DNA from: Bacilli bacterium
GTDB taxonomy: Bacteria > Bacillota_I > Bacilli_A > RF39 > UBA660
NCBI GenBank assembly: GCA_016295795.1
Contig: JAEDKN010000002.1
Location: 1,734 to 65,733, forward strand
Direction of reading: 5' to 3'
DNA length: 64,000 nucleotides
Shown here in pieces: positions 1 through 64,000 of this stretch; within the stretch, counting starts at the first letter, position 1, and each line of letters opens with the position of its first letter. The notes beneath the pieces were generated by a model. It saw nothing but the letters and a program-made list of their open reading frames with translations. It was not told the DNA's origin and did not search any database. Position numbers and translations under genes: made by a program.

Positions 1-26
1 AAGAAAATACTAATAAAAAGAAAAAT

Positions 27-209
27 GTGAAAAAATCAAAAAAAACTGTGAAAGAGTTGTCTTTTAAAAGCGAGTTAAAAAAAATAAAATGGCCTAGTAA
101 AAAGGATATGATAAAATATTCGATTGCTACAATAGCTTTCGTAATATTCTTTGCAATATTTTTCTATTTAATAGAATTAATAATGGCTTTAATAAAATCA
201 ATGGTATAG
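27..209 (+). CDS. secE: preprotein translocase subunit SecE (frame stays open to the window edge; GTG at 27 gives a typical 60-aa SecE)
   Basis: Basic N-terminus, KWPS motif, single C-terminal TM helix; directly upstream of nusG. Confidence 0.85.
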   Translation: MKKSKKTVKELSFKSELKKIKWPSKKDMIKYSIATIAFVIFFAIFFYLIELIMALIKSMV

Positions 210-218
210 AGGTGCAAA

Positions 219-758
219 ATGGAAAAACAATGGTATGTAGTTAATACTTATTCGGGGCATGAAAAAAAGGTAAAAGAAAAGTTGGAAATGCGTGCAGAAT
301 CAATGGATATGCAAGATTATATTTTTCGTGTTGTTGTACCTGAACAGAAAGAAGTAGAAGTAAAAGACGGAGTTCAAAAAGAAAAAGTAAAAAAATTGTT
401 TCCAGGATATATTTTAGTTGAAATGGTAATGAGTGATGATGCTTGGTTTGTGGTTAGAAATACTCCTGGAGTAACTGGATTTATTGGTTCTAGCGGTAAA
501 GGAGCTAAACCAACTCCGCTTCAACCATATGAAGTAGATAATGTTCTACGAAATATGGGAATAAGTAGATTAGAAGTTGATAAAGAATTAGAAATTGGAG
601 CAAAAGTTAAGATAATAGCAGGACCGTTTACTGGTATGTATGGTACTATTGAAGAAATAGATACTCCAAATCAAAAATTAACATTGAATGTAGATTTATT
701 TGGACAGGAAACTTCTGTTGAAACCGAAATTTCGCAAATAGAGATGGCTAGAGACTAA
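219..758 (+). CDS. nusG: transcription termination/antitermination factor NusG
   Basis: MEKQWYVVNTYSGHEKKV... NGN domain and C-terminal KOW; conserved secE-nusG-rplK order. Confidence 0.95.
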   Translation: MEKQWYVVNTYSGHEKKVKEKLEMRAESMDMQDYIFRVVVPEQKEVEVKDGVQKEKVKKLFPGYILVEMVMSDDAWFVVRNTPGVTGFIGSSGKGAKPTPLQPYEVDNVLRNMGISRLEVDKELEIGAKVKIIAGPFTGMYGTIEEIDTPNQKLTLNVDLFGQETSVETEISQIEMARD

Positions 759-775
759 TAAAAAAATAAATACTC

Positions 776-804
776 TTGATTTTTATAGAAAAAAATGATA
801 ATAT
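776..804 (+). promoter_or_regulatory. sigma-A type promoter for rplK-rplA
   Basis: TTGATT (776-781), 17-nt spacer, TGaTAATAT extended -10 (796-804). Confidence 0.5.
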
Positions 805-840
805 TGAAACGCTATATTTGATTGATATAGATTATTATTA

Positions 841-870
841 AGTGGGAGGCAAAAGCTATTTGAACCACTC
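841..870 (+). promoter_or_regulatory. candidate L1-binding leader hairpin (23S L1-stalk mimic) upstream of rplK
   Basis: AGUGGGAGGC...UUGAACCAC: GUGG/CCAC closing helix, GA, small GGC-AAAA-GCU hairpin; resembles 23S GGUGGGAGGC...AAAUACCAC. Confidence 0.45.
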
Positions 871-900
871 GCGAAAACTAGAAAATAGGAGGTGTTTTTC

Positions 901-1326
901 GTGGCGAAAGAAGTAGTTAAGAAAGTAAAATTGCAAATTGCAGCTGGAAAAGCAACACCAGCTCCACCAGTAGGAACAGTATTAGGACCAGCAGGAATCA
1001 ATCTACAAGAGTTCTGTACTAAGTACAATGATGCAACACGTGATAAAATGGGAGATATTTTGCCAGTTGAAATTTCGATTTATGATGATAGAAGTTTTGA
1101 CTTTGTTATCAAAACTCCACCAACTGCATTCTTGCTAAAGAAATATGCTAAAATTGACAAAGGGGCAGTTAAAGGATCAAGTGAAACAGTTGCTACTTTG
1201 ACAAAAGCACAAATTAAGGAAATTGCAGAAATCAAATTACCAGACTTAAACGCTTATACAGTAGAAGATGCTATGAAAATAGTTGAAGGTACTGCGCTTA
1301 ACATGGGAATAAAGGTAACAGAATAA
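901..1326 (+). CDS. rplK: 50S ribosomal protein L11
   Basis: [33 protein letters not shown]; GTG at 901 lies 8 nt after AGGAGG (887-892); GTG at 892 overlaps the SD. Confidence 0.95.
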
Positions 1327-1352
1327 TAAGATGTTGGTGTAATAGCCGAGAA

Positions 1353-1379
1353 AGTGGGAGGAATTATCCGTATACCACA
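1353..1379 (+). promoter_or_regulatory. second candidate L1-binding hairpin (23S L1-stalk mimic) upstream of rplA
   Basis: AGUGGGAGGAAUUAUCCGUAUACCACA: GUGG/CCAC helix, GA, GGA-AUUA-UCC hairpin, UAUACCAC as in the 23S L1 stalk. Confidence 0.5.
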
Positions 1380-1393
1380 TAAGGAGGAATAAA

Positions 1394-2092
1394 ATGAAAA
1401 AAAGAGGAAAGAAATATTTAGATGCTTTATCTAAGATTGAAAAGGGTAAAGCATATACAAAAGAAGAAGCTATTAAATTAGTAAAAGAAACATCTGTTAG
1501 TAATTTCACTTCTTCAGTTGAATTAGCTGTTAGATTGAATCTAGATACTAAAAAAGCTGATCAACAATTAAGAGGAGCAATTGTTTTACCAAATGGTACA
1601 GGTAAAACCAAGAAGGTATTAGTAATTGCTAGGGGAGAAAACGCAAAGAAAGCTGTAGATGCCGGTGCTGAATATGTAGGAGATACAGATATGCTTGAGA
1701 AAATCGAAAAAGAGAATTGGTTTGATTTTGACGTAATGATAGCTACTCCTGATATGATGCCACTATTAGGAAAACTTGGTAGAATTCTTGGACCAAAGGG
1801 ACTAATGCCAAATCCTAAGACAGGTACAGTTACAACGGATGTAGAAAAAGCAGTTAAAGATGTAAAAGCAGGTCGCGTTGAATACAGAACAGATAGTTTT
1901 GGAAATATTCATGGAATAATTGGAAACACATCATTTGATGAAAAAGCTTTGCTTGAAAATTTAGAGGCATTTATGTCAGTTTTAATAAAAGCAAAACCTT
2001 CAACTGTAAAGGGAGATTATATTAAGAATATTTCTATTGCAACTACTATGGGTCCTGGAATTAAAATAATTACAAATTCTTTTGACAAATAG
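1394..2092 (+). CDS. rplA: 50S ribosomal protein L1
   Basis: Full-length L1 translation; AGGAGG RBS. Confidence 0.97.
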
Positions 2093-2104
2093 TAAAACAT
2101 AATA

Positions 2105-2250
2105 TATAATACAAATTGATTTGTTGGTGCCATAGACAGTAGGTATAAAAGTAAATCCTACCGAGGACTTAACTTAATAGTTTATTAGGGTCTTTATGTC
2201 TATGATGTAAAGGCCCTTTATGGTACCTCTAAAATAAAATAGGAGGTGTG
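2105..2250 (+). promoter_or_regulatory. probable L10(L12)4 autoregulatory leader
   Basis: About 150-nt structured untranslated spacer between rplA and rplJ, at the usual position of the L10 leader in Firmicutes; not modelled in detail. Confidence 0.4.
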
Positions 2251-2256
2251 TGAATT

Positions 2257-2751
2257 TTGGCAAACGAGAAAATCTTGGCAAAGAAACAAGAAATTATCGA
2301 TGAAATTAAGTCAAAAGTAGAAAACAATGCTACAATTGTTTTGTTTGATTATCGTGGAATTACTGACAATGATGCAAAAGATTTAAGAAGAGCATTACGT
2401 GAAGCTGGAGCGGATTATAAAGTTTATAAAAATACTTTAATGGCAAGAGCTTTATCTGATTTAAAAATCGATATCAATGATAGTTTGGTTGGACCTAGTG
2501 CACTAGCTTATGGTACAGATCAAATTGCACCTATTAAGGTGTTAAGTGAATTTGCAAAGAAAAATCCTGCAGTTATATTGAAGGTTGGTATTGTTGATGG
2601 AGAAGTTTCTGATTCTGAAAAATTAGCTCAACTAGCTACTATTCCATCAAGAGACGGATTATTAACAATGCTTGCTGGTGGTATGATCGCAATCGCAAAA
2701 GATTTATCAATTTGTTTAGATTTATATGCTAAGCAAAAAGAAGAAAATTAA
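2257..2751 (+). CDS. rplJ: 50S ribosomal protein L10
   Basis: TTG start after AGGAGGTG; L10 translation. Confidence 0.95.
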
Positions 2752-2779
2752 TAATAAAAAAATAAGGGAGGAATATAAA

Positions 2780-3151
2780 ATGGCAAAATTAACAAAAGAA
2801 AGCTTTATCGAAAGTTTAAAAGAAATGACACTTTTAGAAATTAAAGAATTAGTAGATGCAATGAAAGAGGAATTTGGAGTAGATCCAAGTAGCGTAGCAG
2901 TTGCTGCACCAGTAGCTGGAGCTAGTGAAGAAGCTAGCGGACCAAGCGTTGTAACTGTAACATTGGTAAACGCTGGAGCTGCTAAGATTAATGTAATCAA
3001 GGTAATTAAAGAAATTACAGGATTAGGATTAAAAGAGTCAAAAGATATTGCTGATAACGGTGGAGCTGTTAAAGAAAACATTTCAGTTGATGAAGCTAAT
3101 GAAATTAAAGCTAAGTTAGAAGAAGCTGGAGCTGAAGTTGAAGTTAAATAA
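2780..3151 (+). CDS. rplL: 50S ribosomal protein L7/L12
   Basis: [34 protein letters not shown]...; ATG 2780 follows GGGAGG; the 2726 start in the track is an unlikely extension. Confidence 0.96.
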
Positions 3152-3629
3152 TTGTATTGCAAGTATTTAATATTAAATATCATAGAGAAATCTGTGGTAT
3201 TTTTTTATTAGAAAAAAGGTGTGAAATTTGTAAAATAATATGCAACCCTATTGAAAAATGGTTTCAGAGAGAGGGTGTAATCAAACCAGAAAGAAGAAAA
3301 TAAAATGATAGATGAAGAAACATTAGTATCTAACATTTTGGTATTAAGTCCAGAAGAAAGAGAGTTTTTTCCACTTGCAGTAAAATCATAGAATTTACAA
3401 ATTAATTATAATTAATCTGTTTCTAGAGAAAAGCTAATTAGGAGAGATGGGACTATACTAGAAGTGGTTACTGTAATATTTTCCTGCAGTCATAATCAAG
3501 TAAGTGGTAATTGTATATCTTACTTTGGTAATGGCCTCTACCAAGGGATGCTAACGAAAGAGAACGTAAATAAAATCATTAAGTTCTATAAAATGGTATA
3601 ACAAATCATTATTTCTAATAAAATTATAT

Positions 3630-3658
3630 TTGACATTACAGTAAAATTAATGTAAAAT
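3630..3658 (+). promoter_or_regulatory. near-consensus sigma-A promoter for the 3685 ORF
   Basis: TTGACA (3630-3635), 17 nt, TAAAAT (3653-3658). Confidence 0.6.
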
Positions 3659-3684
3659 ATGCAATTACCGAAGGGGGAATAACT

Positions 3685-4224
3685 ATGTTTGATAGAAAAA
3701 GATTTATTTATGACATTTTAAATATTAATGAACAAGATTTAGAAAGTGGTCAAATACAAGTGCCAGAGTTACTTGATGCATTAGGAATAAAAGTTAATTA
3801 TTCAAAATCTAAAAAACTAGGTTCGATTGTGGATGAAAAAACAGGACGTATTGTATGTAAAAGCAAAAAAGGTGGAGTTATTATTGATACCGAGAGAAAG
3901 AGCATATTACCAAGAAAAAATAAAGTAGTTACAAAACTAGTAATTAATGGAAATGCTTTAAGAGGGGTTTTAAGGTCGAAAAATGGAACTGTCATATTAA
4001 CTAACTCTAATGATGGAGTAATTGCTACATACTATAACAGAGAAACATCAAAGATGGCAAAAAGCTTAAAACTAATAGGAAAGTATGGAATAGAAGATAA
4101 ATTTGGAATTACACCAGATGGGAATGTAAAAATAACAACATGCAATGAAATAAGTGATATAGTAAATCTATTAAACACAAAAGAAAAACAAGTAAAAACG
4201 CTTGCAAAAACAATAAAAAAATAG
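3685..4224 (+). CDS. hypothetical basic soluble protein (179 aa), no recognisable family
   Basis: Long ORF with GGGGGA RBS and its own promoter; no TM segment, no motif I recognise. Confidence 0.55.
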   Translation: MFDRKRFIYDILNINEQDLESGQIQVPELLDALGIKVNYSKSKKLGSIVDEKTGRIVCKSKKGGVIIDTERKSILPRKNKVVTKLVINGNALRGVLRSKNGTVILTNSNDGVIATYYNRETSKMAKSLKLIGKYGIEDKFGITPDGNVKITTCNEISDIVNLLNTKEKQVKTLAKTIKK

Positions 4225-4301
4225 TAATATTAACGTATGAGAAAGGAGTTAACTATAAATAAATTGTTTATAGTTGACTTTTTATCTTTTTAGGAGATAA
4301 T

Positions 4302-4889
4302 ATGGGTCAGTATTTTGATAACGATAATTTAAAAAGCAAAATAACAGAATACAAAACAAAAATATTCGACATAGAATTTTGTTTTAATACAGATAATGGA
4401 GTGTTTTCAAAAAGTAAATTAGATTATGGGACGCGACTTTTATTGGAAAATATTCCACTACAAGAATTAAAAGGAGAAATCCTTGAAGTTGGGTCTGGAT
4501 ATGGAGTGATTCCTATAATTTTATCTAAAGTTTGTGATGCAAAATTCGAGGGAATCGATGTTAATATAAGAGCACTTAACTTGGCTAAAATAAATGCAAA
4601 AAAAAATAATTGTAAAAATGTGATGTTTTATGAGAGCAATTGCTATCATGATGTAAATAAGAAATATGATTTCATAATAACAAATCCTCCGATAAGAGCT
4701 GGTAAAGAAATTGTATATGAAATATTAGTTGGAGCAAAAAGATATTTGAAGGAAAATGCTTCGTTATTTCTTGTGATAAATAAAGACCAAGGGGCAAAAA
4801 CAATAATTAGATTTCTTGAAAATATATATGAAGTAAGTATTTTAAATAAAAACAAAGGTTTTTTTGTTATTAGGTGCGATTTGCGTTGA
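4302..4889 (+). CDS. class I SAM-dependent methyltransferase, RsmC/YbxB-like
   Basis: ILEVGSGYGVI (motif I) and ITNPPIRAG (NPPxxxG motif IV); same rplL-rpoB position as B. subtilis ybxB. Confidence 0.8.
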   Translation: MGQYFDNDNLKSKITEYKTKIFDIEFCFNTDNGVFSKSKLDYGTRLLLENIPLQELKGEILEVGSGYGVIPIILSKVCDAKFEGIDVNIRALNLAKINAKKNNCKNVMFYESNCYHDVNKKYDFIITNPPIRAGKEIVYEILVGAKRYLKENASLFLVINKDQGAKTIIRFLENIYEVSILNKNKGFFVIRCDLR

Positions 4890-4914
4890 CAACTTGCTCT
4901 AAATATGCTAATAA
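4886..4914 (+). promoter_or_regulatory. possible rpoB promoter
   Basis: TTGACA (4886-4891), 17 nt, TGcTAATAA extended -10. Confidence 0.35.
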
Positions 4915-4984
4915 TATAAATTGGCAACGTATTAGGTAAATAAATATGTTCTTTGATTAAATTAATGTATAGGGGTGAAATTTA

Positions 4985-7900
4985 GTGGCTTATAAGATTG
5001 TTAATTGTGGCGAACATCGTAAAAGAAGAAGCTTTTCAAAAATTAAGAACACATATGAATTAAAGGATTTACTAGAAATTCAAAAGAAACCGTATCAATG
5101 GTTTTTAAATACCGGAATAAAAGAGGTGTTTGATGACCTATTCCCCGTTGAGAATTTTTCAGGTACTTTATCTTTAGAGTTTGGTGATTATCATTTTGAT
5201 GAACCTAGATATTCTATTAAAGAATGTAAGGATCGTGAAACAACTTACTCTGCGCCTTTAAAGGTTGAGGTAAGGCTTTTTAATCATGAGACTGGAGAGG
5301 TAAAAGAACAAGAAATTTTCTTAGGAGATATGCCTATCATGACTGATAGTGGAACGTTTGTTATAAATGGTGCAGAACGTGTAATAGTATCTCAATTAGT
5401 TAGGTCTCCAAGTGTTTATTTCAATAAAGAAATTGATAAAAATGGTAGGCCTTGTATTACTTCTCAAATTATTCCAACACGTGGAACTTGGCTTGAGTTT
5501 GAAACTGATGCTAGGGATGTTTTATATGTAAGAATTGATAGGACTAGAAAGGTTCCGCTTACGACTTTATTGCGTGCTTTTGGACTTTCAAGTGACGAAG
5601 AAATTTTGAAATTATTTGGGAAAGATGAATATTTAGAGAATACTTTAGCCAAAGATTCAACAAGGAATACCGATGAGGCATTGATTGAAATTTATGAAAA
5701 ATTGAGACCTGGTGAGCCAGCAACTTTAGATTCTTCTAAGAACCAGATTATTACTAGATTTTTTGACGAATTTAGATATGATTTAGCTAAAGTTGGTCGT
5801 TATAAATTTAATAGAAAATTAAATATAATGGATAGACTTTTAAATCAAAAAATTGCTGAAGACATCAAAGATGGCGATGAAGTAATTGTTGAGAAGGGAA
5901 CAGTAATAACAAAAGATATTTGGGAAAAGATAAGGCCTATATTTGAAAAAGGTTATGGTACTAAAACTGTTACTATTAATAAGGATTTAGATGAATTTGA
6001 TAAAGTTCAAATAGTTCAAATTTATAATCCGTCCAACCCAAAGGAAAAATTAAATGTTATTGGTAATGATCAAACTATAGATGTAAAAAGGCTTACAATT
6101 TCTGATATATATGCATCAGTTTCATATTATTTGAATCTTTTACAAGGAGTAGGACAAATTGATGAAATAGATCATTTAGGAAATCGTAGAATTAGGCAAG
6201 TTGGAGAACTTTTGCAAAATCAATTTAGAATAGGTGTTTCTCGTATGGAGAGGGTTATTCGTGAGAGAATGACTACTCAAGAGATGGAAGAAGTTACTCC
6301 AAAGACGCTAATTAATATTAGACCGATTACAGCTGCAATGAAGGAATTCTTTGGAAGCAGTCAATTGTCACAATTTATGGATCAAACTAATCCAATTGCA
6401 GAACTTACTAATAAAAGACGTTTATCAGCTTTAGGTCCAGGAGGGCTTTCTCGTGATAGGGCCGGAATGGAAGTTCGTGACGTTAATGCATCACATTATG
6501 GACGTATTTGTCCTATAGAGTCTCCTGAAGGTCAAAATATCGGACTTATTACTTCTTTAGCAAGTTATGCAAAAATTGATGAATATGGTTTTATAATGAC
6601 TCCATATCGTAAGGTAAAAGATAAATACTTAACTGATGAGGTTGAATATTTAACAGCTGATGAAGAAAATGACTTGGTTATTTCGCTAGCAACTGTTACT
6701 GTTGACGAAAATAATATGATGATCGATGAAACGGTTCCAGCTCGTTTTAGAGGTGAAAATATATTAGTTAAACCAGAATTGGTTGACTATGTAGATGTAT
6801 CTCCTCAACAAGTCGTAGCAGTAACTACAAGTTGTATTCCTTTCTTGGAACACGATGATGCAACACGTGCGTTGATGGGAGCTAATATGCAACGTCAATC
6901 AGTACCACTTTTAAAATCAGAAGCACCACTTGTAGGAACGGGTGTTGAATATGTTGCAGCTAGAGATTCTGGTGCTGTTATTGTTGCCAAAGCTGACGGT
7001 GTTGTAGATTATGTTGATGCAAGAAAAATAGTTGTTTTAAATAAGAATGGAAAAGATGAATATATTTTATCTAATTTTGAATTATCGAATGCTGGTACAT
7101 GTCAACATCACAGACCGATTGTAAAGGTAGGAGACAAGGTAAAACGTGGTGAGGTTATTGCTGATGGACCTTCTACCGATCAAGGAGAGCTAGCATTAGG
7201 TAAAAATGTAGTAGTAGCATTCATGACATTTAATGGATATAATTATGAGGATGCTGTTATATTAAATGAAAATTTAGTAAAAGACGATGTTTATACAGGT
7301 ATTCACTTAGAAGATTTTGAAATGCAATGTCGTGAAACTAAGTTAGGACCTGAGGAAATAACTAGAGATATTCCAAATGTTAGCGATGAGGCCCGCAAAA
7401 ATCTGGATGAGAATGGTATTGTAATAGTTGGTACAGAGGTAAAAGAAGGAGACATTTTAGTTGGTAAAGTAACGCCAAAGGGAATGGCTGAGTTAACTTC
7501 AGAAGAAAAATTATTACATGCAATATTTGGCGAAAAGACTCGTGAAGTTAGGGATACATCACTTCGTGTTCCTCATGGTGGAGATGGTATTGTTCACGAT
7601 GTTAAGATATTCTCAAGAAAAGAAAACGATGAGCTTCCTGCAGGAGTTTCTAAAGTTATTCGTGTTTATATCGCACAAAAGAGAAAAATTCAAGTTGGAG
7701 ATAAAATGGCAGGAAGACATGGAAATAAAGGTGTCATTTCGCTTATTCTTCCTGAGGAAGATATGCCTTATTTGCCAGACGGTAGACCTGTTGATATAAT
7801 GCTTAATCCACAAGGTGTTCCATCTCGTATGAATCTTGGACAAATCCTAGAATTGCACTTAGGAATGGCTGCTAAAAAATTGGGCGTACATGTTGCAACT

Positions 7901-8575
7901 CCAGTATTTGATGGTGCTAAACTAAGTGATATTGAAGATATGATGAAAGAAGCGGGAATGGATCCTGATGGTAAAACAGTTCTTTACGATGGACGTACCG
8001 GTGAACCATTCGATAATAGAATTTCAGTCGGTGTAATGTATATGATTAAGCTACATCATATGGTTGATGATAAATTACATGCTCGTTCAACCGGACCATA
8101 TTCTTTAGTAACACAACAACCACTTGGGGGAAAAGCTCAATTCGGTGGTCAAAGATTCGGAGAAATGGAAGTTTGGGCATTATATGCCTATGGTGCTGCT
8201 CATACTCTTCAAGAAATAATGACTGTTAAATCTGATGATGTAGTTGGTCGTGTAAAAGTTTATGAAGCAATAGTTAAAGGCCAAGAAATAAATCAAGCTG
8301 GTATACCTGAGTCGTTTAGGGTACTTATGAAAGAGTTCCAAGCACTTGGACTTGATATAAGTATAATTAATGATAAAAACGAGACTATAGAATTGAAAAC
8401 AATCGAAGAAGCAGAATATAAAGACGATTTTAATGAAACTTTTGATGATTCATTGCCATTAGTAACTAATTCTGAGACTAATGAAGACTATGAAGATGAT
8501 GACGAAGATGAAGACATGGATGAGGATTTTGAAAATGTCTTTGAAGACGATTTTATGGAAGGAGATGAAGAGTAA
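4985..8575 (+). CDS. rpoB: DNA-directed RNA polymerase subunit beta
   Basis: Unmistakable RpoB translation, GTG start; highly acidic C-terminal tail. Confidence 0.98.
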
Positions 8576-11500
8576 TGATAGAAGTAAATAAATTTGAAGC
8601 TCTTAAGATAGGAATTGCATCTCCTGATAAAATAAGGGAATGGAGCTATGGCGAAGTAAAAAAGCCAGAAACAATAAATTATAGAACTCTTCGTCCTGAG
8701 AGGGATGGATTGTTTTGTGAAAAGATTTTCGGTCCAACTAAGGATTTTGAGTGTGCTTGTGGGAAATATAAAAGAGTACGTTATAAGAACATAGTTTGTG
8801 ACAGATGCGGTGTTGAAGTAACTCGTAGTAAAGTAAGACGTGAGAGAATGGGACATATTGAGTTAGCTTCTCCTGTATCTCATATTTGGTTCTTTAAAGG
8901 TGTTCCATCTCGTATGGGACTAGTATTAGATATGAGTCCTAGGGATCTTGAAGAAGTTTTATACTTTGTTAGTTATGTTGTAATTGATAAAGGTATAGCT
9001 CCTCTTGAAAATAAACAAACTTTGTCCGAAAGAGAATATCGCCAATATTATGAAAAATATGGTGACGGATTTAAAGTAGGAATGGGTGCTGAAGCAATCA
9101 AGGAATTGCTAAGCAAAGTTGATTTAAAAAAGGAAATAGATGAAATAACTAAAGAGCTTGAAACAGCTCAAGGTCAAAAAAGGACAAGACTAGTTAAAAG
9201 AATTGATGTATTAGATGCATTTTATAAGTCTGGAAATCGTCCTGAATGGATGATTCTAGATTGTATTCCAGTAATTCCACCAGAATTACGTCCTATGATT
9301 CAACTTGATGGTGGACGTTTTGCAACAAGTGATTTAAATGATTTGTATCGTCGCGTAATAAACAGAAATAATCGTTTAAAGAAACTTATTGATTTAAATG
9401 CCCCTGGGATAATTATTCAAAATGAAAAACGTATGTTACAAGAAGCCGTAGATGCGTTGTTCGATAATGGTAGACGTGGAAGAAGTGTAACTGGTGCTGG
9501 AAATCGTCCTTTGAAATCACTTTCTAGTATGTTAAAGGGAAAACAAGGAAGATTCCGTCAAAACTTGTTAGGAAAGCGTGTAGATTATTCTGGACGTAGT
9601 GTTATAGTAGTAGGTCCAAGTTTAAAAATGTATCAATGTGGTATTCCAAAAGAAATGGCACTTGAATTATTTAAACCTCATGTAATAAATGGATTGGTTT
9701 CTCGCGATATAGCGCACAATATTAAGGCTGCTAAGAGATTAATTGAAAATAGAGATCCTCAAGTTTGGGACGTAGTAGAAGATGTTATAAAAGAACATCC
9801 AGTATTATTGAATCGTGCACCAACACTTCACAGACTTGGTATTCAAGCATTTGAACCAGTTTTAATTGGTGGTAAGGCAATAAGACTTCATCCTCTTGTA
9901 TGTCCTGCATTTAATGCAGACTTCGATGGAGATCAGATGGCAGTTCATGTACCACTTTCTGAAGAAGCTCAAGCAGAAGCAAGATTATTAATGCTAGGAG
10001 CAAATAATATTCTTTCTCCAAAAAGTGGTGATCCAATTGTTACTCCTTCACAAGATATGGTTTTAGGTAATTATTATTTAACAATGGAAAAATCTGGTCT
10101 TGATGGGGAAGGAAGAGTATTTAAAGATTCAAACGAAGCTTTGATGGCATATGAAAGAAGAGAAATCACTCTTCATACTAGAATTGCTATACCTGTTGAT
10201 TCTTTTAAGTATAAATTATTTACTGAAACTCAAAAAGGTAAGTATTTGATTACTACAGTTGGTAAATTAAAATTTAATGAGATTTTACCTGATTCATTTG
10301 CTTATATAAATGAACCAACATTAGATAATATTCAAAATATTACTCCTAATAAATATTTTATAAATAAAGGAGAAAATATTGTTGAAAAAATAAAGGAAAT
10401 GCCATTGGTTAAACCATTCCCAAAGGGAACGCTAGAAAATATTATTGCTCAAATTTTCAAACGTTATAAAACAACAGAGACGTCTATAATGCTTGATAAA
10501 ATGAAAGATTTAGGATTTAAGTATTCTACTATTGCAGGTATTACTGTTTCAATTAGTGATGTTGTTACAAGCGATAATAAACAAGAAATTATAGCTGAAT
10601 CAAAGAAAACTGTTGATAAAATAAATAAACAATATCAACGAGGATTGATAACTGAAGACGAGAGATTAGAAAAAGTTATAGAAACATGGCATGGATGTAA
10701 AGATAAGGTTCAAAAAGAACTAGAGATAAAGGCAAATAACGACGTTGATAATCCAATATTCATGATGATGCATTCAAAAGCTCGTGGATCAATTTCAAAC
10801 TTTACACAAATTGCAGGTATGCGTGGTTTAATGTCTAAGCCTAATGGAGATACAATTGAAATTCCGGTTTTATCTTCATTTAAAGAAGGTTTATCGGTTT
10901 CTGAATTCTTCTTATCAACTCACAGTGCTCGTAAAGGAAGTGCGGATACTGCATTAAAAACCGCTGATTCTGGATATTTAACTAGACGTTTAGTTGATGT
11001 AAGTCAAGATATTATTGTTAGAGAAGAAGATTGTGGAACAGAAAACGGTGTAGTAGTAAAGGCATTTGTCAACGATAAAACAGGAGAGGTTATAGAGAAA
11101 TTATACGATCGTATACTTGGTAGATATACTAATAAAAAGATTGTTCATCCTGAGACAAAGGAAGTTATTGCAGAAAAATTACAATATATAACAGAAAGTT
11201 TGGCTGATAAAATAATAGAGGCGGGAATAACTGAAGTTGAATTAAGAACAACATTAACTTGTAATACATTAAATGGTGTATGTCAAAAATGTTATGGTAG
11301 AAACTTGGCTACTGGAAATATTGTTGAAATAGGAGAAGCGGTTGGTATCATGGCGGCACAATCTATTGGGGAACCTGGTACGCAATTGACAATGAGAACT
11401 TTCCATACTGGAGGAGTTGCTGGAGGAGAAGATATTACTCAAGGTCTTCCTCGTATTCAAGAATTATTTGAAGCAAGAATACCAAAAGGAAAATCAACAA

Positions 11501-12207
11501 TTTCTGAAATTAATGGTAAGGTTACTAAGATAGAAGAGGATCATGGAAAATATAGAATAAGTATAACCAATGAGTTAGAGACTAAAGAACACGTGTCAAA
11601 TTATGGTGCTAAATTAAGAGTATCATTAAATGATATGGTATCTGCAGGAGATAAATTAACTGAAGGTGCTATTAGTCCTAAAGAACTATTGGCTGTAACA
11701 GATCCACTTACTACACAAGAATATATTTTAAAAGAAGTTCAAGGTGTATATCGTGGCCAAGGTGTTGATATATCAGATAAACACGTTGAGATTATTGCTA
11801 GACGTATGATATCAAAAATGAGAATTATAGATTCAGGAGATACGTTGTTTTTACCTGGTAGTCTAGTAAATTTCAGAGAATTTACTGACGCTAATAAAGA
11901 AGTGATAATAAAGGGAAAACGCCCTGCAACAGGTAAACCTATTATGTTAGGTATTACTAAAGCTTCTCTTGAAACTGATTCGTTCTTATCAGCAGCCTCA
12001 TTCCAGGAAACAACGAGAATTTTAACTGATGCAGCAATACGTGGTAAGGTCGATCATTTACAAGGATTGAAAGAAAATGTTATTATTGGTAAACTAATTC
12101 CAGCAGGAACTGGTGTAAAGCAATACCGTAATATTGAATATGAATTATCTTCTCAATTGTTAGATGAAGAACCATTAGAAAAATTAGAAGACGAATTAAT
12201 GGAATAA
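8575..12207 (+). CDS. rpoC: DNA-directed RNA polymerase subunit beta-prime
   Basis: NADFDGDQM catalytic motif, zinc-finger cysteines near the N-terminus; TAATG overlap with rpoB. Confidence 0.98.
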
Positions 12208-12220
12208 TTCGTCTTTTTAT
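12189..12220 (+). terminator. rho-independent terminator of rpoC
   Basis: Perfect 10-bp stem AGACGAATTA/TAATTCGTCT, 6-nt loop, T-run; the stop codon lies in the 3' arm. Confidence 0.8.
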
Positions 12221-12265
12221 TTGATAAAATCATGTATTTGTTGTAAAATGTATATGGTGATTAAT

Positions 12266-12673
12266 ATGAAAAAACTTGACAATAGAGGATGGGGACTGTC
12301 CTTGTTTCTAACGTTTATAGGTGTATTTTTTGTTGCAATAATTTTAGTTGCGCATTTATCTACTAAATATGGTATAGGCCCAACAAATACGGATACTAGT
12401 AGTAAAAACAATTCAATTATACAGGAGTATAAAGAATATGAGATGCTTGTAAAAGAAGCATCCGTTAAATATCAAGAACGTCATTATCCTATTATAGATA
12501 ATGGTGATAGTTTTTATGTTAATATTGACAAACTAGATATAGATAAAGATATTTTAAATAAATGTAGTGGTTATGTTGAATTTGGAATGAATAATGATAT
12601 ATATTATTATTCCCCATATTTGCATTGCGGAAATTATAAAACAAGCGGATACATAAGCAGTTTAGATAAATAA
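12266..12673 (+). CDS. hypothetical membrane-anchored protein (135 aa from ATG 12266)
   Basis: N-terminal TM helix followed by a Cys-containing extracytoplasmic domain; no family recognised. Confidence 0.5.
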   Translation: MKKLDNRGWGLSLFLTFIGVFFVAIILVAHLSTKYGIGPTNTDTSSKNNSIIQEYKEYEMLVKEASVKYQERHYPIIDNGDSFYVNIDKLDIDKDILNKCSGYVEFGMNNDIYYYSPYLHCGNYKTSGYISSLDK

Positions 12674-12706
12674 AAGAAGAAAATTAGTTTTAAATTTTCT
12701 TCTTTT
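12672..12706. terminator. bidirectional terminator between the 12266 ORF and mscL
   Basis: Perfect 14-bp stem AAAAGAAGAAAATT/AATTTTCTTCTTTT, A/T runs on both sides. Confidence 0.7.
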
Positions 12707-13130
12707 TTAATAGGTCTCTTATTTCTTCTAATAGTAAAACTTCATCTGATTTCTTTACAACATCAGGGCTTTCCTTTTTTTCTTCTTCTTTTTTAAAGAA
12801 ATTATTAAAAATCTTTATTATAAGGAATATGAAAAATGCTATTATCAAAAAGTCTACTATGTTTTGGATAAATGCTCCATATGCAATAGTCGCATCTTTA
12901 ATCTTAAAGGATAGATTTTTAAAATCTTGACCACCTAATAATAATCCGATAATTGGCATTAATATATCATTTACTAATGAAGTTACAATTTTACTGAAAG
13001 CGCCTCCTATAATTACACCTACAGCGAGGTCTATGACATTTCCTCTTTGAATAAATTTTTTGAACTCTTCGAAGAAACCAACTATTTTCTTTTGTTCTTC
13101 TTTGATTTTCTTCTTACTTATATTTTTCAT
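12690..13130 (-). CDS. mscL: large-conductance mechanosensitive channel MscL
   Basis: [37 protein letters not shown] signature. Confidence 0.93.
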
Positions 13131-13200
13131 AAAAATCCTCCTAAAACAATTATATATAAAAATAATTTTTTTTTCAATTAATAAGAAATATAATTTTGTA

Positions 13201-13229
13201 TTGACATATTAATATTAAGATGATATATT
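13201..13229 (+). promoter_or_regulatory. sigma-A promoter of the str operon
   Basis: TTGACA (13201-13206), 17 nt, TATATT (13224-13229). Confidence 0.55.
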
Positions 13230-13326
13230 ATTCATGCTGATTGAATTGAGCTTTGTTTATGCAAAGCTTATATTTAATATCAAAAATGACACACCTGGGG
13301 ATGTGTAAAGAAAGGAGACCGAATTT

Positions 13327-13740
13327 ATGCCTACAATTAATCAATTAGTAAGAAAAAATAGAAGTGATAAGAACAGAAAAAGTAAATCACCTGTATTAGG
13401 GATTGGACTAAACAGCATTCAAAAGAAACAAACAGATAAAAAATCACCTCAAAAACGTGGAGTATGTACACGTGTTGGTACAATGACACCAAAAAAGCCA
13501 AACTCAGCACTTCGTAAATATGCTCGTGTTCGCCTAAGCAATGGTATGGAAGTAACTTGTTATATTCCTGGAATCGGACATAATTTACAAGAACATAGTG
13601 TTGTCTTGATTCGTGGCGGACGTGTAAAAGATTTAATTGGTGTACGTTATCATATTATACGTGGTACATTAGATACAGCTGGTGTTAAAGATAGAAAACA
13701 AGGACGTAGTAAATACGGAGCAAAGAAACCTAAAAAGTAA
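13327..13740 (+). CDS. rpsL: 30S ribosomal protein S12
   Basis: [10 protein letters not shown]... S12 translation. Confidence 0.98.
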
Positions 13741-13767
13741 TTTAAAAGTTGAAAGGAGGAAAATATA

Positions 13768-14235
13768 ATGCGTAAAAGACGTGCAGTTAAGAGAGATGTT
13801 CTACCAGATCCAATATATAATTCAAAGGTAGTTACTAAAGTGGTAAATGCAATTATGTTAGACGGTAAAAAGGGAACAGCTCAAACTATTCTTTATAAAG
13901 CATTTGATATAATTAAAGAAAGAACAAATGAAGATCCTATGGCAATTTTTGAAAAAGCAATGGAAAATATCAAACCGTCTTTGGAAGTTAAGTCAAGAAG
14001 GGTTGGAGGATCAAATTATCAAGTACCTATTGAGGTTAGTCCAGCAAGAAGCCAAGCATTGGCTATACGTTGGCTTGTAAAATATGCTAGAGAAAGAGGC
14101 GGAAAAGGTATGGCCGAGAATCTAGCAAGCGAATTAATTGATGCATCAAACGGAACTGGTGGAGCAGTTAAGAAACGCGAAGATACACATAGAATGGCAG
14201 AGGCTAATAAAGCATTTGCTCATTATCGTTGGTAG
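13768..14235 (+). CDS. rpsG: 30S ribosomal protein S7
   Basis: S7 translation, str operon order. Confidence 0.98.
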
Positions 14236-14248
14236 AGGGGAGTAAAGT

Positions 14249-16318
14249 ATGGCACGCGAGACATCATTATTAATGACACGAAATATAGGAATAATGGCAC
14301 ATATTGATGCAGGTAAAACTACTTGTACCGAACGTGTATTATTTCATACTAAAAAAATTCACAAAATTGGTGAGACACATGATGGTGCTTCACAAATGGA
14401 CTGGATGGAACAAGAGCAGGAACGTGGTATTACTATTACCTCAGCTGCAACAACTGCCTATTGGAAAAAGTATCGTTTCAATATTATTGATACTCCAGGA
14501 CATGTAGACTTCACAGTTGAAGTTAGTCGTAGTTTAAGAGTACTAGATGGTGCAGTAGCACTTATAGATGCTCAAGCAGGAGTTGAACCTCAAACTGAAA
14601 CTGTTTGGCGTCAAGCTACTGAATTTAAAGTTCCAAGAATTATTTTTGCAAATAAAATGGATAAGATGGGTGCAGATTTCGTTTATAGTTTAGGAACAAT
14701 TGATTCTAGACTTGGAGTTAATGCTAAGCCTATTGAATGGCCTATTGGTGCAGAAAGTGAGTTTAATGGAATAATAGATTTGGTTACAATGAAGGCATAC
14801 CAATATGACGGAAAGCCTGAAGAGGAACCACAAGAAATAGAAATTCCATCTGATTTAAAGGATATAGCTGAAGAAAAGAGAGCAGAGTTAATCGAAGCAG
14901 TAGCTGAATTTGATGATGAACTAATGGAAAAATATCTTGAAGGAGATGAAATTCCAGTTGATTTAATCAAGAAGGCTATTAGAAAAGGAACACTTGCAGT
15001 TGAATTTTTCCCAGTTATGTGTGGTACAGCATTAGGAAATAAGGGTATTAAATTACTCCTTGATGCAGTAATTGACTATTTACCATCGCCACTTGATGTT
15101 GAAGCTATTCCTGGTATTGATAAAGATGGTAATGAAGTTTTAAGACATCCATCAGACGATGAACCATTTAGTGCATTAGCTTTTAAAGTTATGACAGATC
15201 CATTTGTTGGACGTTTAACTTTCTTTAGAGTTTATTCTGGGCATTTATCAAGCGGTTCATATGTAATGAATTCTACAAAAGGCGCTAAGGAAAGAATTGG
15301 TCGTATTCTACTTATGCATGCGAACAATCGTACAGAAATTTCCGATGTATATACAGGAGATATTGCTGCAGCAGTAGGACTTAAAAATACTACAACAGGA
15401 GATACTTTATGTGATGAAAAGAAGCAAGTTATACTTGAATCTATGGAATTCCCAGAACCTGTTATTCAATTGGCAGTTGAACCAAAATCAAAAGCCGATC
15501 AAGATAAAATGGGAATTGCGTTACAAAAACTTGCAGAAGAAGATCCTACATTTAGAGTTCATACAGATCATGAAACTGGTCAAACAGTTATTTCAGGAAT
15601 GGGTGAACTTCATTTGGACGTATTAGTAGATCGTATGAGAAGAGAATTCTCGGTTGAATGTAATGTTGGTAAACCACAAGTAGCTTATCGTGAAACAATA
15701 CGTCAAGCAGCTGATTGTGAAGGTAAATACATTAAGCAATCAGGTGGTCGTGGACAGTATGGTCACGTATGGATTAAATTCGAACCAAATCCTGATAAAG
15801 GATATGAGTTTGTGGATGCTATCGTTGGTGGCGTAGTTCCTCGTGAATATATTCCAGTAACTGATAAAGGATTACAAGAAGCAATGGCAGGAGGAGTTTT
15901 AGCGGGGTATCCAATGATAGATGTTAAAGCAACATTATTTGATGGTTCATATCATGATGTTGACTCTAGTGAAATGGCATTTAAAATTGCTGCTTCTATG
16001 GCTTTGAAAGAAGCTAAAAACAAATGTAAACCAGTGCTTCTTGAACCTATTATGAAGGTTGATGTAACAGTGCCTGATGAATATTTTGGTAATGTTATGG
16101 GTGATTTAACTAGTAGACGTGGTAGACCATTGGGTCAAGAAACAATCGGTAATGCTATTAAATTAAGTGCAATGGTTCCATTAGCAGAAATGTTTGGATA
16201 CGCTACATCTTTAAGAAGCAATAGTCAGGGACGTGGAAACTTTATTATGCAATTTGATCATTATGAAGAGGTTCCAAAAAATATTGCTGAAGAAATAATC
16301 AAGAAAAGTGGAAATTAA
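14249..16318 (+). CDS. fusA: elongation factor G
   Basis: [18 protein letters not shown]-domain motifs; full-length EF-G. Confidence 0.98.
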
Positions 16319-16506
16319 GACAGTTTCTTAAATGGGAAACATTAGACAAATTAGTAAAAAAGTCTATAAATATTGGTTGATTATAGAATGCTTAAATTAT
16401 TATGAGGCAGAAGAGCATTCTGTAAGAAACTAGAAAAATAGGCAACAAACAAATTCTAATAATAACTGAAAGTCGTACAACTTTCCGATTATTATATAAA
16501 AAATAG

Positions 16507-16535
16507 TTGATAAATTATCAATTATTAGTTAAAAT
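16507..16535 (+). promoter_or_regulatory. internal promoter for tuf
   Basis: TTGATA (16507-16512), 17 nt, TAAAAT (16530-16535). Confidence 0.5.
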
Positions 16536-16568
16536 AAAGTAGTAATTAAAAAAAGGAGGAAATATAAA

Positions 16569-17753
16569 ATGGCAAAAGAAAAATTTAATCGTTCAAAACC
16601 ACATGTTAACATTGGTACAATTGGACACGTAGACCATGGTAAAACTACTTTAACTGCTGCAATTACTAAATGTTTAGCAGAAAAAGGTATGGCTGAATTC
16701 ACTGATTATGCTAATATCGATAAAGCACCAGAAGAAAGGGAACGTGGTATTACAATTAATACTGCACATGTTGAGTATGAAACTGACAAACGTCACTATG
16801 CACATGTTGACTGTCCAGGACATGCTGATTATGTAAAAAACATGATTACAGGTGCAGCACAAATGGATGGAGCAATACTAGTTATTGCCGCAAGTGATGG
16901 ACCTATGGCACAAACTCGTGAACACATTCTTTTATCTCGCCAAGTTGGTGTTCCTAAAATGGTTGTGTTTATGAACAAATGTGATCAAGTTGATGATCCT
17001 GAGTTATTAGATTTAGTAGAAATGGAAATCCGCGATTTATTAAATGAATATGGATTTGATGGAGACAATACTCCAATTATTCGTGGGTCTGCTTTAAAAG
17101 CTCTTGAGGGAGATCCTGAAGCAAAAGCTAAGATTTATGAATTAATGGATGCTGTTGACGAATGGATTCCAACTCCAGAACGTGATACTGAAAAACCATT
17201 CTTAATGAGTATTGAAGATGTATTTACAATTACTGGACGTGGAACAGTTGTTACAGGACGTGTTGAAAGAGGACAATTAAAACTTAATGATACAGTAGAA
17301 ATAGTTGGTATTAGAGACACTAAATCAACAGTTGTAACTGGAATTGAGATGTTTAGAAAACAACTTGACTATGCTGAAGCAGGAGACAATGCAGGTGTAT
17401 TATTACGTGGTATTTCTCGTGAAGAAGTAGAACGTGGTCAAGTATTAGCTAAACCAGGAAGTGTTACTCCTCATCATAAATTTAAAGCACAAGTATACGT
17501 TTTATCCAAAGAAGAAGGTGGACGTCATACTCCATTCTTTGCAAATTACAGACCACAATTCTATTTTAGAACTACTGATGTAACTGGTGTTATAGAATTA
17601 CCAGCTGGAGTAGATATGGTTATGCCTGGAGATAACGTTGAAATTACTGTTGATTTAATTCATCCAATCGCAATTGAAAATGGTACTAAGTTCTCAATTC
17701 GTGAGGGTGGACGTACGGTTGGTGCTGGTAACGTTTCAGAAATTATTGAATAA
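16569..17753 (+). CDS. tuf: elongation factor Tu
   Basis: [21 protein letters not shown] motifs. Confidence 0.99.
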
Positions 17754-17778
17754 AAAAGAGTTTATCTCTTTTTTTTTA
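17754..17778 (+). terminator. terminator after tuf
   Basis: AAAAAGAG/CTCTTTTT stem followed by a T-run. Confidence 0.55.
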
Positions 17779-17813
17779 GTATAAATTTTTTAGTTTAAAA
17801 ATTCAGAATTAAA

Positions 17814-17858
17814 ATGCAAAAAAATAAAACCTCTTTCTTATAAAATCAGAAAGAGGTT
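17814..17858 (-). terminator. terminator of the minus-strand lipoprotein gene
   Basis: Perfect 11-bp stem AACCTCTTTCT/AGAAAGAGGTT; T-run on the minus strand. Confidence 0.7.
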
Positions 17859-17891
17859 ATTCTTTATACTAATATTCTTATTAATACTATA

Positions 17892-18314
17892 TTATTTAAC
17901 GTTGTTAAAAGAAGAGATAACGAAATCAAAGGCCTCGGTATTAATATTTTTTTCAATAACTAGGCCAGAATTATATTCGATTTCAATTTGTTCAACAACA
18001 CCTTCAGAAGAAGATATATAGCCATTTTTGATTATATCTTTATAAGTTTCAGAATTAGTATCAAAAATATAAAGAACAAACACACTATCATCATTTAAAT
18101 AGTAATAATAAGTTTCGTCAGAATTATGCTCGGGATTAACAAGTTTAATCTTTTCAAAATCAATATTATTTTTGGCTAATTCAGCATCAAATTTAGTAAC
18201 TAAATCAGTATTTTCAGAAATTTCAGCAGAAGAATTAGATTGATTTTTATCACAAGCACAAGTAAGAACCAAAATTACTAATAATAAAAATGGTAAAAGA
18301 TTTTTGACTTTCAT
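17892..18314 (-). CDS. small putative lipoprotein
   Basis: Signal peptide ending LVLTCAC (lipobox-like), Ser/Asn linker; no family recognised. Confidence 0.6.
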   Translation of the reverse strand: MKVKNLLPFLLLVILVLTCACDKNQSNSSAEISENTDLVTKFDAELAKNNIDFEKIKLVNPEHNSDETYYYYLNDDSVFVLYIFDTNSETYKDIIKNGYISSSEGVVEQIEIEYNSGLVIEKNINTEAFDFVISSFNNVK

Positions 18315-18375
18315 AACAGCCTCCTTTATTATGGAATAATTGTATCACAAAGAAAAACAATATTCAATGTAGTAA

Positions 18376-18404
18376 TTGACACAAAAGAATTAATGTAAGA
18401 TAAT
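18376..18404 (+). promoter_or_regulatory. sigma-A promoter of the metalloprotease gene
   Basis: TTGACA (18376-18381), 17 nt, GATAAT (18399-18404). Confidence 0.55.
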
Positions 18405-18423
18405 AATAATAGAAAATAGGAAA

Positions 18424-20004
18424 GTGATAAATGTGAAAGAAGAAAAGAAAAACCAAAAATGGGAAATAATAGCATTTGTAGTGGTATTGATAGTATTAAT
18501 AGTAGCAATAATATTTGTAATAATAAAAAATATTACAAAAGAAGTTGAAGGAAATAAAAATGAAGCTATAGTAGTACCAACTGTATTATACTTTGATAAT
18601 GTAATAGGTTCAGAGGTAGAAAAAGGAACAAGAATAGAAGCAAAAGGTTTTTTTACGTATGTAGGAGTTAAGGATTACTATTTTAAAGCTGGTGCATATG
18701 ATGAAAATACAAAGATAGTAGAAACCAATTGTACCAAGGTGGATGTAAGTAAATATTCTACTGTTAAATTTAACGTAAATAAGAGTGGAATGTATGCGAA
18801 ATGGACGATATATAGTGATAGTGTATGTAAAAGGAAGGTAATAGATTATAAAACAAGGGAGTATGAAGTAAAAGGTAGTAGCACATCGACAAATAAGACA
18901 TTCAAAGCAACATTTGATAAAAATGGAGCAACAAGTATAGGAAGTAGTAGTTTGAGTTGTAACACAACAGGTAGCTCATGCACAGTAAAAGCACCAAGTA
19001 TAAAAAGAGATGGATATACAATAGTAGGATGGAATACATCAAAGAATGCAACAACAGCACAATATAAAGTAGGAAGTACAATAACATTAACGAAAAATAC
19101 AACATTTTATGCTATTACAAAGAAAAACACAACTGGCAGTAGTTCTTCAGGAACTACAACAACAAAGACATTCAAAGCAACATTTGATAAAAATGGAGCA
19201 ACTAGTATAGGAAGTAGTAGTTTGAGTTGTAACACAACAGGTAGCTCATGCACAGTAAAAGCACCAAGTATAAAAAGAGATGGATATACAATAGTAGGAT
19301 GGAATACATCAAAGAATGCAACAACAGCACAATATAAAGTAGGAAGTACAATAACATTAACGAAAAATACAACATTTTATGCTATTACAAAGAAGAATAC
19401 AACTAGTGGTAGTTCTTCTAGTAGTTCTAGCAGTAGTAAGGCTAAAAACGGAATAGCTTATTCAAAAAAAGTAAATGGAACTACTGTGTATGTTGAGAAT
19501 GGTTGCTCATCTTCTATAGTAAATAAATACATAGCTGATATACAAGCCAATCCAAGTTATTTAGTTCAAGCAGGGAATATATATATATTAACAAAAAATT
19601 CATTTAATAGTTATTATGGGACACAAAATGCTATAGGAATGACTAGTGGATTTGCTATGCTTTGGGCTTCTGATATTAGATGTGATTCTTACTATGATGG
19701 GGTTGTTGCTCATGAACTTGCACATGGAATGGATGGCTATTATGCATTTTTAAAGGGAAAGGGTCGAATTTCTGCAAGAAGGGAATTTACGCAATTATAT
19801 AATAAATATTATAAAAAAATATTAACTGATTACGCATTTGATGAAGGTACAGACGAGTTCTTTGCAGAAGCATATGCATTTTACTTTGGTAAATACATAT
19901 CAAAGCCTTCAAAAGAATTGTCTGGATATAGACAAAATTACCCAGGAGAATTAAAAACGTTGATGGAACAAACTCTTAAAGAAATGTCTCAAGTTAATTG
20001 GTAA
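18424..20004 (+). CDS. membrane-anchored protein with two Listeria-Bacteroides (Flg_new-type) repeats and a C-terminal ATLF/M34-like zinc metalloprotease domain
   Basis: N-terminal TM helix; 2 x FDKNGAT...RDGYTIVGWNTS...TFYA repeat; VVAHELAHGMD (HExxH) and downstream DEFFAEAYAFYF, resembling lethal-factor EFFAEAF with the third zinc ligand Glu. Confidence 0.7.
   Translation: MINVKEEKKNQKWEIIAFVVVLIVLIVAIIFVIIKNITKEVEGNKNEAIVVPTVLYFDNVIGSEVEKGTRIEAKGFFTYVGVKDYYFKAGAYDENTKIVETNCTKVDVSKYSTVKFNVNKSGMYAKWTIYSDSVCKRKVIDYKTREYEVKGSSTSTNKTFKATFDKNGATSIGSSSLSCNTTGSSCTVKAPSIKRDGYTIVGWNTSKNATTAQYKVGSTITLTKNTTFYAITKKNTTGSSSSGTTTTKTFKATFDKNGATSIGSSSLSCNTTGSSCTVKAPSIKRDGYTIVGWNTSKNATTAQYKVGSTITLTKNTTFYAITKKNTTSGSSSSSSSSSKAKNGIAYSKKVNGTTVYVENGCSSSIVNKYIADIQANPSYLVQAGNIYILTKNSFNSYYGTQNAIGMTSGFAMLWASDIRCDSYYDGVVAHELAHGMDGYYAFLKGKGRISARREFTQLYNKYYKKILTDYAFDEGTDEFFAEAYAFYFGKYISKPSKELSGYRQNYPGELKTLMEQTLKEMSQVNW
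18896..19419 (+). repeat. two tandem copies of a 270-bp unit, nearly identical at the DNA level, inside the metalloprotease gene
   Basis: 18901 ttcaaagcaacatttgat... recurs at 19171; only a handful of mismatches, near the unit ends. Confidence 0.95.
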
Positions 20005-20009
20005 GAAAA

Positions 20010-20040
20010 AAGAGCAAAAGATTTTATTTCTTTTGCTCTT
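20010..20040. terminator. bidirectional terminator between convergent genes
   Basis: Perfect 11-bp stem AAGAGCAAAAG/CTTTTGCTCTT with A/T runs on both sides. Confidence 0.7.
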
Positions 20041-21286
20041 TTAAATTGTACTTATCTTTCGTATTTCTATATAAAGCGTACATTGGTTTATTTATTATTA
20101 TATTAAATTCACCGATGTATTCTGTTGCTAAACTATTATATCCAAGTTTTGCTTCATTCAATCCCTTATAACGATTGTTATCTGTAAAATCTCCAGAGAT
20201 TGCATTTAAATCAAAAAATGAAATCTCTGATTGTGCATATTTTTCTATTATTTTCCATTTTGTAAGATATCCGGGGCATAAATTGTTATATTCTTCTGAG
20301 TAGCCATCAATTAATAAATTAATTTGATTTCCGTATTTAATTATTATGGCACCACCAATAAGCAATCCTTCAGGATGATCCTTTAACAACTGTGTGGATA
20401 TAATTAGATGTTTTTTATATGATGCAAGTATCCTATCTGATTCCATTTTTTTATTTAACACAGTTCTCATGTCCTTGCCTTTGTAACCCTCTTCTTGTAT
20501 AACATTATTTAGATAATCATTAACTTCTGATTCTTTTTCAAATAAATGCTTACTGTTAGATACATAAACTTCAGTATTTATTTTGGCTAAATAGATTTCA
20601 AAAGAGTCCTGAAAATTTTTCTTAAATTCTTGATAATACCTTAATGAATAGTTTCCTTTTTTTCTAATGAATTCGTAGATTTGTTCTATATTATTAGTAT
20701 TATCTTTGTATATTTCAACGCCAAATTTTACAGCCTTTCTAAGTTTGTTACGAACTTGTTTTTCTAAATCATAAAATAATTCTGTTGCTTTTTTATTTTG
20801 CATATCTAAAATCGCATGCCATCTTGGTTTAACTGCTTCTAAATAATTATTAAATCCGCAGTGATTAAAGCCAGTGTTTTTCAAACAAGACATAATTTTA
20901 TCTATTTCGTTATTTTGACTTATTATATTACCTTCTTGGTCTCTAATGCTTTTAACTATTAGTGGATCAATTTTCAATATTAGAAAGCTCTGTTTAAACA
21001 AATAGCTTTTCATTTTTTTTACTGCTTCAGGTAGTAATTTATAATCATTGTAATTAATCAATAATCCATGAGGGGCATATCCGTATTTAAATCCCATGAA
21101 TATAGGCCTATGCAAAATTAAGGAAACACCAATCAAATTGCCATTATGAACAAATCCTATATAGGAGGCTTTAAAACCAAAGTTAGTCATCAAGGTACCA
21201 TATGCAACAGATTGATAATAGTTTCTTAAAGGATGATTTCTGGCAAAATTTTCAAACTCACTATATTTCAAGTTAACTATCTTCAT
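20024..21286 (-). CDS. FemAB-family peptidoglycan interpeptide-bridge aminoacyltransferase
   Basis: 420 aa, N-terminal ...YYQSVAYG..., central helical insertion, C-terminal YKGLNEAKLGYN...IGEF; typical FemABX/MurM layout. Confidence 0.65.
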   Translation of the reverse strand: MKIVNLKYSEFENFARNHPLRNYYQSVAYGTLMTNFGFKASYIGFVHNGNLIGVSLILHRPIFMGFKYGYAPHGLLINYNDYKLLPEAVKKMKSYLFKQSFLILKIDPLIVKSIRDQEGNIISQNNEIDKIMSCLKNTGFNHCGFNNYLEAVKPRWHAILDMQNKKATELFYDLEKQVRNKLRKAVKFGVEIYKDNTNNIEQIYEFIRKKGNYSLRYYQEFKKNFQDSFEIYLAKINTEVYVSNSKHLFEKESEVNDYLNNVIQEEGYKGKDMRTVLNKKMESDRILASYKKHLIISTQLLKDHPEGLLIGGAIIIKYGNQINLLIDGYSEEYNNLCPGYLTKWKIIEKYAQSEISFFDLNAISGDFTDNNRYKGLNEAKLGYNSLATEYIGEFNIIINKPMYALYRNTKDKYNLKEQKK

Positions 21287-21387
21287 ACTTAAACCTCCTA
21301 TGACTCATTATATAAGAAATTATAACACAATATTAAATATTTTTGAATAAATTTATATTAATATTATGTGCTAAATTAATCTAATAC

Positions 21388-21416
21388 TTGCATTTTTAAA
21401 CATTCTATGTTAGATT
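21388..21416 (+). promoter_or_regulatory. promoter of secG-rnr-smpB
   Basis: TTGCAT, 17 nt, TAGATT; bracketed by an 11-bp inverted repeat. Confidence 0.45.
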
Positions 21417-21443
21417 AATTAATAGTGATACGGAGGGATCGAC

Positions 21444-21659
21444 TTGAAAACATTTTTGTTAATAATATCTTTGTTACTTATTGCAATTGTTTTATTACAA
21501 AGTAATAAAGCAGAGAGTGCATCGCAAATAATTTCTGGTGGGAATTCTGACTTATTTAGTAGAAGAAAAGAGCGTGGAGTAGAACTTTTAATCAGTAGAA
21601 TCACATTAGCGCTAGGAATGATTTTTTTCCTAGTAAGTTTGATAGCTGAATTTATATAA
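21444..21659 (+). CDS. secG: preprotein translocase subunit SecG
   Basis: 71 aa, two TM helices, LLQSNK..GGNSDLF motif; secG-rnr-smpB order. Confidence 0.85.
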   Translation: MKTFLLIISLLLIAIVLLQSNKAESASQIISGGNSDLFSRRKERGVELLISRITLALGMIFFLVSLIAEFI

Positions 21660-21723
21660 TTAGACTGTAAAAAGTCTTTTTTTTATTGTATAATTGTATT
21701 TAAGGATATATAAGGTGGATTAT

Positions 21724-23823
21724 ATGGAAGAAAAAATTTTGGAAATATTAAGAAAATCGGGTAAAGCATTATCTATAGAGGAATTGGACTCTTGTTTGGA
21801 ATTGAATACTATAGAAGAAACAAGAGAGTTTTCAGATGCCTTAAGAAAGCTTGAAGTAGAGTATAAAGTGTATCATTCAAATAAAGATCGTTATATGCTT
21901 TTAGAAGATAGTAATCTTAGAAAAGGTAGATTAAGAGTGAATAAAAAAGGATTCGGGTTTGTTGAAGTTAGAGACGAGGAAGATATATTTATCTCTGAAA
22001 CAAATATAAATAAAGCACTAAATAATGATACCGTCATAGTAGAAATTTTAAGTAAGAATAATGGTGAAAAAAGAGAGGGAAGAATTCTTAAGATTTTAGA
22101 GAGAGATTTATCCACAGTTGTTGGGGAAATTTATTTTAAAAAAAATAAGGGATATATAATTCCCGACGATAGAAAACTTGATATTCAACTTGAAGTTGAT
22201 AAGGATAAAGCAATGGGTGCAGTTGATGGACATAAGGTAGTAGCTAGAATATTGAAAAATATTACAAAAAATCGCTATAAAGGTGAAATAATAAAGATAA
22301 TTGGTCATAAAAATGATCCTGGTGTAGATATTCTTTCTATTGTTTATAAATATGAGATAAATGATTCTTTCCCTGATGAAGTAATAAAGGAATTGGATGG
22401 TATTCCAGAAGAGGTGAGCTCAAAAGAGAAAATTGGACGAAAGGATTTAACTAATGAAGTAATATTTACAATAGATGGGGATGACACTAAAGATATAGAT
22501 GATGCTATCTCTATTGAAGTTCTTGAAAATGGTAATTACAAATTAGGTGTACATATTGCAGATGTTTCCTATTATGTAAAGGAAGGTTCAGCACTAGACA
22601 AGGAAGCTATGGATAGAGGGACTTCTGTTTATCTTGTTGATAGAGTAATTCCGATGTTTCCACATAAATTATCAAATGGTATCTGTTCTTTAAATCCTGG
22701 TGTAGAAAGACTAGCAATCTCTTGTGTTATGGAAGTAGATCAAAATGGAAAGACAGTGGATTATCAAATATTTGAAAGTGTGATAAAATCAAGAATTCAA
22801 ATGACTTATAAAAAAGTTAATCGGGTTATAGAGAAAAATGAGATTCCTGATGGATATGAACCATATGTGCAGAAATTAAAACTAATGGATGAGTTATCAA
22901 AAATTATTAGAAAGAACAAGGAAAATAGGGGATACATTGATTTTGATGTTGATGAAGCAAAAATCTTGGTAGATGAAAAGTGTCATCCAACAGATGTTAT
23001 ATTGAGATCTCGAGGAAGAGGAGAAAATATAATTGAAGATTTTATGATTCAAGCAAATGAATGTGTAGCAACGCATATATTTTATATGGACTTACCTTTT
23101 ATCTATCGTATTCACGAATATCCAAAAGAAGAAAAAATTAGAGATTTTATATCGTTTGTACAGAGTTTAGGTTATACAATCAATTTTAATTTAAAAGATA
23201 TGAGTCCAAAATCAATCCAAAAATTAATAAGTTCTTTAAAGGATAAAAAAGAATTTAAAGTTTTATCTAGCTTACTTTTACGAAATATGCAAAAGGCAAT
23301 ATATTTGCCCCAAAATTTAGGGCATTATGGATTAGCTAGTAAGTGCTATACTCATTTTACTTCACCAATCAGAAGATATCCGGATACTACTGTTCATAGA
23401 CTTCTTAGAACCTATTTGTTTAATGGGGATATATCTACGCAAACCATAAATAAATGGCAAGAAAAATTAGTATATATTGCTGAGAATTCGTCTTTTAAAG
23501 AAAGAGAATCCGTAGAATGTGAACGTGAAGTAGAAGATATGAAAATGGCCGAATATATGGAAGATCATATAGGTGAAGAATATAAAGGTATCATTTCATC
23601 TGTTACGAATTTTGGATTGTTTGTTCAACTGGATAATCTTATAGAGGGACTAGTACATGTAAATGATATGAAGGATTACTTTGTTTATGATGAAGCAACT
23701 CAGACCCTTACTGGTGAAAAAACAAAAATGAGATATACTCTAGGAGATGAGGTGCTAATAAAAGTAAAAGCAGCCTCACATGAAGCTAAAACTATAGATT
23801 TTGAAATTATAAAGAAATTGTAG
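21724..23823 (+). CDS. rnr: ribonuclease R
   Basis: RNB domain (FTIDGDDTKDIDDAIS) and C-terminal S1 domain; ATG 21724 follows AAGGTGG. Confidence 0.95.
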   Translation: MEEKILEILRKSGKALSIEELDSCLELNTIEETREFSDALRKLEVEYKVYHSNKDRYMLLEDSNLRKGRLRVNKKGFGFVEVRDEEDIFISETNINKALNNDTVIVEILSKNNGEKREGRILKILERDLSTVVGEIYFKKNKGYIIPDDRKLDIQLEVDKDKAMGAVDGHKVVARILKNITKNRYKGEIIKIIGHKNDPGVDILSIVYKYEINDSFPDEVIKELDGIPEEVSSKEKIGRKDLTNEVIFTIDGDDTKDIDDAISIEVLENGNYKLGVHIADVSYYVKEGSALDKEAMDRGTSVYLVDRVIPMFPHKLSNGICSLNPGVERLAISCVMEVDQNGKTVDYQIFESVIKSRIQMTYKKVNRVIEKNEIPDGYEPYVQKLKLMDELSKIIRKNKENRGYIDFDVDEAKILVDEKCHPTDVILRSRGRGENIIEDFMIQANECVATHIFYMDLPFIYRIHEYPKEEKIRDFISFVQSLGYTINFNLKDMSPKSIQKLISSLKDKKEFKVLSSLLLRNMQKAIYLPQNLGHYGLASKCYTHFTSPIRRYPDTTVHRLLRTYLFNGDISTQTINKWQEKLVYIAENSSFKERESVECEREVEDMKMAEYMEDHIGEEYKGIISSVTNFGLFVQLDNLIEGLVHVNDMKDYFVYDEATQTLTGEKTKMRYTLGDEVLIKVKAASHEAKTIDFEIIKKL

Positions 23824-23828
23824 GTGAT

Positions 23829-24272
23829 ATGGTGGAAATACTTAATAGGCGAGCAAAGCACGATTATTTTATAGAAGAAGAATATGAATGTGGGATAGTT
23901 TTAACTGGGACAGAAATTAAAGCTATTAGAGATGGAAAATGCAATTTGAAAGATAGTTATGCTGTTATAAGAAAAAACGAAATTTATTTACTTAATATGT
24001 TTATATCTCATTATAAGGAAGGAAATATTTTTAATCATAATGAAACAAGAACTAGAAAACTTTTAATGCATAAAAAGGAAATATTAAAACTTAGTGAGAA
24101 AATCAATTTACAAGGATTTACTTTAATTCCTCTAAAATTGTATTTCAAAAACAATAAAGCAAAGATATTATTGGGTTTATGTAAAGGAAAAAAGAATTAT
24201 GATAAAAGAGAAAGTATAAAGGAAAGGGATATACAAAGACAAATGGATAAGTCTAGTAAGATCAGATACTGA
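23829..24272 (+). CDS. smpB: SsrA-binding protein SmpB
   Basis: SmpB translation, directly upstream of the tmRNA gene. Confidence 0.96.
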   Translation: MVEILNRRAKHDYFIEEEYECGIVLTGTEIKAIRDGKCNLKDSYAVIRKNEIYLLNMFISHYKEGNIFNHNETRTRKLLMHKKEILKLSEKINLQGFTLIPLKLYFKNNKAKILLGLCKGKKNYDKRESIKERDIQRQMDKSSKIRY

Positions 24273-24281
24273 GCAATTTTA

Positions 24282-24310
24282 TTGAAAAAAAGCATAAATT
24301 ATGATATAAT
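24282..24310 (+). promoter_or_regulatory. ssrA promoter
   Basis: TTGAAA (24282-24287), 17 nt, TATAAT (24305-24310), 9 nt before the GGGGCCGA 5' end. Confidence 0.65.
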
Positions 24311-24319
24311 CTAGTTCAT

Positions 24320-24700
24320 GGGGCCGACTAGGTTTCGACAGGAAGGATTGAATTTAGATAGCAAGTAGGAAGCAAACCTTAAATTGCATCAGTTAAATAT
24401 AACTGGAAACAAAATTAAAGATGCATTCGCTTCAATGTTTAATAAAAACGCTGTAGCTTTTGCCTAATTTATTAGGGAATGCGCTCTTATAAATTCTTTT
24501 CCTACGGGAATTTATTAAGGGCTGATTTTAGTAGGATATATTTCCGTTATGTCTATGAATGGAAATGAATTTTTATAGACTAGTTATATAATTGGTTGTT
24601 AATTACTTGTTATATAATGAATTTTATTAATTAACTAAACTTGTAGAAGTCTATCTGTCACCCTTTTTGGACGGGAGTTCGATTCTCCCCGGCTCCACCA
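24320..24700 (+). ncRNA. ssrA: tmRNA (SsrA)
   Basis: 5' GGGGCCGACUAGGUUUCGACAGG..., 3' GGACGGGAGUUCGAUUCUCCCCGGCUCCACCA (T-arm, acceptor, CCA); internal tag frame 24405-24467 reading GNKIKDAFASMFNKNAVAFA-stop. Confidence 0.93.
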
Positions 24701-24740
24701 GTTTGATAGGAAACTCGAATTTTTCGAGATTAAAATATAA

Positions 24741-24772
24741 AATATCGGAGTAGTTTACTCCGATATTTTTTC
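24741..24772 (+). terminator. terminator after ssrA
   Basis: Perfect 12-bp stem AATATCGGAGTA/TACTCCGATATT, 3-nt loop, T-run. Confidence 0.8.
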
Positions 24773-24794
24773 TTTACGATATAATTGCGCAATA

Positions 24795-24836
24795 AAAATC
24801 AAGGGTATAAATAAATTTTGCCCTCGATTTTTTATT
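24795..24836. terminator. hairpin that likely terminates the minus-strand small ORF
   Basis: ATCAAGGG/CCCTCGAT stem (G-U pair on the minus strand) flanked by A and T runs. Confidence 0.45.
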
Positions 24837-24907
24837 AAGGTTTTCTAATTATTGTGTTAAATTAGTACGATATATTTTAGAAGACGTTAAAAGTTATACA
24901 CTAGTTG

Positions 24908-25039
24908 TTATATGCAATTTTTTGATTCGGGGCATCTGAATAGGAATAGGATTATAAATATTATTATGATTATCCAAATCCAATAATTATTATTGCCACC
25001 ACAGCAGCAACTAGGATATCCATAATTATATCCGTACAT
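24908..25039 (-). CDS. 43-aa tiny membrane protein, YjcZ-like (Gly/Tyr/Cys-rich head plus hydrophobic tail); absent from the ORF track
   Basis: MYGYNYGYPSCCCGGNNNYWIWIIIIIFIILFLFRCPESKNCI; AAAGGAGAA 8 nt upstream of the ATG; downstream hairpin. Confidence 0.55.
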   Translation of the reverse strand: MYGYNYGYPSCCCGGNNNYWIWIIIIIFIILFLFRCPESKNCI

Positions 25040-25191
25040 AAAATCATTCTCCTTTCAATATATTATATTTTTATATTTTAAAAGTGCAACGTTATAAACC
25101 TAGTGAAATAGGGCTTTTATCACAATGCTATCTTTATTATTTATCGAATATAAAAAATATAAACAAATATAATTAATTGGAGGATTATATA

Positions 25192-25968
25192 ATGATTTAT
25201 AATGGTATAGAGAACTTTAAAATATATTTTCCTGTTTCAACACAGAGTATAGAAGAAATAAAACTTATAATGGATTCTAATAAATTCGATGGTCTTTGTT
25301 TGTCAGTAAATGCTTTAAATAATCAATTATTTATTCAAAAGCCAAATTGGTATAGATGGAATGAAGTTGCTGATTTAACATATAGTGTTGACAAAAGCAA
25401 TCTGAATGATTTTTTAAAAAAGGTTAATAGTCTAAAGAAAAGATTTACAATAATACTTGCGATAGAAAATGTTTTTGACAAAGTAGATGATGATCTGTTG
25501 TTGCTATTTGATTTTTTAAATGATTCAGGAATCTTTAACTTTGATTATATTATAAATAACTGTTTTTATAAAAGGGAAAATACTAATTCAAAAAAACTGC
25601 TTTATATTTTAAAAAGTTTTAGTCAAGTTGATATAGCTTATACAGAAAGTTGCAATTATGAGTTTAGAAGTATGAGAGAGTTTAAATATTCAATATTTAA
25701 TTCTAATACTTATCTTTCGAATATGATATATGAGATAAATAATGATAAAAAGATAATTTTCCCTTGTATAAATAGGCTGGATAGTATAAAGCTTAATAAT
25801 TTGATTAATTCTGATTTTGAAAGCCAATTTGCTCTTTTAAAAAGGGTAACAAATTGGAGTGATCAAAGTATAGAAAATTATTTGAATTATCCATACAAAT
25901 CTTATAAAAAAGCAGACATTTCGCTGATAAGCGAAAATCCGGAAAGTATCGTTTTGAAGAAAAGATAG
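25192..25968 (+). CDS. hypothetical protein (258 aa from ATG 25192), no recognisable family, contains no histidine
   Basis: Long ORF with GGAGG RBS; first gene of the post-ssrA block. Confidence 0.55.
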   Translation: MIYNGIENFKIYFPVSTQSIEEIKLIMDSNKFDGLCLSVNALNNQLFIQKPNWYRWNEVADLTYSVDKSNLNDFLKKVNSLKKRFTIILAIENVFDKVDDDLLLLFDFLNDSGIFNFDYIINNCFYKRENTNSKKLLYILKSFSQVDIAYTESCNYEFRSMREFKYSIFNSNTYLSNMIYEINNDKKIIFPCINRLDSIKLNNLINSDFESQFALLKRVTNWSDQSIENYLNYPYKSYKKADISLISENPESIVLKKR

Positions 25969-26077
25969 TTGGATTAGAAAAAAATACATATTATAAATAT
26001 CAATTAATGATGTTGATTATAATTATTTCAATATCTTTTTATTTGATGTATAATATAACTATATAAAGAGGTAAGGA

Positions 26078-26647
26078 GTGATTTTTATAAAACCGCTTGA
26101 AATATTGGATAGGGCTTGTTTTTTAACCATGAAGAAATCTTATGACGATTGTTTTAAAACTAATAATACTGTTTCAAATGATGAGAGTATGGAGTACGCA
26201 ATAGATAATACTGCAAAGGCATTAGAAGAAGTTGTTTTACATAAAAACTATAATTATTTTTCAAGAACTGAAAATGTAAGAGAAGATTTGATAAATTGTG
26301 GAACGAATAAAATAAAAGCAGAATTATTAAAAAATGTGGTTAAAACTTATTCATATTATAGAAAGAATAAAATGCTTAACGAAGATTATTTAAATTATGA
26401 TTTTAGCAAGGCACTATCATATGAAGAAACGATTTCGGTTGTCTACTTAAATATGGTAAAGTATGGAATAGGCAAGATTCAATCTGTGTTAAATGATGAG
26501 ACTGTTGTAAAAAATTTAGCGAAGTCATTTGTGATAGAGAGAATAAAATATGATAGGAAGTTAGAATTGGAAGACTCTTTAGATGATGCTGGAAAGTTTT
26601 TAATTAATGCTATAGAAAGTTATTATTTGAAGACGAGGGAGGTTTAA
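26078..26647 (+). CDS. hypothetical protein (189 aa), no recognisable family
   Basis: ORF with GAGG RBS; stop lies 1 nt before the next start. Confidence 0.5.
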   Translation: MIFIKPLEILDRACFLTMKKSYDDCFKTNNTVSNDESMEYAIDNTAKALEEVVLHKNYNYFSRTENVREDLINCGTNKIKAELLKNVVKTYSYYRKNKMLNEDYLNYDFSKALSYEETISVVYLNMVKYGIGKIQSVLNDETVVKNLAKSFVIERIKYDRKLELEDSLDDAGKFLINAIESYYLKTREV

Positions 26648-26648
26648 T

Positions 26649-27995
26649 ATGATAAGTTTAAGAGAAAAATATTCAACGTTTGTATTTAAAAAATTTACTG
26701 TTATAGAGGATGAAAAAAGAATAAATATTAAATATGAATATGCAATTTCTGAGTATGTTTTTACACCTATGGTTTCAATTGAAAAAAGCAATATAACAAA
26801 CGAGCATATTAATAAAGATTTTTTAAATTACTTGTTCTTTAATTTTGGAATTATTAATGCTATAAATTATTATAAATTAACATGTGCAAAGAAATTTGTT
26901 ATAGAATGTGGATATCTTAATGATGATCAAAAATCTTTTTTTAAGAAATTATTTTATAATGGATTGGGTGAATTATTATATAAAAATAATCTGAATATTC
27001 CGTATGAAGAATTTGTTGAAATAATAACAACTAATAAAATGTATAACTTTGATATTAAGGACGAATTTAGTGGGAATTTAATTCCTGTTGGTGGAGGAAA
27101 AGATTCTATTGTTACACTCGAGTTATTAAAGTCTGAAAAACAGAAAAACAAGTGTTTTTTATATAAAAGAAATATTTATCCTGACGACTTAGCAAGTTTA
27201 AATACAATTTATACTGCTGGCTATACTAAAGATGATATTTTGTCTTTTAATGTAACTTTGGATCCACTTATGTTAGATTTAAATAAAGAAGGCTTTTATA
27301 ATGGACATGTTCCCTTTTCTTCTTGTTTAGCATTTGCTGCATATATAATGGCATATCTAAACAATAAAAAATATATTGTTTTATCAAATGAGGCTAGTGC
27401 AAATGAAGGAAATGTTAAAGATACCAATATAAATCATCAATATTCAAAAAGTTTTGAGTTTGAAAAAGATTTTAGAAATTATACTTTTAAGTATTTTACT
27501 CCATATATAGAGTACTTTAGTTTACTTAGATGCTGGAACGAATTTCAAATTATAAAAAGATTTTTGAAAGAACCAAAATATTTAGATGTGTTTAGGAGCT
27601 GTAATCTTGGAAGTAAAACAAATACTTGGTGCGGAGATTGTTCAAAATGTTTGTATGTTTTTATAATGTTATATCCGTTTGTAGATAGAGAAAAATTGAT
27701 TCAAATATTTCATCATGATATGCTAGATGATGAAAAATATAAAGACACATTATTAGCTCTTATAAGTCAAGATTTTGATAAACCATTTGAATGCGTAGGA
27801 ACAAAAGAAGAAATAGATTATGCTTTAAAATTATCTATAGAGAAATATTCTGAGTTGCCCTTGTTACTAAAATATTATAAAGAAAATTTCTATGATTCAA
27901 GCAAGCAATATGATGTTGATAATTACTTTAACAACAACAACTTTATAAATGATAAATTTCTAAAAATGATGGGATATGATAAAGATGAAAGATAA
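26649..27995 (+). CDS. PP-loop (adenine nucleotide alpha-hydrolase) superfamily protein with a QueC-like Cys cluster; candidate MurL-type UDP-MurNAc-L-Ala-L-Glu epimerase
   Basis: GGGKDS at 27090-27107 (SGGxDS-type PP-loop); SC-x9-CGDCSKC at about 27600-27650; 20-nt overlap with the downstream MurD-like gene. Confidence 0.6.
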   Translation: MISLREKYSTFVFKKFTVIEDEKRINIKYEYAISEYVFTPMVSIEKSNITNEHINKDFLNYLFFNFGIINAINYYKLTCAKKFVIECGYLNDDQKSFFKKLFYNGLGELLYKNNLNIPYEEFVEIITTNKMYNFDIKDEFSGNLIPVGGGKDSIVTLELLKSEKQKNKCFLYKRNIYPDDLASLNTIYTAGYTKDDILSFNVTLDPLMLDLNKEGFYNGHVPFSSCLAFAAYIMAYLNNKKYIVLSNEASANEGNVKDTNINHQYSKSFEFEKDFRNYTFKYFTPYIEYFSLLRCWNEFQIIKRFLKEPKYLDVFRSCNLGSKTNTWCGDCSKCLYVFIMLYPFVDREKLIQIFHHDMLDDEKYKDTLLALISQDFDKPFECVGTKEEIDYALKLSIEKYSELPLLLKYYKENFYDSSKQYDVDNYFNNNNFINDKFLKMMGYDKDER

Positions 27996-29295
27996 AATTA
28001 TTAAATTTTTGACTGGTAAAAAAATATTGATATTAGGATTTGGCCGAGAGGGGAAATCTGCATATAAATTTATAAAAGAAAACAATATAAAATATTCTTC
28101 ACTTGGAATAGCTGATAAAAACGAAATAACTATAGACGAAAATATAAAATTGCATATAGGAGAGGATTATTTAAATTCGACAAAAGAATATGATTTGGTA
28201 ATAAAATCGCCAGGAATAATAATAAAAGATTATATAGATGACATAGAAAAAGAAAAAATAACTTCGTTGACTGACATATTCTTAATGTTTTGTGAAAATA
28301 AGATAGTTGGAATAACGGGAACTAAAGGTAAAAGCACTACTTCTTCGCTTATATATCATATTTTGAAGGATAATAATTATGATGCTCTTTTAATTGGAAA
28401 TATTGGGGTTCCTTGTTTTGATGTTATAGATAAAATTAACAAGGATACTATATTAGTTTATGAGCTTTCGTGTCATCAATTGGAATATGTTAAGGCAAGT
28501 CCTAGTATTTCTGTATTATTAAATATATATGAAGAACATTTAGACCATTATAATGGTATTGAATCTTATGTACAGTGTAAGAAAAACATATATAAATATC
28601 AAAATAATGATGATTATCTTATATATGGAGATATTTGGAAATATATAACAAAAGAAGAAATAGAATCTGTGAAATCTAATAAAATATGTATAGATGATAA
28701 TCCATTAAATATCGACTATTCTAAAATTGAGACTTCCCTTATAGGGGATCATAATAAAAAAAATATAATTACGGCTATTATAGTTACAAATATTTTAGGA
28801 GTTAATGTAAATGAAGCGTTAAGATCTGTCAAAAGTTTTAAAGGGTTGGAGCATCGATTAGAATATGTTGGGGAGTATAATAATATAAAATTTTATAACG
28901 ATTCTATCGCAACGGCTCAAGAGGCAGTGATAAATGCAGTAAAGAGTTTGAAAAATGTAGACACCATTATATTGGGTGGAATGGATAGAGGTATTGATTA
29001 TACTTTGCTGGTTAAATTTTTATCAACAAGTTCTGTTGAAAACATAATTTTGTTGCCAAATACGAATATAAGAATTCAAAATTTATTTAGAAACTATACA
29101 ACAAATAAACACATTTTGAGTGTAAATAATATGGAAGAGGCAGTAAAAATGTCGTATGAGGTCACAAAAGATAACAAAATATGTCTATTGTCACCTGCTG
29201 CTGCTAGTTATGGATTTTATCTTAACTTTGAAAAAAGAGGAGAACATTTTAAACAATTAGTAAGAGATTATGGAAATAATAATGGAAAAAAATAA
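27976..29295 (+). CDS. MurD-family UDP-N-acetylmuramoyl-L-alanine:glutamate ligase paralogue (MurD2-like)
   Basis: ILILGFGREG Rossmann start, GITGTKGKSTT P-loop, GDHNKKN, GLEHRLE, SPAAASYGF...FEKRGEHF; NDSIATA replaces the canonical NDSKATN. Confidence 0.8.
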   Translation: MIKMKDKIIKFLTGKKILILGFGREGKSAYKFIKENNIKYSSLGIADKNEITIDENIKLHIGEDYLNSTKEYDLVIKSPGIIIKDYIDDIEKEKITSLTDIFLMFCENKIVGITGTKGKSTTSSLIYHILKDNNYDALLIGNIGVPCFDVIDKINKDTILVYELSCHQLEYVKASPSISVLLNIYEEHLDHYNGIESYVQCKKNIYKYQNNDDYLIYGDIWKYITKEEIESVKSNKICIDDNPLNIDYSKIETSLIGDHNKKNIITAIIVTNILGVNVNEALRSVKSFKGLEHRLEYVGEYNNIKFYNDSIATAQEAVINAVKSLKNVDTIILGGMDRGIDYTLLVKFLSTSSVENIILLPNTNIRIQNLFRNYTTNKHILSVNNMEEAVKMSYEVTKDNKICLLSPAAASYGFYLNFEKRGEHFKQLVRDYGNNNGKK

Positions 29296-29335
29296 AAAGA
29301 TATGATATTATAGAAAAAGAATAGAGGGAATAATT

Positions 29336-29509
29336 ATGATAGAATTCTTTAGGGATACCTTGTCAGGGGTATATTACTATATATATGTTGTGATTAATTT
29401 AATATTTATTTTTGCTTTAATTGGATATATTGGCGAAAAAAAAGAAAAAGGGCTTTCTAAAACAGAAATAGATAAGGATGCACAACAGAATATTGTTAAC
29501 AATGAATAA
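29336..29509 (+). CDS. 57-aa small membrane protein (below the ORF-track cutoff)
   Basis: MIEFFRDTLSGVYYYIYVVINLIFIFALIGYIGEKKEK...; AGAGGGA RBS. Confidence 0.4.
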   Translation: MIEFFRDTLSGVYYYIYVVINLIFIFALIGYIGEKKEKGLSKTEIDKDAQQNIVNNE

Positions 29510-29548
29510 TTATTAATCTATAATTTTATTATAAAATGGAGGAAGAAT

Positions 29549-30367
29549 ATGAGCATAACTTTAGAAAGTGTAATCTCAATAATTAATAAAACAGTAGACA
29601 TTTTACTGGTATGGTTAGTTTTTTATTACATATTAAAAAGTATTAAAAACAGTGTAAAGTTGACATTGATTTTTAAAGGTGTAATTATAATAATAATATT
29701 AAAAATAGTAAGTGATGTTTTTAATTTTGTAACTATGGGTGTGCTGTTAGAATATATAATTATGTGGGGGCCATTGGCATTAATAATAGTATTTCAACCA
29801 GAAATTAGGACAGTATTAGAACAACTAGGAAGAAGCCAATTGTTAGGAAGGCATAAGGTTTTGACTGTAGATGAACGAGAGAGATTAGTATATGAGATAA
29901 TTCAATCTATGGAATATCTAAGGAAAATGAAGATTGGGGCTTTAATAGTTATAGAACGAGATGTTAGTCTACGGGATTATATTGAGAAGGCCAAGAAGAT
30001 TTATGGTGATATTTCAAGTGAGTTGTTAATATCGTTATTTTTCCCTAATAATCCATTGCATGATGGCGGGGTTATTATTCAAGGAGACAAGATAAGCTGT
30101 GCTGGCGCTGTTTTCCCTACAAGTAATAATCCTAAGACGAATAAACATTTAGGAACTAGGCATAGAGCTGCATTGGGTATTGCAGAGGAAACTGATTGTA
30201 TAGCATTAGTTGTATCGGAAGAAACAGGAAGATTATCAATAGCGGTAAAAGGAGAACTTTTCTATAATCTTACTATAGATGATATTAGGATGATGCTTAT
30301 AGACGAACTTAGACCAAAACAAGATATTGATGAAGAAGAGGAAGAAATATATGAAGAAAACAAATAA
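29549..30367 (+). CDS. cdaA: diadenylate cyclase CdaA (c-di-AMP synthase)
   Basis: Three N-terminal TM helices and DAC domain: HDGGVII, GTRHRAALGIAEETDCIALVVSEETG. Confidence 0.93.
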   Translation: MSITLESVISIINKTVDILLVWLVFYYILKSIKNSVKLTLIFKGVIIIIILKIVSDVFNFVTMGVLLEYIIMWGPLALIIVFQPEIRTVLEQLGRSQLLGRHKVLTVDERERLVYEIIQSMEYLRKMKIGALIVIERDVSLRDYIEKAKKIYGDISSELLISLFFPNNPLHDGGVIIQGDKISCAGAVFPTSNNPKTNKHLGTRHRAALGIAEETDCIALVVSEETGRLSIAVKGELFYNLTIDDIRMMLIDELRPKQDIDEEEEEIYEENK

Positions 30368-31703
30368 GAATAAAAAAAATATATTTAAAACTTTAATAGA
30401 TTTGTTTGATCGTTATATAATAACTCCTATAACCAAATTCATAATGAGTTTTGGTGATATGTTAAAAAACAACAAAAAAGGATTAGAAAAAGTTTTAATG
30501 AATAAACAAGCTTTATTAATTATATCCTTGGTTGCAGCTTTTGCGGTATTTTATACTGTAGATCAAAAAACTACAACTTTAGTAGATAATTCCGCTGAGG
30601 TACTATATGGGCAACCAGTAAAAGCTATTTATAACGAAGAATTATATGTGGTAGAAGGTGTTCCAAAAACTGCTGATGTGACATTGATAGGTAGAAGATG
30701 GGATGTTTATCTAGCTAAACAATATCCTGCAGATGAAATAATTCTTGACTTGCAGGACTTGAAACCAGGAACACATCGAGTAACAACAAAATACAAACAA
30801 CTTGTATCATCGGTAGAGTATAAACTTGATCCTTCTGTAGTTACCGTTGTTGTTTATGAAAAAATGTCTGCAAATAGGGAATTAACATATGATATTATCC
30901 ATAAAGATAATTTAGATACAAAATTAAATATAGAATCAGTGACTTTAAGCAGGGATACGGTAATAATAAAGGGTGCTGAATATAAACTTGAAAAGGTTGC
31001 GTCTGTTAAAGCTTTAATAGACGTTGATAATTTAAATAATCCAAAAGTAGGGAGTATAACGTTAAAAGATGTTCCTTTAGTTGCCTATGACCAACAAGGA
31101 AATGTATTGGATGTTGAAATTGTTCCTGAAAAGGTAGAAGCAACTATAAAAATTAGTTCTCCTAGTAAAACAGTACCGATAAAAATCGAAACTAAGGGAG
31201 AATTAGATAATAAGGCAATTAAATCTTTAACTTCTAATGTTTCTAGTGTAACTGTTTATGGTGCTGATCAAGCGCTAGAAGATGTTGAATATGTAACTGC
31301 AGAAATAGATATTGAAGGAATTAAAGCAAATAAAAAATATAATGTTAACTTAAAGAAACCTGCTGGGGTTAGAGAAATGAGCGTCAATAAAGTGACTATA
31401 AATATGGTTGTAGACGATATTGCAACTAAGGAAATAACCGGAGTTCGAATTAATTCATTAAATTTAGCTTCCGGATTAAAAGTTCAAGCTCTGAGCAAAG
31501 AAGATAGTAGTATAAGTGTGGTACTAAGTGGTAGTGAATCGGTAATAAAAAATATAGATGTATCTAAGATAAATGCATATATTGACTTATCTGATTTGTC
31601 GGTGGGAGAACACGAGGTTGAAATAAAGGTATCTGGTAGTGACGATAGAGTTTCTTATACTTCAAAAATTAAAAAGGTAAAGATTAGAATAAGTGCAGAA
31701 TAA
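30351..31703 (+). CDS. cdaR: CdaA regulatory protein CdaR (YbbR-domain protein)
   Basis: TM anchor and repeated YbbR-like beta domains; overlaps the cdaA stop. Confidence 0.85.
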   Translation: MKKTNKNKKNIFKTLIDLFDRYIITPITKFIMSFGDMLKNNKKGLEKVLMNKQALLIISLVAAFAVFYTVDQKTTTLVDNSAEVLYGQPVKAIYNEELYVVEGVPKTADVTLIGRRWDVYLAKQYPADEIILDLQDLKPGTHRVTTKYKQLVSSVEYKLDPSVVTVVVYEKMSANRELTYDIIHKDNLDTKLNIESVTLSRDTVIIKGAEYKLEKVASVKALIDVDNLNNPKVGSITLKDVPLVAYDQQGNVLDVEIVPEKVEATIKISSPSKTVPIKIETKGELDNKAIKSLTSNVSSVTVYGADQALEDVEYVTAEIDIEGIKANKKYNVNLKKPAGVREMSVNKVTINMVVDDIATKEITGVRINSLNLASGLKVQALSKEDSSISVVLSGSESVIKNIDVSKINAYIDLSDLSVGEHEVEIKVSGSDDRVSYTSKIKKVKIRISAE

Positions 31704-31704
31704 A

Positions 31705-31738
31705 GAAAAAGCTAAGCAAAAATTTGCTTAGCCTTTTT
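31705..31738. terminator. bidirectional terminator between cdaR and the DUF378 gene
   Basis: GCTAAGCA/TGCTTAGC stem flanked by A5 and T5. Confidence 0.65.
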
Positions 31739-31743
31739 ACTAT

Positions 31744-31935
31744 CTAATCCTCAAAAAACAAACCAATATTAATTATACCTGCGATAGCAATAATAGAATA
31801 TATTATTCTTGATATAATACTATTTGTATCTCCGAATAATGCAGTAACTAAATTGAAATCAAAAAAACCAATTAGACCCCAATTTAAAGCTCCGATTATT
31901 GTTAATACTAAAGCTATTCTTTGAAGTGTTTTCAT
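31744..31935 (-). CDS. DUF378-family small membrane protein
   Basis: IIGALNWGLIGFFDFNLVTALFG signature. Confidence 0.8.
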   Translation of the reverse strand: MKTLQRIALVLTIIGALNWGLIGFFDFNLVTALFGDTNSIISRIIYSIIAIAGIINIGLFFED

Positions 31936-32053
31936 TATAATTCCTCCTTTTATTTAATTCACTATTATAATAAACAAATATTCTGATTTTATTCGGGAAT
32001 AATAAAAAAAGATAACCATATAATTAATTGAAAACAAATATATGGGGTGAAAT

Positions 32054-33178
32054 ATGAAAAATAAAATTTTCTTTTTAGCTATTTTTTTCTTTTTATTGAT
32101 ATTGGTGGGATGTGGAAAATATGGAGAGGATGATATAATAAACGATTTAAAGAAGAAAGTAGAAAAAGCTGACAGTTATAGAATTGTTGGTGTGTTAGAA
32201 ATAACCAATAATGATGATACATATCAATATGATGTCGATGCAAGTTATAAGGAAAAAGAGAATTATCGTGTAAGTTTAACTAATAAAGCAAATAATCATG
32301 AACAAATAATCTTAAAAAATGAAGAAGGAGTATATGTTATTACACCTTCCCTAAACAAAAGCTTTAAATTTCAAAGCGATTGGCCAAAAAACAATTCTCA
32401 AATATATCTTTTAAGTTCGCTACTAGAAGATATTACAAACGATAAAGATAGGACTTTTGAAGAAATAAATGGGCAATATATATTTACTACTAAAGTAAAT
32501 TATCCGAATAATGCTCAACTTGTCAAGCAAAAAATAACACTAGATAAAGATCTAAACATTAAAACAGTTGAAGTTCTCAATTCCAATGATATACCACAAA
32601 TGATCATGACATTTAATAGTATAGACTGGAATTCTGATTTTAATGATGACTATTTTGATTTGAATAGTATAGTTGATAAGATTGAATTGAATAATGAAGG
32701 AACAAAAAATAACGAAGCGACTGAAAATAATGAAACAGAAACTAATAAAAAGGAAACAAATGATACTGGAGAAAACAACACCACTGATGCAGAAAAAAAG
32801 GAAGGAAATGGAACTACATCAACTGAGCAATCAAGTGTTATAGATGATATCATATATCCATTATATATACCTACAGGCACATCATTAACAGAACAGGAAA
32901 AGGTATCAAAAACTGATGGAGAAAGAATTATATTAACGTTTGATGGTGAAAAACCATTCTTGCTAGTAGAGGAAACAAGTAGCATAGATGAGGAATTTAG
33001 TATAATTCCAACATTTGGAGAGCCATATATGTTAACAGATACCATAGGAGCTCTTACAGAAAATTCTATAACGTGGTCGAGCAATGGAATAGATTACTAT
33101 ATTGTGTCAGATGCGATGAGTCAACTTGAATTAATAGAAATAGCAAGTTCAATAAGTGCTATTCCTACTATGAAATAA
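32054..33178 (+). CDS. lipoprotein with an N-terminal LolA-like region, a low-complexity N/E/T linker and a C-terminal domain
   Basis: Signal peptide with lipobox LILVGC; the fold assignment is a guess. Confidence 0.6.
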   Translation: MKNKIFFLAIFFFLLILVGCGKYGEDDIINDLKKKVEKADSYRIVGVLEITNNDDTYQYDVDASYKEKENYRVSLTNKANNHEQIILKNEEGVYVITPSLNKSFKFQSDWPKNNSQIYLLSSLLEDITNDKDRTFEEINGQYIFTTKVNYPNNAQLVKQKITLDKDLNIKTVEVLNSNDIPQMIMTFNSIDWNSDFNDDYFDLNSIVDKIELNNEGTKNNEATENNETETNKKETNDTGENNTTDAEKKEGNGTTSTEQSSVIDDIIYPLYIPTGTSLTEQEKVSKTDGERIILTFDGEKPFLLVEETSSIDEEFSIIPTFGEPYMLTDTIGALTENSITWSSNGIDYYIVSDAMSQLELIEIASSISAIPTMK

Positions 33179-33236
33179 ACACTTTTGTGTTTATTTTTGT
33201 TTATATTTGTGTTAAAATTGTTCTTAGGTGATTATA

Positions 33237-33755
33237 ATGAAGAATAAGAAAAGCAAAAAAGTAATCGATAGAAATTTTAAGGGAGAAGATAAAGAAGTTT
33301 CAAAGGCCATAAAAATAGTTATTGGAGTTTTGGTAGCGTTTGCTTTAATATATTTATTGGTTGCATTATTTACTGGAGAAATAAATTTAAAAAAGGAAAA
33401 AGATTCAGAGCCTGATATTCAATATGTTGAAATTCTTGCTGAGAGAACTTTTAAGCAAAAAGATAGTGATTATTTTGTTTTGTATTATGATTTTGAGAAC
33501 GAAGCTACTGCTGGTTTGTTTGACACTATTTTTGAAAGTTTAAAAGAGACTGCATCCGCATATAAGGTCGATTTAAGCAAAAAATTTAATGCAAATTATT
33601 TAGTAGAAGATAGCAAGAGTGTAGATACAACACCTGAAAATTTGGAAGAACTTAAAGTGAAAAATCCTACTTTGATTAGGATAAAAGATGGGAAGGTTGA
33701 CAAATTTGTAAATGGAGTTGAAAACATTAAAAATTATTCATTAAAATTAAAATAA
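33237..33755 (+). CDS. hypothetical membrane-anchored protein
   Basis: Basic N-terminus, one TM helix, ~120-aa extracytoplasmic domain; ATG 33237 follows AGGTGA. Confidence 0.5.
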   Translation: MKNKKSKKVIDRNFKGEDKEVSKAIKIVIGVLVAFALIYLLVALFTGEINLKKEKDSEPDIQYVEILAERTFKQKDSDYFVLYYDFENEATAGLFDTIFESLKETASAYKVDLSKKFNANYLVEDSKSVDTTPENLEELKVKNPTLIRIKDGKVDKFVNGVENIKNYSLKLK

Positions 33756-33765
33756 GAGGTGCCAG

Positions 33766-35187
33766 ATGGAAAAAGAAGATTCAAAAAGGGAAGTAAATAA
33801 AAAGAAAAATGTTGCTCAGACGCAAACTTTTAACAAAACAAGTGATTTAAGTAAAAGAGGCAAATCAAAGTCTAAAAATCATAATGTGCTTCAAAACGAA
33901 AAAGAAAATTTAAAAGATGAAACGTCAAAAAGAGCCAAAGAAAATACTAGAAATAAATTTAGCAATATTTTTAAGAAAATCAACTCTAAGAAAAAGGTTG
34001 AAAAGCAAAGGGCTAAATTCAATTTATTAGAAGTTATAATAATAATGATAATAACCGCAGTATGTGCTATCACAATAACAATAAAAGTTTCATATGCAAT
34101 AAATAAAACACCAAAGAAGATAATGACAGAAGCAGAATTAGTAGAGTTAGTAGAAACATATGAATCTATAGTGGATGATTATTATGAAGACGTTGATAAA
34201 AATGAATTGATTGATGCAGCTATTTCCGGAATGATAGAATACTTAGATGATCCATATTCGACATATTTGGACGAAGACAAAAGTGCTTCTTTTAATGAGG
34301 AACTAGAAGGGGAATATGTTGGAATGGGGGGAGAAATAACTTTTTCTAAAGAAGGAAAAATTTATATCACTAAGATTTTTGAAAATAGTCCAGCAGCTTC
34401 AGCGGGTTTGAAAGTAAAAGATATAATTACTAAAATAGATGGTAAAAGTGTAGAAGGAATGAATCTTAATGAAGTTTCCGACTTAATAAAAGGTAAAAGT
34501 GGAACAAAAGTTGAATTAACAATACTTAGAGAAGGAAAAGAAGAAACGATAGAAGTTACTAGAGGGAAGGTGGACATAGAGTCTGTTACCTCTAAGATAA
34601 TATCTAAGGGTGATAAAGAGATAGGTGTAATAAATATCTCGGTATTTGCAAATAACACTTATGATCAATTTGTCAAAGTGGAAAAAGAATTAGAAGAATC
34701 AGGTATTGACTCGCTAATATTAGATTTAAGAGGAAATAGTGGAGGATATTTAACGACGGTTAAATCTATTGCAGAATTGTTTCTTAATAAAAATGATATA
34801 ATATATCAATTAGATACAAAAGGTAAGATAGAAAAAGTTATAAATAAAAAGGATCCGACAATTAAATTAAAGACTGCGGTTTTGGTAAATAAAGCAAGCG
34901 CTTCTGCTTCTGAGATATTGATGGCTGCATTAAAAGAGAATTTGTCATCGCCTGTTATAGGGGTTACCACTTATGGAAAAGGAAAGGTTCAAAAAACTAG
35001 AACTCTTTCTAGTGGAGCCATGATAAAATATACTATACAAAATTGGCTTACTCCGGAGGGCAATGAAATTGAAGGAAAGGGAGTTACACCTACGGATGAA
35101 GTGGAACTTGATGAAAAGTACTATGTTAATCCTACTGATGAAAATGATAATCAATTACAAAAAGCATTAGAAATAATGAGTAAATAA
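33766..35187 (+). CDS. S41-family carboxy-terminal processing protease (PDZ domain)
   Basis: TM anchor, PDZ (GGEITFSKEGKIYITKIFENSPAASAGLK), LDLRGNSGGYL, ASASASEIL. Confidence 0.88.
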   Translation: MEKEDSKREVNKKKNVAQTQTFNKTSDLSKRGKSKSKNHNVLQNEKENLKDETSKRAKENTRNKFSNIFKKINSKKKVEKQRAKFNLLEVIIIMIITAVCAITITIKVSYAINKTPKKIMTEAELVELVETYESIVDDYYEDVDKNELIDAAISGMIEYLDDPYSTYLDEDKSASFNEELEGEYVGMGGEITFSKEGKIYITKIFENSPAASAGLKVKDIITKIDGKSVEGMNLNEVSDLIKGKSGTKVELTILREGKEETIEVTRGKVDIESVTSKIISKGDKEIGVINISVFANNTYDQFVKVEKELEESGIDSLILDLRGNSGGYLTTVKSIAELFLNKNDIIYQLDTKGKIEKVINKKDPTIKLKTAVLVNKASASASEILMAALKENLSSPVIGVTTYGKGKVQKTRTLSSGAMIKYTIQNWLTPEGNEIEGKGVTPTDEVELDEKYYVNPTDENDNQLQKALEIMSK

Positions 35188-35225
35188 TTTTACTTATTAT
35201 TTCTTTTATTTTATTAAAAAAAGGG

Positions 35226-35255
35226 TTGATTTCCTTAATGGTAATGTGTTATAAT
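35226..35255 (+). promoter_or_regulatory. S10 operon promoter
   Basis: TTGATT (35226-35231), 18 nt, TGtTATAAT extended -10 (35247-35255); followed by a ~120-nt leader. Confidence 0.6.
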
Positions 35256-35379
35256 TTAGTACGTGTGACTGGCTTAGATGTGTGAGGTTGCTGATACACC
35301 AGGATAAGTTGATAAATTAAATCAGGTTATTTACACGGAGCAAGTCTATACCAAGATATAGGCGAAGGGAGGATATGAA

Positions 35380-35685
35380 ATGTCAAATAGAGTTCGTATC
35401 AAATTAAAAGCATATGATCATAGAATACTTGATAATGCAACGACTAAAATTGTAGAAACTGCAAAAAGAATGAATAGTGAAATAAGTGGACCAGTACCAC
35501 TACCAACAGAAGTTGAAAAATACACTATTTTAAGAGCTGTACATAAGTACAAAGATTCACGTGAGCAGTTTGAAATGCGTACACACAAGAGGTTGATTGA
35601 TATTAAAAATCCAAGTAAAGAGTTAATAGATGCATTGGCTCATTTAGATATACCAAGTGGTGTGGACATTCAAATTAAATTATAA
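35380..35685 (+). CDS. rpsJ: 30S ribosomal protein S10
   Basis: S10 translation. Confidence 0.98.
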
Positions 35686-35704
35686 AATATAGGAGGAACA
35701 AGAA

Positions 35705-36442
35705 ATGAAAGGAATCTTAGGAAAAAAGGTTGGAATGACTCAAGTTTTTGCTAAGAACGGTAAACTAATTCCTGTTACTGTTGTGGAAGTAGAGCCAAAT
35801 GTGGTTACTCAAATTAAAACAGTAGAGAAAGACGGTTATGATGCGATTCAATTGGGCGCAATAACTGTTAGAGAAAAAGTTTCGAATAAGCCAAAAACAG
35901 GTCATACTAACAAAGCAAACACTGCTCCTAAGCGCTTCTTAAAAGAAATCAGAGGAGTAAATGTTGAAGAATATACTTTGGGGCAAGTAATTGATGCTAG
36001 TATTTTTAAAGAAGGGGAAATTGTTGACGTAAGTGGAATCAGTAAAGGAAAAGGGTTCCAGGGTGTTATTAAACGTCACAATCAATCACGTGGTCCAATG
36101 GGACACGGTTCTCAGTATCATAGAGGAGTAGGTTCTCTAGGTACAATGTTACCTATGCACGTATTAAAAGGTAAAAAACTACCTGGCCATATGGGAAATG
36201 TTGCTTCAACTATTCAAAATTTGGAAGTTGTTGCAGTTGATTTAGAAAATAATGTTATCTTAATAAAAGGTAATGTTCCAGGTCCAAAAAAATCTTTAGT
36301 TATGATCAAAACTTCAGTTAAAAAAGGAGAAAAAGTAAATCCTGCAGAAGAATTGATTAGCTACGAAATAATTGAAGAAAATACTGAAGTAGCTGATGAT
36401 GAACAAGTACAAACTGAAGAAACACAGACTACTGAAGAATAA
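35705..36442 (+). CDS. rplC: 50S ribosomal protein L3 (with an acidic C-terminal extension)
   Basis: L3 translation. Confidence 0.98.
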
Positions 36443-36494
36443 TCATCACAAAACAATACAAAGAAATTAAAATGTGATGAAAGGAGGAAATAAA

Positions 36495-37115
36495 ATGGAA
36501 AAACAAGCAATTGTAAATTTAAATGGCGAAAAGATTAAAGATAGAAAACTTAACGAAAATATATTTGCTATTGAGCCTAATAATAAAGTTTTATATGATG
36601 CCATAATATTAGCTAGAGCATCATTAAGACAAGGAACTCATAGTACAAAAACACGTGCAGAAGTAAGTGGCGGTGGAAGAAAACCATGGCGCCAAAAAGG
36701 AACAGGTCACGCTAGACAAGGTTCTATTAGAGCTGTTCAATGGAGGGGTGGCGGAATTGCGTTTGGCCCAACTCCTAGAGATTATTCTAAAAAAATGAAT
36801 CGCAAAGAGAGAAGATTGGCATTAAAGAGCGCTTTAGCTATTAAGGCTCAAGATATGGTTATTGTTGAGGAGTTAAAATTATCTACTCCTAAAACAAAAG
36901 ATATGAAGAATCTTCTTGCAAATTTAAAATTAGAAGATACTAAAACTTTAATAATTGTTAAAGAATTGGATGAAAACATAATATTAGCTTCTAGAAATCT
37001 ACAAAATGTAGCGTTGCTTGAAGCTAGAGAAATAAATGTATTGGATTTGATTGCTGCAGACAAGATTTTGATAACTGATGAGGCATTAAGTTCTATAGAG
37101 GAGGTGCTAGCATAA
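36495..37115 (+). CDS. rplD: 50S ribosomal protein L4
   Basis: L4 translation; ATG 36495 follows AAGGAGG. Confidence 0.97.
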   Translation: MEKQAIVNLNGEKIKDRKLNENIFAIEPNNKVLYDAIILARASLRQGTHSTKTRAEVSGGGRKPWRQKGTGHARQGSIRAVQWRGGGIAFGPTPRDYSKKMNRKERRLALKSALAIKAQDMVIVEELKLSTPKTKDMKNLLANLKLEDTKTLIIVKELDENIILASRNLQNVALLEAREINVLDLIAADKILITDEALSSIEEVLA

Positions 37116-37399
37116 TGGATACTAAATATTTAGAGATTATTAAAGCACCAGTTATTACTGAAAAGAGTGCTAATATGGCACAAAATGAAGGAAAATATGC
37201 TTTTAAGGTTAATCCAAAAGCAAATAAAACAGAAATTAAACAAGCTATTGAAAAAATATTCAATGTTAAGGTTGTTGAAATTTCTACGATTAATGAAAAA
37301 CCAAAGAAAAGAAGAGTGGGCCGTTATAGTGGACTTAGCAATCGTAGTAAAAAAGCAATTGTTAAATTAGCTGAAGGTCAAACTATCGATCTTGGTTAG
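37115..37399 (+). CDS. rplW: 50S ribosomal protein L23
   Basis: L23 translation. Confidence 0.97.
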
Positions 37400-37413
37400 A
37401 AGGAGGGTTACTT

Positions 37414-38244
37414 ATGGCAATTAGAAATTATAAACCAACTACCAATGGTAGACGTAAAATGAGTACCTTAATTAATACTGAAATTACTACAGATACTCCG
37501 GAAAAAAGTTTATTGGTTACATTAAAGAAAAACGGTGGACGTAATAACCAGGGAAGAATAACTACTAGACATAAAGGCGGAGGAGCTAAAAGAAAATATA
37601 GAATTATTGATTTTAAAAGAAATAAAAGAGACATAGTTGGCGTTGTAGCTTCAATCGAATATGATCCTAATAGAAGCGCAAATATTGCGTTAATTAATTA
37701 TAAAGATGGAGAAAAAAGATACATTATTGCTCCAAAAGATTTAAAAGTCGGCATGGAAATAATGAGCGGTGAAAACGCTGATATCAAGGTTGGAAATGCA
37801 TTGCCAATCAAAAACATCCCAGTTGGTACTGTTATCCATAATATAGAATTAAAACCTGGAAAAGGTGGAGAACTTGCACGTTCTGCTGGAGCCTCAGCTC
37901 AAATCCTTGGACGTGAAGGAAATTATGTAATGGTTCGTTTATCTAGTGGTGAGCAAAGAAAGATTTTAGGAACTTGCTATGCCACTGTTGGAGAAGTTGG
38001 AAATGAAGATTACGAACTTGTTAAATTAGGAAAAGCTGGACGCAGTCGTCATTTAGGTATCAAACCTACGGTTCGTGGTTCAGTTATGAATCCTAATGAC
38101 CATCCACACGGTGGTGGTGAGGGTCGTGCGCCAATCGGACGCAAAGGACCAGTTACTCCTTGGGGTAAACCAGCACTTGGATATAAAACTCGTAAAAAGA
38201 AAGCATCAGATAAACTAATAGTTCGTCGTCGTAATGGTAAGTAA
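37414..38244 (+). CDS. rplB: 50S ribosomal protein L2
   Basis: L2 translation ([12 protein letters not shown]). Confidence 0.98.
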
Positions 38245-38257
38245 GGAGGAAAAATAA

Positions 38258-38527
38258 ATGAGTAGAAGTTTAAAAAAAGGGCCTTATGTTTTTGATAGAT
38301 TATTGAAAAAGGTCGAAGAATTAAACAAAAGTGGTAAGAAAGAAGTTATTAAAACATGGTCACGTCGTTCAACTATATTTCCTGCCTTCATCGGACACAC
38401 TTTTGCAGTTCATAATGGAAAAGAATTTATTCCTGTATATGTAACTGAAGATATGGTAGGTCACAAATTGGGAGAGTTTGCATTGACTCGTAAATTTGGT
38501 GGTCACGGCGATAATAAAAAGAAATAA
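38258..38527 (+). CDS. rpsS: 30S ribosomal protein S19
   Basis: S19 translation. Confidence 0.98.
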
Positions 38528-38546
38528 TGACTAGGAGGAAAATAAT

Positions 38547-38879
38547 ATGGAAGCAAGAGCAATCGCAAAAACTCTTAGAGTATCACCTATTAAAGCAAGA
38601 TTGGTTGTTGATTTAATTCGTGGTAAAGATGTTAATGTTGCATTAAACATATTAAACAATATGAATAAAAAGCCAGCTAGGCTTACAAAAAAAGTTTTAG
38701 ATTCAGCAGTTGCAAATGCAGTTAATAATAATGGTGCAAAAGCTGAAGAATTATATGTAAAAGAAGCAAGAGTAGATGCAGGTCCTGTAATGAAAAGACA
38801 CATGTTTGATTCACGTAGTCATATAGGACACAACGATAAAAGAACTAGTCACATTGTTATTACTGTGGCTAGCAAATAA
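38547..38879 (+). CDS. rplV: 50S ribosomal protein L22
   Basis: L22 translation. Confidence 0.98.
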
Positions 38880-38896
38880 TCTGTAAGGAGGTTAAT

Positions 38897-39550
38897 ATGG
38901 GTCAAAAAGTTAGTCCAATTGGACTTAGAATTGGAATAAATAAAGACTGGGAAGCTAAATGGTATGCAAATAACAATAATTTTTCTAAGTATTTAGAAAA
39001 TGATATGAAAATTCGTAAATTCTTAGATAAAAAGTTAAAAGATGCATCAATTAGCAAAGTTGAAATAGAAAGAAATAATAAGAAAACCGAATTAACTATT
39101 CACACTTCTAAACCAGGAATAATTATTGGACGTGGCGGAGAAGAAATCGAAAAGTTAAAGAAAGAAATATCAACTTTAGTTGGAGAAAACGTTCAAATTT
39201 CAATTGTTGATATTAAAAAACCAGAAATTGATGCTAATTTAGTAGCACAATCTATAGCTAATCAAATAGAAAACAGAGCATCATTCCGTATGGCACAAAA
39301 AAGGGCAATTAGAAATGCCATGAAAAATGGTGTTAAAGGAATTAAGACTTTGGTATCTGGAAGATTAGGTGGTGCTGATATGGCACGTAGTGAAGGATAT
39401 ACCGAAGGAACTATTCCACTACATACATTAAGAGCTGATATTGATTATGCAACAAGTGAAGCAGATACAACATATGGAAAAATCGGAATTAAAGTATGGA
39501 TTTATAAAGGAGAAATTCTTCAAGATAAAAAGGCTAAAGGAGGTAATTAA
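38897..39550 (+). CDS. rpsC: 30S ribosomal protein S3
   Basis: S3 translation. Confidence 0.98.
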
Positions 39551-39552
39551 AG

Positions 39553-39987
39553 ATGGCACTAATACCAGCAAGAACAAAATATCGTCGTGTTCATAGATTA
39601 CCTTACGAAGGTCATGCAAAAGGAAATACAACATTAAGTTTTGGTGAATATGGTTTGCAAGCAAAAGAGGGAGCTTGGATTACTTCAAATCAAATTGAAG
39701 CAGCTCGTATTGCTATGACACGTTATATGAAACGTGGAGGAAAAGTATGGATAAATATTTTCCCACATTTACCATTAACTCAGAAACCTTTAGGAACACG
39801 TCAAGGAAAAGGAAAAGGTAATGTTGAAAAATGGGTTGCAGTTGTTAAAGAAGGAAAAATAATGTTTGAAATAGCTGGAGTTGATGAGGCTACAGCTAGG
39901 GAAGCACTAAGACTTGCTTCACATAAGTTACCAATTAAAACAAAATTTGTAATGAAAGAAAATGGTGGTGATAAAAATGAAGGTTAA
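39553..39987 (+). CDS. rplP: 50S ribosomal protein L16
   Basis: L16 translation. Confidence 0.98.
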
Positions 39988-40171
39988 TGAAATAAGAAAT
40001 CTAACCACTGAAGAAATAAATGCAAAGATAAAAGAAACTAAAGAAGAATTATTTAATTTACGTTTTCAACAAGCAACCGGAAACTTAGAAAAACCTTCAA
40101 GAATAAGAGAATTAAGACATCTAGTCGCTAGACTTAAAACAGTTCTACGCGAACGTGAGTTAAAGGATTAG
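39977..40171 (+). CDS. rpmC: 50S ribosomal protein L29
   Basis: [18 protein letters not shown]...; ATG 39977 overlaps the rplP end. Confidence 0.95.
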
Positions 40172-40180
40172 GGAGGCACT

Positions 40181-40438
40181 ATGGAAAAGGTAAGAAAAGA
40201 ACTAGTTGGAAAAGTTGTAAGTGATAAGAACAACAAAACTATTACCGTTTTAGTTGAAACTTATAAAAAACATCCATTGTATGGCAAGAGAGTTAAGTAT
40301 TCTAAGAAATATGCTGTACATGATGAATCTAATAAGGCAAAAGTAGGAGATATAGTTAGAATAGTTGAAACTAGACCACTTTCTGCTACTAAAAGATTTT
40401 ATTTAAAAGAAATAGTAAAAGAAGCAGTTATTTTATAA
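40181..40438 (+). CDS. rpsQ: 30S ribosomal protein S17
   Basis: S17 translation. Confidence 0.97.
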
Positions 40439-40462
40439 CTCTTAGGTGAAGGAGGATTAATT

Positions 40463-40831
40463 ATGATTCAACAAGAAAGTCGTTTAAAAGTTGCAGACAA
40501 TTCAGGTGCAAAAGAACTTTTAGTTATTCGTGTGCTTGGTGGAAGCAAAGTAAAAACTGGTAATATCGGGGACATAGTTGTTGGTACAATTAAAAAAGCC
40601 ACACCTAATGGAACTGTGAAAAAAGGCAAAGTTGTTAAAGCGGTTGTTGTTAGAAGTAAGTTTGGTACTAGAAGACCTGACGGAAGCTATATCAAATTTG
40701 ATGACAATGCATGCGTAATTATTAAAGATGACAAGAGTCCAGTAGGAACTCGTATCTTTGGACCTGTAGCACGTGAACTTCGTGATGCAGATTACATGAA
40801 AATAGTATCTTTAGCTAAAGAAGTGCTATAA
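40463..40831 (+). CDS. rplN: 50S ribosomal protein L14
   Basis: [18 protein letters not shown]... Confidence 0.98.
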
Positions 40832-40842
40832 AGGAGGATATT

Positions 40843-41151
40843 ATGAACTTTAAAGTAGGAGATAAAGTCGTAGTAATTGCTGGATCTAGTAAAGGAAAAG
40901 AAGGAAAAATTACTAAAGTTTTAAGAAAAGAAAACAAAGTAATTGTTGAAGGATGCAACATAATTAAAAAGCATAAAAAACCAACTCAGAATGAAACTGG
41001 TGGTATTCTAGAAATAGAAGCACCAATTCATGCTTCAAATGTTATGATTATAGATCCTAAAACAAAGAAGAGAACTAGAATCGGACATACTATTGATAAA
41101 AACAATAAAAAAATAAGAATAACTAAAAAATCAAATGAAAAGATTGATTAG
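40843..41151 (+). CDS. rplX: 50S ribosomal protein L24
   Basis: KOW motif VGDKVVVIAGSSKGKEGKI. Confidence 0.97.
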   Translation: MNFKVGDKVVVIAGSSKGKEGKITKVLRKENKVIVEGCNIIKKHKKPTQNETGGILEIEAPIHASNVMIIDPKTKKRTRIGHTIDKNNKKIRITKKSNEKID

Positions 41152-41169
41152 TGGAAGGAGGGTAACGAG

Positions 41170-41709
41170 ATGAACCGCCTAAAAGAAAAGTATTTAAATG
41201 AAATTGTTCCAAGTTTAACAAAAAAACACAATTATAAATCAGTAATGGAAGTTCCAAAATTAGAAAAAATCGTTATTAATATTGGAGTTGGAGATGCTAC
41301 TAGTAATTCGAAATTATTAGAAGCTGCTGTTCATGATCTTGAACTTATATCTGGTCAGAAGCCAGTTATAACGAAAGCAAAAAAATCTGTTGCTGGATTT
41401 AAAGTAAGAGAAGGTCAATCAATTGGATGTAAAGTTACATTAAGAGGAGATAATATGTATAATTTTATGGATAAGTTAGTGTCTGTTGGACTTCCTCGTG
41501 TAAGAGATTTCCACGGAGTATCACCAAAAGCTTTTGATGGTCGTGGTAATTATACTCTTGGAATTAAAGAACAATTGATTTTCTCAGAAATTGAATATGA
41601 TAACGTTGTAAAAGTTCGCGGTATGGATATAGTTTTTGTAACAACCGCTAAAACTAATGAAGAAGCCTATGATTTATTAGATGAACTTGGAATTCCATTT
41701 AGAAAGTAA
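41170..41709 (+). CDS. rplE: 50S ribosomal protein L5
   Basis: L5 translation. Confidence 0.98.
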
Positions 41710-41723
41710 TTGGAGGGTAAATA

Positions 41724-41909
41724 ATGGCAAAAAAAAGTATGATTGTGAAAGCTAACAAAAAGCAAAAGTTTAAGGTTCGTGAATATACACGTTGTAAACA
41801 ATGCGGGAGACCACATGCTGTTATGAGCAAATTTGGAATATGTCGTATTTGCTTTAGAGAATTAGCTTATAAAGGACAAATACCAGGTGTAAAAAAATCA
41901 AGCTGGTAA
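41724..41909 (+). CDS. rpsN: 30S ribosomal protein S14, zinc-binding type Z (61 aa)
   Basis: CKQC...CRIC Cys4 motif. Confidence 0.96.
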
Positions 41910-41928
41910 TTGGGAAGGAGGATAAATA

Positions 41929-42330
41929 ATGGCTGTAGTAACTGATACAATTGCAGATATGTTAACACGTATTCGTAATGCAAACGCAATGCGTTATACT
42001 GATGTTTCGGTGCCTGCTTCAAATTTGAAAATTGAACTTGCTAGAATTTTAAAAGAAGAAGGATTTATTAAGGATTATAAGGTTGTTAAAAATGATGTTC
42101 AAGGAACTATCGAATTAACACTTAAATATGGAGATAAAAAGGAAAGAGTAATTACTGGATTAAAGCGCATTTCAAAACCAGGATTAAGAGTTTATGCTAA
42201 GAGTGATGAAATTCCTAAAGTATTAAATGGATTAGGAATTGCTATTATTTCTACATCAAAAGGAATTATGACAGATAAAGAAGCAAGACGTCAAAATCTA
42301 GGTGGAGAAGTTCTTGCGTATATTTGGTAA
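41929..42330 (+). CDS. rpsH: 30S ribosomal protein S8
   Basis: S8 translation. Confidence 0.98.
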
Positions 42331-42353
42331 CAAATAAGTAAGGAGGCCTGAAG

Positions 42354-42890
42354 ATGAGTCGTATAGGAAATAGAAAAATTGAGATTCCTGCTGGGGTTAC
42401 AGTTGTTGAAGAAAACGGAACTGTTACTGTTAAGGGTCCTAAAGGAGAACTTAATACTAATTTAGTAAATAATATTACTATTAAAGTAAACGGAAATGAA
42501 CTTGAAGTATTGAGAGCGAATGATAGTAAAGAAGTAAAATCAATGCATGGTACAACAAACGCAAACTTAACTAACATGATTAAAGGTGTAACAGAAGGAT
42601 TTGAAAAAGGACTTGAAATAGTTGGTGTAGGTTATCGTTTTGCTTTGAAAGGAAACAAACTTGTAATAAATGCGGGTTATTCTCATCAAGTTGAAATGGA
42701 TATCCCAAATGGGATAACTGTAGAAGTACCTACTAATACAGAAGTAACTGTTAAAGGTATTGATAAAGTTCAAGTTGGTGAATTTGCAGCAAACATCAGA
42801 AAAGTAAGAAAACCAGAACCTTATAAAGGAAAGGGTATTCGCTATAAAGATGAACATATTCGCCGCAAGGAAGGTAAAAAAGCTGCTTAA
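42354..42890 (+). CDS. rplF: 50S ribosomal protein L6
   Basis: L6 translation. Confidence 0.98.
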   Translation: MSRIGNRKIEIPAGVTVVEENGTVTVKGPKGELNTNLVNNITIKVNGNELEVLRANDSKEVKSMHGTTNANLTNMIKGVTEGFEKGLEIVGVGYRFALKGNKLVINAGYSHQVEMDIPNGITVEVPTNTEVTVKGIDKVQVGEFAANIRKVRKPEPYKGKGIRYKDEHIRRKEGKKAA

Positions 42891-42915
42891 AATATAAGAT
42901 AAGGAGAAGTTACTT

Positions 42916-43278
42916 ATGATAAATAAAGTGTCAAAAAATGTTATGCGTCAAGCAAGACATGAAAGAATTAGAAAAAATATTCATGGAACTGTTGCTGTAC
43001 CAAGATTAAGTGTTTATAGATCTAATTCAAATATATTTGCTCAACTTATTGATGATGAAAATGGTGTCACTTTAGTGAGTGCTTCATCAATTGATAAAGA
43101 ATTAAAATTAGAAAATGGTGGCAATATCGAAGCTGCTACTAAAGTTGGTGAATTATTGGCTGATAGAGCACTAAAAGCTAACATTAAAGAAGTTGTATTT
43201 GATAGAGGGGGACACCTTTATCATGGTCGTGTAAAAGCTTTAGCTGAAGCTGCACGTAAGAATGGATTAGAATTCTAA
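42916..43278 (+). CDS. rplR: 50S ribosomal protein L18
   Basis: L18 translation. Confidence 0.97.
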
Positions 43279-43291
43279 TAGGAGGGTATTT

Positions 43292-43801
43292 ATGCAAAAT
43301 AAAAATAATGACCCTAAGGCAAAAACATTAGAAGAATTAGTTGTCGAAATTAAAAGCGTTGTTAAAGTTAACAAGGGTGGTAGACAAAGACGATTCTCAG
43401 CTACTGTTGTTGTAGGGGATAGAAAAGGTAAGGTTGGATTAGGTATGGGAAAGGCAAATGAAGTACCTGATGCAATTAAAAAAGCAATTCAAGCTGCTAA
43501 TAAAAATTTAATTAAGGTACCTTTAACTGATAATAGAACAATTGCACATGAAGTAAATGGAGTAGCTGGAGCTGCAAAAGTAATTTTAAAGCCAGCAGCA
43601 CCAGGTACTGGAGTTATTGCTGGTGGTGCAGTTAGAGCTGTACTAGAACTTGCAGGAATTCAGGATATTTTGTCTAAATCACTAGGATCAAGAACTAAAA
43701 ATAATATGGCAAGCGCTACAATTAATGCACTAAAACAAATTAAAACACCAGAACATGTTGCAGAGCTTAGAGGAAAAACTGTAGAGGAGATTTTGGGATA
43801 A
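43292..43801 (+). CDS. rpsE: 30S ribosomal protein S5
   Basis: S5 translation. Confidence 0.98.
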
Positions 43802-44244
43802 TGAAATTACATGAGTTAGAAAAAAATATTGGTGCAAAACAAAAAAGAAAAATTGTAGGACGTGGACCAGGTAGTGGTCTTGGAAAGACTAGTGGAAAAG
43901 GACAAAAAGGACAAAATGCTCGTAGTGGTGGAGGCGTTAGCCCTGTATTTGAGGGTGGTCAATTACCATTATATAGACGTTTACCTAAGAGAGGATTCTC
44001 TAATCATGAATTCAAAGTTAGATATGCAACTATTAATTTAGGTGACTTAAATATATTTGAAGAAGGTACATTAGTAACCCCAGCTTTACTAAAAGAAGTT
44101 GGTTTGGTAAAAAAACAATTAGATGGAATTAAAATTCTTGGAGATGGAGAACTTAATAAGAAATTAACTATTCAAGCACATAAATTCTCAAAAAGTGCAG
44201 TTGAAAAGTTAGAAGAATCTGGAAGCAAAATTGAGGTGATCTAA
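43801..44244 (+). CDS. rplO: 50S ribosomal protein L15
   Basis: L15 translation; TAATG overlap with rpsE. Confidence 0.97.
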
Positions 44245-44245
44245 T

Positions 44246-45508
44246 ATGTTTCAGACTATGAAACAATTATTTGCGCCTACTAATAAAGACTTAAGAGGAA
44301 GAATACTTTTCACTTTAGGTGCATTGATGATTTTTGTGATAGGTACTGGAGTTCAAGTTCCAGGTACTGCAGATGTTACTATTAATTTGGGATTTCTTGA
44401 ATTAATAAATGTAATGGGTGGAGGAGCGCTAAAGCAATTTTCAATATTTGCACTTGGTGTTACACCATACATTACAGCATCCATTATTGTTCAATTATTA
44501 CAAATGGATATTTTTCCATATTTTAGTGAATTAAAAGAACAAGGGCCGGTAGGTCGTCAAAAACTTAACCAAATTACTAGGTATATGGGTATAATCTTTG
44601 CTTTCATTGAAGGATTTGCATTTGGTTATGCATTCTTGGGAAGCGGAAAAACTACTATGGATTATATGTACGTAGCTACTATATTAACAGCAGGTACAGC
44701 ATTTCTTTTGTGGTTAGGTGATCAAGTTACTCAAAAAGGAATAGGAAATGGTATTTCTTTAATAATTATGGCAGGTATAATCTCTACATTACCAAATATG
44801 TTTATAACTGCATTTAAAGAATTGATTATTGATAGTGAATTAGCTTTATGGTTAGGAATAATATTATTTGCTTTATTGGTAATAGTATATTTTCTAGTAA
44901 TAATAGGAGTTATCTTTGTTGAATTAGCAGAGAGAAAAATTCCAATTCAATATGCTAATAAATCAACAAGCGTTTATGGTAATCAATCATTTATGCCTAT
45001 TAAAGTAAATACAGCTGGAGTTATTCCTGTAATATTTGCTTCGAGCTTACTTTCTATACCGGCAGTTATCGCACAGTTTGTAAAGAATGAAAGTTTTACG
45101 AATTTTGTAAACAATTATTTGACTTATACTAAGCCAGTAGGGTTTATAATATTTGTTCTTTTGATTTTCTTCTTTGCTTATTTCTATACATTTATTCAAT
45201 TAAGACCTGAAGAATTATCAAAAAATTTAAAAGAGAACGGTGGCTTTATTCCTGGGATTAGGCCTGGAAAAGACACTGAACAATATATCTCTAATGTTTT
45301 ATCTAAGTTAACGATAATTGGTGGTATTTTCTTAGCAATAATTGCGGGGCTTCCTATAATATTTAGCAATCTTTCTGGATTGTCTTCAACAATTACAATT
45401 GGTGGAACTAGTTTGTTAATTGTAGTTGGTGTAGCTCTAGAAACTTATAAGCAATTAGAAGGTAGTCTTGTTTCAAGAAATTACAAGAAAGGGTATAGTA
45501 GGAGATAG
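44246..45508 (+). CDS. secY: preprotein translocase subunit SecY
   Basis: 10-TM SecY translation. Confidence 0.98.
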   Translation: MFQTMKQLFAPTNKDLRGRILFTLGALMIFVIGTGVQVPGTADVTINLGFLELINVMGGGALKQFSIFALGVTPYITASIIVQLLQMDIFPYFSELKEQGPVGRQKLNQITRYMGIIFAFIEGFAFGYAFLGSGKTTMDYMYVATILTAGTAFLLWLGDQVTQKGIGNGISLIIMAGIISTLPNMFITAFKELIIDSELALWLGIILFALLVIVYFLVIIGVIFVELAERKIPIQYANKSTSVYGNQSFMPIKVNTAGVIPVIFASSLLSIPAVIAQFVKNESFTNFVNNYLTYTKPVGFIIFVLLIFFFAYFYTFIQLRPEELSKNLKENGGFIPGIRPGKDTEQYISNVLSKLTIIGGIFLAIIAGLPIIFSNLSGLSSTITIGGTSLLIVVGVALETYKQLEGSLVSRNYKKGYSRR

Positions 45509-45509
45509 A

Positions 45510-46163
45510 ATGAAGAATTTAATTTTAATTGCTGCACCTGGTGCAGGAAAGGGTACTTTATCCAAAGATTTATTAGAAAAATATGACTATGTTCATATTT
45601 CGACTGGTGATTTATTAAGAGAACAAGTTGCAAAAGGAGGAGAACTAGGTAAAAAAATTCATGAGATGCAGGTATCGGGTGGATTAGTTACTTCTGATAT
45701 TGTATATGCCGCATTAGAAAATAAATTAAATGATCCGGCTTGTGATAATGGATATATTTTAGATGGTTTTCCTAGAAATGTAGAACAAGCTTTAGAATAT
45801 GATAAAATACTATCTAAATCTGGTAAAGAATTGGGATTGGTTATAGTATTAGATATTCCGAAGGAAATGTTAATTGAAAGAATAACTGGAAGATTTATGT
45901 GTAAAGATTGTGGGGCTATTTATAACGTATATAATAAAGAAATGGCTCCTAAAAACGAAGGTATCTGTGATAAATGTGGTGGTGAACTTTATCAACGAAA
46001 AGATGATAATTTGGAATCATTTGAGAATAGATATCAAACTTATTTAGATAGTACTACGCCACTTATTGATTTTTATAAAGAAAAAGGTGCTCTACATGTC
46101 GTTGATGGAAGTAAGGGTCATCTTTACACCTTAGAGCAAGTTGAGAAATTAATAAACAACTAG
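45510..46163 (+). CDS. adk: adenylate kinase (zinc-lid type)
   Basis: IAAPGAGKGT P-loop; CKDC...CDKC lid; ATG 45510 follows AGGAGA. Confidence 0.97.
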   Translation: MKNLILIAAPGAGKGTLSKDLLEKYDYVHISTGDLLREQVAKGGELGKKIHEMQVSGGLVTSDIVYAALENKLNDPACDNGYILDGFPRNVEQALEYDKILSKSGKELGLVIVLDIPKEMLIERITGRFMCKDCGAIYNVYNKEMAPKNEGICDKCGGELYQRKDDNLESFENRYQTYLDSTTPLIDFYKEKGALHVVDGSKGHLYTLEQVEKLINN

Positions 46164-46170
46164 GTGTAAA

Positions 46171-46917
46171 ATGATTAAAATAAAGAGTCAAAGAGAAATA
46201 GATTTAATGAGGCAAGCGGGGCATATTGTCTATTTAACACATCAATACTTAAAGCCTTATATAAAAGAGGGAATAACAACAAAACAGTTAGACAAATTAG
46301 CTGAGGATTTCATAAGAAGTAAGAATGCTATTCCTTCGTGTAAGGGTTATGAAGGCTATCCAGCTACTCTTTGTGTAAGTATAAATGAAGAAGTAGTACA
46401 TGGGATTCCTAGTAATAGAAAACTAAAAAAAGGAGATATAGTATCTATTGATGTATGTGTTTGTTATAAAGGATATCATGGTGATTCGGCGTGGACATAT
46501 CCGGTAGGAGAGATAAGTAATTCTAAAAAAGAATTGCTCTTATATACTGAACAGGCTTTGTATGAAGGTTTAAATCAAATAAAACCGGGTAATAGAATTG
46601 GGGATATATCAAATGCTATTGAACTTTATGCCAATAGTCACAATTTGGGAGTCGTAAAAGAATTAGTTGGACATGGTGTAGGAAGTTCCTTGCATGAAGA
46701 ACCAGATGTTCCAAATTATGGTAAAAAATCTACTGGACCAATTTTAAAAGAGGGAATGGTAATAGCTGTAGAACCTATGTTGAATTATGGAACGGCAGAT
46801 ATATATATGCTTGAAGATGGTTGGACAATAGTAACTGATGATGATAGTCCATCTGCTCATTTTGAACATACTGTTCTTGTTACAAAAGATGGATATGAAA
46901 TATTAACAGGAGAGTGA
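46171..46917 (+). CDS. map: type I methionine aminopeptidase
   Basis: Map translation with metal ligands (D..D..H..E..E pattern). Confidence 0.96.
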
Positions 46918-46921
46918 AAAG

Positions 46922-47137
46922 ATGGCAAAAGATGATACAATTGAAGTTGAAGGAAAAGTTATTGAAATTATTCCAGGTGGTAAATTCAAAGTTGAATTAG
47001 AAAACGGATACATTGTAGAAGCTCACGTTTCTGGTAAAATACGAATGAATTACATTCGCATCTTACCGGGGGATACTGTGATGTTGGAATTATCACCTTA
47101 CGACTTAACACGTGGGCGTATAACCTATAGAAAATAA
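46922..47137 (+). CDS. infA: translation initiation factor IF-1
   Basis: IF-1 S1-fold translation. Confidence 0.97.
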
Positions 47138-47151
47138 TAGGAGGGATATAA

Positions 47152-47265
47152 ATGAAAGTAAAAGCATCAGCTAAGAAAATTTGTGCTAAATGTAAAGTTG
47201 TCAAAAGAAAAGGTAAAATAAGAATTATTTGTGAAAATCCAAAACACAAACAAGTTCAAGGATAA
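47152..47265 (+). CDS. rpmJ: 50S ribosomal protein L36 (37 aa; not in the ORF track)
   Basis: [37 protein letters not shown]; GGAGGG RBS; canonical infA-rpmJ-rpsM position. Confidence 0.95.
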
Positions 47266-47283
47266 TGAAAGGAAGTGTAGAAT

Positions 47284-47649
47284 ATGGCTCGTATAAAAGG
47301 TGTAGATATACCTAATGATAAACATATTGAAATAGCATTAACTTATGTTTATGGTATTGGTAGGAAAAGATCTAATAAAATATTAGAAGCAGTTAAAATT
47401 GATCCAACTACAAAAGTAAAAGATCTAACAAACGATGAACTAAATTTAATTCGTGATGAGGTTTCTAAGTACAATGTAGAGGGTGATCTTAGACGTGAAG
47501 TAAATATGAATATTAAAACGAAAATGGAAATAAATTCATATCAAGGTACTCGTCATAAAAAAGGACTACCTGTAAGAGGACAATCAACTAGAAGTAATGC
47601 TAGAACTCGTAAAGGAAAAGGAAAAACTATAGCTAATAAGAAAAAATAG
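47284..47649 (+). CDS. rpsM: 30S ribosomal protein S13
   Basis: S13 translation. Confidence 0.98.
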
Positions 47650-47681
47650 TAATTATTAATTAGTAAAAGGAGGTCAAAAGA

Positions 47682-48065
47682 ATGGCTTATAAAACTAGAA
47701 AGAGAAAAGTTAAAAAGAATGTTCCAGAAGGAATAGCGCATATTCATTCAACATTCAATAATACAATTACTACTATTACTGATAAAGAGGGAAATGCAAT
47801 TGCTTGGTCATCAAGTGGAGCTCTAGGATTTAAGGGTAGTAAGAAATCAACTCCATTTGCAGCAGGAATCGCAGCAGAAGCTGCAGGAAAAGCAGCATAT
47901 GAAATTGGTATGAGAAAAGTAGAAGTTTATGTTAAAGGTTTAGGACCTGGTAGAGAAACTGCTATCAGATCACTTCAAACGGCAGGACTAGAAGTAACTG
48001 CAATTAATGATGTCACACCAATTCCACATAATGGATGTCGTCCACCAAAACGTCCACGTGGTTAA
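47682..48065 (+). CDS. rpsK: 30S ribosomal protein S11
   Basis: S11 translation. Confidence 0.98.
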
Positions 48066-48084
48066 TAATAAAGGAGGTAGTTTC

Positions 48085-49035
48085 ATGGTAGAATTTGAAA
48101 AACCAAACTATAAAATAACGGATTATGTAGAAAGTAATTTTTACGGTAAATTTGAGCTAGAACCTTTGGAGAGAGGATTTGGAATAACTTTAGGTAATGC
48201 GTTAAGACGTGTTATGTTATCCTCACTTCCGGGTGCTGCTATAAGTAGTGTGAAAATTGAAGGAGCATTGCATGAGTTCCAAACTTTAAATGGAGTAGTA
48301 GAAGATGTTACAACTATTATTTTGAATTTAAAGAAAATTGTTATAAAAAAACATGTTGAAGAGGTAAAAACTGTTCATTTAAACGTTACCAAAGAAGGAC
48401 CAGTAACTGCTGGGGATATCGAATGTGATAGTGATGTTGAAATAATTAATAAAGATTTAGTTATTGCCAATGTTGCTAAAGGCGGCAGTCTAGTTATGGA
48501 GATGACGGTATCTAGTGGAAGAGGATATGTAAGAAGTGAGGAAAACAAAAAACTTCTTGATATTAAGAAAGTCGGAGTAATACCAATAGATTCAATCTAC
48601 TCTCCAATAGAAAGAATTTCATATGACGTAGAGAGTGCACGTGTTGGGCAAGATGAAAGTTATGATAAATTGATATTAAATGTATGGACTAATGGTTCAA
48701 TTAAGCCTGAGGAGGCAATTGCTTTAGCATCTAGAATATTAATAGAACATTTTAATATATTAACTAATTTAAGCAATATTGCAAATGTTACTGGAATGAT
48801 GATTGAGAAAACAGAAGATCCAAAGGTAAAAGCATTAGAGACTACTATCGAAGATTTGGATTTTTCAGTAAGAGCATACAACTGCTTGAAAAGAGCTGGA
48901 ATTCATACTTTACAAGATTTAGTTAACAAAAGCGAAAACGATATGATGAAAATACGTAATTTAGGTAAAAAATCTTTAAAAGAAGTATTAGATAAAGTTA
49001 GAGATTTAGGACTACTTTTACGTGATGACGACTAG
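48085..49035 (+). CDS. rpoA: DNA-directed RNA polymerase subunit alpha
   Basis: [11 protein letters not shown]...; ATG 48085 follows AAGGAGG; the 48007 start in the track overlaps rpsK. Confidence 0.97.
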
Positions 49036-49049
49036 TAGGGAGGATAATT

Positions 49050-49397
49050 ATGGCATATAGAAAATTAGGTGTTGATAATAAACATAGAAGAAGCATGCTT
49101 GCTAATTTAACAAAAGATGTTATAAAAAACGGTAGAATCATCACAACTGAAACAAGAGCTAAAGAAGTAAGAAAATTTGTTGATAAAATGATTACTTATG
49201 GTAAAAAGGGAGATTTAGTTTCTCGTAGGAAAGCTTTAGCTTTCTTACAAAATGATAAAGAAGCAGTTAAAATTGTGTTCGATGATTTGGCTAGCAAATA
49301 TGCTAAAAGAAATGGTGGATATACTAGAATACTAAAACTAGATGAAAGACGTGGAGATGACGCTTTGATGGTTGTTTTAGAACTTGTTGAAGAATAA
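49050..49397 (+). CDS. rplQ: 50S ribosomal protein L17
   Basis: L17 translation. Confidence 0.98.
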
Positions 49398-49421
49398 GAC
49401 TAGAAATAGTCTTTTTTTTTG
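49396..49421 (+). terminator. terminator of the alpha operon
   Basis: AAGACTA-GAAA-TAGTCTT stem-loop and a T9 run. Confidence 0.8.
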
Positions 49422-49485
49422 TTCTAAAAAAATGTGATTACGCTATAATTGTTGTAGATAAAAGTTTTTTGAAAGGAGTTGTGAT

Positions 49486-50361
49486 ATGTCTAATCGCAAG
49501 AAAAAACTTAGTGAAAAAGTTTTAAATAATAGTAAATTAGTATTATGTAATAAGTTAAAAAATACTCCTTCAAAAAGCAAAAATATTAACAGAAAAGTAA
49601 AGATTTTATCCGAAAAACATACAAAAACTCAAAAAAATGATTCCAAAGAGCAAAAAAAATTATCAGAGGAGATAATTTTGCCAAAAGAAAGTAAAGAATC
49701 TGTAAATATGGAAAAAAAGAAAAAAACGAAATTTGATGTAAAAAATGTTACTAAAATTTCGATTTTATTTTTAGGTATGATTTTTTTAATTGTATTAATA
49801 ACAATCTTTTTACTTAATAATGAAAATATATTGATTTTTTCGTTTGAGGAATATAAAACTGGAGAATTGGTAAATATAGGTGCTACTAAGTGGTATGTAA
49901 TATCAGATAGCAACGTAGATAATCAGACAGTTGAATTGTTGAGTCAAAAACCAATAGATATTAATAATGATGGGAAACTTGATGATGATGATAGAAAAAA
50001 ATTTGATATGGAAGGAAAATATTATTATAGTATAAAAAATAAAAACAATATAGGATATTTTTTGAATAATGAATTGAAAAAGCTATTGAATATAAAAGGT
50101 ATTAAAAGTATTAGATTGTTATCTTCAGAAGAATATATTTATATAAGAAATCGAATGGATTTTGGTTATGACTGGAAAGATGGAAATTGGCTAGCAAATA
50201 AAGAAATTGGTGAATGGTGGTTAGATACTATAAAATATAATAGGGTATATACAGTGACAGAAAGAGGCAGTTATAAGCTTGATTATTCAGATAATAAAAA
50301 TTTTGTAAGACCGGTTATTTTGATTGATAAATCATATGTTAATAAATTTTTTAATAGATAA
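49486..50361 (+). CDS. hypothetical membrane-anchored protein, C-terminal part DUF6273-like
   Basis: Lys-rich N-terminus, TM helix, then ...WYVISD..., EWWLDT and NFVRPVILIDK, reminiscent of the WWLRS/VRPA motifs of that family (from memory). Confidence 0.45.
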   Translation: MSNRKKKLSEKVLNNSKLVLCNKLKNTPSKSKNINRKVKILSEKHTKTQKNDSKEQKKLSEEIILPKESKESVNMEKKKKTKFDVKNVTKISILFLGMIFLIVLITIFLLNNENILIFSFEEYKTGELVNIGATKWYVISDSNVDNQTVELLSQKPIDINNDGKLDDDDRKKFDMEGKYYYSIKNKNNIGYFLNNELKKLLNIKGIKSIRLLSSEEYIYIRNRMDFGYDWKDGNWLANKEIGEWWLDTIKYNRVYTVTERGSYKLDYSDNKNFVRPVILIDKSYVNKFFNR

Positions 50362-50434
50362 AAATCAATAATTTTGAGGAAAATGATATTTAATAAATAA
50401 TAATAATAGTAAGTGATGGTAAATATTGATAAAT

Positions 50435-52201
50435 ATGAAGAAAATATTATTATTAATTTTAATGTTGTTTTTTGTTGGAATAACTAATGCTTATGCTTCT
50501 AATTATGATGAAGAATTTTATGCTGCGGAATGGATAAATAATATCTATATAAATAAGGTTAAATCATCAAGAATATATTATAAACAAGCAAGATTTATAA
50601 GGAAAAAGAGCAATAATGGAATAGCATATTGTATAGAACCTTTTGAAAATATGAAATATAATTCAAAATATAATGCTTATACAGATAATTATGCTAAAAG
50701 ATTAGGATTAAGTGATTCGAAATGGAGACAAATCAGTTTGATAGCTTATTATGGCTATGGTTATGAAGGGCATACACAGGATAAATGGTATGCTATTACG
50801 CAGGTTATGATATGGAGGGTTGTTGATGAAAATGCAGAATTCTATTTTACTGATTCATTAAATGGTAAGAGAATAGATTTATATGAGAGTGAGATAAATG
50901 AAATAGAAAAGTTGGTTATAAATCACAACAAAGTGCCAAGCTTTGCACATAGGGAGTATAATTTTTCTATAAATAGTACTAATATTTTAACTGATACTGG
51001 CAATGTCTTGAAGAATTATAAGATAGTTTCTAAAAGCGATAATTTGAACGCTTCAATATTAAATAATAAGATTACTATAAAAACAAATAATATTTCCGAT
51101 TCTTTTATAAAATTTGAAAAGAGAAGCAATTATGAAAATCCAACTATTATTTTTGTTGATTCTAACTATCAAAATCTTTTGGTACCAGGTATTGTTGAAA
51201 AAATAACATTTGATTTAAATATAAATGTTATTGCTGGGAGTATAAAGATACAAAAACTCGATTATGATACCGGATTACCTAAAGCTTCAGGTGAAGGTAA
51301 ATTAATAGGAAGTGTATATGAAATTTTTGATTCATCAGGTAAATTAGTAGACACCTTAACAATTGATGATAATTATCAAGCAAGTTCTAAACAGTTACCT
51401 TTTGGAAAATACATAGTTAAAGAGAAGAGTAGTATGGAAGGTTATGAGCTAGATAATAATGAATATGAAGTTATAATAGATGAAGAAAACATCATTCATG
51501 AATTAAAATTGAAAAACAAAGTTATTAAATCAACAATTGAACTTTATAAATATTATGATGATAAGTTAGAATCTGGAGTAAATTTTGAAATATATAATAG
51601 TAGCGGTGAATTAATAAAAGAGGTGATTACTGATGAGTTTGGGAAAATAAGTGTAGAATTGCCATTTGGAACCTATCTTTTTCATCAACTAAATAGTATT
51701 AAAAATTATAAATGTGTGGATGATTTTTCTATAATTATTGATAATGAAACCCCAAGAGTTAAAAGGATAAATTTATATGACGAAAAATTTTACTCAAAAT
51801 TGAAAATAATAAAACAAGATAGTATAACAGGAGAGCTGATAAAAGATGAGATTACATTTAAAATATTTGATTTGTTAGAAAATAAATATATCCAAATTAA
51901 TGGTTCTGAAGAATTAAAAGCTTTGGATGGAATATTAGTTATAGATCGAATAGAAGCAGGAAATTATTATATAGAGGAAGTAAAATCTCCAAATGGTTAT
52001 ATTTTAAATAAAGAAAAAATTTTCTTTAGGATTGATGATGAAAACATATTTGGATATGAAGATAATATACCAGTTTTTGAAATAAAAGTTATGAATACTA
52101 AGGAAAAGGAAATATTGGAAGTGAGTGTACCTAATACTTCTAAATCATACCAAATTGAATTTTCATGTATAATAGAAGAAAAAAAGAAAAAGTTATGCTA
52201 A
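50435..52201 (+). CDS. secreted surface protein: Cys-Gln thioester domain (TED) followed by three SpaA/CnaB-type prealbumin-fold domains
   Basis: Signal peptide ...TNAYA; GIAYCIEP (thioester Cys) and YAITQVMIW (TQxxIW Gln motif); three ~85-aa beta-sandwich repeats (..IKIQKLD..G..YEIF..G..V..LT.D..G......LPFGKYIVKE...P.GY). Confidence 0.7.
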   Translation: MKKILLLILMLFFVGITNAYASNYDEEFYAAEWINNIYINKVKSSRIYYKQARFIRKKSNNGIAYCIEPFENMKYNSKYNAYTDNYAKRLGLSDSKWRQISLIAYYGYGYEGHTQDKWYAITQVMIWRVVDENAEFYFTDSLNGKRIDLYESEINEIEKLVINHNKVPSFAHREYNFSINSTNILTDTGNVLKNYKIVSKSDNLNASILNNKITIKTNNISDSFIKFEKRSNYENPTIIFVDSNYQNLLVPGIVEKITFDLNINVIAGSIKIQKLDYDTGLPKASGEGKLIGSVYEIFDSSGKLVDTLTIDDNYQASSKQLPFGKYIVKEKSSMEGYELDNNEYEVIIDEENIIHELKLKNKVIKSTIELYKYYDDKLESGVNFEIYNSSGELIKEVITDEFGKISVELPFGTYLFHQLNSIKNYKCVDDFSIIIDNETPRVKRINLYDEKFYSKLKIIKQDSITGELIKDEITFKIFDLLENKYIQINGSEELKALDGILVIDRIEAGNYYIEEVKSPNGYILNKEKIFFRIDDENIFGYEDNIPVFEIKVMNTKEKEILEVSVPNTSKSYQIEFSCIIEEKKKKLC

Positions 52202-52202
52202 C

Positions 52203-52250
52203 AAAAAGCTCTGTTGAGATAAATACTCAGCAGAGTTTTTATTTTTTTTC
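52203..52250. terminator. bidirectional terminator between the adhesin gene and the ABC permease gene
   Basis: CTCTGTTGAG/CTCAGCAGAG 10-bp stem (one G-U pair) flanked by A5 and a T-run. Confidence 0.65.
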
Positions 52251-53033
52251 AACTTTTTTTTCAATCAAATGAATGACATAATACATAAAATAAGATAATA
52301 TTCCTAAAACAAAAACTGAGGCAATTACTAAATTTATATTAAACACTTGTGATCCGTACATTATTAAGTAACCCAATCCTTTTTTTGAAACTAGTAGTTC
52401 TCCCATTATAACTCCGATTAGAGACATACTTATATTGATTTTAAAATTATTAATAATGTTAGAAATATTGCTTGGTATTACTACTTTTGTATATAGTTGC
52501 CATTTACTAGATTTAAAAGATTTCATTAGTGTTACAAAATTTTCATCTGTACTTATAAAGCTATTATAAATATTAATTATGCTTATTATAGAGCTAATCA
52601 TAAGAGCCATAAATATAATAGAATTTATACTAGCGCCTACCCAAATAATTATTAAAGGTCCTAATGCAACTTTTGGTAAAGAATTAATAATTGTTAAGTA
52701 GGGATCAGCAATTTTGGCAATCGTGTTATTCCACCATAGGATTGTTCCTACAATCAAGCCTATAATATTGGCTAATAAGAAACTTATAATAGTTTCATAT
52801 ACTGTTATACTAATATGATTGAATAAGTCTCCATTATTATATAACCCGACCAAGCATCTATATATATTTGATGGCGAAGAAAATAAGAAGGTATTTATTA
52901 TTTTTTTATAAGAAAGGTATTCCCATATCGCTAAGAATAAAATAATTATAATAATTTGCCAGAATAATATAAAATATTTCTTTTTTTTCTTCTTTTTAAG
53001 AAATTCTATATGCTCTCTACTAAAGGTGGACAT
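52239..53033 (-). CDS. ABC transporter permease, NitT/TauT (SsuC-like) family
   Basis: 6-TM permease with an EAA-type loop; ATG 53033 lies 7 nt after GGAGG; overlaps the ATPase 3' end. Confidence 0.85.
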   Translation of the reverse strand: MSTFSREHIEFLKKKKKKKYFILFWQIIIIILFLAIWEYLSYKKIINTFLFSSPSNIYRCLVGLYNNGDLFNHISITVYETIISFLLANIIGLIVGTILWWNNTIAKIADPYLTIINSLPKVALGPLIIIWVGASINSIIFMALMISSIISIINIYNSFISTDENFVTLMKSFKSSKWQLYTKVVIPSNISNIINNFKINISMSLIGVIMGELLVSKKGLGYLIMYGSQVFNINLVIASVFVLGILSYFMYYVIHLIEKKVEKK

Positions 53034-53190
53034 CCAAATCCCTCCAGATTTTATCATAGTAGTAACTAAATTCTTTACATTTTCTATTATTAATAGGGGT
53101 TGTACTGTTTGTTAGTTTAATATCGTAAATGCATTTTACTTTGGCAGGTCGCTTGGTTAATACTACAATTCGGTTAGATAAACTTATTGC
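53020..53190 (-). pseudogene. 3' fragment (56 codons plus stop) of the split SsuB/TauB-like ABC ATPase gene
   Basis: AISLSNRIVVLTKRPAKVKCIYDI... is the post-H-loop region of this ATPase family. Confidence 0.85.
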
Positions 53191-53256
53191 TTCACTTATG
53201 TACAAATAACCGTACTAAAAATCAAAAAATCTGATATAATTAATAAGAGTGATAGT

Positions 53257-53883
53257 ATGAAAAAGAATTATAAAGTGTTTTTGTTAATAGTGGTTTTAAT
53301 TATATATCAATCTTTTCTTTACTTGGTAAGCAAGTTAACTCCTCTTGATGTAACTGTTTTAGGAAATTGTTTAGATAATAAAATTCCATTTATATCTATA
53401 TATATTTATTTTTATATTAGTTGGTATGTTATGCTAATTATAGTTCCTTATTTAATATATGAGTATGATGAAGATGCCTTTTACAAATATGTAATGTCAA
53501 CTTTTTTTATAATAACAGTTACAAGTTTAATTTATATATTTTTTCCAACTACTATTATCAGAAGACCTATAATCGTTAATAATTTAACTACTTTTTTAAT
53601 TGACTTGATTTATCGAATAGATACTCCTGTTATGAATTGCTTTCCTAGTATGCATTGCGCAATATCATTTTTGTATATATTTATAATATTTGATAGTAAA
53701 GTTTTTCCTAAAAAAAAGAAATATTTTGTTTATATATGGTCTTTATTTGTTATTGCTTCAACGCTCTTTATCAAACAGCATGTTATAGTAGATGTAATAT
53801 CAGCGTTTATATTGTCATTATTTATTTATACAATTACTTGTAGAAGTGGTTTGTGGAAAAAAATAGTAATAAAAGAGAATTAA
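53257..53883 (+). CDS. PAP2_3 / sphingomyelin-synthase-like phosphatidic acid phosphatase family membrane protein
   Basis: Six hydrophobic helices; FPSMHCA (PSxH) and KQHVIVDVISAF (HxxxD) motifs; TGaTATAAT promoter at 53232-53240. Confidence 0.6.
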   Translation: MKKNYKVFLLIVVLIIYQSFLYLVSKLTPLDVTVLGNCLDNKIPFISIYIYFYISWYVMLIIVPYLIYEYDEDAFYKYVMSTFFIITVTSLIYIFFPTTIIRRPIIVNNLTTFLIDLIYRIDTPVMNCFPSMHCAISFLYIFIIFDSKVFPKKKKYFVYIWSLFVIASTLFIKQHVIVDVISAFILSLFIYTITCRSGLWKKIVIKEN

Positions 53884-53898
53884 AATTTCTCTTTTTTT
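53873..53898 (+). terminator. terminator after the PAP2-family gene
   Basis: AAGAGA/TCTCTT stem and a T7 run. Confidence 0.5.
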
Positions 53899-53922
53899 CA
53901 TATACTTGTTAAGAGTGATAAT

Positions 53923-55041
53923 ATGAGTGTGTCAACGGCAATTTATGTTAGAGTTTCAACGGAAGAGCAAGCTTTACATGGATTTTCTATTAGAGCACAG
54001 AAAGAGAAACTTATTTATTATGCAAAAAACATAAAAAATTGGGATGTATATGATACATATATAGATGATGGAATAAGTGGGAAAAACATTAAAGAAAGGC
54101 CGGAAATAAAAAGAATGTTGGAGGATATAGCAAACAAAAAAGTTAATAATGTACTGGTTTTTAAAATAGATAGATTAACTAGATCGACAAAAGATCTTAT
54201 AGATTTAATTGAATTTTTCAATAGAAATAATTGTGATTTTAATTCTCTTAATGAATCTATTGATACATCGAGCGCAACTGGCAGAATGTTTATTAAGATA
54301 ATAGGAATATTTGCAGAATTTGAAAGAGAGAATATTGTTGAAAGAGTTAAACTAGGTTTTGAAAGAAAGGTTAAAGAGGGAAATAGTATTTGTAGTTCAA
54401 CTCCACCGTTTGGATATAATAGACCAAAGGGAAGTAATATATTAGTTATAAATAAAAGTGAAAGTGTAATTGTAAAAAGAATATATGCATTTTTTTTGAA
54501 TGGATTTTCAATTAGTAAAATTTGTAATATTTTGAATATGCAAAATATAAAAACTAAAAAAGATAGAATGTGGAGTAACAAAACGATTAAATTGATATTA
54601 ACTAATACTACTTATATAGGTAAAGTTAGATATGGTGTCAATAAAAAAAATTATTTTGATACCTTTGGACATCATATTCCTATAATTTCCGAAAGTGAGT
54701 TTAATCTGGTACAGCAAAAGCTTCTTAAACAGGGTAGTAATCGAACTAAAACAGATGCATATTATTCACATATTTTAAAATGTAAGTGTGGATCTGATAT
54801 GATCTCAAAACGAATATATAAAATTAATAAAAGTGGGGTAAAAAAAGTTTATATAAATTACAGATGTAAAAATAAAAAAGATGGTTGTAGTAAAGATATA
54901 AGCCACAAAAAAATAGATAAAATGATGTCTTTAGTAAATGATGATTGGATAGTATTTTCTAATGAAGAAAAGTATGATTTCCTTATAAGAAAAAATATTC
55001 ATTTATTAGTAGAGAAAGGAAAGTTAAAAATAATAATGTGA
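53923..55041 (+). CDS. large serine recombinase (short form, 372 aa)
   Basis: AIYVRVSTEEQ catalytic Ser motif, FKIDRLTRS, FAEFERENIVERVK, recombinase domain, Cys motif CKCG...YRCKNKKDGC. Confidence 0.9.
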   Translation: MSVSTAIYVRVSTEEQALHGFSIRAQKEKLIYYAKNIKNWDVYDTYIDDGISGKNIKERPEIKRMLEDIANKKVNNVLVFKIDRLTRSTKDLIDLIEFFNRNNCDFNSLNESIDTSSATGRMFIKIIGIFAEFERENIVERVKLGFERKVKEGNSICSSTPPFGYNRPKGSNILVINKSESVIVKRIYAFFLNGFSISKICNILNMQNIKTKKDRMWSNKTIKLILTNTTYIGKVRYGVNKKNYFDTFGHHIPIISESEFNLVQQKLLKQGSNRTKTDAYYSHILKCKCGSDMISKRIYKINKSGVKKVYINYRCKNKKDGCSKDISHKKIDKMMSLVNDDWIVFSNEEKYDFLIRKNIHLLVEKGKLKIIM

Positions 55042-55082
55042 TTTTTATTTTGTCCACTAATAGTTAGCTTTTATGATATAGG

Positions 55083-55670
55083 TTCAGCTAGGTCGTGAGT
55101 AACCATAATTGCCGTTTTTCCTTCGTTCTTGATTATTTTATACACATCATCCGAAAGAGCTAATCTAGTTTGATAGTCTAAAGCACTAAACGGTTCATCT
55201 AAAAGGAGTATGTCAGGATTGGTTGCTAGTGTTCTGATAAGTGCTACCCTTTGCCTCATTCCACCAGATAATGAATCGGGATATTTGTTCATAAAATCTT
55301 TTAAACCATAAGTCTCCAATAATTTAATTACTCTGTTTTTAGACTCTTCAGTTAAGGTGTTACTTACTTCTAAGCCTATTAAGCAGTTTTCGAATATTGT
55401 TCTCCAAGGAAATAATGAATCTTTTTGAAGCATATATCCGATTTTTAAATTGTTATTTAATGATATATTACCACTTGATTTGTTTTCTAACCCTGATAGG
55501 ATTGACAATAATGTTGATTTTCCACAACCAGAAGGACCAACTATTGAAATAAATTCTTTGTCTTTGACTTTTAAATCAATATTTTCAATAGCTAATATCT
55601 CGCTTTTTTTATCATGATAAATCTTTTTAAGATTGCTAATTTCTAAAATTGTATTATCCACATTAATCAC
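55083..55670 (-). pseudogene. 5' fragment (196 codons) of the split SsuB/TauB-like ABC ATPase gene
   Basis: GPSGCGKST Walker A, LSGGMRQR signature, ILLLDEPFSALD Walker B, MVTHDLAE H-loop, then 3 foreign codons and a stop at 55071. Confidence 0.88.
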
Positions 55671-56652
55671 TGTTATAGATCAAATCTTCATAAGGTACGA
55701 TTTCGTCCAATTCTCCTGATGCAATCATGATTTCTTGTAAATGTTCAAATGATTCTTGTGTAAATTCAGTATTTTTTGGCCAAGTATCTTGGCTTTTATA
55801 TCTTTCTATTACTTTTGTTAAATCTGTTAGGGAAGTATCTGGGAAAAATTCTAATATTGATTTAGCAATAGTTTCACTATCGTTTTCATGTACAAAATCC
55901 AATCCTTTTTGTACAGCTCTTGTGAATTTTTCTATAATTTCTTTGTTCTCTTTTATGTAGCTTATTCTAGCACTATAAGAAGTATATGGAACAACACCTC
56001 CTAATTCACCAATTGAGGCAACTACGTAACCATATCCTTGCTGTTCAACTTCTAAAGCAGTTGGTTCAAAAAGCGTCACAAAATCGCCAGTTCCTCCAAT
56101 AAAGGCTCCTCCCATTGCTGCAAAAGCGATGCTAGTATCAATAGTTAAATCTTTTTCTGGATCAATTCCTGCTTCCCTAAGTGCCCATTCAAATGTCATT
56201 TCTGGCATTCCTCCAGCTCTTCCACCAATAACAGTTTTTCCTTTTAAATCTTCTAGGGTAAAATTTTCTATCTTTTCTCTAGATACTAAAAAACTTCCAT
56301 CTTTTTGGGTTAGTTGTGCAAAAGTTTTAAGATAATCCTTTTCTCCACCATTATAAACATAAATAGTTGCTTCGCTTCCAGAAAATCCAATATCGACATC
56401 ACCTGACAAAACTGCTGCTGTAACTTTATCTGCACCCGGAGTTAAAGTTAAGTCAATGTCTAATCCTTCTTCTTCAAAGAAACCTTCACTTATTGCTGCA
56501 TATTGTGGTGCATAAAATATACTATGAGCGACTTCAGCAACTTTTACTTTGGTTAGATTATTCTTCTTACCTGTATTAAGATTTACAATAACAGCGCATA
56601 CTAAAATAAATAATCCTAAAATTGCAATAGTAGTAATTATTCTTTTTTTCAT
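55663..56652 (-). CDS. ABC transporter substrate-binding protein, NMT1/THI5 (SsuA/TauA-like) family
   Basis: N-terminal anchor; VAEVAHSIFYAPQYAAISEGFFEEEGLDIDL; first gene of the SBP-ATPase-permease operon. Confidence 0.8.
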   Translation of the reverse strand: MKKRIITTIAILGLFILVCAVIVNLNTGKKNNLTKVKVAEVAHSIFYAPQYAAISEGFFEEEGLDIDLTLTPGADKVTAAVLSGDVDIGFSGSEATIYVYNGGEKDYLKTFAQLTQKDGSFLVSREKIENFTLEDLKGKTVIGGRAGGMPEMTFEWALREAGIDPEKDLTIDTSIAFAAMGGAFIGGTGDFVTLFEPTALEVEQQGYGYVVASIGELGGVVPYTSYSARISYIKENKEIIEKFTRAVQKGLDFVHENDSETIAKSILEFFPDTSLTDLTKVIERYKSQDTWPKNTEFTQESFEHLQEIMIASGELDEIVPYEDLIYNSD

Positions 56653-56729
56653 AACAACCTCCTTGTATAATAATTACATTTTATTATACGCAAATAGTGC
56701 ACTTATGTGCTCAATCAAAAAAGACCAAC

Positions 56730-57434
56730 TTATAAAGTTTGATCTTTAATTAAAGTAGGCACTTTGCTTATAATAAAGCAATTGTTTATTAAATTCGGGA
56801 CTTTATCTTTTAAGGCAATAAAATCTTTTATACTATTTATTTCATCTATGAATATTTCATGTCCATTAAATATTTTTGCTTCAATTTCATCTATGTTAAT
56901 GTTTTCCTTTGGTACTATGTAAAAATCAAATGAATACTTCCATTTAGAATCATCTGATACATATATTCCTATTTTTGCATTTGTTTCTTTTTCTAATAGT
57001 AATTCTATTATTTCTTGTGAATTTGAAGTTATGAATGCATTGATTTTGTTATTGTCTAAAATTTCTAAAGTTTTATTAACAATAATGTTATTTTTATCTT
57101 TTGAATCATTTATATTTATGATTAGTATATTATTATAATTGTGAATTTTTATAAATTCTTCTATAGTTATTATATAACTTTTTTTAATTTTAGATCCAAT
57201 ATTTAGTTTTTTAATATCCTTTAAATTGCTTTTAGTTATATACTTAGGGTCTACTCCGATTTTGGTTAAAACATTTTTATCTACCATGATAATTTCATTA
57301 TCTTTAGTTATATAAATATCACTTTTTATTCCTGATAGATATTCTTTGTTATTAGATAAAGAAAAACTTCCTAAAGTATAGCTTGTAGTATTCTTAGATG
57401 AAATCCCTCCAGAGGCAATTAGATTGGTTAAAAT
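56730..57434 (-). CDS. glycerophosphodiester phosphodiesterase (GDPD) fold protein with degenerate catalytic residues; no canonical start for the N-terminal 49 codons (possible ATT start at 57434, or a pseudogene)
   Basis: LIASGGISSKNT..IKSDIYITKDNEIIMVDKN aligns to GDPD IxAHRG..PENT..IExDV..TKDG..V..HD; the frame is open from the stop at 57450-57452 to 56730. Confidence 0.5.
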   Translation of the reverse strand: MLTNLIASGGISSKNTTSYTLGSFSLSNNKEYLSGIKSDIYITKDNEIIMVDKNVLTKIGVDPKYITKSNLKDIKKLNIGSKIKKSYIITIEEFIKIHNYNNILIININDSKDKNNIIVNKTLEILDNNKINAFITSNSQEIIELLLEKETNAKIGIYVSDDSKWKYSFDFYIVPKENINIDEIEAKIFNGHEIFIDEINSIKDFIALKDKVPNLINNCFIISKVPTLIKDQTL

Positions 57435-57521
57435 TTTATCATCTCCTAATCACTTTATTATATGAAATCACTACAAAAAAAATCATATGTATGATAAACT
57501 ATAATAGTAGTAGGTGGTATT

Positions 57522-57698
57522 ATGATAGAAGTAACTGATCAAATTATTGAGAGAGCAATTTTAATGGCTGCAGCTAATATTGCTATGGAAGAAGATTTAA
57601 AAATCACTTCTAAAGATATATTAATGGCAAAAAGTTTTTTTGAATTAGAAAAAGTGAAGAAGAAAGGTACTAAAAATAATGGAAGATACATGGGATGA
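57522..57698 (+). CDS. 58-aa VbhA-like Fic antitoxin (below the ORF-track cutoff)
   Basis: MIEVTDQIIERAILMAAANIAMEEDLKITSKDILMAKSFF...; AGGTGG RBS; overlaps the Fic start by 20 nt; NIAMEE sits at the position of the (S/T)xxxE(G/N) inhibitory motif. Confidence 0.6.
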   Translation: MIEVTDQIIERAILMAAANIAMEEDLKITSKDILMAKSFFELEKVKKKGTKNNGRYMG

Positions 57699-58299
57699 AT
57701 ATATAATAGAAGGAACTGATACTTTAAAAAATAAACTTGGAATTACTGATAAAGATAAATTATCTGAATTAGAGAAAGAAAAAATATTACCTAAATTAAC
57801 TTATTTGCACATAAATCCAATTTTTTCTGGGTGTGATAGTGATCATTTAAAAAATATTCATAATTTTTTATTTGAAGATATATATGAATGGGCCGGAGAA
57901 TATAGAACTTGTACTCTTAGAAAAAATATGTATAATTTTTTAGAACCAGAATTGATTGAAGAAGAATTAGAGAAAGTTATAGAAAGATATAATAATGAAA
58001 TAAATAAAGTAAAAACACCAGATGAGTATGCCTTTGTATTAGCGCCATTTTATTACGATTTAATAAGAATTCACCCTTTTAGGGAAGGAAATGGTAGGAG
58101 TATAAGGGAATTCATAAGAGAGGTTGTTTTAGAAAAAAATGCTGTGTTGCCATTCGATGTAGAATTAGATTATACGAAAATTGATAAAAATAATTTGCTT
58201 ATGGGGACAATGAATAGATATTTTTATCCCAGTTTAATAGAAACAGAATTTTTAAAAGGATTGATACCATTAGAGAAAGAAAAAATGACAGGAAAATAG
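57679..58299 (+). CDS. Fic-domain protein (AMPylase-type toxin)
   Basis: Canonical HPFREGNGRSIR Fic motif. Confidence 0.88.
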   Translation: MEDTWDEYIIEGTDTLKNKLGITDKDKLSELEKEKILPKLTYLHINPIFSGCDSDHLKNIHNFLFEDIYEWAGEYRTCTLRKNMYNFLEPELIEEELEKVIERYNNEINKVKTPDEYAFVLAPFYYDLIRIHPFREGNGRSIREFIREVVLEKNAVLPFDVELDYTKIDKNNLLMGTMNRYFYPSLIETEFLKGLIPLEKEKMTGK

Positions 58300-58307
58300 A
58301 GGTAATT

Positions 58308-60389
58308 ATGAAAATAGAAGAGTTAAATAAAGAACAACAAAAAGCAGTATTGGTTAGCAGTGGGCCACTTTTAATTTTGGCAGGAGCAGGTAGTGGAAAG
58401 ACAAGAGTATTAACAACCAAGGTTGCATATTTGATAGAAAATTTAGGAGTTAATCCCTATAATATTTTAGCTATTACATTTACAAATAAAGCTGCCAAGG
58501 AAATGAGCGAAAGGCTTTTAGGTATGATTGGTGAGGTGTCAAAGCAGGCACAAGTTTCTACGTTTCATTCGTTTGGCCTTAAAATATTAAGAGAAAATTG
58601 TTCTAATCTTGGATATAATTCGAATTTCATAATAATGGATAGTGATGATACTTTAACTATTATAAAAAGAATTTTAAAACAATTAAATTTGGATAGTAAG
58701 ATATATAATCCTTCTGCGATTAGAAATAAAATTAGTGGTTGTAAAAATGAATTGATGGAACCAGAAGATTATGAGAAATATGCAGCTAGTGATTTTGAAA
58801 AAGTGGTTTTAAAAGTCTATGAGATATATCAAAGGACATTAAAACAAAATAACTCAGTTGATTTTGATGATCTACTTGTATTACCAATAAATTTATTTAA
58901 AAAGTTTCCTGATGTTTTAGATAAATATCAAGAAAGGTTTAAATATATATTAATAGATGAGTATCAGGATACAAACAAGGCTCAATATGTACTTACAAAA
59001 TTAATAAGTGCAAAATATAGAAATATTTGTGTAGTGGGAGATGTCGATCAGTCTATTTATGGATTTAGAGGTGCTAATTACAGAAATATTTTGAATTTTG
59101 AAAAAGATTACAAAGATGCAATAACTATAAAATTAGAACAAAATTATCGTTCTACTAATAATATACTTGAGGCTGCAAATTCTGTTATAAAAAACAATAA
59201 GGAAAGAAAATCTAAGAATCTTTGGTCCGATAAAGGGAAGGGTGAAAAGATAACTTATTTTAGGGCATTCAACGAAAGAGATGAAGCGTTTTATGTTATT
59301 AGAGAAATAAAAAAATTGTTAGCTAAAGGCATTAAATATGAAGATATCGCAGTATTATACAGAACTAATGCTCAGTCTCGTATTATGGAAGAGGAATTAC
59401 TAAAGGAAAATTTACCATATAGGGTTGTTGGAAGTTTTTATTTTTATAGCCGTAAAGAGATAAAAGATTTAATTGCATATTTAAGATTAATATATAATGA
59501 TAAAGATGATATTAGTCTATTAAGGGTAATAAATACACCAAAGCGAGGAATTGGAAACAAAACGATTAGCAATTTGGTGAATATGGCTAATATTGAAAAT
59601 AAAAGTATTTATGAGGTTATTTCATCAGGAAAAGAATTGGAGTTCAAAAAAGTTATTGAAGATTTAAAGGAAATTTCTAAAAATATAACTTTAACAGAGT
59701 TAGTTGATAAAATATTAGATGTTTCTGGCATTAGAGAAGAATATAAAAATGAGAAGTCTTTGGAGGCAGATATAAGACTTGAAAATTTGGAAGAATTCAA
59801 GTCTATTACAAAATCATTCGAAGAACAGTATGGACTTGTATCACTAGAGGACTTTTTGCTTGAGATAAGTTTAGTTAGTGATGTAAATGAATACAAAGAC
59901 GATAAAAATAGAATTAGTTTAATGACTGTACATTCTGTTAAAGGATTAGAATTTGATTATGTATTTGTAATTGGATTAGAAGAAGGAATATTCCCACATA
60001 TTAATTCTTTGCTTGATAACAGTGAAATAGAAGAGGAAAGAAGACTCATGTATGTTGCGATAACTAGAGCACGTAAAAAATTGTATTTAGTTAATACTAG
60101 AATGCGTACATTATATGGTAGGGAACAAGCAAATCCAACAAGTAGATTTTTAAATGAAATTGACGATCATTTAATAGAAAAGAACTTCACAGAATCTGAA
60201 AAGAAAGAGAAAAAAGAATTCTTTCATGAAGAAAATGTTGAATATAATGTTGGAGATTATGTTTATCATGAAATATTTGGTCAAGGAAAAGTTGTAGAAG
60301 TTACTAACACCCTTGTAAGTATTGCCTTTAAACATCCATATGGAATTAGAAAACTTATGAAAAATCATAAAAGTTTAAGCAAAGTATAA
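58308..60389 (+). CDS. pcrA: ATP-dependent DNA helicase PcrA (UvrD family)
   Basis: AGAGSGKT Walker A, DEYQDTN, QNYRST, VHSVKGLEF motifs; pcrA-ligA order. Confidence 0.96.
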   Translation: MKIEELNKEQQKAVLVSSGPLLILAGAGSGKTRVLTTKVAYLIENLGVNPYNILAITFTNKAAKEMSERLLGMIGEVSKQAQVSTFHSFGLKILRENCSNLGYNSNFIIMDSDDTLTIIKRILKQLNLDSKIYNPSAIRNKISGCKNELMEPEDYEKYAASDFEKVVLKVYEIYQRTLKQNNSVDFDDLLVLPINLFKKFPDVLDKYQERFKYILIDEYQDTNKAQYVLTKLISAKYRNICVVGDVDQSIYGFRGANYRNILNFEKDYKDAITIKLEQNYRSTNNILEAANSVIKNNKERKSKNLWSDKGKGEKITYFRAFNERDEAFYVIREIKKLLAKGIKYEDIAVLYRTNAQSRIMEEELLKENLPYRVVGSFYFYSRKEIKDLIAYLRLIYNDKDDISLLRVINTPKRGIGNKTISNLVNMANIENKSIYEVISSGKELEFKKVIEDLKEISKNITLTELVDKILDVSGIREEYKNEKSLEADIRLENLEEFKSITKSFEEQYGLVSLEDFLLEISLVSDVNEYKDDKNRISLMTVHSVKGLEFDYVFVIGLEEGIFPHINSLLDNSEIEEERRLMYVAITRARKKLYLVNTRMRTLYGREQANPTSRFLNEIDDHLIEKNFTESEKKEKKEFFHEENVEYNVGDYVYHEIFGQGKVVEVTNTLVSIAFKHPYGIRKLMKNHKSLSKV

Positions 60390-60408
60390 TTATTATACTT
60401 TGTTTTTA
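60380..60408 (+). terminator. hairpin and T-run at the pcrA 3' end
   Basis: CAAAGTAT...ATACTTTG palindrome followed by T5. Confidence 0.55.
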
Positions 60409-60585
60409 GTTTAAGACTTATTTAATTAAAGTTAATGTGATATAATTATGTCATGGTATAAAGGAAGAAACTGATGTTACAGGAAATATAAGATTAGAAT
60501 TATTGAACTATATGTTGATGTTTTTTCACATTTTTACATCTAGAATGAAGCGATTCTATAATACAAGTTTTAAAAAATGTTATAA

Positions 60586-62616
<2,031 letters not shown>

Positions 62617-62718
62617 ATAAATGTTGTAGATAATATTAATGGTGATAATATGAATAGTTTAAGGAGAGAATATCTCTTAGGTAAAAGATATTACCTAAAA
62701 ATATTACACCATAATAAG

Positions 62719-62751
62719 AAATCCACTATAGATGTATAGTGGATTTTTTTT
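62719..62751. terminator. bidirectional terminator between ligA and the radical SAM gene
   Basis: Perfect 12-bp stem AAATCCACTATA/TATAGTGGATTT, T8 run. Confidence 0.75.
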
Positions 62752-62761
62752 AGTAAATCAA

Positions 62762-63700
62762 TTAGTTATCAGATTTAATTCCTTGGTATGAATCTCTTCT
62801 TGCCATCTCTTTGTCTATTTCATTTAAAACTCCAAATTTTTTGATTAGCCAGGTTGGTTCAACTAAATCCTTTGGATTAGGATCACCTGTTATTCTATTA
62901 ATTACTATCTCTTCATTTAATAATTCCAATTGATCACAAACTATATTTACATATTCTTCTCTAGATAGAATATGAAATTGTTTTTTTCTATATAGTTGTT
63001 CTAAAGCAGTATCTTTTATTATATGAAGCATATGTATTTTTATGCCTTGTATATCTAATTTATTTAAGTATTTAACTGTTTCTAGCATCATTTCTTTTGT
63101 TTCGTAAGGAAGTCCATTAATAATGTGGACTACAACATTGATATTTTTATCTCTTAGTTTTTTTACACATTTCTCAAAGCATTCTAAGGTGTGGCATCTA
63201 TTAATAAGTTTAGAAGTTTTTTCATGTATAGTTTGAAGTCCTAGTTCTACAGTTAAATATGTTTTTTGATTTAATTGTTCCAAGTAATCTAAGCATTCAT
63301 CACTTATGCAATCGGGACGAGTTGCGATACTTAAACCAATTACATTATCAAATTTTAATACTGATTCATATTTTTCTTTTAAAGTTTTGACAGGTGCATA
63401 TGTATTAGAATTAGCTTGAAAGTAAGCAATGTATTTGGCATCTGGCCATTTTTTTAGCATCATGTTTCTTACTTCAACGAATTGTTCTTCTAATGATTTT
63501 TCAATATCGCCTCCAAAATCTCCACTACCCAGTTTGGAACAATATATGCAACCACCATATCCAACAGTTCCGTCTTTATTAGGACAGCTGAATCCAGCAT
63601 TTAGGCTAACTTTAAACACCTTGCTTCTAAATTTACTTTTATAGAAATAGTCAAGTGTATGGTATCTTTTGTTTGAATCAGAATATTTAAATTTATTCAT
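62762..63700 (-). CDS. TIGR01212-family radical SAM protein
   Basis: GFSCPNKDGTVGYGGCIYC Cys motif typical of this family. Confidence 0.85.
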   Translation of the reverse strand: MNKFKYSDSNKRYHTLDYFYKSKFRSKVFKVSLNAGFSCPNKDGTVGYGGCIYCSKLGSGDFGGDIEKSLEEQFVEVRNMMLKKWPDAKYIAYFQANSNTYAPVKTLKEKYESVLKFDNVIGLSIATRPDCISDECLDYLEQLNQKTYLTVELGLQTIHEKTSKLINRCHTLECFEKCVKKLRDKNINVVVHIINGLPYETKEMMLETVKYLNKLDIQGIKIHMLHIIKDTALEQLYRKKQFHILSREEYVNIVCDQLELLNEEIVINRITGDPNPKDLVEPTWLIKKFGVLNEIDKEMARRDSYQGIKSDN

Positions 63701-63879
63701 TTGATCACATCCATTAATTATTATAACAGATATATTTAATCAAAAAAACTTTTAAATGTTCTAATATCAAAAAATATTTGCAAATTTATTTTTAAAATCA
63801 CTTGAATATATTTGATAAATCTAATATACTATATACAAAATATTAGATTACTAAAAGAAGTAGTAATAAATTATGTTTT

Positions 63880-64000
63880 TCAAAGAGAGTCGTGTTTGGT
63901 GAAAGCGATAAGAACAAATTTATGAACTTGTCTTTTGTTAAAGTAAAACGGATTCTCACGTTACGAGGTAGAGTGCATAGTTTTCTATGAATTAAGGTGG
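63880..64000 (+). promoter_or_regulatory. T-box leader, 5' part (truncated by the window end)
   Basis: AAAGAGAGUCG...UGGUGAAAGCG stem I elements, and the window ends in GAAUUAAGGUGG, resembling the start of the conserved T-box sequence (AAUUAGGGUGGUACCGCG type, from memory). Confidence 0.55.

Follow-up and report, generated by a model that had tools for sequence, protein, structure and literature searches.

The MurD2/MurL route to D-glutamate is described from Xanthomonas oryzae, in which MurL is XOO_1319 and MurD2 is XOO_1320, and confirmed orthologues are known from Micromonospora and Salinispora (Feng et al., 2017; summarized in PMC8788868 and PMC5808125). The Xanthomonas pair complements the D-Glu auxotroph E. 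coli WM335. MurL is characterized as an epimerase that needs ATP and Mg2+ and converts the terminal Glu from L to D in one direction; its published stoichiometry is one ATP to AMP, and reviews state that the protein 'lacks known conserved domains' and that the route is confined to relatively few genera. The 64,000-nucleotide stretch of a Bacilli metagenome-assembled genome (MAG) analyzed here (the window) carries an overlapping gene pair, murL and murD2 (Table 1). Judging from its sequence, the pair would form the stem-peptide D-Glu of peptidoglycan by this route, in two steps, a reading to which we assign a probability of about 0.82.

Organization of the gene pair

Both open reading frames named in the first-pass annotation of the window are present, as are all the motifs that it quoted for their products. 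The ligase has GTKGKSTT (aa 115-122), GLEHRLE (aa 290-296), SPAAASY (aa 406-412) and FEKRG (aa 418-422), while MurL has, in addition to a GGGKDS loop, the cluster SCN...WCGDCSKC (aa 317-334). The overlap between the genes had been given as 20 nt, which is the value for a murD2 start at 27976; with the start at 27985 it is 11 nt. ATG 27985, the likelier of the two to be used, is the in-frame start chosen by gene callers on identical contigs (436 aa) and has the sequence GGGA 10 nt 5′ of it, whereas start 27976 is without a usable Shine-Dalgarno sequence. The genes overlap with either start. A strong Shine-Dalgarno sequence, GAGGGAGG, precedes murL, and the 1-nt spacer that separates murL from the upstream ORF189 indicates that these two genes are translationally coupled.

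Table 1. Features of the murL-murD2 locus (positions in the window)
Feature	Position	Strand	Remarks
ORF189, function unassigned	26078..26647	+	189 aa; stops 1 nt before murL ATG
Shine-Dalgarno sequence of murL, GAGGGAGG	26636..26643	+	Within 3′ end of upstream ORF189; read from sequence
murL	26649..27995	+	448 aa; ORF listing, profile and BLASTP matches, AlphaFold2 model (pLDDT 94)
MurL PP-loop-like motif GGGKDS, aa 148-153	27090..27107	+	Sequence; predicted structure; fold matches
MurL Cys4 cluster S-C318-N...W-C328-x2-C331-x-K-C334	27597..27650	+	Candidate QueC-type Zn site
MurL motif KPFECVG, aa 378-384	27780..27800	+	Conservation alignment
murD2	27985..29295	+	436 aa with start 27985, 439 aa with start 27976
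MurD2 Glu187 (in YEEH)	28534..28536	+	Aligns with E. coli D182 and X. oryzae MurD2 E197
MurD2 Ile311 (in NDSIAT)	28906..28908	+	Aligns with E. coli K319
MurD2 Arg338 (in GGMDRG)	28987..28989	+	Aligns with E. coli K348 and X. oryzae MurD2 R358
Small ORF, hydrophobic-looking	29336..29509	+	57 aa; between murD2 and cdaA; called on identical contigs
cdaA (diadenylate cyclase) and cdaR (YbbR)	29549..31703	+	Pfam DAC, CdaA_N and YbbR; downstream of murD2

Identity of MurL

The first-pass annotation had offered the 448-aa protein as a candidate MurL, and comparison with MurL profiles and with the Xanthomonas protein indicates that it is a MurL homolog. Precomputed hits place the Pfam domains MurL_N (PF26299) and MurL_epimerase_C (PF26298) on the identical protein of five contigs, and both domains are also found on all 120 homologs listed. 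An older Pfam release gives no match to the window MurL, but this release predates the MurL models and its null result is thus no evidence of novelty. The NCBIfam profile NF041275 (MurL_Xanthmoales) matches the protein with an E-value of 5.5e-65 and 219.6 bits (aa 10-394 against positions 9-391 of 447), below its curated cutoff of 700 bits, which the MurL of X. sacchari exceeds with 836.5 bits. From its name, this profile appears to have been built for Xanthomonadales; a score under its cutoff means that the window protein is no close ortholog of the MurL of that order and does not mean that it is non-homologous. The low score also accounts for a relative of at least 90% identity being deposited as "hypothetical protein". 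By BLASTP, the window MurL shares 30% identity over 331 aa (E-value 4e-52) with the PGAP-annotated MurL of X. sacchari.

An alignment of 13 MurL proteins (those of the window, X. sacchari and Pseudonocardia along with 10 distant homologs) has 37 invariant columns, which include most of GGGKDS, GH-P, NE-S, NHQ--K, SCN, WC-x2-C-x-KC and PFEC-G. In the first of these motifs, G148, G149, G150, D152 and S153 are invariant in the 13 deep-branching proteins and K151 is present in at least 90%. All four cysteines of the Cys4 cluster (C318, C328, C331 and C334) are invariant, as are P379, F380, E381, C382 and G384 of the KPFECVG motif, of which K378 is present in at least 90% and V383 is variable. C382 is a candidate catalytic acid/base and H220 a candidate catalytic residue.

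Genomic neighborhood

ORF189 has no match in Pfam or NCBIfam and is not similar to the hypothetical ORF that precedes murL in X. sacchari. ORF189 and ORF263 were considered as conserved partners of the module and rejected, both being present in contigs of the same species only; in a relative of 66% identity, uvrA-like, holin and lgt genes stand in their place. Downstream of the pair, the order murL-murD2-small ORF-cdaA-cdaR is retained in this relative, which has a 58-aa gene at the position equivalent to that of the 57-aa ORF. No terminator-like hairpin was found between murD2 and cdaA, and cdaA and cdaR are probably co-transcribed with murL-murD2. The remaining ORFs of the window, by position and gene calls, belong to rpoBC, EF-G/EF-Tu and S10-operon blocks. 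A Pfam scan of window ORFs (64 kb) found neither dcw genes nor murI, which agrees with the earlier placement of murD2 away from a dcw context. A D-amino-acid transaminase and a second, canonical murD are likewise absent from the window.

A functional MurD2/MurL pair may also stand beside murI (or a D-amino-acid transaminase) and a dcw murD, in which case it would act as a redundant or conditional bypass. Where a copy has been acquired, a resident pathway can persist beside it, and the pair seems to be mobile between phyla, with Mycoplasmatota and Saccharibacteria as the closest named relatives for this Bacilli MAG; its genomic context also differs between the relatives of 72% and 66% identity. 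Such a bypass is nevertheless rather unlikely. In the organisms that reviews name as carriers of MurD2/MurL, the genes forming D-Glu are reported absent, and the synteny femAB ... smpB ... murL-murD2-cdaA-cdaR retained in the 66%-identity relative argues for stable residence. The lack of murI and dcw genes within the window points weakly in the same direction.

Predicted fold of MurL

In the AlphaFold2 model of the window MurL (pTM 0.93; pLDDT in Table 1), GGGKDS sits between a strand (aa 143-146) and a helix (aa 151-159). The top Foldseek matches of this model are nearly all PP-loop enzymes, namely Cap9, TtuA, NAD synthetase, QatC, ArgG, QueC, ThiI and LarE, and such enzymes (B. subtilis QueC 3bl5, CBASS Cap9 9nto, QatC 9y02, TtuA, NAD synthetase and argininosuccinate synthetase) make up most of the top 50. 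These matches are weak but consistent, with a best E-value of 2.6e-3 and none at or below 1e-3. From the model, MurL is a putative QueC-type PP-loop ATP pyrophosphatase with GGGKDS as its loop, which is how the first-pass annotation had read it, and its Cys4 site probably binds Zn. The predicted fold fits the published ATP-to-AMP chemistry.

By sequence, MurL shows no significant similarity to the PP-loop families and is a member of none: Pfam gives no such match, and an hhalign comparison of a 55-sequence MurL profile with B. subtilis QueC is not significant (E-value 0.035, probability 1.4%), with the PP-loops of the two aligned. A search of PDB sequences with MurL returned spurious Cas2 matches alone (E-value ~0.04) and no solved MurL. 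In likeness to QueC-type enzymes, MurL has a predicted central strand, glycine-rich loop (SGGxDS in these, GGGKDS in MurL) and helix, a C-x9-C-x2-C-x2-C cluster resembling the zinc site of QueC, and an ATP-to-AMP chemistry on a carboxylate. It differs in the first residue of the loop, which is G where PP-loop enzymes of the SGGxDS type have S, and in carrying MurL_N at its N-terminus and a helical region at its C-terminus as additional parts. The reactions also end differently, in epimerization and hydrolysis with MurL and in amidation or thiolation with the QueC-type and other PP-loop enzymes.

The ligase

A match to TIGR01087 (321.5 bits; the cutoff is 212) and three Pfam domains, Mur_ligase_M, Mur_ligase_C and MurD-like_N, confirm the first-pass assignment of the 439-aa ORF to the MurD-type ligases. 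TIGR01087 was rejected as a means of telling MurD from MurD2, as the MurD2 of X. sacchari scores 298 and passes. Published substitutions bear on specificity; E197D/R358K turns the MurD2 of X. oryzae to D-Glu, and E. coli MurD with K319T accepts L-Glu (PMC8788868).

With E. coli MurD numbered from its database-record sequence, E187, I311 and R338 of the window ligase are the same residues as those of X. sacchari MurD2 at E. coli D182, K319 and K348. Of 74 MurL-linked ligases, 65 have E at position 182 and 9 have D; the residue there is one of D, T, A and N in the 13 unlinked MurDs. Position 319 is I or L in all 74 MurL-linked ligases and K in 11 of the 13 unlinked MurDs, and K319 is present in every dcw-cluster MurD sampled (Listeria, Staphylococcus, Bacillus, Parabacteroides and E. 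coli); the use of K319 loss as a criterion was derived in this analysis and is no published family definition. Position 348 is R in 74 of 74 MurL-linked ligases, but as the dcw MurDs of Bacilli carry R too, R338 alone is not diagnostic. Taken by these residues, the window ligase is supported as a MurD2 of the L-Glu type.

In overall similarity the ligase scores 175 bits against the canonical MurD of S. agalactiae and 119 bits against X. sacchari MurD2 (23% identity). A neighbor-joining tree, built with a single MurD2 from a proteobacterium and a set of 12 canonical or unlinked MurDs and without X. oryzae, Micromonospora and Salinispora sequences, places 75 MurL-linked ligases, that of the window included, in a monophyletic group (bootstrap 98) apart from the canonical dcw MurDs. 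X. sacchari MurD2 joins this clade in 36% of bootstraps, and a single group of Xanthomonas MurD2 and the gut clade is thus unsupported.

It is conceivable that the ligase adds D-Glu like any ordinary MurD and that the MurL-like enzyme performs another adenylation chemistry, for example amidation of the α-carboxyl to iso-glutamine while the precursor is still nucleotide-linked. A QueC-like fold serves to convert carboxylates to amides or nitriles elsewhere, which by analogy would suit such a role. The gut clade is also ~30% identical to characterized MurL and under the equivalog cutoff, and stand-alone MurL homologs without a Mur ligase occur on Pseudonocardia plasmids, so that the fold is not always tied to MurD2. 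Against this, the invariant MurL motifs, candidate catalytic H220 and C382 included, are kept between the gut clade and Xanthomonas, and the E/I/R residues of the ligase with K319 missing would be hard to explain in an enzyme adding D-Glu. It is improbable that the MurL-like enzyme of the gut bacteria and candidate phyla is other than an epimerase of Glu, whether by α-amidation ahead of the lipid stage or by epimerizing a residue other than Glu that a re-specified ligase adds; were either the case, it would be a new tailoring step of peptidoglycan precursors.

Distribution

Among 80 species-level genomes, 78 have a MurD-type gene directly 3′ of murL on the same strand. Approximately 49 of 77 such pairs overlap by 4-20 nt, and MurL/MurD fusion proteins were found in both orders. 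Coincidental adjacency and overlap of unrelated genes can be dismissed, being refuted by this near-constant pairing across several phyla, the many natural fusions and the 20-nt overlap in X. sacchari.

The murL-murD2 module is present in at least 591 species-representative genomes, with 2,366 protein clusters at 50% identity, and its hosts are mainly gut and rumen Clostridia, Bacilli, Bacteroidales and Saccharibacteria. The best match among the GTDB representatives scanned has 60% identity. The pair itself belongs to a known system; the new aspect, and a modestly new one, is the breadth of its distribution.

Proposed route

In the MurD2/MurL reading, MurD2 would add L-glutamate, not D-glutamate, to UDP-MurNAc-L-Ala via an acyl-phosphate, with ATP converted to ADP and Pi. 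MurL would then flip the L-glutamate of this precursor to D-glutamate, giving the normal substrate of MurE. As suggested by its predicted fold, MurL may adenylate the α-carboxylate of Glu; the activated residue would lose its α-proton, directly or via an oxazolone, be reprotonated from the opposite face and then be hydrolyzed. Translation of the two enzymes would be coupled through the 11- or 20-nt gene overlap. A MurL whose gene precedes and is coupled to that of a MurD2 adding L-Glu is what the first-pass annotation had put forward, and profiles, specificity residues, adjacency and fusions all argue for it; the fallback in that annotation, a module for precursor modification that is so far undescribed, is unnecessary.

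The predicted PP-loop/QueC-like fold and the Cys4 site may offer a testable basis for one-way, ATP-to-AMP epimerization by MurL. PGAP-style annotation labels such MurL-linked ligases as D-glutamate ligases, as with X. sacchari MurD2, and as a consequence of this state of annotation metabolic reconstructions of reduced gut Bacilli would show a gap at D-Glu or the wrong reaction. Reviews promote MurD2/MurL as a narrow-spectrum drug target against Xanthomonas and Stenotrophomonas. Should the gut copies be functional, many commensals would be affected by MurD2/MurL inhibitors as well, and MurD2/MurL would be a mainstream route to D-Glu.

Comparison with known routes to D-glutamate

As with the Xanthomonas system, the window has murL followed by murD2 with overlapping stop and start, placed outside the dcw cluster. 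The products are of 448 and 436 aa in the window and 451 and 478 aa in the Xanthomonas system; all core motifs of MurL are common to both, as are E, I and R at E. coli positions 182, 319 and 348 in MurD2. The two differ in sequence, with 30% identity for MurL, which is under the NCBIfam equivalog cutoff, and 23% for MurD2. The ligase of the window belongs to a separate clade (Firmicutes, Bacteroidales and Saccharibacteria) that is not robustly joined to Xanthomonas MurD2, and it has A and Y in place of P433 and F435 of the X. oryzae enzyme. Its host, a low-GC gut Bacilli MAG, is of a lineage missing from the published distribution of MurD2/MurL, and the system is known here from its genes.

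The window ligase shares with canonical MurD the three-domain Mur ligase fold, and both pass TIGR01087. Unlike a canonical dcw MurD, it does not adjoin mraY, ftsW or murG, and it has I for K319 and E for D/T/A at position 182. Compared with the route through MurI and MurD, the MurD2/MurL route carries out inversion after ligation, on the nucleotide-peptide, at the expense of one extra ATP.

MurL identification and predicted fold

The 448-aa product of the upstream gene of the pair had no match in an older Pfam release predating the MurL models, and its one NCBIfam match was to NF041275 ('MurL_Xanthmoales'), near full length (E-value 5.5e-65) at 219.6 bits, below the curated cutoff of 700 bits. 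An identical protein carries MurL_N (PF26299) and MurL_epimerase_C (PF26298) in the precomputed Pfam annotation, as do all 120 of the 120 homologs listed. The reference pair was the PGAP-annotated murL/murD of a 508-kb Xanthomonas sacchari record misfiled among plasmids, whose MurL scores 836.5 bits on NF041275 and is 30% identical to the window protein over 331 residues (E-value 4e-52). An alignment of 13 deep-branching members has 37 invariant columns, including most of GGGKDS (148-153), G219-H220-x-P222, N247-E248-x-S250, N262-H263-Q264-x2-K267, S317-C318-N319, W327-C328-x2-C331-x-K333-C334 and P379-F380-E381-C382-x-G384. Homology to MurL, for which the first-pass annotation had named the protein a candidate, is therefore secure, which cannot be said of orthology to the Xanthomonadales equivalog.

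The PDB contains no MurL structure. An AlphaFold2 model was built on a 55-sequence alignment (pLDDT 94, pTM 0.93) and places GGGKDS between a strand (143-146) and a helix (151-159). Foldseek comparison of the model with the PDB gave no match at E <= 1e-3, and its top matches, all weaker than this, are almost all PP-loop ATP pyrophosphatases, the list comprising Cap9 (TM 0.73 on target), TtuA, NAD synthetase, QatC, argininosuccinate synthetase, QueC, ThiI and LarE. When the MurL profile was compared with QueC, the P-loops of both lined up, without the comparison reaching significance. The earlier PP-loop and QueC-like reading is echoed by the Foldseek list, though with weak E-values; the assignment to a PP-loop-type fold is consistent and only moderately supported. 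Such a fold would fit the reported conversion of one ATP to AMP and the proposed alpha-carboxyl adenylate (PMC8788868). The spacing of the four invariant cysteines is like that in QueC, and together they may form a zinc site; H220 and C382 are candidate acid/base residues.

The MurD-type ligase

The downstream product scores 321.5 bits on TIGR01087 murD (cutoff 212), bearing out its earlier description as a MurD-type ligase. At 298 bits the X. sacchari MurD2 orthologue clears the cutoff as well, so this model cannot tell MurD2 from MurD and was ruled out as a discriminator. Xanthomonas oryzae MurD2 differs from Escherichia coli MurD by D182E, K348R, A414P and L416F, its double mutant E197D/R358K switches to D-Glu, and E. 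coli MurD K319T accepts L-Glu (PMC8788868). An alignment covered the window ligase, X. sacchari MurD2, 74 ligases linked to MurL and 13 unlinked MurDs; an mraY/ftsW/murG context was verified for five of the unlinked ones. At E. coli 182, 319 and 348 both the window ligase and X. sacchari MurD2 have E, I and R. The linked ligases have E (65) or D (9), I (72) or L (2), and R (74/74), compared with D, T, A or N, then K in 11/13, then K, or R in Bacilli, in the unlinked MurDs. Both unlinked MurDs that lack K319 come from Oscillospiraceae and have N/I/K, a third pattern in which K319 is absent as in MurD2 but K348 is kept. These belong to Pusillibacter faecalis (L089:3974-5350) and Subdoligranulum variabile (L088:3806-5206), and neither adjoins murL or dcw (division and cell wall) genes.

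In a neighbor-joining tree, 75 MurL-linked ligases, that of the window included, form one clade (98% bootstrap), and dcw MurDs from the same phyla fall outside it. X. sacchari MurD2, which has a long branch, groups with this clade in only 36% of replicates.

Gene coupling and fusions

All motifs quoted for the two proteins in the first-pass annotation were found in the window sequence, and its 20-nt overlap holds for the first ligase ATG. The second in-frame ATG has GGGA 10 nt upstream and was chosen by gene callers on five independent contigs encoding an identical protein.

At least 591 of the species-representative genomes scanned encode a MurL relative. In 78 of the best 80 of these loci the next gene downstream, in the same orientation, is a MurD gene; with start codons assigned roughly, overlaps of 4-20 nt are seen in about 49 of 77 pairs. 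A HMMER search run exhaustively over 1.84 billion representatives gave 2,366 MurL-family clusters, of which 1,010 reach E <= 1e-30, and lengths of 800-1,250 aa are frequent. Pfam confirms natural MurL-MurD, MurD-MurL and MurL-MurD-M20 peptidase fusions, examples in both domain orders being the HMMER hits P0184, P0192, P0215, P0217, P0230 (with the extra M20 peptidase domain) and P0281 (with a MurC/E/F-type N-terminal catalytic domain). One of the genomic loci has a single 895-aa MurL-MurD ORF (L025:5842-8529).

Stand-alone MurL homologs (323 bits on NF041275), annotated as hypothetical and lacking a Mur ligase gene in the 5 kb around them, occur on Pseudonocardia alni plasmid pPaSha1 (L087:4797-6197) and two other Pseudonocardia plasmids. 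These plasmid genes may encode a paralogue of MurL that acts on a different substrate.

Genomic neighbourhood

Features of the window around the murL-murD2 pair
Feature	Position	Strand	Remarks
Surface-type protein, 526 aa	18424-20004		
tmRNA gene	24320-24700		directly after smpB; tag GNKIKDAFASMFNKNAVAFA
Strong hairpin terminator	24739-24769		14-bp stem; after tmRNA gene, upstream of pair
ORF263, 263 aa	25177-25968		between tmRNA gene and murL
ORF189, 189 aa	26078-26647	+	stops 1 nt before murL ATG
murL, 448 aa	26649-27995	+	
Ligase, first ATG, 439 aa	27976-29295	+	20-nt overlap with murL
Ligase, second ATG, 436 aa	27985-29295	+	11-nt overlap with murL
57-aa ORF, hydrophobic-looking	29336-29509		between murD2 and cdaA
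Adhesin region	50426-57287		
Serine recombinase	53923-55041		within adhesin region

Gene order in the window is nusG/rpoBC/EF-G/EF-Tu, femAB, RNase R, smpB, murL-murD2, cdaA-cdaR and the S10 ribosomal operon. Neither a dcw gene nor murI was found among the ORFs of the 64-kb window scanned with Pfam, in agreement with the remark that the ligase lies far from dcw context. No terminator-like site was found between murD2 and cdaA, so the pair is probably co-transcribed with the 57-aa ORF, cdaA and cdaR. ORF189 is translationally coupled to murL, and a strong GAGGGAGG lies within its 3' end. X. sacchari likewise has an upstream ORF, of 150 aa and hypothetical (L086:4351-4803), overlapping the murL start by 4 nt, but the two proteins have no detectable similarity.

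Elsewhere in the window, the surface-type protein contains a pair of almost identical Listeria-Bacteroides repeat units, each of ~80 aa, and at its C terminus an ATLF-like HExxH metalloprotease region. The adhesin region, with a thioester-domain (TED) and SpaA-fold adhesin, the recombinase, minus-strand ABC transporter genes and a local GC-skew reversal, may be mobile or variable.

Distribution and comparison with the known system

A relative of the window MurL with at least 90% identity was deposited under the name 'hypothetical protein [Bacilli bacterium]', and the window CdaA shares a cluster with the CdaA of Clostridium sp. CAG:710. The order femAB-secG-rnr-smpB ... murL-murD2-small ORF-cdaA-cdaR is conserved in a relative of 66% identity, where the small ORF encodes 58 aa (L099:12694-12870). 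ORF263 and ORF189, without family match and confined to same-species contigs among the loci compared, are species-specific insertions, since they are missing from this locus. In a 72%-identity relative the pair has another context, beside sporulation genes.

Among the matches listed, both proteins have their nearest named relatives in a Mycoplasmatota MAG (60%) and in Saccharibacteria (52-58%), followed by Clostridia, Bacilli and Bacteroidales. The closest of these include about ten Saccharibacteria genomes (L006-L016, together with the Mycoplasmatota MAG), one being a 734-kb Nanosyncoccaceae contig. This affinity suggests that the two-gene unit has moved between phyla among gut and rumen organisms.

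MurL homology, the ligase residues E/I/R and the conserved adjacency support the first-pass reading of the pair as a predicted MurD2/MurL system, in which MurD2 would add L-Glu and MurL epimerise it. In the searchable literature the system is recorded only from Xanthomonadales, from a few Alphaproteobacteria, from rare actinomycetes and from some outliers of low similarity, and no description of the gut clade was found there. What is modestly novel is the abundance of the module in gut anaerobes and Saccharibacteria, and the resemblance of modelled MurL to PP-loop enzymes; the pair itself belongs to an already described system that goes unannotated in this lineage.

Follow-up and report, generated by a model that had tools for sequence, protein, structure and literature searches.

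The window, by which we mean the whole 64,000-nucleotide stretch analysed, comes from an uncultured gut bacterium and carries an ABC importer operon in the order substrate-binding protein (SBP), ATPase, permease. The ATPase gene is interrupted by 1,892 bp after codon 196 (…THDLAE|AISLS…) (Table 1). The 5' part contains the Walker A, signature, Walker B and H-loop motifs and terminates with ...THDLAE. In the interrupted state, the corresponding minus-strand ORF (55670..55071, 199 aa) closes with ...MVTHDLAE-PIS-stop, where PIS is encoded by three codons of the element and the stop lies at 55071, and the downstream ORF terminating at 53020 reads ...SE-AISLSNRIVVLTKRPAKV.... Joining 55083 to 53190 removes 1,892 bp and yields 588+171 nt, an in-frame gene of 252 codons and a stop. 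The first-pass annotation had described this precise split and its 252-codon rebuild, and was borne out in every feature and position, including the 8-nt overlap between the SBP gene and the start of the ATPase gene (55663-55670). The 14-nt overlap that it gave for the permease and the 3' end of the ATPase holds for a 264-aa permease starting at 53033, the length called in the syntenic L002; the longest ORF, however, starts at 53057.

Table 1. Positions of the genes, junctions and element ends at the interrupted ATPase locus in the window.
Feature	Position	Strand	Remarks
Permease gene	52239..53057	-	Pfam BPD_transp_1 E 3.5e-23; longest ORF start 53057
ATPase 3' part, codons 197-252 + stop	53020..53190	-	starts AISLSNRIVVLTKRP...; colinear with intact homologues
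Junction core TGAA, element/3'-part boundary (attR, gene orientation)	53191..53194	-	GA at 53193-53192
Element-specific DNA, 1,890 bp	53194..55083	.	plus one GA copy = 1,892-bp excisable segment
Left element end, attP-type arm (...GGTTATTTGTACATAAGT-GA, minus-strand reading) and 62-bp leader before PAP2 gene	53195..53256	+	
PAP2 cargo gene	53257..53883	+	208 aa, PAP2-superfamily membrane protein; Pfam PAP2 E 6.6e-7, PAP2_3 E 1e-5
372-aa serine recombinase gene	53923..55041	+	Pfam Resolvase E 3e-41, Recombinase E 6e-21
Right element end, attP-type arm (GA-ACCTATATCATAAAAGCTAACTAT, minus-strand reading)	55042..55082	+	
Junction core TGAA, 5'-part/element boundary (attL, gene orientation)	55083..55086	-	empty-site alignments overlap by 4 bp
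ATPase 5' part, codons 1-196	55083..55670	-	Pfam ABC_tran E 8e-33
Substrate-binding protein gene	55663..56652	-	329 aa, NMT1/SsuA-like; Pfam NMT1 E 6e-25

The rebuilt ATPase gives a single uninterrupted alignment with intact ATPases, at 100% identity to P0001 (residues 1-196 of which are identical to the 5' part in the window) and 97% to P0002. Its residues 9-244 align to positions 2-239 of 248 in the NCBIfam SaoA model, and CmpD and NrtD from the PDB also align with it across the join. The colinearity proposed as a check in the first-pass annotation is thus seen with each of these homologues.

As annotated, the insert carries only a PAP2-family gene and the 372-aa serine recombinase gene, both recognised by Pfam. 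The window element carries no replication, transfer or mobilisation genes and encodes neither a directionality factor nor a regulator, and promoter-like matches in the region are not enriched (27 against 26.5 in shuffled sequence). The PAP2 match of the cargo protein is just above the Pfam cut-off, and the protein has the motifs RRP...PSMH...HxxxD; a 55%-identical homologue adjoins the gene for an LtaS-like sulfatase at an ordinary chromosomal locus.

The recombinase combines catalytic and recombinase domains with a four-cysteine zinc ribbon and has no coiled-coil motif. Alignment with relatives of ~494 aa leaves a gap of ~100 residues at the coiled coil, and the long coiled coil is also absent from the AF2 model (pLDDT 84). 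The best Foldseek matches of this model are SPbeta SprA (top) and the Bxb1, LI and phiC31 integrases, and the PHROG match is 'integrase' (E 1e-103). The annotation as a large serine recombinase (LSR) is therefore right as to kinship, but the protein is short and lacks the coiled coil. The catalytic residues R10, S12, D83, R84 and R87 and the four cysteines are invariant or nearly so in the family alignment. Judged by dN/dS values of 0.14-0.33 among family members, and of 0.16-0.18 in a co-diverging trio described below, the recombinase is shown to be maintained by purifying selection. The best NCBIfam matches are CcrB (E 4e-56) and CcrC (E 7e-53), at 181-191 bits against cut-offs of 900, and XisF is matched with E 7e-41 at 140.6 bits (cut-off 375). 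Since these scores are far under the cut-offs, the protein is neither a Ccr nor an XisF equivalog.

Empty alleles of the site are found in the window's own species. Exactly the join that was predicted, and that recombination of GA with GA would leave, is carried by element-free contigs of the species, at 98–99.5% identity, and by a syntenic MAG at ~90%. Two contigs (L001 and L002) follow the window to 55083 and pick up again at 53194, with the 4-bp TGAA in common, and eight more empty contigs of the species (L210-L217) span the join with both flanks otherwise matching the window, so that empty sites, for which the first-pass annotation had suggested comparing related strains, do exist. The element itself is found in L003-L012 at 99.6-99.8% identity, and the same interruption recurs in at least 23 contigs that were assembled independently, with many runs and assemblers represented. 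In a 99.2%-identical strain (L013), a different element occupies the same GA. Every empty allele in the species is 0.5-1.9% different from the window flanks, whereas occupied contigs differ by at most 0.4%; no empty allele is therefore an excisant of the window clone. The excised and circle junctions, for which the first-pass annotation had suggested a search, were not found for the window's clone in the assemblies searched, nor was an empty allele of that clone, and the attP junction was not found in viral contigs. The window's element was gained at the level of the strain, within one widespread clone.

The annotated join of 55083 to 53190 is thus a natural one, and the junctions allow it to be refined. 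Both share TGAA, and from the family comparison we infer GA (55085-55084 and 53193-53192) as the crossover dinucleotide. Across the family, no motif other than GA is invariant at the two junctions, the flanking bases varying as in L033 (TGAC/CGAA) and L020 (TGAA/TGAG). The left arm is conserved among the PAP2-clade elements (the window, L014 and L101). Reconstructed attP sites show dyad symmetry about GA of 57% over 24 positions, with 19/24 in L037. The predicted attB junction reads ...GACCTAGCTGAAGCAATAAGT... and the predicted attP junction ...TACATAAGTGAACCTATATCA.... The hybrid sites flanking the window element are in direct orientation, so recombination between them would delete the element and not invert it. 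At the family positions, the recombinase starts only 16-62 bp from the crossover. Its transcription must therefore originate across the junction, which would allow state- or host-dependent control of the recombinase.

Among cluster representatives, 62 of 66 short recombinases form one pure clade. This single clade of short (349–386 aa), coiled-coil-less LSRs is found at the same ATPase codon at every sampled locus with readable flanks, and the attachment site is a GA dinucleotide in the ATPase gene of an NMT1/SsuA-type ABC importer, within the codons for the H-loop (...L-A/G-E|A-I-S...). The C-fragment of the ATPase adjoins the recombinase start in L014-L026, L033, L037, L079, L100/101, L125-128, L134 and L338-341, and the N-fragment terminates at residues 196-200 wherever the contig extends far enough. 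One of these loci (L033) lies on a circular long-read MAG chromosome. The elements are 1.9-5.8 kb long with the recombinase as the only conserved gene; the cargo is variable and mostly related to the cell envelope. Some carry a BclA-like exosporium-type protein, and the NAGPA cargo gene of L024 is broken. The recombinases of L101 and L014 are 76% identical while the host permease of L101 is only 54% identical, which from these identities is one clear case of horizontal transfer, by which the minimal form of PAP2 and recombinase recurs in a distant host (L100/L101). Clostridia-like MAGs (L021, L034 and L039) also have this site filled, by larger elements whose recombinases are of full length. 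The same operon can hold as many as three or four distinct recombinase elements, at four recurrent split sites, and in such multiply interrupted operons the flanking ATPase, permease and SBP pieces can still be read as open coding sequence. A second break divides the ATPase N-part of L020, L022, L024, L025 and L033; it lies at about residue 139, after the signature motif and ahead of Walker B, and the N-part is conserved all the same.

In the trio L020, L024 and L033, which represents three species, the flanks (93.5/90.3/91.1% identity) have diverged equally with the element (93.3/89.4/91.6%), and dS is similar. The split ATPase pieces of the trio are under strong purifying selection (pN/pS 0.03–0.08), with 8.5-19.5 synonymous against 2-2.5 nonsynonymous changes (p 3e-5 to 8e-12), and the permease dN/dS is 0.02-0.05. 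Across the compared interrupted loci, pN/pS of the ATPase pieces is 0.03-0.22, and no frameshifts or stops have been seen in the aligned pieces (residues 140-252).

The insert is probably a minimal site-specific integrative element of the short, coiled-coil-less LSR family, precisely excisable by its own recombinase. This was the alternative offered in the first-pass annotation, and it is the best backed, as the same clade is found at the same codon with different cargo in many genomes, horizontal transfer is clear in one case, and the window's species has both empty alleles and a different occupant of the site. The recombinase would bind the imperfect inverted repeats around GA at both junctions and cut with the 2-nt stagger that is typical of serine recombinases. 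The element would be deleted as a 1,892-bp circle and the translationally coupled SBP-ATPase-permease operon restored. In canonical integrases the coiled coil blocks attL x attR recombination; the window enzyme has none, and a directionality factor would not fit into the element. Excision therefore probably needs no such factor, and would then be set by the amount of recombinase made. In the integrated state, the importer would be off and a PAP2 lipid-phosphatase-like envelope protein would be supplied.

An engineered deletion of the coiled coil in the LI integrase (Listeria innocua, A118-type) shares its domain composition with the natural 372-aa protein. The construct binds attP and attB normally and acts as an 'unregulated resolvase', performing intramolecular attL x attR excision that is impossible for the wild type, with no directionality factor, but not intermolecular integration (PMC3783163). 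By analogy, this integration defect would count against the integrative-element reading, as do the absent excision product and the absent transfer genes. However, the LI deletion is a laboratory construct, while insertions of the natural clade are evident in many genomes, so that its enzymes must synapse their sites in another way.

Tn4451 and Tn4453 (TnpX) and related clostridial elements are, like the window element, small LSR elements of Firmicutes. The crossover dinucleotide of TnpX and TndX, GA, matches that inferred at the window junctions. TnpX-type recombinases use a 2-bp site, which the circle and the empty target contain as well, and the recombinase alone is enough for both excision and insertion, with no directionality factor (PMC5704250; PMC3158075). 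Tn4451 is ~6 kb long, carries Mob/oriT and a resistance gene and inserts with low specificity (PMC5704250), whereas the window element lacks a mobilisation gene and has a strictly single-codon target; TnpX has ~700 aa, with a coiled coil and extra C-terminal domains. Streptococcal serine-recombinase IMEs also insert at a specific site in conserved genes, disrupting them, and different elements share a site (PMC5704250). Unlike the window element, they have relaxase/oriT modules, sizes from several to ~18 kb and full-length recombinases, and their target genes are regarded as dispensable, a picture that does not include selection on the split gene. The rlmH gene survives the insertion of SCC at its 3' end, and Ccr proteins (~450-560 aa) also differ from the window enzyme. 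No directionality factor is known for the Ccr enzymes, which both excise and integrate.

A programmed, cue-triggered switch, such as the ON/OFF switch raised in the first-pass annotation, is a less likely explanation. Here, the recombinase of a domesticated intervening element would be turned on by the host or by the element under a defined condition, and the importer gene would be rebuilt in all or a subset of cells, while the continuing lineage keeps the element. The architecture fits skin/SpoIVCA (sigK), SPbeta/SprA-SprB (spsM) and gin/GirC-GirX (gerE), in which an element-encoded LSR also splits a protein-coding gene, the junctions are direct repeats and excision rebuilds the exact ORF; SprA is also the top structural match of the window recombinase. 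The fdxN element of heterocystous cyanobacteria is likewise excised from within a gene by a serine recombinase, XisF (with XisH and XisI). It is far larger than the window element and requires XisH/XisI. The several elements in one functional gene set of cyanobacteria, such as the multiply interrupted nif and hup genes of heterocyst formers, resemble the four recurrent split sites with their open coding pieces. The co-divergence of the trio with selection on its split ATPase and permease, the BclA-like cargo and the possible control from across the junction point the same way. On the other hand, the element is missing from most sampled strains of the window's species and one strain has a different occupant, so it is not a conserved part of the regulation of the species. 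The skin, SPbeta and gin elements have tens of genes, full-length coiled-coil recombinases and a separate directionality factor (SprB, GirX), whereas the window element has two genes in 1.9 kb and neither of these, nor a regulator. Their targets are sporulation genes, with excision confined to the mother cell, and fdxN excision is tied to terminal differentiation; here the target is a nutrient importer, no sporulation or differentiation genes or riboswitch have been found near the locus, and the excised form has not been detected in assemblies. Intervening elements need not be prophages, as seen for gin, with 31 genes (PMC5595907).

It is very unlikely that the insert is an inert remnant of a larger prophage or ICE, with a defunct recombinase and a dead importer operon. 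The small size, the lack of transfer genes, the integration defect of the engineered enzyme, the larger elements at the same site and the broken NAGPA gene would fit such decay. However, the low dN/dS and conserved catalytic and zinc-binding residues of the recombinase, the single coiled-coil-less clade, the transfer of the PAP2 form to a distant host and the intact, constrained ATPase pieces all argue against it. Still more doubtful is an ATPase that is active unexcised, the 199-aa N-polypeptide and a separately translated C-piece assembling into a subunit. The N-fragment does hold the motifs from Walker A to the H-loop, an in-frame TTG is available as a start for the C-fragment ORF, and selection on both pieces would be explained, but no Shine-Dalgarno-like sequence was found before this TTG, the missing strand (AISLSNRIVVL) belongs to the core sheet in solved homologues, and the second split near residue 139 would make an implausible three-piece assembly necessary. 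A chimeric join of unrelated reads, for which nothing speaks beyond the general risk of metagenome assembly, can be practically dismissed given the identical architecture of the independent contigs and the homologous elements that dozens of other assemblies, among them the circular L033, have at this codon.

In this family of probable minimal integrative elements, the comparisons reveal horizontal transfer as well as long vertical residence. The co-divergence and purifying selection in the trio favour, indirectly and at the level of the family, a functional role for excision. Alternatively, the selection seen on the split genes could come from recombining populations in which interrupted alleles branch off from intact ones and soon disappear. 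Since family elements have been kept through speciation with the split gene under selection, precise excision, possibly with re-integration or loss, would be frequent enough to keep the gene in use.

The ATPase gene of the importer operon is split as the first-pass annotation had claimed, and the coordinates, ORFs and join have all been confirmed. The upstream ORF encodes 199 aa with the Walker A, signature, Walker B and H-loop motifs and ends ...MVTHDLAE-PIS-stop, and the downstream piece reads ...SEAISLSNRIVVLTKRPAKV.... Joining 55083 to 53190 removes 1,892 bp and leaves 588+171 nt, that is, 252 codons and a stop. The rebuilt protein has Walker A, Q-loop, signature, Walker B and H-loop followed by the C-terminal strands, as is typical of NitT/TauT-type ATPases. 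It matches Pfam ABC_tran (E 8e-33) and runs along NCBIfam SaoA in one stretch (residues 9-244 onto 2-239 of 248). Against the solved CmpD/NrtD ATPases the alignment is unbroken over the join, with MVTHDLAEAISLSNRIVVLT against MITHDIDEALFLADRLVMMT. Colinearity with intact homologues, proposed earlier as a check on the join, holds throughout, since SaoA, NrtD/CmpD and the homologous proteins P0001-P0045 all align as one stretch across residues 196/197. The rebuilt ATPase scores under every NCBIfam equivalog cut-off, and no substrate is assigned from those profiles. By sequence, it is a normal NitT/TauT-type ABC ATPase.

The proposed coupling of the operon is likewise borne out, with an 8-nt overlap with the gene for the NMT1/SsuA-like binding protein (SBP) and a 14-nt overlap with the BPD-type permease gene when the latter is read from its 264-aa start. 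As had been stated, the strand opposite to the ATPase carries the whole gene content of the insert, namely a 208-aa PAP2-family ORF and a 372-aa serine recombinase. At the 5' end of the permease gene, a run of lysines (FLKKKKKKKYF) is coded for by long A/T homopolymer tracts (...cttttttttcttcttttt..., plus strand), which could be prone to slippage.

Locations of features in the window and in related loci (L numbers)
Feature	Location	Remark
Upstream ATPase ORF	window 55670..55071	minus strand
Downstream ATPase ORF	window, ending at 53020	minus strand
PAP2-family gene	window 53257-53883	plus strand
Serine recombinase gene	window 53923-55041	plus strand
GA core, upstream junction	window 55085-55084	same strand as the other core
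GA core, downstream junction	window 53193-53192	same strand as the other core
Crossover to first element gene	window 53195-53256; L023:7991-8007; L026:7985-8001; L020:7953-7989	
Promoter-like match	window 53141-53169	host DNA, into element
Promoter-like match	window 55050-55077	element right end, outward
Shared string before element genes	window 53240-53256 and 53906-53922	
Permease lysine run	window 52960-53000	
Different element at the same GA	L013:2529-2717	Logan SRR25667345
Second ATPase element	L020:13685-16990	
PAP2 homologue and LtaS-like gene	L205-L207:2972-5627	
Broken NAGPA gene	L024:12404-13662	
Collagen-repeat cargo	L023:9188-11473; L026:9147-12434	
smpB	window 23829-24272	adjoins tmRNA
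tmRNA	window 24320-24700	Rfam
L10 leader	window 2112-2230	Rfam
S10-Clostridia leader	window 35267-35365	Rfam

Natural empty sites prove the predicted join. A protein search with the rebuilt ATPase returned an identical 252-aa protein (P0001) and a 97% relative (P0002) from an NCBI MAG labelled 'Bacilli bacterium'. The contigs that encode them, the element-free L001 and the fully syntenic L002, follow the window to 55083 and restart at 53194, the overlap being 4 bp, TGAA, which is found at both junctions; the comparison of empty sites suggested at first reading thus agrees with the join. Eight further element-free contigs of the window's species (L210-L217) also span it. The occupied form is equally real. 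The 199-aa N-terminal fragment occurs in 50 indexed blocks of public assemblies, and runs carrying the window's clone include SRR30616820, SRR30262113, SRR27108407, SRR30938787, SRR36358920, SRR17241589, SRR27829856 and SRR17806420. Among 23 contigs read, ten were detailed, and all ten carry the order SBP, N-terminal fragment, recombinase, PAP2 and permease, the short C-terminal ATPase fragment not being called as a gene in them. In these ten, identity to the window is 99.1-100% for both flanks and element. With one gene order recurring across independently assembled public contigs, an artefactual origin of the interrupted form is ruled out.

The empty contigs of the species (L001 and L210-L217; n=9) are 98.1-99.5% identical to the window, against at least 99.6% for occupied contigs, so the empty alleles belong to other strains, and no excisant of the window's own clone was found among these nine. 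A third allele has been found in a 99.2% identical strain (L013), in which a different element lies at the same GA. Its junction DNA reads ...GCTGAA|GTCATGTACAAGAAAAG..., giving the protein ...LAE|VMYKKS..., and an inward-reading gene begins with MSDIEQRIEK; the contig stops ~130 bp into this element. Within the window's species, empty, occupied and differently occupied alleles coexist.

The window element belongs to a family that occupies a single codon. Loci were gathered from genome, metagenome and viral collections and by exact-protein look-ups. Every short recombinase of the clade (349-386 aa) with readable flanks sits inside the orthologous ATPase gene, with the C-terminal piece (residues ~194-252) on one side and the N-terminal piece (ending at 196-200) on the other. 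The same codon is used in L014-L020, L022-L026, L033 (a circular 1.31-Mb MAG chromosome), L037, L079, L100/L101, L125-L128, L134 and L338-L341, in elements of 1.86 to 5.8 kb. Full-length recombinases (492-533 aa) in larger elements occupy this site in more distant Clostridia-like MAGs (L021, L034, L039, L145). Besides the recombinase, no gene is common to the compared elements. The cargo varies with the sub-clade and consists of PAP2 alone in the window and L100/L101, PAP2 with a 643-aa LtaS-like sulfatase in L014 and L126, and collagen/BclA_C proteins in L023 and L026, the latter adding a GT2-TPR glycosyltransferase. The L020 group and L340 carry a sortase and a VWA surface protein, to which a 184-aa membrane protein and an NAGPA phosphodiester glycosidase may be added; the membrane protein and NAGPA occur alone in L037, L079 and L339.

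The window PAP2 protein passes the Pfam cut-off (29.6 bits against 27.2) with the acid-phosphatase motifs visible as RRP...PSMH...QHVIVD; it has no match in NCBIfam, PHROG or PADLOC, and PADLOC and PHROGs gave nothing informative on the other cargo. In L205-L207, a 55% PAP2 homologue and a 641-aa LtaS-like sulfatase gene lie side by side in divergent orientation, among ordinary chromosomal genes (feoAB, htpG, mscS) and with no recombinase. Based on this arrangement, the cargo looks like captured envelope-biosynthesis genes, and the PAP2 and LtaS-like genes of L014/L126-type elements look like a captured functional pair, of which the window element keeps PAP2 only. In L024, NAGPA is broken into 81-aa and 295-aa ORFs and the recombinase and flanking ATPase pieces are intact, so cargo can degenerate in an element whose recombinase and split host gene are retained. 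The one collagen-repeat protein scanned, that of L023, has an exosporium-type BclA C-terminal domain, and L341 has an Amidase_3 gene after rplM-rpsI, the position of cwlD in Bacillus subtilis. The BclA-like cargo and the L341 Amidase_3 are weak hints that some hosts form spores.

Junction comparison across the family locates the crossover. All aligned loci (15 N-terminal and 19 C-terminal junctions) have the dinucleotide GA unchanged at both junctions. The host side reads ...CATGAC(C/T)TAG(C/G)T-GA-AGCTATAAGT..., the two element ends being ...(A)GAACTCAAGT-GA and GA-ACTTGAGTTCT... or variants diverged from them. In loci whose two junctions have different neighbouring bases, GA is all that they share (TGAA/TGAG in L020, TGAC/CGAA in L033, ATGAA in L024, GTGAA/GCGAA in L101). 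A crossover inside GA also predicts that the N-terminal fragment of L033 ends ...GD and not ...GE, as it does. Imperfect inverted repeats around a central 2-bp crossover, as in sites of large serine recombinases (LSRs), are present. The reconstructed attP (circle junction) sites are symmetric about GA at a mean of 57% of 24 positions, against a chance level that we estimate at ~30% for this AT-rich DNA; L037 reaches 19/24, and L020 has near-perfect inner arms of ~10 bp. A 2-bp GA crossover is thus supported by these alignments. The window attB (empty host site) junction is ACTCACGACCTAGCTGAAGCAATAAGTTTATC, and the predicted attP junction is TTTGTACATAAGTGAACCTATATCATAAAAGC. Because both GA cores lie on the same strand, recombination would delete the element and not invert it, which rules out an inversion switch.

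The recombinase has a resolvase-type catalytic domain (Pfam Resolvase E 3.3e-41) in which R10, S12, D83, R84 and R87 are invariant among 47 relatives, and its best PDB sequence match is the catalytic domain of TP901-1 integrase (51% identity). After helix E follows the Recombinase domain (PF07508; residues 180-269, E 6.1e-21), modelled with pLDDT >90. The zinc-ribbon cysteines C287, C289, C315 and C322 are invariant (A1) or at least 90% conserved (A2), and a beta-ribbon is modelled at 285-315, although the Pfam zinc-ribbon model PF13408 gives no score on this protein. In LSRs, a coiled-coil embedded in the zinc-ribbon domain controls synapsis and directionality. This coiled-coil is absent here, where a gap of ~100 residues is seen against relatives of ~494 aa (490-498) that are 51-55% identical. 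The gap falls exactly at the coiled-coil site, between ...SHxKLEK and NWxxLxxxEK. In the AlphaFold model (pLDDT 84; 47 short relatives), the zinc ribbon is followed directly by two short helices, 328-338 passing straight to 347-356, and a terminal hairpin. Structurally, the model comes closest to SprA of SPbeta and to the Bxb1, Listeria innocua and phiC31 integrases. Of the 66 proteins under 420 aa in a tree of the first 325 residues of 116 relatives, 62 make up a single pure clade, so the coiled-coil was lost essentially once and its loss has since been kept. Matches to XisF, CcrB and CcrC stay far under the NCBIfam cut-offs (140.6/375, 190.7/900 and 180/900, respectively). The literature searched holds no description of natural LSRs without a coiled-coil or of elements at this ATPase codon, which is not proof of novelty.

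The family shows both mobility and long residence. Trees of the recombinase and of the host permease have most groupings in common, with L101 as a clear exception: its recombinase shares 76% identity with that of L014, yet its permease and ATPase reach ~54-55% against L014 and the window. This discordance indicates horizontal transfer of a minimal element of PAP2 and recombinase into a distant host. In the co-diverging trio of species-level genomes L020, L024 and L033, the flank identities (93.5/90.3/91.1%) equal those of the element (93.3/89.4/91.6%), and dS is 0.27-0.37 for the recombinase, 0.15-0.40 for the cargo and 0.13-0.49 for the permease. The equal divergence and similar dS indicate that the element was already present in their common ancestor.

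The split gene of the trio has remained under selection. The ATPase pieces (113 codons) show 8.5-19.5 synonymous against 2-2.5 nonsynonymous changes, a pN/pS of 0.03-0.08 (binomial p 3e-5 to 8e-12 against neutrality), and the permease, measured with explicit coordinates, has a dN/dS of 0.02-0.05. The recombinase gives dN/dS values of 0.14-0.33 for the family pairs examined, with 0.16-0.18 for pairs inside the trio. Over ATPase residues 140-252, the aligned pieces of the loci compared are free of frameshifts and stops. Such a pattern is not what a permanently dead gene would leave. The explanation is either regular rebuilding of the gene by excision or the continual renewal of interrupted alleles from intact ones in recombining populations, and both scenarios imply that precise excision or integration is going on. 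Co-divergence together with strong purifying selection on a split gene indicates, indirectly, DNA-level reconstitution in nature.

Beyond the observed anatomy, empty sites, family-wide site and selection on the recombinase, a mechanism can be proposed. The recombinase would bind the half-sites of attL and attR, the hybrid junctions flanking the element, cut at GA and free a 1,892-bp circle, and this excision would restore the translationally coupled operon. Deletion of the coiled-coil from the Listeria innocua integrase preserves att-site binding and abolishes intermolecular integration, and the same deletion produces an 'unregulated resolvase' capable of intramolecular attL x attR excision, which is impossible for the wild type (PMC3783163). 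Factor-independent excision is known for TnpX-type elements (PMC5704250; PMC3158075). Only two ORFs fit in the 1,892 bp, with non-coding parts of 62, 39 and 41 bp, and the window element encodes no second protein as a candidate directionality factor. As there is no such protein and only the recombinase is conserved family-wide, factor-independent excision of the TnpX type would be the simplest expectation. By analogy with the Tn4451 type, the recombinase would be the sole element protein needed. The model accounts for excision and not for integration by an enzyme without a coiled-coil or for the cell-to-cell movement of a two-gene element. No excised form was found in the assemblies examined. 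In IMG/VR, a window-type 23-mer and an L020-type 24-mer of the circle junction had 0 matches, and a degenerate 16-mer for attP of the PAP2 clade gave chance AT-rich matches only.

Control of excision may lie at the junction itself. In all members, the first element gene (the recombinase, or PAP2 and then the recombinase) begins 16-62 bp from the crossover, so transcription must come across the junction. In the integrated state it would arrive from host DNA, and in the circular state from the opposite end of the element, which makes junction-crossing transcription a plausible control point. Circle-junction promoters exist in some transposable elements, and a promoter of the first gene may be likened to them. 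A promoter and terminator scan of the region gave promoter-like matches at chance level (27 against 26.5 in shuffles), and the single matches in host DNA and at the far element end belong to this chance-frequency class. The Rfam scan of the window found no riboswitch or other RNA near the operon, its only matches being tmRNA and the L10 and S10 leaders at other places. Both element genes are preceded by a near-identical string, TAAGAGTGATA(G/A)TATG, which is probably a ribosome-binding region.

Other elements target the same operon. In L020, L024, L033, L022 and L025, the ATPase gene is split again past the signature motif, LSGGMR|QRVALIR (~codon 139), by an element with a 537-542-aa serine recombinase (Zn_ribbon_recom and DUF4368), joined in L020 by a Bro-N protein. 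This second element differs between genomes sharing the first. Operons of the L020/L024/L033 group carry two to three elements each. The SBP gene is split at ~residue 191-193 in L100/L101, L127/L128 and L338-L341 (recombinases of 439-567 aa), and the permease gene at ~residue 217 in L015/L017/L019 and L340 (422-459 aa); both halves are visible in L101 for the SBP and in L340 for the permease. Together with the two ATPase sites, this three-gene operon thus has four recurrent recombinase target sites.

The rest of the window is a core region with two ~1,200-aa ORFs sized for rpoB/rpoC, ribosomal proteins, EF-G/EF-Tu, FemAB, a MurD-like ligase, MscL and a CtpB-like S41 peptidase. Neither EF-Tu nor EF-G shares its 90% cluster with another protein, which points to a sparsely sampled lineage. 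By synteny with the NCBI MAG GCA_051886475.1, the host is placed among uncultured Bacilli-type Firmicutes. No clear sporulation gene was seen in the window, which spans 64 kb only.

In architecture, the element resembles skin, SPbeta, gin and the fdxN element, in that an ORF is split and its precise excision rebuilds it, a feature seen here in the join, the empty sites and the homologue alignment. Those programmed elements carry an accessory factor (SprB, GirX, XisH/I) and interrupt genes needed in the differentiated cell only, whereas the window element has no such factor and interrupts the ATPase gene of an NMT1/SsuA-type ABC importer. In the programmed elements, excision follows a cue or a set developmental stage and takes place in cells that do not propagate. 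The recombinase of the window element lacks the coiled-coil of the skin, SPbeta and gin enzymes, and at 1.9 kb it is far from the 31 genes of gin (PMC5595907). It resembles Tn4451-type elements in the 2-bp crossover, and may resemble them in the self-sufficiency of its recombinase; however, those carry a mobilisation module (relaxase/oriT), and the window element has no such ORF and is strictly site-specific.

Of the two readings offered by the first-pass annotation, that of a minimal integrative element is well supported by the single clade, the single codon, the differing cargo and the evidence of mobility. Excision on cue, or a reversible switch, is possible, and is weakened in the window's species by the strain-variable presence of the element. 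What goes beyond described gene-interrupting elements is one clade without a coiled-coil at one codon, with variable envelope cargo, co-divergence with selection and multiple recurrent sites. A wider reading, which we put forward tentatively and consider rather doubtful, is that this clade may comprise factor-independent 'DNA-level splicing' enzymes, whose 2-6-kb elements would be intron-like within one ABC-importer operon of uncultured gut Bacilli and persist through speciation. With the elements at three further sites, they would form a multi-lock switch trading importer activity against surface genes (PAP2, LtaS-like, sortase/adhesin, BclA-like), with excision serving the host population as bet-hedging or on a cue, in hosts without known differentiation.

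The directionality of serine integrases has been attributed to the coiled-coil motif and a partner factor, and a monophyletic natural clade without the motif, found at one codon in many genomes, offers a ready-made test of this model. The clade further provides very compact (~370 aa) site-specific recombinases whose attP, attB and GA core sequences are defined. To our knowledge, gene-interrupting elements were previously linked with sporulation and heterocyst differentiation; the present case adds a nutrient importer of uncultured gut Bacilli and an element as small as two genes. The four split sites, each with its own recombinase lineage, raise the question of whether such operons serve as safe harbours or as multi-element switches.
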